Assembly: GCF_004010195.1 (NCBI RefSeq)
Contig: NC_057753.1
Location: 9,820,864 to 9,840,863, forward strand
Reading direction: 5' to 3'
Source: Chiloscyllium plagiosum
Lineage: Eukaryota
Length of the DNA: 20,000 nucleotides
Both the position numbers and the translations under genes were made by a program. The notes under the pieces are model-generated. The model did not search any database, was not told the DNA's origin, and worked only from the letters and a program-made list of their open reading frames with translations. This document shows, piece after piece, positions 1 through 20,000 of the stretch (position 1 is its first letter; each line of letters begins with the position of its first letter).

Positions 1-183
1 TCAGATCATAATTATTCTCTTCAATGTGTGCAGTCAATTCATTCGCTTTTGTTACAATGCAGCACACATTCAGACACGCTGTTTTTAGTTTCAATTTTTG
101 TGATCCTTAGAATCCAGTTTTGATTGCTGGTACATTTACTCTCCTTGTCCCTTTCTATTGTCCTCTGATGTTAATTTCCCACA
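1..183 (+). mobile_element. 3' part of ERV LTR (copy 1, cut by window start)
   Basis: Near-identical to 2929-3111; ends ...TTTCCCACA at 183, followed by the same host flank as copies 2 and 3. Confidence 0.7.
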
Positions 184-206
184 TGACTACATTGCTCACC
201 GGCCTT

Positions 207-290
207 GATTTGGATTGGCCATGCTAAATTGCCCACAGTGCCCAGGGATATGCAGGTTAAGTGGGTTAGCCATGGGAAATGCAGGGTTAT
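207..290 (+). mobile_element. Shark-type tRNA-derived SINE fragment (HE1/V-SINE-like body)
   Basis: GGATTGGCCATGCTAAATTGCCC...GGGATATGCAGGTTA...CATGGGAAATGCAGGG; also at ~3135-3220, ~13951-14035 and antisense at ~7255-7350; family named from memory. Confidence 0.7.
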
Positions 291-299
291 AGTTACATA

Positions 300-740
300 G
301 TAATAGAAGCAGAAGTAGGCCATTTGACCCGTCCAGTTTGCTCCACCATTCGTTATTATCATGGCTGATCGATTCATTGTCTCAGCTCCTCCTCCCTGCA
401 TGTCACAAGTAATCCCTTAATTCCCCGACCATGCAAAAACCCATCCAACTATGTCTTGATTATACTTAATGAAGCTGCCTCTACTGCTTTCTTCGGCAAA
501 GAATTCCATAGATTCACTACTCAACGGGAAAAGGAGCTCCTCTTCATCTTCATACCGAACACCGCCTTCACTAACCTGTCCACCTGAGACTTCACTTTCA
601 AGGAATTATGAACCTGCACTCCAAGGTCTCTTTGTTCTGCAACACTCCCCTTAACTGTGTCAGCCCTGCCTGGATTGCTTGACCAAAATGCAAAACCTCA
701 CATTTCTCTAAATTAAACTCCGTCTGCAGTCCTCAGCCCA
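300..740 (-). mobile_element. Degraded CR1/L2-group LINE 3' fragments (antisense)
   Basis: Antisense of the LINE end seen on + at 3830-4215 (GAATTCCATAGATTCAC, AGAAGCAGAAGTAGGCCATT); duplicated at ~3230-3670 and ~14045-14480. Confidence 0.7.
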
Positions 741-858
741 TCAGGTAAATTCGAATTTATAGCGAACTGTTTTCTTCTCTTATTCCCTTGAAGCTGAGAA
801 TCTCCATCCCACACACTATCCCTCCATTCTCACTTTGCTGAACCTAATCCCTGCTGTA

Positions 859-1345
859 GCAGGGAGGGAATGGGTAATACTCTGTTACAAACTTGGTGGC
901 ACCCAGATTTTCAGAAAGCAGCGAGGAAAAGAGCTGAAGAGTGTTTAATTTGTAAATAAACAACATGCATGCTGTAAGAGGGCTGCCCTGCATTTGCTAA
1001 CCACTTCCTTGCCTAGTGGGCCTTTTTACCTGTCTACAACTTGCTCTTATAGAATTACGTTGCGTATGTTGTTATGAATATTGTCTAATAAGAGTAGATG
1101 TATTTAGTAGATGAATCAAACCATCCCAATGATTGAAACAGCTGCCACTATAGTGTTGGACAAATGCGAAATATTTGCATCAGTTCACCAAAACTCTTCA
1201 AAGTTTGCATTCACAGGTACGCCAAGCCAAAGAATTAGTACTGGGCATATTGGAGTCGAGATGGAAGGGCCCATTCCTAGTCCTGTTGGTCACCCATTCA
1301 GCAGTCAAGGTCAAGGGGAGGCCGCATGGACACACACAACACAAT
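859..1345 (+). pseudogene. pol: Class I ERV pol remnant (internally deleted integrase)
   Basis: GMGNTLLQTWWHPDFQKAARKRAEECLICK (end of HHCC domain); GPF/TCLQLALIEL..YEYCLIRVDVFSR* (core start, first catalytic Asp appears lost); RWKGPFLVLLVTHSAVKVKG (GPY/F C-terminal motif); stops and frameshifts. Confidence 0.85.
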
Positions 1346-1417
1346 GCAAACGAGCACCATCTCCTGGAGGAACACAGAAGACCCCGCCAGAGACACATCT
1401 TCAGCCTTCATCCGTGA

Positions 1418-2290
1418 ATGGCTCAGCCTGATCGTTCTGCCTTTCACTGCACTCTTTCTTATCTTTCTTTCACTAACTATGTTTGATTGGGCCTGATAAC
1501 CTCAAGTAAACGGGAATTACAGTTTAATATTTTTCTTTCTACACAGAAGGTCAACCACTCTAGCTGGGTATGTGCACATATCCCCATCCATCCCAAACTC
1601 GCACCAAGCGAGCCCTTATAGAATTTGACCGACTTGAAGCTTTCTTTCCCCCTGCCTTTGGAACTGCTCAACTGGAAATCAAAGTCACCTCGCAGACAAT
1701 CCTGTGCTAGGCTCAGTTTACTGTTGTGGCCCTCCTCTCCAGCGATCTCTCAGATGCCGAGATTTCCCCCTTCCCGATAATGATTCCCAATCCCTGGAGC
1801 TGTCTGTCCCTGTCCTTACTGAACCCGAGGACTTTCTGTCTGATCTCCAACCACCACCCCTTGACAAACCCCCTTTTGCTGACACCCACAATCTCTTCTT
1901 TTTAATAAAAAGGAAGGGACTGTGGGAGAATTTGACCAAAATTGCCACAAAACTGCATCAAAGTCATTTTGTCACAAAGCAATGTTTGCAGTAAAATGTA
2001 GCCTGCTAACAGAATGCTGTCTGAGCCCTGGCTAAGGAATTCTGTTTGATAGCCTGCAGCTGCAAGGTCAGGCTGTCTCTGCTCCTCGGGCCATTAGACT
2101 GTGCTGCTTCATAGAATGATGGATTGTTTCTCTCTGTCCCTTATCGGTAATTCGAGCCGAGCTAAACCTGCAGTAGAAGATAACATTCAGTTTGGCAGAC
2201 ATTAAGAAATGTGAACCTTACAACTGCCCCTCCGTTGCATAATTAATGGACAGTAGGCTTGTGTTTTACCATAAAACTTGTAACATTCTG
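1418..2290 (+). pseudogene. env: ERV env remnant (copy 2)
   Basis: Hydrophobic WLSLIVLPFTALFLIFLSL directly after integrase, then NHSSWVCAHIPIH (1553-1591); copy 3 reads NHSSC*VCAHIPIH, giving consensus CWVC (CxxC of gamma-type SU); 3' limit approximate. Confidence 0.6.
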
Positions 2291-2631
2291 TATTTCATTG
2301 TTCAACACAAAGTGCAACGTATTCCAAATAGGTCTTCCCCATGGCAACGAATAAAGCTAGTTAATTGCTCAAGGTCTCCTCTCCTGACTACTTTGCTTTA
2401 AATGATTTGGCACACAAGTTACTTTGCCCCAACAGTACTAACAGTTACATCTAAGGGAGACAGAATTCCTCATGTAGGGGACATCAGAATCCTGGGAGAC
2501 CCCTATTTCTGATTTACTTACTAATGAACAAACATTAAGTATTTATTTTATTCTAATTTTATTTCATTTTTCTTCTTTGATTCCCTGCTATGGCTACACT
2601 ATGTGTCTGGATGGTTGAAAGACTGGGAGAT

Positions 2632-3111
2632 TGTGGGTAGGCTTTCGATTGACTGAACGTTTTATTGTTCTGGAAGCTGTAAAGAAGCGTAAAAGCTTCA
2701 GCAGAAATCCAGTAGAGCTGAGAACAGACCGATATCATACTCCTTGGGAACAGGGAGATCAGCAGAGGACAGAGAAATCAGGACCTGAAATCCAAGCTGA
2801 CACCAGACTACCCTGTGATCTGTGCTTTGATTAGCAGTGCCAACCCTCTGCCTTTACCTATTTGACTACCCCCTTGATATTCCGGATCCAATCCTTGTCA
2901 TCCTGAAGCCATGTCTCTGTAAGGAGTCTCAGACCATAATTATTCTCTTCAATGTGTGCAGTCAATTCATTCGCTTTTGTTACAATGCAGCACACATTCA
3001 GACACACCGTTTTTAGTTTCAATTTTTGTGACCTTTAAAATCCAGTTTTGATTGCTGGTACATTTACTCCCCTTGTCCCTTTCTATTGTCCTCTGATGTT
3101 AATTTCCCACA
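2632..3111 (+). mobile_element. ERV 3' LTR (copy 2, 480 bp)
   Basis: Terminal inverted repeats TGTGGG (2632-2637) and CCCACA (3106-3111); preceded by purine-rich GAAAGACTGGGAGAT; lies downstream of pol/env remnants. Confidence 0.75.
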
Positions 3112-3829
3112 CGACTACATTGCTCACCGGCCTTAATTTGGATTGGCCATGCTAAATTGCCCATAGTGTCCAGGGATGTGCAGGTTAGGTGGGTTAGCCA
3201 TGGGAAATGCAGGGTTATAGTTTCATAGTAATAGAAGCAGGAGTAGGCTATTTGACCCGTCCAGTTTGCTCCACCATTCGTTATTATCGTGGCTGATCGA
3301 TCCATTGTCTCAGCTTCTCCTCCCTGCATGTCACAAGTAATCCCTTAATTCCCCGACCATGCAAAAACCCATCCAACTGTGTCTTGACTATACTTAATAA
3401 AGCTACCTCTACTGCTTTCTTCGGCAAAGAATTCCATAGATTCACTACTTAACGGGAAAAGGAGCTCCTCTTCATCTTCATACCGAACGCCGCCTTCACT
3501 AACCTGTCCACCTGAGACTCCACTTTCAAGGAATTATGAACCTGCACTCCAAGGTCTCTTTGTTCTGCAACACTCCCCTTAACTGTGTCAGTTCTGCCTG
3601 GATTGCTTGACCAAAATGCAAAACCTCACATTTCTCTAAATTAAACTCCATCTGCCAGTCCTCAGCCCATCAGGTAAATTCTAATTTATAGCGAACTGTT
3701 TTCCTCTCTTATTCCCTTGAAGCTGAGAATCTCCAACCCACACACTATCCCTCCATTCTCACTTTGCTGAACCTAATCCCTGCTGTACCACATCCTGAAG
3801 GGTCTGGTTCATGCTGATTAACAGACCCA

Positions 3830-4215
3830 CACTCAGGGGGAATCTAACTGAAACATACAGAATACTGAATGACCTGGAGAGAGTAGACATTAGGAAGATG
3901 TTTCCATTGGGAGGAGAGACTAGGACCCGAGGGCCCAGCCTTAAAGTGAAGGGAAAACCTTTGAGAACAGAGATAAGGAGAAACCTGTTCAGGCAGAGTG
4001 TGGTGAATCTATGAAACTCACTGCCACAGAAGGCTGTGTAGGCCAGGTCACTGAGGATATTTAGGACTGAGCTAGATAGGTTTGAGTTTAAAGGGGGAAT
4101 CAAGAGTTACGGAAAGAAAGCAGGAGAATGGAGTTGAGAAACCAAGCAGCCATGATTAAATGGTGGAGCACACCTGATATGCTGAATGGCCTCATTTCTG
4201 CTCCTACGTCTGATG
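3830..4215 (+). mobile_element. CR1/L2-group LINE 3' end (ORF2 C-terminus and tail)
   Basis: LRGNLTETYRILNDLERVD..MFPL..TRTRGPSLK..RRNLFRQSVVNL*NSLP, typical CR1/L2 ORF2 C-terminus, followed by GCTGAATGGCCTCATTTCTGCTCCT tail. Confidence 0.85.
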
Positions 4216-4324
4216 ATCTCTTGCTGTCCTGGACACAGAGTGAGAGGATTGGGAGCAGGAGTAGGCCATTTGGTCTTCCAAGCTTGCACTTGCATTGAAC
4301 ACATATTAATCTACCAATATCTCG

Positions 4325-4676
4325 GTGGATAGGCTGGGACTTTTTTCACTGGAGCACAGGAGGTTGAGAAGTGACCTTATAGAGGTTTATAAAATCATGA
4401 GGGGCATAATGAGGTGACCGCCAGGTATCCTTTCCCTCGGGTGTGGGTTTCAAGATTCGGCAGCAAATTTGATGGTGAGAGGAGAAAGATTTTAAACAGG
4501 CAGGAGGGACACAGAGAGTGGTTTGTGTGTGGCATGAATGTCCAGAGGAAATAGTGGATGTAGGTACAGTAACAACATTTAAAAGACATTTCGATAAGTA
4601 CATGAACAGGCACGGTTGAGAGGAACATGGGCCAAGCACTGGCAGGCAGGACTTGTTAGGTTCGTTAGTATAGTCA
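4325..4676 (+). mobile_element. CR1/L2-group LINE 3' fragment
   Basis: LGLFSLEHRRLRSDLIEVYKIMRG motif and ACATTTAAAAGACATT; runs into the gap. Confidence 0.8.
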
Positions 4677-5176
4677 NNNNNNNNNNNNNNNNNNNNNNNN
4701 NNNNNNNNNNNNNNNNNNNNNNNNNNNNNNNNNNNNNNNNNNNNNNNNNNNNNNNNNNNNNNNNNNNNNNNNNNNNNNNNNNNNNNNNNNNNNNNNNNNN
4801 NNNNNNNNNNNNNNNNNNNNNNNNNNNNNNNNNNNNNNNNNNNNNNNNNNNNNNNNNNNNNNNNNNNNNNNNNNNNNNNNNNNNNNNNNNNNNNNNNNNN
4901 NNNNNNNNNNNNNNNNNNNNNNNNNNNNNNNNNNNNNNNNNNNNNNNNNNNNNNNNNNNNNNNNNNNNNNNNNNNNNNNNNNNNNNNNNNNNNNNNNNNN
5001 NNNNNNNNNNNNNNNNNNNNNNNNNNNNNNNNNNNNNNNNNNNNNNNNNNNNNNNNNNNNNNNNNNNNNNNNNNNNNNNNNNNNNNNNNNNNNNNNNNNN
5101 NNNNNNNNNNNNNNNNNNNNNNNNNNNNNNNNNNNNNNNNNNNNNNNNNNNNNNNNNNNNNNNNNNNNNNNNNNNN
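4677..5176. other. Assembly gap (500 N)
   Basis: Exactly 500 N, probably a fixed-size scaffold gap. Confidence 0.99.
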
Positions 5177-5670
5177 GTCAAATCTTCAGCAGAGCTGAGA
5201 ACAGACTAACATCGAGATGCCTTTTAACTGTTGTAATTACATCAGTCGCCACCACTTCCTCTGGCAGTTCGTTCCACACGTAACATCCTCTGTGTGAAAA
5301 GGTTTCCCCTCCGGTTCCTTTCAAATCATTCCCCTCTCACCTCAAATGTATGCCCTCCAGTTTTGGACTCCCCTATCCTGGGGAAAAGACTTTAAGTACT
5401 CACCCTATCCATGCCCCTCACAAACGTCTATAAGATCACCCTTCAGCCTCCGATGCTCCAGGGTAAATATTCCCAGCCTATTCAGTCTGTTGCTGTAGCT
5501 CAAATCTTCCAAATCTGGCAACAATCTTGTAAATCTTTCAAAGTTTCATATGTTTCCTATAGCAGGGAGACCAGAACTGAACACAGTATTCCAAAAGTGG
5601 CCTAACCACTGCCCTGCACATCCACAACAGAACCTCCCAGCTCCTGTACTCTCTGCTGTGACTAATAAAG

Positions 5671-5894
5671 TTGAAAAATGTGGTGCTGGAAAAACACAGC
5701 AGGCCAGGCAGCATCCGAGGAGCAGGAGAATCGACGTTTCGGGCATAAGCCCTTCTTCACCTCATTCCTGAAGAAGGGCTTATGCCCGAAACGTCGATTC
5801 TCCTGCTCCTTGGATGCTGTCTGGCCTGTGTTTTTCCAGCACCACATTTTTCAACTCTGGTACACCAGCATCTGCAGTCTTCACTTTCTCCTAG
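5671..5894 (+). mobile_element. Short Penelope-like (pseudo-LTR-derived) insertion with inverted 5' duplication and 14-bp TSD
   Basis: Inverted arms 5669-5759 and 5769-5856 with 9-nt spacer; direct repeat TGTGACTAATAAAG at 5657-5670 and 5895-5908; body matches 15508-15638 and 16828-16917. Confidence 0.85.
5764..5799 (+). ncRNA. Minimal type I hammerhead ribozyme motif (PLE-type)
   Basis: CUGAAGA (5768-5774), A, stem II GGGC-uuau-GCCC, GAAA (5788-5791), palindromic stem III ACGU with GUC triplet (predicted cut after 5795), short stem I UC/GA. Confidence 0.8.
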
Positions 5895-6264
5895 TGTGAC
5901 TAATAAAGGCCAGCATACCAAATGCCTTCTTCACTATCCTGCCTACCTGAGACTCCACTTTCAAGGAACTATGTCTCTTTGCTCTGCAACACTCGTCTTA
6001 ACTGTCAGTCCTGGCTGGATTCGCTTCATCTTATCAACACCTCAAGGCCAGGAACCTGGAACATTTGAGTTCCTTTCCATATATGGAGTTATTTTTCTCA
6101 TTCCTTGACTGATATGATAGTTTACTGGTCTTGTACATCTGCTGTTAGGTTGGTTTAACTTTACATTTTTCTCTGCCTGTCTGCAAAGTCAGGCCCTTAC
6201 TTCTTTGTTTCCCTGTGCTTTTATAGATTTCACAATAAATGTTAATTTTCCATTACACCAGCTG

Positions 6265-6670
6265 GGTACCTTTTAAATGCTGTAACTGTACCAGCCGCCA
6301 CCACTTCCTCTGGCAGCTCATTCCTTACATGCACCATGCTCTGAATACAGGAATTGCCCCTTAGGTTCATTTTAAATCCCACCCTCACCCTGCACTTATG
6401 ACCCATTCAGGGAAAAGACCTTGTCTATTTACCCTATCCATGCCCCTCATGATATTATATAAGTTTGTAGGTCACCCTCAGCCTTTGGCACTCGAGAGAA
6501 AACAGCCCCACCCTACTGAGCTCAAACCCTGACAACATCCTTGTCAATCTTTTCAGAATCCTTTCAAGTTTCACAACATCCTTCCTCTAGCAGAGAGACC
6601 GGAACTGCATACAACATTCTAAAAGTGGCCTAACCAATGTCTGGTGCAGCTACAACATAACTTCCCATAA
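6265..6670 (-). mobile_element. CR1/L2-group LINE 3' fragment (antisense)
   Basis: Paralogous to 5214-5640 (CCACCACTTCCTCTGGCAGCTCATTCC, CCCTATCCATGCCCCTCATGAT, AAAAGTGGCCTAACCA). Confidence 0.8.
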
Positions 6671-6974
6671 TTCCTATAAGCAGAGGATTGGGAAAGTTTT
6701 CAAAATCCACAAAAGACAACCGGGAAAGAATGGAGGGACAAACCGAACTTTTTGAGGGTCAGCTTGGAACATCAGGGCAGGGGGATGGGAATGAGGGAAG
6801 GAAGCTGAATGTGCTGGAGCCAAGGTGGAGGAAGAACAGGATGCAAAACCGGTTTGAAGCTGCAATGAGGAATATTGCATGTGCTGTACTTGTACCTGTT
6901 GCAGTTACTGGTGGGAATCGCATTTTGAAAAAATAAAAACAAGGAAGCTATCTACCCCTCTGCCTTCCCAACGT

Positions 6975-7090
6975 CGATCCTTCTGTTCCGCCGTGTGACG
7001 TCAATAAAGAGGGGCGGGGAGAGGATAAGTGACGTCAAAGGGGCTGGGTGAGATAGTCAGCGGGCTTCCGCGCTACGCATGCGCTGCCCT
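6975..7090. promoter_or_regulatory. CpG-rich promoter-like cluster: two CRE, GC box, ETS-like, NRF1-like
   Basis: TGACGTCA at 6996-7003 and 7030-7037, GGGGCGGGG 7011-7019, CTTCCG ~7065-7070, ACGCATGCGC 7075-7084; CpGs retained. Confidence 0.6.
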
Positions 7091-7144
7091 GCAGCAGAAG
7101 GGGTGGAGAACACTGTCCAAAAACCCCTTCCCTTCAGAGAATCC

Positions 7145-7350
7145 CCACAGTTGGAAGCAGGCCACTGGGCCCTACGACTCAATACCGACCCTCCCAAGGG
7201 TAACCCATCCACACCCATTCCCCTACCCTCATTGCTCTACATTTAACCCTGAGTAATGCACCTTACTTGCACATTCCTGGACATTATGCTTAATTTAGCA
7301 AAGCCAATCCACCCCAACCTGCACATCCCTGGGCACTATGGGTAATTCAG
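7145..7350 (-). mobile_element. Shark-type SINE (HE1-like) with LINE-derived tail, antisense
   Basis: AATTTAGCAAAGCCAATCCACC...CCTGCACATCCCTGGGCACTATGGG is the reverse complement of the SINE body at 207-290. Confidence 0.7.
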
Positions 7351-7355
7351 GTGGT

Positions 7356-7883
7356 TGTGGCATACAAGATCATAATATGGGAGATTAGAAATGTTGTTTT
7401 TGCAGGTGGGGTGGGTGTTAATTCTTGTAGCATGTAGCATACTTAAGGCTAAGACTTTAATGAATATAGAGGGTCTTTTAAAGAAAATAGTTTTAAGCTA
7501 GGAAATAACTTTAAAGTGTTATAGTTGACCACAAAAAGAAGCAACAGAGGCATTTCATAATAAAGCTTATAGTATGATAAGAGAAACTGGATAAAAGACC
7601 AAGCTGTAACAAACCAGGAACAAAGAATGCAGACAAGGACAGCAGGATGGCCAGATAAGAAAATAACTAACAAGTGAGGTAATCGGCTTATGATAGGATG
7701 GGAAAAGGGAGGCGTGATTCCGCAACTTGTAAATTAAATAAGAATGCTAACAAGCTCTGTTTTCGCGCGCATTTCTGCTTGATTGCAGAAGCGTCCGGTT
7801 CTTGCAAGATTGTAATAAATTGTTCTTGTTTCCAAGGCTTTGTCTCAGGCTGATTGATTTGTGAGTGAGTTCTGTTTCTCACA
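7356..7883 (+). mobile_element. Putative solo LTR of a different family
   Basis: TGTG...CACA ends, AATAAA at 7814-7819 followed by GT-rich U5-like tract; no TSD seen. Confidence 0.45.
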
Positions 7884-8099
7884 ATAAGACAGACTTTATA
7901 GCAAAACATTACCATATCCTGCCACTGAAATGGTATATTGAACTAACCTGGATTGTTAAGTCTTTCACCTTTTCGAATGGGTTGCAGGTATCATTACAAT
8001 GTAAACTCCAGAATTTCTTGTACATTATCTTCTTGAGATAACAAGGTTTTGTAGCAAAAGGTGACAATGTTTTATGATTTACATACAAAAAAACTGAAA

Positions 8100-8300
8100 C
8101 CAAATGGTCATTCTAACAGATAAGAGACTTAACAAACATTCCAGATCTTTTTCAATATATAATTTCTGTTACATCACACTGTAAACTTTGTAAGACACAG
8201 AATTTATACCAATCTTATACTCCATAAACACCTGATGGACCTGTACTCCTAAAGCTAGTGCTTCCGATTAACTATAACCTGGTATTGTGTAATTTTTAAC
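8100..8300 (+). mobile_element. PLE 3' region, second family, with degenerate hammerhead-like motif
   Basis: CACCTGATGG...CTCCTAAAGCTAGTGCTTCC...ACTATAACCTGGT, homologous to 16735-16827. Confidence 0.55.
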
Positions 8301-8463
8301 TCTGCAAATACACATTCACTCCCATGGACTTATGTGTGTGCATGACAGAGAGAAAAGTCTACGTCAGTGTTGTACATCTCTACGTCTATTTGATAACAGA
8401 TGCTTTATTTCTGTTGATGTATATAGTGTAGTAAATCTTAGCTAGGTACTAATATTTAGATGT

Positions 8464-8487
8464 GAGAGAGAGAGAGAGAGAGAGAGT
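8464..8487 (+). repeat. (GA)n microsatellite
   Basis: GA dinucleotide run seen directly. Confidence 0.9.
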
Positions 8488-8616
8488 TCCTCAAGTAGGG
8501 CACCATAAGAATCCTGGGAGATCCCTATTTCTGGATTACTTCCTAATGAACAAACATTAAGCACGATCGCCTATTTATTTCTCATTTTGTTCCATTATTC
8601 TTGTTTTATTCCCTGC
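8488..8616 (+). mobile_element. Extra copy of the ERV pre-LTR (3' internal) segment
   Basis: TTCCTCAAGTAGGGCACC..AGAATCCTGGGAGA.CCCTATTTCTG...TAATGAACAAACATTAAG...TTCCCTGC matches 2466-2588 and 13269-13399. Confidence 0.8.
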
Positions 8617-8800
8617 AAGGATGTGGGAGAATTGTTAGATTTGGGTCAGCCATTTTGTCACATATTAAAAGTCTGGAAACCATTTTGACTCTCATCTTAG
8701 TGCCTGCTTGCTAAAGCTTATGTTTCCCAGACTAAGCGGAGACGGTTGGCCTGCAGCTGTACTGCTCCCTGATAAACAAATTCTTTCCATCCCCCACAGT

Positions 8801-8818
8801 TGGCGAGTCAGGCAGGAG
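8801..8818 (+). promoter_or_regulatory. Primer binding site complementary to tRNA-Arg(ACG)
   Basis: TGGCGAGTCAGGCAGGAG, 2 nt after ...CCCACA; 16/18 match to TGGCGAGCCAGCCAGGAG, the complement of the vertebrate tRNA-Arg(ACG) 3' end recalled from memory. Confidence 0.8.
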
Positions 8819-9604
8819 ATACCCTGGTCCTGCCAGGTCACCGGCCGATATTCTTTGAGAGGGGAAATATAGAAGGTATTTGCTGCTTCTGTTGTGTCCA
8901 AAATAAAAAGGAAAGCTGGCCAGGGTCAAAAATGCTGTTAGAAATGCTGATACAATTCTCGCTACTCAGCCACAAGATACTAGTGTGAATACTCAACAGG
9001 GTCCTAGCATCTGGACATAATGTTGCTGAGAGCACTTGTGCTTTACAAAGTTAGTAATAATGAATTTGCTTGCCCCAGGGTTTTGAGAGGTGAAACCCTA
9101 TTTGATAAACCCTGCACTCACACTGAGGTCCATGGCATGTTTCAAGATGCCCCTGATCTGTTCAAGTGCCCAACATTAGTTTTAATTGCCGAGTAGAAAT
9201 CTGCAGTGAGTATAATTGCTCGCTTCAGGATGTCCAGACTTGAATGAATTCGACATACAGGACACATTGGGCAACTATTAAAGACTCAGTTGTACTTCCC
9301 CTGGGTTGTGGACTCATGCAGAGAAACAAATAACTTGATTGAAAACAGTGTTCGATTTGCAAATAGAATGGCTGAGAGGTATTTAGAGTTTGCACACTTG
9401 GTTAAGCAGCTATGCGTCACAGCCAGGATTTATGAGGCTCAACTCCCTAACTTGGGCTGTTCTGGAATGTGAGTGCCTCATTACCCTTGGAAAGTAGGAA
9501 TAAATAAAAGCTGACAAACAGATATGAAGAAAGTTGGAGAATGTTACAGAGAGAGAGAGGTGCGTAGGGAGGGGGGGGGGTCGTAGGCAGGCAGAGAGAG
9601 GGGA

Positions 9605-11834
9605 GGCAGGCAGAGAGAGAGAGGGAGAGGCGCAGGCAGGCAGAGAGAGAGAGGGAGAGGCGCAGGCAGGCAGAGAGAGAGAGGGAGAGGCGCAGGCAGG
9701 CAGAGAGAGAGAGGGAGAGGCGCAGGCAGGCAGAGAGAGAGAGGGAGAGGCGCAGGCAGGCAGAGAGAGAGAGGGAGAGGCGCAGGCAGGCAGAGAGAGA
9801 GAGGGAGAGGCGCAGGCAGGCAGAGAGAGAGAGGGAGAGGCGCAGGCAGGCAGAGAGAGAGAGGGAGAGGCGCAGGCAGGCAGAGAGAGAGAGGGAGAGG
9901 CGCAGGCAGGCAGAGAGAGAGAGGGAGAGGCGCAGGCAGGCAGAGAGAGAGAGGGAGAGGCGCAGGCAGGCAGAGAGAGAGAGGGAGAGGCGCAGGCAGG
10001 CAGAGAGAGAGAGGGAGAGGCGCAGGCAGGCAGAGAGAGAGAGGGAGAGGCGCAGGCAGGCAGAGAGAGAGAGGGAGAGGCGCAGGCAGGCAGAGAGAGA
10101 GAGGGAGAGGCGCAGGCAGGCAGAGAGAGAGAGGGAGAGGCGCAGGCAGGCAGAGAGAGAGAGGGAGAGGCGCAGGCAGGCAGAGAGAGAGAGGGAGAGG
10201 CGCAGGCAGGCAGAGAGAGAGAGGGAGAGGCGCAGGCAGGCAGAGAGAGAGAGGGAGAGGCGCAGGCAGGCAGAGAGAGAGAGGGAGAGGCGCAGGCAGG
10301 CAGAGAGAGAGAGGGAGAGGCGCAGGCAGGCAGAGAGAGAGAGGGAGAGGCGCAGGCAGGCAGAGAGAGAGAGGGAGAGGCGCAGGCAGGCAGAGAGAGA
10401 GAGGGAGAGGCGCAGGCAGGCAGAGAGAGAGAGGGAGAGGCGCAGGCAGGCAGAGAGAGAGAGGGAGAGGCGCAGGCAGGCAGAGAGAGAGAGGGAGAGG
10501 CGCAGGCAGGCAGAGAGAGAGAGGGAGAGGCGCAGGCAGGCAGAGAGAGAGAGGGAGAGGCGCAGGCAGGCAGAGAGAGAGAGGGAGAGGCGCAGGCAGG
10601 CAGAGAGAGAGAGGGAGAGGCGCAGGCAGGCAGAGAGAGAGAGGGAGAGGCGCAGGCAGGCAGAGAGAGAGAGGGAGAGGCGCAGGCAGGCAGAGAGAGA
10701 GAGGGAGAGGCGCAGGCAGGCAGAGAGAGAGAGGGAGAGGCGCAGGCAGGCAGAGAGAGAGAGGGAGAGGCGCAGGCAGGCAGAGAGAGAGAGGGAGAGG
10801 CGCAGGCAGGCAGAGAGAGAGAGGGAGAGGCGCAGGCAGGCAGAGAGAGAGAGGGAGAGGCGCAGGCAGGCAGAGAGAGAGAGGGAGAGGCGCAGGCAGG
10901 CAGAGAGAGAGAGGGAGAGGCGCAGGCAGGCAGAGAGAGAGAGGGAGAGGCGCAGGCAGGCAGAGAGAGAGAGGGAGAGGCGCAGGCAGGCAGAGAGAGA
11001 GAGGGAGAGGCGCAGGCAGGCAGAGAGAGAGAGGGAGAGGCGCAGGCAGGCAGAGAGAGAGAGGGAGAGGCGCAGGCAGGCAGAGAGAGAGAGGGAGAGG
11101 CGCAGGCAGGCAGAGAGAGAGAGGGAGAGGCGCAGGCAGGCAGAGAGAGAGAGGGAGAGGCGCAGGCAGGCAGAGAGAGAGAGGGAGAGGCGCAGGCAGG
11201 CAGAGAGAGAGAGGGAGAGGCGCAGGCAGGCAGAGAGAGAGAGGGAGAGGCGCAGGCAGGCAGAGAGAGAGAGGGAGAGGCGCAGGCAGGCAGAGAGAGA
11301 GAGGGAGAGGCGCAGGCAGGCAGAGAGAGAGAGGGAGAGGCGCAGGCAGGCAGAGAGAGAGAGGGAGAGGCGCAGGCAGGCAGAGAGAGAGAGGGAGAGG
11401 CGCAGGCAGGCAGAGAGAGAGAGGGAGAGGCGCAGGCAGGCAGAGAGAGAGAGGGAGAGGCGCAGGCAGGCAGAGAGAGAGAGGGAGAGGCGCAGGCAGG
11501 CAGAGAGAGAGAGGGAGAGGCGCAGGCAGGCAGAGAGAGAGAGGGAGAGGCGCAGGCAGGCAGAGAGAGAGAGGGAGAGGCGCAGGCAGGCAGAGAGAGA
11601 GAGGGAGAGGCGCAGGCAGGCAGAGAGAGAGAGGGAGAGGCGCAGGCAGGCAGAGAGAGAGAGGGAGAGGCGCAGGCAGGCAGAGAGAGAGAGGGAGAGG
11701 CGCAGGCAGGCAGAGAGAGAGAGGGAGAGGCGCAGGCAGGCAGAGAGAGAGAGGGAGAGGCGCAGGCAGGCAGAGAGAGAGAGGGAGAGGCGCAGGCAGG
11801 CAGAGAGAGAGAGGGAGAGGCGCAGGCAGGCAGA
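9605..11834. repeat. Perfect 30-bp minisatellite (CGCAGGCAGGCAGAGAGAGAGAGGGAGAGG)n
   Basis: 73 identical units at 9631-11820 plus partial units at each end; unit has 16 G, 10 A, 4 C, 0 T; degenerate GA/GGCA flanks. Confidence 0.99.
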
Positions 11835-11945
11835 AGGAGAGAGAGAGAGAAAGCCATGCAGGCAGAGAGACAGACAGATAGGGAGAGACTGCCTCAGTGC
11901 CAACACCCTGCAGCTTGCAGAAAGGTTAACACTTTGTAATCTGGT

Positions 11946-12248
11946 TTGAATGCACATTCTCCTGGGTCTGGCACTGAAATCACAGGGGAAGCCCCTGCTG
12001 AAGAGCACAAACTATGGTCTCAAATAGGGTACTCCCTCCACACCCAAACCAAAATCTGGGTGACCCCTGCTGGACTGGTTTGTGTTCCTTCTTTGCTGCT
12101 GCTGCCTATTTCAGTTGATTATGTGCATTATTGTACACACTTGTGCAAGGAGGGAATGGTTAATACTCTGTTACAAACTTGGTGGCACCTGGATTTTCAG
12201 AAAGCAGCGAGGAAAAGAGCTGAAGTGTGTTTAACTTGTAAATTTTAA
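11946..12248 (+). pseudogene. pol: ERV integrase N-terminal HHCC zinc-binding remnant (copy 3)
   Basis: APAEEHKLW..IWVTPAGLVCVP..VHYCTHLCKEGMVNTLLQTWWH..VCLTCK: H-x3-H...C-x2-C; 3' part matches 859-957. Confidence 0.85.
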
Positions 12249-12249
12249 T

Positions 12250-13130
12250 TTGATCGTTCTGCCTTTCACTGCACTCTTTCTTATCTTTCTTTCACTAACT
12301 GTGTTTGATTGGGCCTGATAACCTCTAAACGGGAATTACAGTTTAATACTTTTCTTTCTACACAGTAGGTCAACCACTCTAGCTGCTGAGTATGTGCCCA
12401 TATCCCCATCCATCCCAAACTCGTACCAAGCGAGCCCTTATGGAGTTTAAGCAACTTGCAGCTTTCTTTTCCCCTGCCTTTGGAACTGCTCGACTGGAAA
12501 TCAAAGTCACCCCGCAGACAATCCTGTGCTCGGCTCAGTTCACTGTTGTGGCCCTCCTCTCCAGCGATCTCTCAGATGCCGAGATTTCCCTCTTCCTGAT
12601 AATGATTCCCAATCCCTGGAGCTGTCTGTCTCTGTCCCTGTCCTGACTGAACCCGAGGACTATCTGTCTGATCTCCAACCACCACCCCTTGACAAACCCC
12701 CTTTTGCTGACACCCACAATCTCTTCTTTTTAATAAAAAGGAGGGACTGTGAGAGATTTTGACCAAAATTGCCACAAAACTGTGGCAAAGTCATTTTGTC
12801 ACAAAGCAATGTTTGCAGTAAAATGTAGCCTGTTAACATAATGCTGTCTGAGCCCTGGCTAAGGAATTCTGTTTTGATAGCCTGACCTTGCAGCTGCAGA
12901 CTGTCTCTGCTCCTCAGGCCATTAGACTGTGCTGCTTCATAGAATGATGGATTGGTTCTCTCTGTCCCTTATCAGTAATTCAAGCTGAGCTGAACCTGCA
13001 GTATAAGATAACATTCTGTTTTATAAACATTAAGAAATGTAGGTCTGGACAATGTATGTGAACCTTACAACTGCCCCTCAGTTGCATAATTAATGTGTTT
13101 TACCATAAAACTTGTAACATTCTGTATTTT
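12250..13130 (+). pseudogene. env: ERV env remnant (copy 3)
   Basis: Paralogous to 1429-2295; NHSSC*VCAHIPIH at 12372-12413. Confidence 0.6.
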
Positions 13131-13440
13131 ATTGGAATATGTCAGACTTTGTTTTGAACTAAGAGGTATTTCCATGGTCTCCTCTCCTGACTACTTTGCT
13201 TTAAACAATGTGGCACACGAGTTACTTTGCCCCAACCATACTAATAGTTCCATCGAAGGGAGAGAGAATTCCTCAAGTCGGGCACTATCAGAATCTTGGG
13301 AGAGCCCTATTTCTGGTTTACTTCCTAATGAATAAACATTAAGAACGAGCACCTATTCATTTCTAATTGTGTTCCATTTTTTCTTCTTTGATTCCCTGCT
13401 CTGACTACACTCTGTCCGGTTGATTGACTGGCTGGGAGAT

Positions 13441-13927
13441 TGAGAGTTGGGTTTCAATTGACAATGTTTTATTGTTCTGGAAGGTATAAAAGGGGCTTGA
13501 AAGCTTCAGCAAAAATCCAGCAGAGCCGAGAACAGACTGACATCTTACTCTGTGCAAACAAGGAGATCAACAGAGGACAGAGAAATCAGGCCCTAAAACC
13601 CGAGCTGACACCAGGCTACCCTGTGATCAGTGCTTTGATTAACAGTGCCAACCTTCTACCTTTACCTCGCTTCCCATCTGACTACCCCCTCGATATTCAG
13701 GATCCAATCCTTGTCATCCTGAAGCCATGTCTTTGTAAGGAGTCTCCGATCATAATTGTTCTTTTCGGTGTGTGCAGTCAATTTATTCACTTTTGTTACA
13801 ATGCAGCACACATTCAGAAACATTGTTTTTAGTTTCAATTTTTGTGATCTTTAGAATCCAGTTTTGATTGCTGGAATATTTACTCTCCTTGTCCCTTTCT
13901 CTCGTTCTCTGATATTTATTTTCCACA
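13441..13927 (+). mobile_element. ERV 3' LTR (copy 3)
   Basis: Homologous to 2632-3111; TG start after GGGAGAT, TATAAAA at ~13485, ends TTCCACA. Confidence 0.72.
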
Positions 13928-14619
13928 TCACTACATTGCTCACCGGCCTGGATTTGGATTGGCCATGCTAAATTGCCTATAGTGTCCAGGGATGTGCAGG
14001 TTAGGTGGGTTAGCCATGGGAAATGAAGGGTTATAGTTTCATTGTAATAGAAGCAGGAGTAGGTCATTTGGCCCATCCAGCCTGCTCCGCCATTCATTTA
14101 GATCAGAGCTGATCTATCCATAGACTCAGCTCCTCCTCCCTGCATTGTCCCAACTACCCTTCATTCCTCTATCATTGCAAATACCCATTCAACTGTGATT
14201 TGAATATACTTAACGAAGCTGCTTGTACTGCTTCCTTGGGCAAAGAATTCCATAGATTCACTACTCACCAGGAAAAGGAGCTCCTCTTCATCTTCACACC
14301 GAACGCCACCTTCACTATCCTATCCAACTGAGACTGCATTTTCACGGAACTATGAACCTGCACTCCAAGGTCTCTTTGTTCTACAACACTCCCCTTAACT
14401 GTGTCAGTCCTGCCTGGATTGCTTGACCAAAATATAACACCTCAACCTCTCGAAATTAAACTCCATCTGCCAGTCCTCACCAATTCTAATTTATAGCAAA
14501 TCTCTTTCCTCTCTTATTCCCTCTAAGCTGAAAATCTCACTCCATTCTCAATTTGCTGAACCTAATCCTGCTGTACATCATCCTGAAGGGTCTGGTTCAT
14601 GCTGGTTAACAGGCCTACA

Positions 14620-15255
14620 CATTGAAACATACAGAATCCTGAACGGCCTGGACAGAGTGGTGTTGGAAGGAGTGGCCTTAAAGTGAAGGGAAAACCTTTG
14701 AGAACAGAGATAAGGAGAAACCTGTTCAGCCAGAGAGTAGTGAATCTATGGAACTCACTGCCACAGAAGGCTGTGGAGGCCAGGTCACTAAGGATATTTA
14801 AGACTGAGATAGATAGGTTTGAGAATAAAGGGGGAATCAAGGGTTACGGGGAGACACAGGAAAATGGGGTTGAGAAACCGAGCAGCCATGATTAAATGGC
14901 GGAGCACACCCGATGGGCTGAATGGCCTCATTTCTGCTCCTGTGTCTTATGGTCTCTTGCTGTCCTGGACACAGAATTGGGAGCAGGAGTAGGCCACTTG
15001 GTCTTTTGAGCTTGCACCAGCATTGAACAGATCATAACTGGATATGAATCTACCAACATCTTGGTGCATAGGCAGGGACTTTTTTCACTGGAGCACAGGA
15101 GGTTGAGCGTTGACATTCGAGAGGTTTATAAAACCATGAGGGACATAGATGAGGTGAACGGCGGGTATCCTTTCCAGAGGGTGGGGGGTTTCAAGATTAG
15201 GCTAGTCAGCATGAACTTGTTGGACTGGAGGGTCTGCTTCTGTGCTGTATGACTC
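14620..15255 (+). mobile_element. CR1/L2-group LINE 3' fragments
   Basis: RRNLFSQRVVNLWNSLPQKAVEARSLRIFKTEIDRF and QGLFSLEHRRL..EVYKTMR. Confidence 0.85.
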
Positions 15256-15507
15256 GAACTGTTCTATACTGGTCTTAAAACCATGTTCTTGCCTTCCCCC
15301 ATAACCGTCCACTTTGTTGTTCAAAACTCAGATGAACTCAGCCTTGAATATATTCAATGACCCCCTAACTGCAGGAAGATATCCCCACTTCCGATCAGAA
15401 TTCCTTTTGCTGATATACAACTTGCCTTGCTGATTGCTTGCTGCACCTGTCTGACAACTGGCAGTGACTGGTGTAGGACACTGAGGCCCCTTTGACCATC
15501 CACACAG

Positions 15508-15638
15508 CATTCCTGAAGAAGGGCTCGGGCCAGAAACATCAACTCTCCTGCTGCTTGGATGCTGTCTGACCTGCTGTGCTTTTCCAGCGCCACACTTTTC
15601 AACTCCGATCTCCAACATCTGCAGTCCTCACTTTCTCC
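15508..15638 (+). mobile_element. PLE short module with degenerate hammerhead motif
   Basis: CATTCCTGAAGAAGGGCTCGGGCCAGAAACATC...CATCTGCAGTCCTCACTTTCTCC, homologous to 5763-5891; stem II and III weakened. Confidence 0.75.
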
Positions 15639-15734
15639 ACATCCCAATAAATCGCCATTTAAACAATACACCTCCTTTATGCTTTTTTTCCCCCACAGCG
15701 AAGGCTACAACTTCACATTGTGGTACTGCATTTG

Positions 15735-15878
15735 TCATGTGTTTGACAAATGTGGTCTTCTCTTCACCAGGAAGACCGAGCATAAACTTGGGGAATGGTT
15801 CACAGAGCATCGCAGCCAGGTCCACAGAGGCCGTCCGGACTTCCCAGTCACCACCCATTTTAATTCCCCTTCCCATTG
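15735..15878 (+). pseudogene. PLE GIY-YIG endonuclease fragment
   Basis: CGLLFTRKTEHKLGEWFTEH...PDFPVTTHFNSPSH resembles PLE C-G-x-x-Y-I-G-E-T...L..RF.EH...PVA.HFN. Confidence 0.75.
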
Positions 15879-16002
15879 TGTTCTTCCAGCCTCCTGTCTG
15901 TTTTCCAGTGTCTCTCCTCCCTGGATTCAATCCCGTTCCTTTCAGTTGCTGCAAGTCAACAATTGAACCCGAGAATGAAAAAAATGAAAAAGGGAGTGCT
16001 GT

Positions 16003-16305
16003 ACTCACAGATGTTGGACAGAGGAACGAAGTTGCAGTCTGGACTGAAGCTCAGGGAGACAGAAACAGCAGCAGCACCAGCTTCAGAAGCTCATGGTCTA
16101 CCTTCCGCTTTCAGACAATGGGGGGAGGGAGCTGGGCTTTGATTGGCAGGAGGACCACGCTCCTTCTTGTATTCCAGGGCCCACTATTGGTCCGTCAAAA
16201 AAAGGTCGCCCGCCTTTTCAGCAAACAACAATGAGCATGCGCAATGTTTTGCTGACACTAGCAAACCTGCGTACTACTTGCTAACACCGATGTGCATGCG
16301 TCGTG
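16003..16305 (-). promoter_or_regulatory. Putative promoter plus short first exon, minus strand
   Basis: CCAAT boxes (ATTGG 16142, 16186), NRF1-like GAGCATGCGC (~16233) and GTGCATGCGT (~16292), CGGAAG near 16103-16108, splice donor GTGAGT at 16008-16003. Confidence 0.5.
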
Positions 16306-16429
16306 TGCCCTGTGGACAGATTGTAAGTGTTCAAATGCCAACAAGAGAAATAAAGAGTAGAGCCACAACTTTTTTTTATTCTATGTGGCTCGACATTTTT
16401 ATCCCTTTTGCGTTTTGTATGTCTCTTCC

Positions 16430-16595
16430 CCATAGTGGGGGGAGGTGGGAGTCCAAAACTAGAGGGCAGAGGTTCAGGGTTAGAGGGGAGAGATTTATGA
16501 GGGACCTCAGGGCAACATTTTCACACAGAGGGTGATGTGTGTGTATGGAACGAGCTGCCGGAAGAAGTGGGCGGCACGGTAGCACATTTAAAACA
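16430..16595 (+). mobile_element. CR1/L2-group LINE 3' fragment
   Basis: ESKTRGQRFRVRGERFMRDLR..FFTQRV..VWNELP-like sequence. Confidence 0.75.
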
Positions 16596-16624
16596 AATTC
16601 TGGGATTAACATACCAAAGAACAG

Positions 16625-16965
16625 AAACCCATTCTAAAAGATGAAAGATTTAATCTAAACTTCTTTAATGCATCACATCTCCGTGACACTCAACTCCTTT
16701 GGCTATACGTTCTGTGCTCACGATCTCATTCTCCACAACAACCTGACAAAGGAGTGGTGCTCTAAAAGCTTGTGCTTCCAAATACACCTGTTGGACTATA
16801 ACCTGGTGCTGTGTAACTTTTAATTTTCTGAAAGAAGGGCTTATGCCCGAAACGTCGATTCTCCTGTTCCCTGGATGCTGCCTGACCTGCGCTTTTCCAG
16901 CAACACATTTCCAGCTCTAACTTTTAATTTTGTCCACCCCATTCCAACACCGACATGTCCACATC
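16625..16965 (+). mobile_element. PLE 3' region, second family (decayed hammerhead-like motif), hosting a nested insertion
   Basis: CCTGACAAAGGAGTGGTGCTCTAAAAGCTTGTGCTTCC...GGACTATAACCTGGTG; split by 16828-16917. Confidence 0.6.
16828..16917 (+). mobile_element. 90-bp PLE hammerhead module with 14-bp TSD
   Basis: CTGAAAGAAGGGCTTATGCCCGAAACGTCGATTCTCCTG...; direct repeat TAACTTTTAATTTT at 16814-16827 and 16918-16931. Confidence 0.85.
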
Positions 16966-17484
16966 GTTTCTCGTGAACGCAGCCCAAACATCCCGATGCT
17001 GCCAGTAAACTTTACAACGCCGATGAAACGACAGACTCTACACTCATGAAAAATTTACAATTTCTAATGATACTGGCTACTCATTCACTGCTCCATCTGA
17101 TTTGTGACATTGGAAACTTAGTGCAGGAGGCTGAAAGAAATGAACAGCTTTAAAACAAAAACCTCTTGGAGCTCAAAGCTTTCAGTGAGAGTCTGAGCCT
17201 GGTGGTTAAGTTCAGGTAACCTTTATTGTGACCCAACTTTGTTACAGCTTCAGATCCCCCAACAAAAAGGCAGAGAAAAGGTAGCTGCTTTTTTAACAGC
17301 TCAAGGTCAAAGCCCACATACCTCCCCTACCCCACCTCACTGTCTTTACTATTGGACAGCACGAAGTTGTCCCTTTGTAATTGGATCCGCGATGCAGCCT
17401 TAACCCGGAGGAAGTCTTGCCTCACTCGGCAATTTCAACCCAAACCCTATCTCCAAGTAAGTTTCTCCCCATTCCTTCGCCAGG

Positions 17485-17791
17485 AAGGGGCAGTGTGGAG
17501 TCAACTGCACTGCTGTGGGTCTGGAGTCACATGTAGGCCAGACCGGGTAAAGGGTACAGCTGGGACGACTGAGTGAATCCTTTCCCACAACAGCAGTTTG
17601 CTTCCCTAAAAGGATGTGAGTAAATCAGATGAGGGTCCTACCCCACTCCCGAAAATGGTGTCATCGTTAGATTCGGAACTCCAGATTTCTGACCGAATTC
17701 CAATTCCGCCGTCTGCTGCCGCGGGATTCGAACCCGGGATCCCCGGAACTGGTTGATCATCCAGTCAATAACAGCACTCGGCAGTCACTCC
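17485..17791 (-). mobile_element. tRNA-derived SINE (SacSINE1/Deu-SINE-like)
   Basis: B box GGTTCGAATCCC on minus strand (17734-17723); body GTCTGGCCTACATGTGACTCCAGACCCACAGCA; family named from memory. Confidence 0.7.
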
Positions 17792-17792
17792 T

Positions 17793-18329
17793 TCAATCCA
17801 TGTGAACTCGCTCTTGCCTCCGCAGGTGGGAGGAGAGGGTGATGGCCTTCCCTCACTCAGGGCAGCTGAAGGGCTTCTCTCTGGTGTGGACCCGCTGGTG
17901 CCTCCGCAAGTTGCCCACCTGACTGAATCCCTTCCCGCACTCGGGGCAGCTGAAGGGCCTCTCTCCCGTGTGGAGCCGCTGGTAGGTCAGCAGTTTGGAG
18001 GCCTGGGTAAAGCCCTTCCCACACTCGGGGCAACTGAATGGCCTCTCCCCCATGTGGAGCCGCCGGTGGGTCTGGGGGTTGGAGGTATTGTTGAAGCCCT
18101 TCCCGCACTCGGGGCAGCTGAATGGCCTCTCCCCGGTGTGGATCCGCCGGTGAGTGAATAGGGTCAAGGCCTGGGCAAAGCCCTTCCCGCACTCAGGGCA
18201 GGAGAATGGCGTCTCCCCGGTGTGACTGCGTCAATGAATCTCCAGGGCAGATAGGACACAGAAGCCTTTTCTGCAGTCGCCACACTTCCATGGTTTCTCC
18301 ACGGGGCAGAATTCCTCAGGTTTCTCCAG
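17793..18329 (-). pseudogene. C2H2 zinc-finger pseudogene, six tandem fingers
   Basis: EKPWKCGDCRKGF..., four CPECGKGF...H fingers with HTGERPF-type linkers and a sixth broken finger; in-frame TGA at 18233-18231 and 17855-17853; His lost in fingers 4 and 6; presumed start reads CTG. Confidence 0.9.
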
Positions 18330-18454
18330 GGCTGAAACTTCAGCTGAACACAAACGCATGCGGGAGCAAAATGAGACATCAAGGCATTAATACAGACACC
18401 AGAGAGAAACTGAACTGATAGACACGGCAAATGTTGGTGGCAAGCCAGAGTCAC

Positions 18455-18850
18455 AAAGATATACATCACAGAAAGAGACACTTTGGTCAAACTCTTCTAT
18501 ACTGGCCAGATATCCTAAATAAATGTGGTCACATTTGCCAGCACTTGGCCCATATCCCTTCCTATTCATATAGCCATCCAGATGCCTTTTAAGTGGTGTA
18601 ATTGTACCAGCCTCCGCCACTTTCTCTGCCAGCTCATTTCTTACACGCACCACACTGTGTGAAAAAGTTGTCCCTTAAGTCTTTTAATTCTCGATCTGCC
18701 TTGCCCTCACCCTAAACATACTACCCTCTAGTTGTGGACTCCCCTATCCCAAAGAAAAGACCTGGTCTAGTTACCCTATCCATGCCCATCATGATTTTAT
18801 AAAAGTTTATAAGGTCACCCTTCAGACTCTGGCACGCTAGGGAAAACAAA
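18455..18850 (-). mobile_element. CR1/L2-group LINE 3' fragment (antisense)
   Basis: GLFSLACQSLKGDLINFYKIMMGMDRV and VRNELAEKVAEAGTITPLKRHLDGYMNRKG. Confidence 0.85.
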
Positions 18851-18976
18851 CCCACTCCATCCTTCTGTCCCTCCTCACCCGGGTAATTAAGTCCCATACC
18901 TGAGATTGCAGAGTCTGCTCCCTCCCTGGATTCACTCCAGTTGCTACAAGTGAACAGATTCCCAACCTCCCAATGT

Positions 18977-20000
18977 GAAGAGTTGCCTAACGGAGGGGTC
19001 TCAACTTCTGCCCCACCACCAAAATGGACCCGTTGGTTCTGGCAGCAGACACAGAGGAGTTCATCAGACGAATGAGACTCCGGGAATTCTTTCAAGGTGC
19101 CGGCAGTGATCCCATTGATGAACTGGAACAGTCATCACAGGGATCTGTAGAGGAACGACCAAAGAAAGTGTCAACGTGGACCCCACTGGAGGGCCGCTGC
19201 CCTGGGCTTGACATGTATGCTCAAACCGTCAGGAAATATATAAATGCCAGATTCATCAGCCGTACCCACAAGGTAGAGTAAAACATCACCCGTTCACAGC
19301 ACAATGCCATCCACGCTCTCAAAACCAATCACAATATTGGCTCCTCCTTTATCTGCTGGTTTGATGACATTGTCATTCAGAATAGAACAGATTACTGCAA
19401 GGAAGTGTACCCACAACTGAACAACTAGGAACACTACAGGCAACTACCAGCTGATCCGACCAAAGAACACACCCGAGAATCAAACACACTGATTAGAACT
19501 TTGGATCCAATCCTTCAGAGTTCCCTACGTGCCCTCATCCCACGTACTCCTCGTGAAGGTGACTTCTACTGCCTTCCAAAGGTACACAAAGCCAACACAC
19601 CGGGACGTCCCATGTGTCGGGCAATGGGACCCTATGTGAGAATCTCTCTGGCTATGTGGAAGGCATCTTGAAACCTATTGTACAGGGGATCCCCAGCTTC
19701 TGTCGCGACACTACGGATTTCTTACAGAAACTCAGCACCCACGGACCAGTCGAACCGGGAACATTCCTCGTCACAATGGACGTTTCCGCACTCTACACCA
19801 TCATCCCCCACAATGATGGCATCGCAGCAACAGCCTCAGTACTCAACACCAACATCTGCCAGTCTCCAAACACCAACCTACAACTCATCCGCTTTATCCT
19901 CGATCACGTCTTCACCTTTGACAACCAGTTCTTCATCCAGACACACGGAACAGCCATGGGGACCAAATTTGCACCCCAATATGCCAACATTTTTATGCAC
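18977..20000 (+). pseudogene. Penelope-like element reverse transcriptase ORF, disrupted, runs off window
   Basis: GLNFCPT..FIRRMRLREFF..STWTP, FYCLPKVHK..PGRP, LVTMDVSALYT.IPH, FTFDNQFFIQTHGTAMGTKFAPQYANIFM; TAA at 19279-19281, TAG near 19425, frameshift near 19612. Confidence 0.93.

Follow-up and report, generated by a model that had tools for sequence, protein, structure and literature searches.

In a stretch of 20,000 nucleotides from the shark Chiloscyllium plagiosum (contig NC_057753.1, positions 9,820,864 to 9,840,863; below, the window, with positions counted from its first letter), a decayed LINE is interrupted by an insert that consists of two 5'-truncated copies of one repeat end. 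The copies stand head to head, one with a tail and one without. The insert is likely an insertion of a Penelope-like element (PLE) reduced to the terminal repeat alone, and we consider it very probable that it is a dead-end stub from one event, with the palindrome built at insertion.

The insert and its target site

The insert (5671-5894, 224 bp) lies between exact 14-bp direct repeats, 5657-5670 and 5895-5908. Its inverted arms, 5669-5759 on the left and 5769-5856 on the right, are 91 and 88 nt long and differ by two substitutions and one 3-nt gap; the first two bases of the left arm (5669-5670) are already part of the target-site duplication (TSD). When coordinates and counts were re-derived, the sizes of insert, arms and direct repeat were those given in a preliminary description of this DNA. 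The features of the locus are:

5210 to 5980, minus strand: host, the 3' part of a decayed LINE, split by the insert; continuous frame, high depth and run-through contigs
5657 to 5670, no strand: left TSD, 14 bp, of which the final 2 agree with the tail-less end of the family as well (2-nt microhomology)
5671 to 5759, minus strand: terminal-repeat copy in inverted orientation and without a tail; its 5' truncation at U4 leaves the hammerhead core without C3
5760 to 5767, plus strand: beginning of the direct copy, comprising most of the "spacer"; it gives the 5' strand of helix I in the pairing table
5768 to 5797, plus strand: predicted minimal type I hammerhead motif, from a descriptor match and the pairing table, with traits as in PMC4209133
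5769 to 5856, plus strand: right arm, the terminal repeat in direct orientation, lacking 3 nt near 5825
5857 to 5894, plus strand: one-sided extension of 38 nt, matching the PLE "tail" and common to a second copy at 15508-15638
5895 to 5908, no strand: right TSD, 14 bp, identical to the left one

The insert had been described as a palindrome with a 9-nt spacer. The inverted arms are present, but the palindrome is not pure: the right arm alone is extended by 38 nt (5857-5894) ahead of the TSD. This extension is family sequence, present in copy 2 and absent from both the left arm and copy 3 (see below). Nine nucleotides do separate the arms (5760-5768), but at least the last six of them (5763-5768) are the family's own sequence 5' of the core, as the match of copy 2 begins at 5763. 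Folded as RNA, the hairpin has a z-score of -24.55, with an equally good fold in none of 200 shuffles, and contains a duplex of 88 bp at -183.8 kcal/mol.

Judged from the reading frame, the direct repeat is a true TSD in which codons of the LINE have been duplicated. Both flanks translate in one minus-strand frame, with the residues FISH on either side of the insert: ...KKAFGMLAFISH on the right is continued in the same frame by FISHSREYRSW... on the left. In a public DNA-like sequencing run (X2), 245 contigs leave the aligned stretch before 5897, and, compared by eye with the left flank at 5629-5658, their consensus agrees at 22 of the 30 positions. It is the single frame across both flanks, the duplicated FISH and these run-through LINE contigs that identify the repeat as a TSD, and the proposed insertion into a LINE is borne out by them. 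Among 3000 random box pairs at similar spacing, none shared an exact repeat of more than 10 bp.

The host is presumably the ORF2 end of a CR1-like LINE, an assignment made by motif and without a library match. Its peptide matched no Pfam family, and in the Atlas only unnamed clusters. None of the LINE paralogues inside the window spans the insertion site, so the window offers no empty site. An assembly gap of 500 N (4677-5176) lies about 480 bp left of the insert.

Elsewhere in the window there are local segmental duplications at 96%, 85% and 84% identity (1-861 / 2929-3790 / 13745-14575 and 1429-4461 / 12251-15202), and a 30-bp purine-rich tandem repeat with 75.9 copies and 99% matches (9596-11874). 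A C2H2 zinc-finger array on the minus strand (17846-18230) is probably an exon of a zinc-finger gene.

The hammerhead motif

A minimal-hammerhead descriptor matches the window once, at 5768 on the plus strand, and nowhere on the minus strand. The same descriptor gave no match in 500 Markov-simulated sequences of 17.2 kb. In the matched core C3 is at 5768, the extra A at 5775, a 4-bp helix II at 5776-5787, the palindromic ACGU at 5791-5794 and C17 at 5795, after which the cut is predicted. In the minus arm a G replaces C3. The complete plus-arm core with a predicted cut after 5795, and the lack of C3 in the minus arm, are thus as first reported. A search of Rfam, on the other hand, returned no hammerhead but only hairpin-shaped miRNA models, with scores of at most 48 against gathering scores of 82-104.

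The core is complete, while its modelled fold is marginal given that helix I has only two contiguous pairs, followed by one more past a U-U mismatch. In the model a dimer reaches -14.7 kcal/mol with helix I and -18.9 without it, and the best dimer fold is at -24.1 kcal/mol.

The plus arm, and only that arm, has the traits of the minimal hammerheads of metazoan PLEs as given in PMC4209133: a full conserved core, an extra base between 9 and 10.1, the pair G10.1-C11.1 and a palindromic 15.2-16.2. This agrees with the claim of a dimer-type ribozyme, as a prediction. In the same text these motifs also lack a helix III loop, are mostly solo copies and occur as opposite-strand pairs, as here; such dual motifs lie about 100-700 bp apart in PLEs. 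Helix I has 2 bp here, as in D. virilis, compared with 4-5 bp in Schistosoma, and helix II has 4 bp compared with 7-8 in Schistosoma. The two supplementary files of PMC4209133 that were searched hold no shark entry. According to that source, single minimal hammerheads do not cleave and dimers cleave at a low level. The ribozyme of an anole PLE cut only with protein and was dispensable for insertion (PMC11167929). The hammerhead is the usual motif of the terminal repeat in this family.

If the insert were read through, the ribozyme is predicted to be masked, as had been proposed, since the core bases pair within the full hairpin, where the helix II closing pair has a computed probability of about 5e-15. 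In any read-through RNA the hammerhead would therefore be buried and inactive. CpG-rich, promoter-like stretches are seen at 6970-7100 and around 16190-16320, with what we take to be CRE-, GC-box- and NRF1-like motifs. The former, some 1.1 kb away from the insert, might make read-through possible. As with the inverted Penelope copies of Drosophila, from which siRNAs have already been described (PMC3681739), the inverted repeat would then give dsRNA, the putative Dicer/ADAR substrate of the earlier description.

A plus-strand frame (5782-5894) begins with an ATG within the loop of helix II and runs through the tail. Counted from this ATG, the tail ends at +113, compared with reverse transcription starts at +111-118 in the anole element (PMC11167929), and the cut site is at +14, compared with +26 there; this may be coincidence.

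Family copies and a possible link to a PLE endonuclease

Two further copies and one coding remnant are found in the window:

15508 to 15638, plus strand: copy 2, an older solo copy with tail and decayed hammerhead, 84% identical, without a clear TSD
15709 to 15876, plus strand: what is left of a PLE-type GIY-YIG endonuclease, on the strand of copy 2 and 70 bp downstream of it
16814 to 16931, plus strand: copy 3, a solo tail-less copy (16828-16917) with its own exact 14-bp TSDs (16814-16827 and 16918-16931)

Copy 3 starts exactly at C3 and carries one extra A in the core. It ends at the same family position as the left arm, and its TSD has the same length (14 bp) as that of the main insert. Both other copies in the window are thus solo arms.

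Four public runs were aligned to 5760-6300 at 85% likeness, among them two DNA-like runs (X4 and X2) and one of RNA (X21). The summed contig depth over the core is 10.0 million in X4 and 16.6 million in X2, as against about 190-220 at 5988-6006; the family is very large, although summed depth does not equal copy number. Contigs that leave the match before 5764 into unrelated flanks number 255 (X4) and 408 (X2), with an agreement of 0.31-0.32, and this cluster of loose ends lies 4 bases from the edge of the aligned stretch. A second cluster, at 5773, probably reflects clipping next to 5772, where an A/T variant is common. Most of the family appears to consist of solo arms.

Opposite-strand joints were found at 5764/5775, 5773/5865 and 5779/5863, and all three have centres unlike that of this insert; they are among the 15 joints listed out of 29, and with an aligned stretch that starts at 5760, contigs sharing this centre would have escaped notice, so that a palindromic subfamily may exist. 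Head-to-tail joints occur in single contigs of X4 and X2, which return from 5795-5798 to 5764 and so contain short repeats ending at the predicted cut or just past it. In one contig each of X4 and X2 the tail end (5897) is joined to 5764.

In the RNA run 2024 of 12,955,460 records matched, on both strands, only 32 of them at 99% identity or above, and 92% of the matched reads continue into unlike sequence. This shows the family inside many transcripts, as expected of repeats in host transcripts, and says nothing about this locus. No RNA data set was listed as containing the locus itself, a result without bearing on its expression. In one fragmented poly(A) library no accumulation of read ends was listed, although a cut would not be visible in such a library anyway. 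A common upstream continuation in 188 reads (agreement 0.65) suggests that the family reaches further 5' in some copies. Places with A>G and T>C, the changes that RNA editing would leave, number 13 and 26 in X21, compared with 9/18 and 7/16 in the two DNA-like runs; they are not clearly raised, because C>T and G>A are higher too.

The endonuclease remnant shares one open frame with the tail of copy 2 (15517-15966) and may belong to the insertion of that copy. Pfam does not recognise the remnant in the window. With the frame 15517-15963 as query, phmmer returned 19 protein matches, one of them unrelated; 8 of the 19 have a Pfam GIY-YIG match at E 0.01, two of these above the curated cut-off, and 10 of the 13 that were looked up come from sharks and rays. 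A zinc-finger-like Cys motif in the linker before the endonuclease is seen in P0003, P0007, P0011, P0015 and P0017 and is not preserved in the window. By sequence, this Cys-rich linker of the remnant's relatives may point to the Neptune clade of PLEs.

Six-frame translations of the arms were compared with all 19 proteins in a shuffle test (n=300). Only P0006 of the whale shark stood out: over its residues 11-32 it agrees with the translated inverted arm at 15 of 23 positions, with a score of 71 where the highest shuffled score was 39, and its endonuclease-like part (residues 37-89) follows directly. Its layout would correspond to an inverted repeat beside a truncated ORF, as in PLE insertions; P0006 is one gene prediction, in which the junction of arm and endonuclease could be a predicted splice, and it has no Pfam family at E 0.01. 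In P0015 the frame after the GIY-YIG domain gives a short peptide like a translated minimal hammerhead core, which is not significant (17 of 300 shuffles).

A full-length parent with RT, endonuclease and terminal repeat was not seen as DNA in the prokaryotic and viral collections scanned. The core pattern, exact or degenerate, had no match in viral contigs or in genome contigs, and one among metagenome contigs: L001, where a solo minimal hammerhead lies in a fish-like intron. There, at 3790-3825 on the minus strand, core and helix II are nearly the same and helix I has 3 bp; no PLE ORF is among the listed ORFs of this contig. Alignment of the endonuclease to viral and genome contigs gave no confirmed match, and word-indexed protein searches found nothing. 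Full-text searches combining shark terms with Penelope returned no paper seen to describe the terminal-repeat family, which may thus be undescribed in the open literature searched.

According to PMC3846280 and PMC8557442, the insertion unit of EN+ PLEs consists of a pLTR, an adjacent inverted and 5'-truncated pLTR head to head with it, a tail of 30-40 bp on one side (a tail length also given in PMC11167929) and a TSD. Compared with what these texts describe, the insert has the same head-to-head copies, one-sided tail (38 nt), TSD around the whole and retroelement as target. It differs in that there is no ORF between the repeats and each copy breaks off where the hammerhead begins, and its TSD has 14 bp where the rotifer examples there have 8-10 bp. 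Four of the five features of the unit are thus found here: an inverted truncated copy, a 30-40-bp tail at one end, a TSD and a hammerhead in the terminal repeat. For the fifth, that the repeat ends an element with RT and GIY-YIG, there is an endonuclease link through 1 of the 19 proteins and the remnant 70 bp from copy 2, and no RT was seen. The PLE origin suggested earlier is supported by this architecture, by the family tail and by the endonuclease link (P0006 and the remnant).

Non-LTR retrozymes, as characterised in bioRxiv 10.64898/2026.07.22.740005, are similarly short and non-coding, carry a type I hammerhead and derive from PLE terminal repeats; they are reported there in the one chondrichthyan sampled. 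However, they are head-to-tail tandem units, each with a complete hammerhead, while the insert is head to head with one complete core, and we did not assign it to this group.

Could the hairpin instead be a MITE-type DNA transposon, or a miRNA-type hairpin gene, with a hammerhead-like string by chance? Its length and stability and the weak Rfam miRNA matches would fit, but those scores stay far from the gathering values (at most 48 against 82-104), the right arm is not terminal because of the 38-nt tail, and a GIY-YIG endonuclease appears to be linked to the repeat. A solo arm with its own TSD (copy 3) largely refutes the idea, which we regard as extremely improbable. Terminal inverted repeats that move only as a pair, as in MITEs, are not what is found here, given the one-sided tail and the solo, TSD-flanked arm.

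Origin and age of the palindrome

The preferred reading is that the palindrome was made at insertion and not inherited from a palindromic parent. The PLE GIY-YIG endonuclease would nick both strands of the LINE remnant, 14 bases apart, and each 3' end would prime reverse transcription on uncleaved element RNA. One cDNA would start from the tail end (5894) and the other from the tail-less start site (5856). On reaching the front of the hammerhead motif, after 90-135 bases, both would stop; their head-to-head joining would give a product that presumably moves no further.

In vitro, the purified protein of an anole PLE cleaves both strands and extends them, uses uncleaved RNA and has two internal start sites, the interval between them being the tail (PMC11167929). 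As in that element, the green anole Poseidon element PAc, both arms keep the sequence upstream of the predicted cut site, which fits uncleaved RNA, and their ends are the two family ends (with tail in copy 2, without in copy 3), whose distance of 38 nt fits the two start sites. Unlike PAc, the present family would belong elsewhere, as the Cys-rich linker of the remnant's relatives may point to Neptune, and the mechanism known in vitro for PAc is for this insert a proposal from its anatomy.

Alternatively, the palindrome itself might be a non-autonomous element whose 224-nt hairpin transcript is inserted anew, as one piece, by PLE enzymes. The clean TSD enclosing the entire insert and the retained tail, where the priming site lies in the anole element (PMC11167929), are consistent with such an element, and sequence other than their own can be mobilised in trans by PLE terminal repeats (PMC3846280). 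Yet both other copies in the window are solo arms, the three inversion joints among the 15 listed of 29 have other centres, and reverse transcriptase would need to cross the 88-bp duplex (-183.8 kcal/mol). We therefore hold this alternative to be improbable. Since the family consists largely of solo arms and has other inversion joints with other centres, the palindrome appears as a by-product of each insertion, and the earlier view of a palindrome that spreads as a unit is not sustained.

A second alternative is that a solo copy came first and that the inverted arm is a fold-back product, made when the new cDNA, or a repair event later on, took its own strand as template. Minority variants at 5824 and 5831 are common to both arms, as from a single template, and self-priming has been proposed for inverted PLE junctions (PMC3846280). 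Against it, the inverted arm ends at the tail-less end of the family, like copy 3, directly at the TSD, a position more in keeping with a priming site than with a chance stop, and the centre is without an overlap palindrome. Fold-back is accordingly a minority reading to us, though one locus cannot separate it from two-ended priming.

Within the preferred reading, priming from two ends, the head-to-head stub might be a frozen record of a dimeric enzyme that primed both nicks on two separate RNA molecules, a suggestion that we make only tentatively. Both substitutions between the arms are states also found in the family, and the arm differences may therefore be differences between templates and not later mutations.

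The insert had also been called young. Its arms differ at two sites plus the indel, and at 4 or more of 135 positions it carries a base other than that of the family majority: in both X4 and X2 at 5820, 5824, 5864 and 5880 (majority above 85% of depth), besides indels. These differences do not favour the label. Dating by arm divergence was tried and set aside: 2 substitutions in 88 at 7e-10 per generation (from PMC10587355, for a species that may differ from the host) give about 1.6e7 generations by hand, a value that is unreliable given one CpG site and possibly two templates.

As a single locus the insert matters little, being one of very many PLE end fragments. It is, however, a clean minimal example, with a verifiable TSD, of the unexplained PLE geometry of inverted repeat and tail. 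Shark genomes hold abundant hammerhead-bearing palindromes of this kind, which can be mistaken for MITEs or miRNA hairpins. If priming on two templates is true, arm-by-arm genotyping in shark genomes would be a genome-scale test of it, including the stop at the front of the hammerhead.
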